Source of the DNA: Promethearchaeota archaeon
GTDB taxonomy: Archaea; Asgardarchaeota; Lokiarchaeia; Sigyniarchaeales; SOKP01
Assembly (NCBI GenBank): GCA_048940645.1
Contig: JBHLOI010000076.1
Span: 1 to 14,798, forward strand
Reading direction: 5' to 3'
DNA: 14,798 nucleotides
The notes beneath the pieces were generated by a model. The model was not told the origin of the DNA. It was given only the letters and a program-made list of their open reading frames with translations, and did no database searches. This document shows positions 1 to 14,798 of the stretch, piece after piece. The first letter of the stretch is position 1, and the number at the start of each line of letters is the position of its first letter. The position numbers and the translations under genes were made by a program.

Positions 1-129
1 ATAGAGAAGAATGAAGATCTAAAAAAATTACAAAATAAATTATCTGATTTAAAAAGAGAACTATCTATAAAATTATCCGAACGAGAAAAAATAAGACCAC
101 CAATTCAAACTCCTATAGCTAATCAGTAG
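1..129 (+). CDS. 3' end of an upstream gene (charged, coiled-coil-like C-terminus), function unknown
   Basis: Frame 1 is open from the window edge and reads IEKNEDLKKLQNKLSDLKRELSIKLSEREKIRPPIQTPIANQ to TAG at 127-129. Confidence 0.6.
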   Translation: MEKNEDLKKLQNKLSDLKRELSIKLSEREKIRPPIQTPIANQ

Positions 130-186
130 GAATATATTCTTGTTTGTGATGGCGCGTATTAGAAATGATGATTCAATAAGAGAGAT

Positions 187-1278
187 TTAGAACCATTTTT
201 TCCTTTTGAAAAAATATAACATTAGAACAATAATCAATACCATTACAACAACTAGTATTGGATAGGCGAATGGATTAGAAAATTCAGGCATGTATATAAA
301 ATTCATTCCATAGAATCCTGCAAGGAATGATAATGGGATAAATATTGTTGAAATAATTGTTAAAACTTTCATTATTTCGTTCATTCTATTGCTAACGCTG
401 GAAAGATACATATCTAACATTCCAAAGATAATATCACGATAGTTTTCTAACAACTCAGTTATTCGAAAAATATGATCATAAATATCTCTCAGATAAATTT
501 GTAATTCATTTTTAATCAATTTTGATTGTTCTCTTTGAAGTTGATTAATGACCTCTCGCATGGGCCAAATTAATTTTCTGAAATCAATAGTTTTCTTTCT
601 TAACTCATAAATTGTTTGTAAAGTTTCAGGTTTGGGATTTTGTATCAAATCATCCTCAATATTCTCAATAATCTCTCCAATTGATTCTAATACAACAAAA
701 TAATTATCAATAATCACATCTATTAGAGCATAGACCAAATAATCAGGCCCCATCATTCTTACTTTTCCTTTTGGGATTGTAATTCTATCTAAAATTGGAC
801 TAAAGATTTTAGAATGTTGTTCTTGAAATGAAATAACAAAATTTTCTCCAAGAATTAAACTTATTTGTTCATTATCGAAATCTTCTTTTATGTGATCATA
901 GAATAATCTTTTAACCACAATAAAAAGAAATTCTTCATAATCTTCAAATTTGGGACGCTGATTTGGATTTAAAATATCTTCTAAAACAAGAGGATGAAGA
1001 TTAAATTGGTTGCCTAAATTTTCTATTAATGGTATGTTTGAAAATCCTGTAATTTTTATCCATCTAATAAATGATTTTTCAATATTAGTAAAATTGATTT
1101 GATCTGTTTCTAAATCTTGAATATTATATCTTTGTTCATTATAGTCTATTATAGAGATATGTGTTTCTACTTCATGTTTCTCTCCAATATATTTTAAAGT
1201 TCCAGGAGGAAGTCCAACCTTCTGCTTCTTTTTATGGGATTGAAATGTTCTCTTTAAAGGACCAATAAATTTTCTCAT
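187..1278 (-). CDS. corA: Magnesium/cobalt transporter CorA
   Basis: Motifs KVGLPPGTL, LHPLVLEDILN, QRPKFE, NRMNEIMKVLT and the CorA signature AGFYGMNF followed by MPEF, with two C-terminal TM helices. Start is ATG 1278 or TTG 1287. Confidence 0.95.
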   Translation of the reverse strand: MRKFIGPLKRTFQSHKKKQKVGLPPGTLKYIGEKHEVETHISIIDYNEQRYNIQDLETDQINFTNIEKSFIRWIKITGFSNIPLIENLGNQFNLHPLVLEDILNPNQRPKFEDYEEFLFIVVKRLFYDHIKEDFDNEQISLILGENFVISFQEQHSKIFSPILDRITIPKGKVRMMGPDYLVYALIDVIIDNYFVVLESIGEIIENIEDDLIQNPKPETLQTIYELRKKTIDFRKLIWPMREVINQLQREQSKLIKNELQIYLRDIYDHIFRITELLENYRDIIFGMLDMYLSSVSNRMNEIMKVLTIISTIFIPLSFLAGFYGMNFIYMPEFSNPFAYPILVVVMVLIIVLMLYFFKRKKWF

Positions 1279-1449
1279 ATATATCAATATATCATAAGGT
1301 TAGGATTACAAGTTGGAATATTATAAGCTGCTTTTTATTTTAAAAATTTTGGTTATATAAGAAATTATAATCTTTAATTTATCAAAAAAATATTTAAATG
1401 TGGGAAAAAATACTTAAAACTAGAAAATTCCGTGAGGTAATATTCTGAT

Positions 1450-2367
1450 ATGAAAAAAATATATAAAATCTTAATTTGGTTAGCTGGCATTGGAATTTTT
1501 TTAGGAGTTTACTTCTATTTCGGTTTTGATCAATTATTAATAAATTTAATCATTTTGAATATAATTGCGTATTTCTTAAGATCCATATTTATTGATATAA
1601 CCCAAGGAATAATTAAAAATTTATTTGCTCGTTATATAATTAGGATAATAATAAATATTGCATGGTTAGTATTACCCTTTTGGTTGATTTTCACTATTTC
1701 GCCGATTTATTTTGTAGCAATTATCTCCTTTTTAGTTGTTGCAATATCGTTAACTTTTCAGAATATCATTAACAATATCGCATCAGGAATAATGCTTCTA
1801 TCATCTGAAGGATTTGAAGCTGGTGATTTAATCGAAACAAATGGAGTCGAAGGAATTGTAAAAGAAATAACATTGAATAATCTAAAAATTGAAGATTTTG
1901 ATGGGTCCTTGACCTATATTCCAAATAAGAATGCTTTTAACTCATCAATAGTTCGTTATACTCATAAACCTCCTAAAAAAGAAATGAAGCTAGGTTTTTC
2001 AGAAGTTATTAAAAAAATTGGGGAATTTTTAACTGGTGAGACAAAACTTACTCGTTATATTAAAGTGGTTGAACTATTAAGTTCAGTAGATTCAGAAAAA
2101 CTTGAGGAACTATTAAAGCCAGTATTGGATAAGTATGAATCTATATTTGGAATAAGACCATACTTTTATGCTAATAATACTGTCAGTGGGATTACAAATC
2201 GATTAAGTATTACTATCCAAATTGTTTCTGAGGATCCAAAACTAATCTTAACCTATATTGACCCGTTTATGAAAGATCTTCTTTTTAAGATATATGATAA
2301 AGAAATAAATTATGGATGGAACCCTAATCAAAAGGACTCATCCATTGATAACTTTGAGGTGGCTTAA
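1450..2367 (+). CDS. Small-conductance mechanosensitive channel (MscS family) protein
   Basis: N-terminal TM helices, then SLTFQNIINNIASGIMLL..FEAGDLIETNGVEGIVKEITL..DGSLTYIPNK (MscS TM3 and beta domain). GAGGT lies upstream at 1434-1438. Confidence 0.85.
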   Translation: MKKIYKILIWLAGIGIFLGVYFYFGFDQLLINLIILNIIAYFLRSIFIDITQGIIKNLFARYIIRIIINIAWLVLPFWLIFTISPIYFVAIISFLVVAISLTFQNIINNIASGIMLLSSEGFEAGDLIETNGVEGIVKEITLNNLKIEDFDGSLTYIPNKNAFNSSIVRYTHKPPKKEMKLGFSEVIKKIGEFLTGETKLTRYIKVVELLSSVDSEKLEELLKPVLDKYESIFGIRPYFYANNTVSGITNRLSITIQIVSEDPKLILTYIDPFMKDLLFKIYDKEINYGWNPNQKDSSIDNFEVA

Positions 2368-2369
2368 TT

Positions 2370-3275
2370 ATAGCAATCTTTAACACAGATTTGGAAGCAT
2401 TAATCTATCTATTAATCATTGGAGTCGGTCTTTATATTATTAATAAGGTTATATCTTTAACAATTGGTAAAACTAAAAAAATCTCTTTGAAGTACAAAAT
2501 AATAATTAATTTTTCTTTTAAGATTGCTACTGTTCTTATAATAGCTTTTTTTATTATTGAAGGTTTTCCTGTTATTTCTCTAATTAATCCCACTTACACT
2601 GCGATACTCACTGGAGCAATTAGTACTGCGATTGCTTTTGCTTCAAGCGGCATTTTTGCAAATTTTATTTCAGGAATTGTTATAATGTTAGTAAGACCGT
2701 TTGAAGTTGATGATTTGGTCAAAATTGAAGGAGACAAGGGAATCATACGCGCAATAAATTTAACTAAGGTAAAATTAGAAACATTTGATAATATAATAAT
2801 TGAAAAGTCTAATGCTCAAGTCCTTTCATCAAAAATTGTAAATTATACGATTAAACTTGGCAAAAAGAAAACTTTTGAACATTTTAAAAACAAGATCTTA
2901 GCTCCTCAGGATATTGGCTTCAAAGACATATATGAGGGCGCTCCAGATTCTAAAAAGGACTTCGAAAGTAATTTAAGAAAAGCCTATGAATCATTTTCGA
3001 CTAAATACTACCCAAAGCTTTACAATTTTACCTTTAGGATGGCTTTCCCGTATAAAGGGTTTCGATTAATGATGAAAAAAGTTGCAGAACTATGTAATTT
3101 ATATAATGAAAAGAATATTTTCAAAATCAAACCACAATTCGATACTATAACTTTTAATATAAGCATCATTGTCAAATTTAGATTATTAACGTTTAATGCA
3201 CAAAAAATTTTTGATTTTCAACCAAAATTTGCTCAAGATGTTTATAACATAATTTATAGCCTTAAAAATCTATAA
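2370..3275 (+). CDS. Second MscS-family protein (start ATA 2370 proposed; TTG 2391 in the ORF track)
   Basis: AIAFASSGIFANFISGIVIMLVRPFEVDDLVKIEGDKGIIRAINL..TFDNIIIEKSN is an MscS core. It directly follows the first MscS gene, with SD GAGGTGG at 2356-2362. Confidence 0.85.
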   Translation: MAIFNTDLEALIYLLIIGVGLYIINKVISLTIGKTKKISLKYKIIINFSFKIATVLIIAFFIIEGFPVISLINPTYTAILTGAISTAIAFASSGIFANFISGIVIMLVRPFEVDDLVKIEGDKGIIRAINLTKVKLETFDNIIIEKSNAQVLSSKIVNYTIKLGKKKTFEHFKNKILAPQDIGFKDIYEGAPDSKKDFESNLRKAYESFSTKYYPKLYNFTFRMAFPYKGFRLMMKKVAELCNLYNEKNIFKIKPQFDTITFNISIIVKFRLLTFNAQKIFDFQPKFAQDVYNIIYSLKNL

Positions 3276-3357
3276 AATTAGTAGATTACCAATTTTATTA
3301 TTTAATTTTTTATTTATTTTTGATTTATTATAATTATGAAAGGAAAGGTGATTAGAA

Positions 3358-3978
3358 ATATTAATTAAACATAGAGGGTATGAGCCTAAAATAGATCATT
3401 CAGTTTATATTGCACCTAATGCTATTATTGTAGGGAGAGTTAGGCTTAATAAAAATTCTCGGATAATGTATGGCTCCGTATTAGATTCAGAAGGTTCTAG
3501 AATTGAGATTGGTGAATGCTCAATTGTATGTGAGAATGCCGTTCTTAGAGCAACGGCAGCAGGCAATAAGGAGTATCCTGTATTAATCGGTAATCATGTC
3601 TTCATCAGCCCACAAACAACTCTTATTGGTTGTAAAGTCGAGCCCTATTCTTATATAGCAACAGGTGCAACTATATTACAAGGAGCAATTGTTCATTCTG
3701 GAGCTGCTGTAGCTGTTGGAGCGTTTGTTCATGCAAATACCATAGTCCCGAGTAAATTCTTTATACCTCCCAATACAATAGCAATAGGAAATCCAATCAA
3801 GCTTTTTAGCCCAGATGAGAAAGAAAAATTAGCAGAAGCCATAGCGTCAATAGGGTTTGCCAAAATTGCCTTTAATGCTGATGCTGAATGGGACGATCGT
3901 TTTGCAAGATATAAACAAGCCACAGAAACCAGATCTAAGGAATTTGAAAGCCATTTTAAAGATAAAATATTAATGTAA
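3358..3978 (+). CDS. Gamma-carbonic anhydrase/YrdA-like left-handed beta-helix protein (Zn-ligand His residues appear absent); N-terminus extends upstream of ATG 3466
   Basis: Hexapeptide repeats. The in-frame upstream sequence LIKHRGYEPKIDHSVYIAPNAIIVGRVRLNKNSRI matches the typical family N-terminus. In-frame TGA at 3349-3351, SD AGGTGA at 3346-3351, ATA at 3358. Confidence 0.8.
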   Translation: MLIKHRGYEPKIDHSVYIAPNAIIVGRVRLNKNSRIMYGSVLDSEGSRIEIGECSIVCENAVLRATAAGNKEYPVLIGNHVFISPQTTLIGCKVEPYSYIATGATILQGAIVHSGAAVAVGAFVHANTIVPSKFFIPPNTIAIGNPIKLFSPDEKEKLAEAIASIGFAKIAFNADAEWDDRFARYKQATETRSKEFESHFKDKILM

Positions 3979-4011
3979 TTAAATCGATTAAATAATTTAA
4001 ATTGAAGCAAG

Positions 4012-4602
4012 ATGTTTCATAATATACCCGAAGTTATAAAAAAAAGAATGAAATATTTAGAAGAAATTGATTCTAAAGATAGGGTCGATGGAACTCCCCG
4101 AATGAAAAGACTTCGTCAAATACCTCCGATTACTGGAAAATTTCTCTCAATTATGGCTGCATGTGCTCCAAATGGAGATTTTTTAGAAATTGGCACCAGT
4201 GCAGGTTATTCTACCCTCTGGATTGCGTTAGCTTGTCAATTTAGAGGAATTAAAATGAAAACCTTCGAAGTATTAAAAGAAAAGATTGAAATGGCTAAAG
4301 AAACTTTCATAGTTACTAATATGAACGACTTCATTGAATTAGTCGAAGGTGATGCTCGTAATTATATAATAGATTATAACAATATTGCATTTTGCTTTTT
4401 AGATGCTGAAAAAGAAGTGTATGAAGAATGCTATGATTTAATTATTCCAAATATGGTTAAAGGAGGAATTTTTATTGCGGATAATGCAATAAATCATTAT
4501 GAAACTTTAAAACCAATGATTGATAAAGCATTAGCTGATCGCCATGTAGATGCGATGATTGTTCCAATCGGAAAGGGAGAATTACTGTGTAGAAGAATTT
4601 AA
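4012..4602 (+). CDS. SAM-dependent O-methyltransferase (caffeoyl-CoA OMT/YrrM-like family)
   Basis: Motifs [24 protein letters not shown] and GGIFIADNA. Confidence 0.85.
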
Positions 4603-4864
4603 TAAGATTTTTTTCTTATTTAATGGAGCTTAAAAGTTTTGATTTTTAAATCTAGTATTTTCTTATTTCATAGATTATATTAAAATCTAATTTTTCAGTT
4701 TTGATCAATTGAAAGAATCTATCAGGATTTACTTGTTGTTCTTTAAATATCTACTTTCTTTTTTTTATAGCAAAAATCTTTAAATGAAATTCTTAGTTGA
4801 AGAATTTATTCCACAAATTAATTTCATAAAGAAAAAAAATCTATTTATAAAATTATAGAAGAAT

Positions 4865-5809
4865 ATGGACTTGTTCACTCACTTAGTATTTGGAGCCTTA
4901 ATGTACATTCTTTTTCTAAAGGAGGTAACTTTTGATTATATCTTTCTAGCAATCTTTATGTCAGTTTTACCTGATTTAGATATATTTATAACGCCTTTGA
5001 AAAGAATTTTCAAATCAAATTATCTTGAACATCGTGGAGGTTCTCATTCTTATGTTATTGGTATAATAATATCGGCAATTGTAAGTGCTATATATTCTCC
5101 ACTAACACAACGGCCATTTCTTATAGCTTGGATTATAGGCATGGTCTTTTATGGTTTGCATGTATCTATGGACCTTCTTACTACTACGAAAATTCCTTAC
5201 TTATATCCACTTTCTAAAAAAGAGCATAGTTTTTATGTTGAAAAAGCAGGTAGTTTATTCACAATGGTGAACTCAGTAACTTTTCTTATTATTTTAGGTA
5301 TTTTATTTCATAGTTCTGCAGATATATTCTTTTTCGGTTTACTGATTAACTTTTATACTTGGTTTTTTATTGTTTATTATTTCTATCGAATTATATCGAA
5401 AGTTTGGTTATCTTTAAATCTTAAAAGTAATCAGAAATATTTTCCTGGAATTCTACCTTTTTCTTATACTATTTATAGTAATGATATTGTGGAAAATGAA
5501 ATTTCATTAAGCCTAGAAAGGAAATTTCATTTCTCAAAAATCAAGGATATGGTTAAGATTAAAACATTCTTGAATACGGAAGAATTCATTCTTTTTAAAA
5601 AGGGGATAGAGCTATGTAATGCTAATTATTATTATGCCAAATGGACTGTGTTTCCAATCTTTATAAGAGATGAGGAGATTTTTTCTATCAAATTATTTTT
5701 TTTAGAAACTATGATGCGTAATAGAACTATGTATGTTCAATTTGATTTTGTTATGCGTACACTACAATTAATAGGTTTTAATAGAGGCTCTGGAAAGATA
5801 ACAGATTAA
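4865..5809 (+). CDS. Inner-membrane metal-dependent hydrolase (YdjM-like)
   Basis: Motifs MDLFTH, LPDLD, HRGGSHS and HVSMDLLT, plus multiple TM segments. Confidence 0.8.
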   Translation: MDLFTHLVFGALMYILFLKEVTFDYIFLAIFMSVLPDLDIFITPLKRIFKSNYLEHRGGSHSYVIGIIISAIVSAIYSPLTQRPFLIAWIIGMVFYGLHVSMDLLTTTKIPYLYPLSKKEHSFYVEKAGSLFTMVNSVTFLIILGILFHSSADIFFFGLLINFYTWFFIVYYFYRIISKVWLSLNLKSNQKYFPGILPFSYTIYSNDIVENEISLSLERKFHFSKIKDMVKIKTFLNTEEFILFKKGIELCNANYYYAKWTVFPIFIRDEEIFSIKLFFLETMMRNRTMYVQFDFVMRTLQLIGFNRGSGKITD

Positions 5810-5838
5810 CGTAAAAGTTTTTTAAGGATATAGTATAA

Positions 5839-6279
5839 GTGAAACTCATGCGTAAAGACGAGATTAGGAAGGAAATTGAAGAAATGGTAAATAGAGAGAC
5901 TAGAGCCTGGGATAATCAAGATGTTGATCTTTTAATGTCCATATTCCATCCAGATATGGTTTGGCCTTGGCCAAAAACGCCACTGTCTCATGATCCAATA
6001 GACTGGGTTCTTGAGTGGGGGAGATATGATTATACTCGCTGGAAAAATGGCTGGTTAGAACTCTTCAACAGATACAAATTAGATCATAATAATAGAGAAA
6101 TTAAAAAAATTGAAATTTCTAAAGAAGGTGATGGTGCATTTGCTGTTGTTGATATTGATACGCTATGGGTTGACAAGTACGACAATACAAACCATTGGAA
6201 AGGAAGAGTTTGTAAAGTTTATACAAAGATAGGAAATGAATGGAAAATGATTATGCAGACTGGAGTACTTGAATATTAA
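5839..6279 (+). CDS. NTF2/SnoaL-like (DUF4440-type) protein
   Basis: N-terminal helix RETRAWDNQDVDLLMSIFHPD and C-terminal KVYTKIGNEWKMI are typical of the NTF2-like fold. Start is GTG 5839 or ATG 5848. Confidence 0.7.
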   Translation: MKLMRKDEIRKEIEEMVNRETRAWDNQDVDLLMSIFHPDMVWPWPKTPLSHDPIDWVLEWGRYDYTRWKNGWLELFNRYKLDHNNREIKKIEISKEGDGAFAVVDIDTLWVDKYDNTNHWKGRVCKVYTKIGNEWKMIMQTGVLEY

Positions 6280-6297
6280 TAAATTTATAAGATCATC

Positions 6298-7143
6298 TTA
6301 TTCTAAATCTTCTAAAAGGGGTTCATCCTCAATAAATTCGCAACTTAAACCTAACTTTTGAAAATATTTACATAATGCCATACAAGCGAATTTTTCTGTT
6401 GAATAATGAGTACCTCCAATTAGATTTATTCCTTTTTCTTTCTCAAACTCATGTACATTTTGGCTGTAATCATTTAGTGCTGTTATACCAGTTACGTATG
6501 TATTTATTTCCAGATCTACAACTTCTTGAATAATATCAATTTCATTACCACCCCCCGCTATTAATGCTACATTATAATTTTTAATTTCATCAGAACCATA
6601 TTTCCATAATTTTGTTTCATGCCCAACGACAGCACTGAATTTATGAGCTAATTCTTCTGGAGTTTTTAAATCGGTTTTTCCATAAATACCAACCTTTACA
6701 CCAAAATATTCATAAAACTCCCCTTCGGGATCAATATCTAGAACTTTAGCTAAAGATACGGTTGTCGAATATTCCCCATTCTTATCTAATGGAACATGGA
6801 TCGTATATAATGAAATATTTTGTTGTTTTAACTTTGGGAGCAATTTTGGATTAATATCTAGAAAAATTTGTGGACTTGTTATATCCCATACCATTGGATG
6901 GTGAGTTATTAAAAGAACTCCTTCTTTACGAAGTTTTAATATTTTATTTAAAACATATTCACTAGGAAAAACTGCTGTATAAACAGAATTGATTTCTTGA
7001 GAATTATCTAGTAAGATTCCCATATAACGTTGTTCAAAATTCTCACTAATATATTCGTTGAAATCCATTCTGGACCAATCATCTCTACATTGTTCAAGCT
7101 CGAAATCTTCATCGAGTTTTTTATATAGCATTTTTGCGTCCAT
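6298..7143 (-). CDS. Nif3-like (YbgI/DUF34) dinuclear metal-centre protein
   Basis: Metal-ligand motifs LLITHHPM, LYTIHVPLD and GTHYSTEK. Confidence 0.88.
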   Translation of the reverse strand: MDAKMLYKKLDEDFELEQCRDDWSRMDFNEYISENFEQRYMGILLDNSQEINSVYTAVFPSEYVLNKILKLRKEGVLLITHHPMVWDITSPQIFLDINPKLLPKLKQQNISLYTIHVPLDKNGEYSTTVSLAKVLDIDPEGEFYEYFGVKVGIYGKTDLKTPEELAHKFSAVVGHETKLWKYGSDEIKNYNVALIAGGGNEIDIIQEVVDLEINTYVTGITALNDYSQNVHEFEKEKGINLIGGTHYSTEKFACMALCKYFQKLGLSCEFIEDEPLLEDLE

Positions 7144-7377
7144 TATCTTTTCTTATTCATAGATTTATTATAAATTTTAACTTTTTTCTCAGTAATCTAG
7201 ATAAAGCTATTACAAAATTTCGAAAGTCTCTTACTTTTCTCTTAATATAATATAAAGTAGAGAACTCTTTTTAAAAAGAATGAAAATAATTCTTGAAAAA
7301 ATCCCTATTTAATTTCTAGATTATGAGATCATTATAAGATCAAAAGTTTAAATAAGAATATAATCAAGAGGCAATAA

Positions 7378-8469
7378 CTACACTATATTAATACATTGTG
7401 CTAAGCATCTCTTCACACATGCATTACAATTTATGCAGTTTTCTGGATGCCAGAAATTAACCTTTTTATCAGGTTCATTGAAAGTATAAAGATTTCTGGG
7501 ACACACTTCAATACAGACTTTACACCCAATACATTTTTCTCGATCTAATTTCAATTTTCCATATGGCTGTAAGTGATATTTACCAAATAGGAATTTCATT
7601 TGATCTTTTCCTTTTTTCCACGTCTTTTCACCTAATTCACTTTTATATATGGGTGTTAAGCCATGAAAATCTTCCATCAAAATTAAAGCTACTATTGAGG
7701 ATAAAATAATATTCCAAATTAAATAAAAAAGGTTTGGAAATACAAAAATATAGGTTAATATAATTAAAATTATAATTATAACCTCAAAAAATAATGCTTT
7801 TGGCCTTCCTGTTTTAGTTTTAATACTTGGTAGAATGATAAGGGAACCATAGATTATTAAAATCATTAATGCTGAAGAATCAAGAAATAGAAATATATCC
7901 AATAAATGTAAAAATATAGCTAAAATCCAAAAAATTAATGTAAATATGAGGAATAAGCTGAAGAAATATATATTTGCCATTTCTATTCTCTTTGATATTG
8001 TAAAATTTACTTCTCGCATTTTTTCAGTCTTTATGAAATCATTCTCTATATAATTTGAGACATCTTTAATGTATACAGGGCCAAATTGTACATCCCAACC
8101 TAACTCCTTTTTTATTATTAAAGGATCAATACCTGGAGCGCTTAATTGGGGTAGAATTAATCTCCGGTGATCAATAAGATCATTTATTCCGCTTGTTTTA
8201 ATAATTGAAATCACGGAATCTGTATTAAAATCATCTCCGCAAGCTCCACACCATACATTTATCCCTTTTGAAGGTGCTACTAATAGATAACAATCGAGTT
8301 CCTTAAGTGCTTTTAGAACTCTTTTAACTGTTAAAATAAAATTACAAGTTAAAAATACAGGACTTTTCCGATTTGGATTCCCAACTTTAATAATATCAGG
8401 TTCTATTGAAAAGCCAACCCATCTAAAAAGATATGCTCCAATTAAATTCAATGATCTTTTAATACCCAA
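7378..8469 (-). CDS. Fused HgcAB-like protein: CdhD/HgcA-type corrinoid-binding domain, TM segment and C-terminal 2x[4Fe-4S] ferredoxin
   Basis: HgcA-like motifs VGNP..SPVFLTCNF.LT, SKGINVWCGACG (cap helix), HRRLILPQLSAPG and FGPV. About 4 TM helices, then CIGCKVCIEVCP and CINCNACVKRC. TTG start lies 2 nt after the upstream stop. Confidence 0.9.
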   Translation of the reverse strand: MGIKRSLNLIGAYLFRWVGFSIEPDIIKVGNPNRKSPVFLTCNFILTVKRVLKALKELDCYLLVAPSKGINVWCGACGDDFNTDSVISIIKTSGINDLIDHRRLILPQLSAPGIDPLIIKKELGWDVQFGPVYIKDVSNYIENDFIKTEKMREVNFTISKRIEMANIYFFSLFLIFTLIFWILAIFLHLLDIFLFLDSSALMILIIYGSLIILPSIKTKTGRPKALFFEVIIIILIILTYIFVFPNLFYLIWNIILSSIVALILMEDFHGLTPIYKSELGEKTWKKGKDQMKFLFGKYHLQPYGKLKLDREKCIGCKVCIEVCPRNLYTFNEPDKKVNFWHPENCINCNACVKRCLAQCINIV

Positions 8470-8471
8470 TT

Positions 8472-9149
8472 CTATATTATCAACCCAGAGGTTTTTTTTT
8501 TCTCAATTCTTAGTAATTTTAATGTATCCAATAAGTATAATTTTTCTTCTATAATTTGAAAATTATGATCTTCCAATTTTTTTTCAAAATTTTTTAAAGG
8601 TCTCGTGGTTAATTGAGATTTTAAAAATGTTATTAACATAAGCGGTATCCTTATAAAAGAATAAATCACTTTTTTCACAAATTTCTTAGGTTTTACCTCA
8701 TCAACAAGAATAAATTCTCCATTATCCTTCAAAATTCGATAAATTTGATCTAAGCAAAAATCTTGTTCTTTCTCGTATAATTCACTAAATGTTAACATAG
8801 CACTTACCCTATCAAAAAAGTTATCTTTAAATACCTGATCCAAATTCACGATTGGCATCTTTTTAATCTTGATTTGTTCAGTTAAACCTTGATTTTTAAT
8901 ATTATTTTTAGCAACTTCTAGCATTTTTTCAGAATAGTCAATACCTATAACATCAACATTCTTTTTTGCGGCCAAAATTGCGAAAGTACCGGTGCCCATT
9001 CCGATATCTAAAAGCTTATCTCCTTCATTTAAGTAATTGGCAACAATATATTGTTTAATTTTAGGATATTTCCCTAAAGTAAGCGTTTTAATACCTTTGT
9101 TATATTTTTCAGCTTTACTTTCCAAAGATTTCATATATACATAAGACAT
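8472..9149 (-). CDS. Class I SAM methyltransferase (UbiE-like), resembling the corrinoid-protein-associated methyltransferase (CpaM-type)
   Basis: SAM motif LLDIGMGTG, GIDYSEKML and RILKDNGEF. N-terminus MSYVYMKSLES..YNKGIKTLTLG. Directly upstream of the HgcAB-like gene. ATG 9149 is preferred over TTG 9167. Confidence 0.85.
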   Translation of the reverse strand: MSYVYMKSLESKAEKYNKGIKTLTLGKYPKIKQYIVANYLNEGDKLLDIGMGTGTFAILAAKKNVDVIGIDYSEKMLEVAKNNIKNQGLTEQIKIKKMPIVNLDQVFKDNFFDRVSAMLTFSELYEKEQDFCLDQIYRILKDNGEFILVDEVKPKKFVKKVIYSFIRIPLMLITFLKSQLTTRPLKNFEKKLEDHNFQIIEEKLYLLDTLKLLRIEKKKTSGLII

Positions 9150-9302
9150 AATTAAATGTAATAGCAATTATAATTTATGATAGAGATTTTATAGCGTTTT
9201 TTCATCTATTTTCGTTTGCTATTATTCTATTCATTATAAATTTTAAGTTTTAAAATTGGACTATTGAAATTTCAAGTAGGATTATATATACCTTATCATA
9301 TA

Positions 9303-9320
9303 CCTAAATTATAATTTAGG
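9303..9320. promoter_or_regulatory. Perfect 18-bp palindrome CCTAAATTATAATTTAGG in the divergent intergenic region; candidate operator
   Basis: The sequence equals its own reverse complement and lies near the midpoint between the methyltransferase start and the nre start. Confidence 0.4.
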
Positions 9321-9493
9321 GCAACAGTAATGAAAAAGATTTGGATAATTCATAACTCTATGTATGGAAACTCTCTTTATAAAATTATAACCAAAATAAA
9401 ATATAACTATTAAAAATTTATACTCCTTTAGCCTTTTAATAATTAGAATCATTTATTATAATTAAAATACACTAAACTCTAAGCGATAGAAGA

Positions 9494-10825
9494 GTGGTTC
9501 GCCCTCCAACTGAAGGTAATATATGTCTCCGATGTAAAGGAGCAAGGTTATTATGTGGTAAAAAGACTTGCCCTATTCTTTTAAAGAAATCTGTCTTAAA
9601 ATCTATGGTACCATTTAAATTAGATTCTGCTATTAGAGATGTAGAGATTTTTGGCGCCAGTCCTCCTGGAGTATTTATTGGGCATTTTAATTATCCTAAT
9701 GTTTATATTGGACCTCTTGTTCCTTTTCAGGAATTTGATTTAAAATTGAATATTTCGGATAATTACATCCTTGATGCACCTGAACTTTGGTTTGGAAAAG
9801 AAATGGTCGATATTATTCGTTATAGAAGCAGTCTAGTACGCAACAATTTCAAAACAAATGTACGAGTAGGTCGCACAGGCAGAAAAAATACTCCACCTAT
9901 CAAAATTCAAAAGTTATTAGATGCCTCCCAAGAATTAGCTATGGCAGCAAGACCAGTAGATACTGAAACGAAGCTTGGAAAAATGAATTTTCGAATGTTG
10001 ATGGATAATCATGCTCCACCTATTGGACCTACTGGGATGACCGAAAAAATTGAAATCGCAGAAAACGTAAAGGTGCATCCAAAAGTAGATTATTGTGTAG
10101 CGGATACAGATCTGAAAGCTACTAACGCGATTTCTGAGTATTTATACTTCAATGGTCATGTTCCAGAATCGACAATTAGGAGGGTTTTTTCTGCAGGATT
10201 ACTCGGTCAAAAAAGTAGTAGAAGACTTGTACCAACGCGTTGGAGTATAACTGCTGTAGATGACATTATCTCGAAAGCATTAATTAAGGAAATTAAAAAA
10301 TATCCAGAAATCGATGATTTTCGAATTTTTGAAGCAACCTATTTAGATAATCATTTCAAGATTCTCCTCTTTCCCGGTAAGTTTATGTATGAAATGAACG
10401 AAGTTTGGGCTCCTAATACGTTATGGAATGTTTCTCTTAATGGAAGTAATCGCAGTTTGAAACCTCAGATAATGACTGATTTCGAATTTTACCGAGGGAG
10501 AAAAAACTATGCGAGCAACATAACTGGTGCCTATTATGCTGCCCGAAAATCGATTTGCGAATATCTTTACAATATTAAGCGACAAGCAAGGGTCTTAATT
10601 TTTAGAGAAGTTTCTGGAGGTTATGTTGTGCCTCTTGGTGTTTGGGTTATAAGAGAGACATGTAGAAATGCTATGTATACCAGTGAACCAATCATTCTGG
10701 ATAACTTTAATGATGCGATTACCAAAATGGCGGAAGGATTCATGGTAGATTTCAAATATTGGAAAAACAGTAGTAAATTAATAAATTTCATCAAAAAGCA
10801 GAGATCCATATATGAGTATTTATAG
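9494..10825 (+). CDS. nreA: Nre family archaeal DNA repair protein (PCNA-interacting)
   Basis: N-terminal CLRCKG.RLLCGKKTCP Zn motif, GASPPGVFIG..YPNV, RRLVPTRWSITAVD, GAYYAAR, PLGVWVIRE and C-terminal PIP-like QRSIYEYL. Confidence 0.92.
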   Translation: MVRPPTEGNICLRCKGARLLCGKKTCPILLKKSVLKSMVPFKLDSAIRDVEIFGASPPGVFIGHFNYPNVYIGPLVPFQEFDLKLNISDNYILDAPELWFGKEMVDIIRYRSSLVRNNFKTNVRVGRTGRKNTPPIKIQKLLDASQELAMAARPVDTETKLGKMNFRMLMDNHAPPIGPTGMTEKIEIAENVKVHPKVDYCVADTDLKATNAISEYLYFNGHVPESTIRRVFSAGLLGQKSSRRLVPTRWSITAVDDIISKALIKEIKKYPEIDDFRIFEATYLDNHFKILLFPGKFMYEMNEVWAPNTLWNVSLNGSNRSLKPQIMTDFEFYRGRKNYASNITGAYYAARKSICEYLYNIKRQARVLIFREVSGGYVVPLGVWVIRETCRNAMYTSEPIILDNFNDAITKMAEGFMVDFKYWKNSSKLINFIKKQRSIYEYL

Positions 10826-10890
10826 AATACTTCTTTTTTCTAATTAAAATATATACAAGTCTAAAACTCGAATAATTTAGTGGTAGGATC

Positions 10891-11748
10891 ATGATTATTG
10901 ATATGCATGTACACCCTTTTTGTAAGGAGGCTTATTGGGGAGATGATCTTGAATACGTTGCAAATCAATTACTAGGCACAAATAAAAAGGGACGTCGCGG
11001 TATGTATAAATTTTTTAAAGTGTTTCAATCCAAAATTTCAATTCATGATTATATTTCAACAATGGACAAATATCAAATAGAAAAAGCGGTAATTGTTTCG
11101 TTTAATTTAACATCCTCCTATGGGGTTTGTATTGTAACAAATGAAAATTTAGCTGATTTTGTATCAATGTATCCCAATCGATTTATCGGATTTGCTGGTA
11201 TAGACTTCCCTTCTCCAGATGCATTACAACAACTTGAATATGCAATAACGTCGCTTGGACTAAACGGAGTAAAAATAGTAGCTCCAGTACAAAAATTTGA
11301 TATTACTGAAAAGAAATTTGATACTATTTGGCAAAAAATGATTGATTTAAATGTACCCTTATGGACACATACCGCTGATCAAAAATTAGTAATCGGAGCT
11401 CAAACAAAATATGGTAATCCATTACTAGTTGATGAATTAGCAACTAGATATCAAGATTTGACAATAGTTATGGGCCATCTGGGCTTTCCTTGGTTTTGGG
11501 AAGCTTTTTCAGTAGTGAATAGACACCCCAATGTTTATATTGATGTATCTAATAGACCATTTATTTATAAATATTTTCCTTGGGATGCAATTAGTTCCAA
11601 TAATCTTGAACATAAAGTATTATATGCAAGTGATCATCCTAATATCAATTGGAATGAGACTATTCCTGCAGTTAAAACCTTGCCTATCTCAGACAACTTT
11701 AGGAGAAAAATTTTTTACGAAAATGCAAAGAATTTATTAAAAATCTAA
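10891..11748 (+). CDS. Amidohydrolase family protein (Amidohydro_2 type)
   Basis: Metal-site motifs IIDMHVH, GVKI, WTHT, MGHLG and LYASDHP, plus NAKNLL at the C-terminus. Confidence 0.88.
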   Translation: MIIDMHVHPFCKEAYWGDDLEYVANQLLGTNKKGRRGMYKFFKVFQSKISIHDYISTMDKYQIEKAVIVSFNLTSSYGVCIVTNENLADFVSMYPNRFIGFAGIDFPSPDALQQLEYAITSLGLNGVKIVAPVQKFDITEKKFDTIWQKMIDLNVPLWTHTADQKLVIGAQTKYGNPLLVDELATRYQDLTIVMGHLGFPWFWEAFSVVNRHPNVYIDVSNRPFIYKYFPWDAISSNNLEHKVLYASDHPNINWNETIPAVKTLPISDNFRRKIFYENAKNLLKI

Positions 11749-11773
11749 GGTAATAAACTAAGAGTAATTAATT

Positions 11774-12649
11774 ATGATTTGGAAAACCAGGATAAATCAA
11801 TTAACAGGAACACAATATCCATTAATAATGGCAGCATTTGCTCGAATAAGTACCATTGATTTTGCTGCGGCTTTTTCCAACGTAGGAGGACTAGGAATAA
11901 TTACAGCCCTAAATTTTAAGCTTGAAATTTTTAAGAAAGAGATACAAAGAATGCAATCATTAACAGATAAACCTTTTGGAGTTAATATTACGGTTGTTCC
12001 TCCTCAAGCAAGACTCTCAGAGAGATTTACTGAAGAAGATTATCTAAAATATGTTGAAGTAGCACTAAATGAAGGAGTAAGTATACTTACCACTTCAGCA
12101 TATCAAGCGCCATTCATAGGAAAGAGAGTACATGAAGCAGGGGGTTATTGGTTTCATAAATGTGCTTTAATTAGACATGCTATTTCCGCAGAGAAAGCTG
12201 GAGCAGATGCTATTACATTAACAGGCTTAGAAGCTGCAGGATTTAAAAATCCTTACCAACACTCAACATTGGTTAATTTAACAGTAGCTAGAAGAATATT
12301 AAATGTGCCAATCATTGCTGCAGGAGGCATAGGAGACGCGCGTGGATTTATAGGAGCATTAGCCATGGGAGCAGACGCTATTTGCTTGGGAACCGCTATC
12401 TTATTAACTAAAGAAAGCCCTCTTCCTCTCCACCTAAAGGAGGATTGGTTAAATACAGATATTTTACTAGAGGACTATTACAATAAATTATATCATTTCT
12501 CTTTAAAGGGAACACGCGTGCCATCACCTGCCACGGCATTTGTCACTAATGAAGTTTCTTTGAAAGATTTCATTAAAAGTTTAGTTATTGGGGCAGAAGA
12601 GGTTTTAAGATCCTGGGGTTTTGCAAAAGAAGAATTTAATTGTTTATAG
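11774..12649 (+). CDS. Nitronate monooxygenase/FabK-like FMN oxidoreductase
   Basis: Motifs GGLGII, TDKPFGVNI, AEKAGADAI and PIIAAGGIGDARG..ALAMGADAICLGT. Confidence 0.88.
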   Translation: MIWKTRINQLTGTQYPLIMAAFARISTIDFAAAFSNVGGLGIITALNFKLEIFKKEIQRMQSLTDKPFGVNITVVPPQARLSERFTEEDYLKYVEVALNEGVSILTTSAYQAPFIGKRVHEAGGYWFHKCALIRHAISAEKAGADAITLTGLEAAGFKNPYQHSTLVNLTVARRILNVPIIAAGGIGDARGFIGALAMGADAICLGTAILLTKESPLPLHLKEDWLNTDILLEDYYNKLYHFSLKGTRVPSPATAFVTNEVSLKDFIKSLVIGAEEVLRSWGFAKEEFNCL

Positions 12650-12790
12650 ACTAATTTTTCTATGACCGATTTTGAAAGAATAGCATAAAATCATTTCTTT
12701 GCTATATTGAAAATGTTTTTAAATTTATTTAATTTAAGAAGAATATTATCAAATTATAAGTAATGTCTATTTGGAATTAGAGGATAAATT

Positions 12791-14005
12791 ATGTCAGATA
12801 AACCTATAGTATATTGGGCCCCGCCAAATGAAATTAGCGCAATATCTTATGACAAAGAAAAAATGTTAACTAATAATTTAGTAAAAACGCGATTAATATT
12901 GGATAAAGTATTAGATCATATTAATTCTGGTGATAATGTAGGAGTAAAACTCCATTTTGGAGAAGCTCACAATACTCGTTACTTACGTCACGATTATATT
13001 CGCGAAGTTGTGGAAACTATTAAATCAAAAGGAGGAAATCCCATACTTATAGAAACTCAGGGTTTAGGGATGTTTCCCCAACAAATAAGCATTTTTGAAA
13101 ACTACTCGGTTTGTCTCGGACACCGGAAAACTAAAGCTGATCATGAAAAAATAGCACATCTTCATGGATTTTCAGAGTCAATAATTGGAGCTCCAATAAA
13201 ATTTATTGATGGTGAAAAAGGTATAGAAAGTAAAATTATTAAGATAGATGGAATTCATTTTAAAGAAGTTCCTGTAGCGGCAGGTCTTTTTGAATTTGAT
13301 AAAATTGTAGTAGCATCTCACTTTAAGGGACATCCACAGGCTGCTTTTGGGGGGGCATTAAAACAACTTGGAGTTGGGTGTGTAACTAAACAACACAAAT
13401 ATCTACTTCATTATATTGGTGATTTAAGTATAAATATGAAAAGATGTAATATATCTAAATGTTCTCGAGAATGTATTGAAGCATGCCCAGTAGGCGCAAT
13501 AAAAATTGAGAATGAATCTGCAGTACTAGACAATTCTTTATGTGTGTATTGTACAGCTTGTTTAGAAAGATGTCCTGTGAGAAAAGCGATAAATAGAACA
13601 TTTAATACTAACATAAATGAATTTAATATTATGGCGGAAAAAGTCATTGATAACGCCACAGCTGTTATTAATTCCTTTGGTCCAGAAAATATTCGATTTA
13701 TCAATTTTGCCTTTGATATACCTCTTATGTGCGATTGCGTAGTTAACGCTAATATGCCTATAATACCTGATCTTGGTATCTTTGGATCAGCAGACCCTGT
13801 AGCCATAGATAAGGCTTGCATTGATGCTGAAACTAATGCCCCCGGACTTCCAATCTTGAAAGCAGATGGTCAATGGACAGAACCAATTTCTATTGGGATT
13901 GAAAAAATTAACGCTTGGAGTAATTATCTTGATACTTCTTGGCAATTAGATGCTGCAGTTAAAAACAAACTTGGATCTGTTGAGTATGAATTAGTAAAAA
14001 TATAG
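12791..14005 (+). CDS. DUF362 family protein with inserted 2x[4Fe-4S] ferredoxin
   Basis: Motifs VGVKLHFGE, SHFKGH, GGALKQLG, CDC and DPVAIDKAC. Clusters CNISKCSRECIEACP and CVYCTACLERCP. Confidence 0.85.
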   Translation: MSDKPIVYWAPPNEISAISYDKEKMLTNNLVKTRLILDKVLDHINSGDNVGVKLHFGEAHNTRYLRHDYIREVVETIKSKGGNPILIETQGLGMFPQQISIFENYSVCLGHRKTKADHEKIAHLHGFSESIIGAPIKFIDGEKGIESKIIKIDGIHFKEVPVAAGLFEFDKIVVASHFKGHPQAAFGGALKQLGVGCVTKQHKYLLHYIGDLSINMKRCNISKCSRECIEACPVGAIKIENESAVLDNSLCVYCTACLERCPVRKAINRTFNTNINEFNIMAEKVIDNATAVINSFGPENIRFINFAFDIPLMCDCVVNANMPIIPDLGIFGSADPVAIDKACIDAETNAPGLPILKADGQWTEPISIGIEKINAWSNYLDTSWQLDAAVKNKLGSVEYELVKI

Positions 14006-14011
14006 AATAAT

Positions 14012-14028
14012 TCCATTCTTTTTTTTTT
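14012..14028 (+). terminator. Archaeal-type oligo-T terminator after the DUF362 gene
   Basis: A T-rich tract including a run of 11 T lies just after stop 14005. Confidence 0.45.
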
Positions 14029-14187
14029 AGTCTGAAAAATATAGGATAATATTTGGTAAATATTTCCAAAATAAAAATTATTGAATTTTAAAACTTTAAA
14101 TTGTATCAATTCAAATATATCATTTAAATATTAAACAAAAATAAAAAAAAATATTAAAAAACATTTAACAATTTGGTGATGAATTTT

Positions 14188-14798
14188 ATGGCTCTTGCGG
14201 GAGAAAAAGTAGGAATCCCTTCTGCCGAGGAAGCTCCAATGGTGGTAATGGCTCGATATAAACAGCCACTTGCGGGATTTCTATCAATTTTAATTGTTTT
14301 TATAATAAGCTGGTTAACATGGTTAATATTTTTCGATCCTCGTTGGCATAACCCTGTGCCATCATCAGATGTTCGTATGGAAGTAACAGCATGGGCAACT
14401 GTTATTGGTGGTTTTGGATTAATTGGAGTAGTTTGGGCAATTTGGTTTGAAAATTGGCCTTATTATAACTGGTTTCGCACTCCTTGGAAAGTGGGGCTAG
14501 TAGGTACTGCTATTAATGCTGTAATCATTATTATTTTTACTTTTGTACTTCTACCCTTCTTTAATTCAAAATATGGTAGTCAAATAACAGATCCATACAT
14601 AGTATGGTTTGTTGGGGCATCAATTTTTGGTGCTTTAAGTGGATCATGTTTTTCTTTTGGCGTCCTTTGGGTAGCTGGAACTATGTACTGGCCCTTTTTC
14701 AAAATAAAACAACCAAAGCGCGGAATAATCGTGTGGATTATTGGTAGTGCTATAATGATACTCGTATGGTTTTTACTCTTCTTTCCAGCAGGAAATCG
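14188..14798 (+). CDS. Polytopic Trp-rich membrane protein, probable transporter (runs off the window; absent from the ORF track)
   Basis: ATG 14188 has SD GGTGA at 14175-14179. The frame is open to the end: MALAGEKVG..RYKQPLAGFLSILIVFIISWLTWLIFFDPRW..WFENWPYY..MYWPFFKIKQPKRGIIVW.., with at least 5 TM helices. Confidence 0.8.
   Translation, partial: MALAGEKVGIPSAEEAPMVVMARYKQPLAGFLSILIVFIISWLTWLIFFDPRWHNPVPSSDVRMEVTAWATVIGGFGLIGVVWAIWFENWPYYNWFRTPWKVGLVGTAINAVIIIIFTFVLLPFFNSKYGSQITDPYIVWFVGASIFGALSGSCFSFGVLWVAGTMYWPFFKIKQPKRGIIVWIIGSAIMILVWFLLFFPAGN

Follow-up and report, generated by a model that had tools for sequence, protein, structure and literature searches.

In the window analysed here, positions 1-14,798 of contig JBHLOI010000076.1 of a Promethearchaeota archaeon, the minus strand carries two ORFs in the same orientation: cpaM upstream and a gene for an HgcAB-like fusion protein downstream. 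The locus raises the question whether the two products act together and, if so, from which donor to which acceptor they would move a methyl group. A sequence-only reading had described a two-gene unit with a gap of 2 nt and had suggested profile searches, a phylogeny and a synteny survey as checks. Direct reading of the junction (...ATA TAG AA TTG GGT...; stop, gap, start) agrees with this description. The cpaM reading frame is open over 8472-9167 (from TTG 9167); however, the ATG at 9149, the end coordinate given by the sequence-only reading, is preferred as the likely start because the N-terminus 'MSYVYMK' is the same in 40 or more relatives. The HgcAB-like gene begins with a TTG that is aligned with the Met of relatives. 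Among these the spacing runs from -4 (ATGA overlap) up to a few tens of nucleotides, or the genes are fused in frame; the ATGA overlap is commoner in the family than the TTG start and 2-nt spacer of the window copy. A slippage fusion at an A10 run was considered and rejected; the arrangement is not conserved, occurring in 4/48 relatives, with a frame offset of 0, 1 or 2. The neighbouring genes in the window (CorA, two MscS-like genes, a gamma-CA-like gene, a Nif3-like gene and NreA) gave no hint as to function or acceptor.

Table 1. Features of the cpaM/HgcAB-like locus (window coordinates)
Feature	Position	Strand	Description
cpaM	8472..9149	-	225 aa from ATG 9149; stop TAG 8472-8474
Spacer, cpaM stop to HgcAB-like TTG start	8470..8471	-	2 nt, read from sequence
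HgcAB-like fusion gene	7378..8469	-	363 aa, NF043039 match
Corrinoid-binding domain (predicted)	8020..8427	-	residues about 15-150; homologous to CFeSP large-subunit C-terminal domain
Cap helix INVWCGACGDDF	8227..8262	-	residues 70-81, contains Cys74 and Cys77
Membrane domain	7672..7998	-	residues 158-266, four TM helices
HgcB-like 2x[4Fe-4S] ferredoxin domain	7381..7557	-	residues 305-363; Fer4 family matches

In the profile searches the HgcAB-like protein scored 370.9 bits against NF043039 (curated cut-off 285), with a match that spans positions 5-349 of the 350 in the profile, and CpaM scored 242.7 bits against NF043040 (cut-off 180), values that chance would not come near; the profiles for canonical HgcA and HgcB, UbiE and ArsM were failed. 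As both proteins lie above the NCBIfam curated cut-offs, the module is already catalogued, and by its sequence the pair is an ordinary copy of it, consisting of an NF043039 HgcAB-like fusion and an NF043040 CpaM. That the gene families had been noted before is thus correct: NCBIfam names both. The nearest relatives of the HgcAB-like protein share 76% identity with it and bear the NCBI name 'HgcAB-like fusion protein [Promethearchaeota archaeon]'. Domain order, the two-Cys cap helix, gene order and close spacing are those of the known family, and nothing of substance differs in the window copy. Both families may be described in the Haft selenoprotein paper. A search of one paper library for 'corrinoid protein-associated methyltransferase' returned no match, and 'CpaM' led to unrelated acronyms only. 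In Podar et al. 2015, Gilmour et al. 2018 and Lin et al. 2023 the fusion family is the 'fused HgcAB', with P. furiosus, M. methylutens and Asgard archaea as carriers. The module is found above cut-off in 58/301 Asgard genomes and was matched in 8/27 genomes of its own genus; given this patchy spread it is an accessory system. In the tree the window protein falls within an Asgard subclade of the HgcAB-like family (support 100).

The single polypeptide with corrinoid domain, TM anchor and 2x[4Fe-4S] ferredoxin that had been read from the sequence was recovered by CdhD and Fer4 matches and by the helices of the AF2 model (pLDDT 93.5, pTM 0.87). The corrinoid domain matches Pfam CdhD at residues 22-132 (E 1.5e-15) and, by phmmer, residues 318-440 of the CFeSP large subunit 2h9a_A (E 3.7e-10). 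In the cap region, modelled as a helix at residues 72-77, Cys74 is invariant and Cys77 at least 90% conserved among 50 family members; in the alignment with CFeSP 2h9a, Cys74 falls on Thr374, the cap residue that faces the cobalt. TM helices were located at 158-186, 192-215, 221-243 and 247-266 in the AF2 model, in agreement with hydropathy, and Lys/Arg-rich loops at 150-165, 213-228 and 264-300 are consistent with this topology, by which both soluble domains are predicted to lie on the same (cytoplasmic) side of the membrane. The ferredoxin domain bears two cysteine clusters, C313/316/319/323 and C345/348/351/355. C313, C319, C345, C348 and C351 are invariant and C316, C323 and C355 at least 90% conserved in the 50 members, and in a 14-member set all eight are invariant together with C74 and C77. 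An additional Cys359 occurs, among the members, in archaeal ones only; the chain ends four residues past it without a Cys-Cys tail. As a CFeSP large subunit the window protein was rejected: it scored 74.9 where the cut-off is 306, and its match was confined to the final 123 positions of the profile. The same genome has a CdhE of its own elsewhere.

CpaM is, judged by its predicted SAM-binding fold and motif I, a class I SAM-dependent methyltransferase, as the sequence-only reading had stated. It matches Pfam Methyltransf_31 (E 4e-20) with the motif LLDIGMGTG, and G50, G52, T53 and D71 are invariant in the alignment. The AF2 model (pLDDT 86.5) shows a Rossmann fold with a long helix at 157-178. 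Among PDB folds Coq5 (4obw, TMq 0.72) is closest; since the fold search yielded generic class I methyltransferases only, it gives no clue to the substrate. CpaM was rejected as an ArsM arsenite methyltransferase (41.8 against a cut-off of 263; As(III)-binding cysteines not conserved), and since the family alignment contains no conserved cysteine, a direct metalloid site of the ArsM type is unlikely. A true ArsM (356 bits) is encoded elsewhere in the same genome. CpaM was likewise rejected as a UbiE/MenG quinone C-methyltransferase; it reached 66.8 where 216 is required and 64.9 where 158.35 is.

The two genes are strictly coupled. Our locus survey covered 53 archaeal and 26 bacterial species genomes, and in 75/75 assessable loci, archaeal and bacterial, a CpaM homologue was found directly upstream on the same strand. 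At 54 of these loci the genes are separate, and at the other 21 they form one in-frame ORF of 548-647 aa; such CpaM::HgcAB-like fusions arose at least three times on the tree. By contrast, CpaM is missing from 11/11 canonical hgcA loci. Furthermore, the subclades of the CpaM tree mirror those of the HgcA-domain tree, group by group. Adjacency or fusion at every assessable locus and co-diversifying trees support the view that CpaM and the HgcAB-like protein form one functional unit, and the unit postulated by the sequence-only reading is borne out in this respect. Its claim of a self-contained system also stood: all-vs-all clustering of 1830 ORFs revealed no third conserved gene near the pair. 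The larger ORF clusters were antisense ORFs or Asgard-only neighbours; among the latter are a PEMT-like protein, an F420H2-quinone-reductase-like protein, a ZIP transporter and an ABC ATPase. Could CpaM instead be an independent UbiE/MenG-type enzyme that stands beside its neighbour through co-regulation only, as its weak similarity to UbiE/MenG and Coq5 might suggest? We consider this very unlikely, and hardly credible, because its scores fall below the UbiE/MenG cut-offs, the two genes are coupled at all assessable loci, with in-frame fusions across two domains of life, and the trees are matched.

Complex prediction for CpaM and the HgcAB-like protein gave ipSAE values of 0.60, 0.60 and 0.64 (best control 0.00), to be read against a calibration in which the mark was reached by 58/80 solved complexes and 2/110 mismatched pairs and in which, among those passing, only 7/80 solved complexes but both mismatches had values of 0.60 or below. 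At least 63% of the contacts agreed between runs, and the partner pLDDT was at least 79. The models hint weakly at a physical complex. A PDB search returned no solved complex resembling the pair and no solved HgcA structure.

We compared the pair with canonical HgcAB of Pseudodesulfovibrio mercurii ND132. Both systems combine a corrinoid domain of the CFeSP type, bearing a Cys where the cap faces the cobalt, with a TM domain and a ferredoxin of two clusters, but in the window system the ferredoxin is fused and CpaM is an obligatory partner. In purified canonical HgcAB the methyl group comes from SAM and passes through methylcob(III)alamin, in which a Cys thiolate is the ligand, and no methyltransferase takes part (PMC11588087); SAM as the methyl source is proven there and probable for the window system. 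A true, though divergent, mercury methylase would share precisely this domain set and cap-helix Cys, and catalysis would still be possible despite negative cultures, as Podar et al. note. Nevertheless, such an enzyme has little chance of being the right description. The window protein was rejected both as canonical HgcA (NF040863; 169.4 against a cut-off of 275) and as HgcB (NF040864; 47.3 against 99), and the phylogeny places it outside the canonical HgcA clade, which has support 100/100. Its cap helix NVWCGACGDDF differs from the canonical NVWCAAGKGTFG; neither the canonical cap pattern N(V/I)WCA(A/G)GK nor the C-terminal Cys pair of HgcB is present. Two cultured carriers of the fused form, P. 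furiosus and M. methylutens, gave no methylmercury (PMC4646819, PMC5893877), as the sequence-only reading had stated. In one Desulfobacteraceae genome a triple fusion occurs alongside a canonical hgcA (462 bits), which argues for different jobs.

We favour, at a probability of roughly 0.55, a reading in which CpaM and the HgcAB-like protein work as an obligate, membrane-anchored relay of two components that passes methyl groups from SAM to cobalt to an acceptor. In the following scheme we infer the binding of cobalamin and of SAM, which way the methyl group moves, what the ferredoxin does and what accepts the methyl. SAM-bound CpaM would methylate a Co(I) corrinoid, with Cys74 on, in the N-terminal domain of the HgcAB-like protein. 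From the resulting CH3-Co(III) the methyl group would go to an electrophile at the membrane face; as acceptor, a cation of a soft metal or metalloid appears most plausible, probably not mercury and, for the window copy, probably not arsenic. The C-terminal two-cluster ferredoxin domain would then return the cobalt to Co(I). As with CFeSP and MeTr, a corrinoid carrier dependent on a low-potential Fe-S reductant would be loaded by a methyltransferase. The corrinoid-binding domain is homologous to that of the CFeSP large subunit (AcsC/CdhE; PDB 2h9a, 4djd), but CFeSP is soluble and has a Thr at the cap position, an N-terminal cluster and a TIM barrel, and its loader MeTr is a TIM-barrel methyl-THF enzyme, whereas CpaM is a class I SAM enzyme.

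Loading of cobalt from SAM by CpaM gains in plausibility from the finding that SAM is the proven donor of purified canonical HgcAB (PMC11588087). However, canonical HgcAB loads from SAM without a methyltransferase, and CpaM may therefore be dispensable for loading. Cobalamin methyltransferases require reductive reactivation, for which methionine synthase uses SAM. CpaM and the ferredoxin domain might accordingly be viewed as a MetH-like reactivation system in which one electron and one SAM methyl rescue Co(II), while the bulk methyl flow runs between other partners, for example in the demethylation of a methylated compound or metalloid. Fusion and co-evolution fit this as well as the relay, other methyl donors remain conceivable, and reactivation is discussed in PMC11588087. 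We nevertheless think it unlikely: no second methyltransferase gene of the MT1/MT2 type is conserved beside the pair, SAM is the stoichiometric donor in the sister enzyme HgcAB (PMC11588087), and the fold of the MetH activation domain differs from the class I fold of CpaM.

The cofactor set would also suit a reductase that uses the corrinoid and the Fe-S clusters as dehalogenases or QueG do, with CpaM methylating its product or an unrelated membrane compound. Reductive dehalogenases likewise use B12 and two [4Fe-4S] clusters, expressed HgcAB dechlorinated CCl4 according to a 2026 preprint (10.64898/2026.04.26.720869), and the nearest fold of CpaM is that of a quinone C-methylase. Yet the fused family is not covered by the preprint, the corrinoid domain belongs to the CFeSP methyl-carrier type and not to the RdhA type, and a reductase alone would leave the obligatory, repeatedly fused SAM methyltransferase unexplained, so that we regard this explanation as improbable.

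With regard to the acceptor, a paralogue in the same genome has to be considered. Contig 57 encodes a CpaM::HgcA-like fusion and a separate HgcB-like ferredoxin in an ArsR/ACR3/ArsC operon, and this CpaM::HgcA paralogue lies within such an operon in 25/30 Lokiarchaeal loci and in the cultured Lokiarchaeon Promethearchaeum syntrophicum MK-D1, which carries the stand-alone module as well. The paralogue has the three modules of the window pair (CpaM, corrinoid/TM and two-cluster ferredoxin) and the same cap-position Cys. However, its breakpoints differ, the methyltransferase being fused and the ferredoxin free with a Cys-rich tail, and its cap helix is NVWCAARG, that of the CpaM::HgcA group. In the tree the window CpaM has the CpaM domain of this paralogue as its nearest outgroup. 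No ars genes stand beside the window copy, and when ArsR, ACR3 and ArsC of contig 57 were compared with 79 window-type loci by tblastn, only ArsC at one locus (L083) and ArsR at two others (L093 and L094) were found. We therefore rejected a link between the window-type family and arsenic; what the ars operon suggests for the paralogue is not transferable to that family.

The trees also bear on the origin of HgcA. The sequence-only reading had suggested that the pair possibly reflects an ancestral role of hgc genes, and the ML trees hint at this. In them canonical HgcA stands beside part of the CpaM::HgcA group, and CpaM-linked forms occur on both sides of the outgroup root. A tentative scenario, which we put forward as a doubtful one, is that the CpaM link is ancestral to the whole HgcA family: the first HgcA would have worked with, or been fused to, a dedicated SAM methyltransferase, and mercury-methylating HgcA would have descended from such a form, losing the methyltransferase and keeping the SAM donor, and the stand-alone window system would act on one electrophilic metal or metalloid and the ars-operon paralogue on another. 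An AU test on a reduced sequence set (the full set has 68 rows) did not reject the topology alternative to an ancestral CpaM link (p 0.413).

The window thus provides one more ordinary copy, and its value lies in the family-wide statistics and not in the locus. To the catalogued module the analysis adds the coupling at 75/75 assessable loci, the absence of CpaM from 11/11 canonical loci, the matched trees, the lack of a third conserved gene, the placement of Cys74 and a weak hint of a complex. Mercury methylation has no known benefit for the cell, and for this reason it has long been asked what the HgcAB family natively does. The CpaM-coupled sister family offers a direct handle on it, since the SAM-binding part is separate and easily expressed, SAM has been proven to be the donor in canonical HgcAB, MK-D1, which is in culture, carries both systems and the pair needs no other conserved partner.

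The pair lies in AT-rich DNA (G+C ~25–36% in 1-kb windows) of a 3.8 Mb genome comprising 126 contigs (completeness 89.6%), and annotations of the nearest protein relatives place them in Promethearchaeota (Lokiarchaeia-type Asgard archaea). Both open reading frames were found on the minus strand, and their junction reads TAG, AA, TTG: stop, 2-nt spacer and start. In the alignment, the TTG that opens the downstream gene coincides with the Met of related proteins. ATG 9149 is most likely the start of the upstream protein, because more than 40 relatives begin with MSYVYMK. CorA, MscS-like and NreA-like genes are ordinary neighbours. Near the 3′ end of cpaM we observed a run of ten A (8492–8501, minus), where a −1 shift would join the HgcAB-like frame into a triple fusion of ~590 aa, resembling 21 natural fusions. 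Slippage was rejected, as only 4 of 48 relatives share the arrangement and frame offsets vary; the run probably arises incidentally from Lys codons in AT-rich DNA.

Features of the window, of the HgcAB-like protein and of the paralogous system on contig 57 of the same genome
Feature	Position	Strand	Details
CorA Mg/Co transporter	187–1287		308.9 bits
Two tandem MscS-like channel genes	1450–3275		
Downstream ORF (HgcAB-like)	7378–8469	minus	ORF call
Upstream ORF (cpaM)	8472–9167	minus	ORF call; co-directional with 7378–8469
NreA-like DNA repair gene	9494–10825		divergent from cpaM; 344-nt AT-rich spacer between
HgcAB-like protein, N-terminal alpha/beta domain			AF2 model
HgcAB-like protein, four TM helices	residues 158–186, 192–215, 221–243, 247–266		AF2 model
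HgcAB-like protein, small C-terminal domain	C313/316/319/323 and C345/348/351/355		AF2 model
Paralogous system inside arsenic operon, contig 57	L095:5773–11583		order: divergent ArsR, DUF166-like, ACR3, CpaM::HgcA-like fusion, HgcB-like ferredoxin, two small proteins, ArsC
ACR3, contig 57			274.7 bits, just below cut-off 282.8
CpaM::HgcA-like fusion, contig 57			554 aa; cap helix NVWCAARGSNFG
HgcB-like ferredoxin, contig 57			104 aa; Cys-rich tail GCGC...CNCG
Two small proteins, contig 57			90-aa CxC protein, 81-aa protein
ArsC, contig 57			thioredoxin-type

A class I SAM methyltransferase is encoded upstream: the protein passed NF043040 ‘corrinoid protein-associated methyltransferase CpaM’ (242.7 bits, cut-off 180), and its AF2 model (pLDDT 86.5) displays a Rossmann fold and a long hydrophobic helix (157–178) that is modelled less confidently. 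The closest solved folds in a fold search were all generic (top Coq5, TMq 0.72), and no conserved cysteine was present among 50 members. Identities as UbiE (66.8 bits, cut-off 216) and ArsM (41.8 bits, cut-off 263) were rejected. The downstream protein passed NF043039 ‘HgcAB-like fusion protein’ (370.9 bits, cut-off 285), while canonical HgcA (169.4, cut-off 275), canonical HgcB (47.3, cut-off 99) and CFeSP, the corrinoid iron-sulfur protein (74.9, cut-off 306), were rejected. Its AF2 model (pLDDT 93.5) consists of three parts, and the positive loops predict both soluble domains on one side of the membrane. The cap helix reads NVWCGACGDDF, with C74 invariant and C77 at least 90% conserved among 50 members; in the Carboxydothermus CFeSP (2h9a), the residue exactly aligned with C74 is Thr374, which occupies the cap position facing the cobalt. 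No solved HgcA structure was found in the PDB. The sequence-only reading, which had described a two-gene unit of a class I SAM methyltransferase and a fused HgcA-type/TM/2x[4Fe-4S] protein from families noted before, was correct. NCBI already curates the two families as well as their association, relatives already have annotations, and the fused clade including Asgard members has been described before (10.1101/2022.11.21.517362). The window locus itself is not new, and the copy it carries is typical of this accessory module. Of 301 Asgard genomes, 58 score over the cut-off of the HgcAB-like model, and among 27 genomes from the window's own genus 8 have a match to it.

We surveyed loci of the HgcAB-like family using one genome per species, which returned 79: 53 archaeal (Asgard, Bathyarchaeia, Hadarchaeota, Baldrarchaeota) and 26 bacterial (Desulfobacterota, Calditrichia, Bacteroidota, Spirochaetes, Planctomycetes, Nitrospirae and others). 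Wherever enough upstream DNA is available (75 loci, the other 4 being truncated by a contig end), the HgcAB-like region is immediately preceded, on the same strand, by a CpaM homologue; 54 loci have separate genes and 21 a single ORF of 548–647 aa, and such in-frame fusions are scattered over no fewer than three parts of the tree. The CpaM tree mirrors the HgcA-domain tree in its subclades, and CpaM was absent near canonical hgcA in 11 of 11 Desulfobacterales loci. The adjacency proposed for the pair is therefore conserved, and its description as self-contained agrees with the finding of no further conserved gene around the surveyed pairs. That CpaM works as an independent UbiE-like (UbiE/MenG) enzyme, the alternative raised earlier, is very unlikely in view of this coupling and the UbiE score. 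Complex predictions including SAM gave ipSAE values of 0.60, 0.60 and 0.64 (best control 0.00). Among 80 solved complexes 58 attain the mark, as do 2 of 110 mismatches; values of 0.60 or under account for only 7 of the 80 and for both passing mismatches. The runs agree in at least 63% of contacts with partner pLDDT of at least 79, and weakly suggest a CpaM/HgcAB-like complex.

Several variants were observed. Fusion-clade HgcA-like proteins of 281–305 aa without the ferredoxin domain (L093:7229–8879, L094:2088–3577 from Nitrospirae, L091, L163) still have CpaM directly upstream, preceded by an ArsR-family gene in L093/L094. Co-directional with the pair, a 212-aa F420H2-quinone-reductase-like (split barrel) gene trails it in ~9–11 Asgard loci, 40–230 nt downstream (L029–L037, L044, L053), and genes for PEMT-like membrane methyltransferases and for a ZIP transporter are repeatedly found near Asgard pairs; none of these genes occurs in the window.

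Trees of the corrinoid/TM part yielded three groups: canonical HgcA (support 100), HgcAB-like fusions, among them the protein of the window (99/98), and Asgard CpaM::HgcA fusions with the ferredoxin as a separate gene. Their cap helices differ, being NVWCAAGKGTFG, NVWC(A/G)(A/S)CG and NVWCAARG, respectively. In a careful ML tree rooted on CdhE, canonical HgcA stands beside part of the Asgard CpaM::HgcA group (94/86), with CpaM-linked forms on both sides of the root. The CpaM link may be ancestral to the HgcA family, but a tree holding all CpaM-linked forms together was not rejected (AU p 0.413, reduced set).

The third group includes the arsenic-operon paralogue of the same genome. ACR3 or ArsR adjoins the paralogue in 25 of 30 Lokiarchaeal loci (ACR3 directly upstream in 20, ArsR alone near in 5, neither seen in 5). 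In the cultured Promethearchaeum syntrophicum MK-D1, ArsR, ACR3, fusion and HgcB follow one another as they do here, and a window-type pair exists too. The paralogue is not a simple ArsM replacement, since a canonical ArsM is encoded elsewhere in the genome (contig 6, 7006–7872, L164; NF008823, 356 bits, cut-off 263). The window-type family is almost never found beside ars genes, and arsenic can therefore not be assumed for the window copy.

On the evidence available, mercury is an unlikely acceptor. Pyrococcus furiosus and Methanococcoides methylutens, which carry fused HgcAB, produced no methylmercury (PMC4646819, PMC5893877), as the sequence-only reading had stated. Canonical hgcA and a triple fusion occur in one genome (G001, a Desulfobacteraceae genome, L096/L106 and L102/L079); in G001 canonical hgcA (462 bits) adjoins hgcB, and the CpaM::HgcAB-like fusion has 589 aa. 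This co-occurrence suggests that the two are non-redundant. A true mercury methylase is highly improbable. Nearly as improbable is a role of the HgcAB-like protein as corrinoid reductase (cf. 10.64898/2026.04.26.720869); a MetH-like reactivation unit of CpaM and ferredoxin is somewhat less so, and still doubtful. In purified canonical HgcAB, SAM donates the methyl group, which passes through a methylcob(III)alamin ligated by a Cys thiolate, and the enzyme's own ferredoxin provides electrons (PMC11588087). The simplest reading, by analogy, is that CpaM-coupled relatives follow this route: Co(I) would be loaded by a subunit dedicated to SAM binding, the Cys74-ligated CH3-Co(III) would pass the methyl group to an electrophile, and the fused ferredoxin would regenerate Co(I). 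Methyl transfer from SAM to an acceptor is a reasonable idea for the pair and, from established cobalamin chemistry, thiolate-ligated methylcobalamin would be suited to methyl transfer onto soft metal or metalloid cations.
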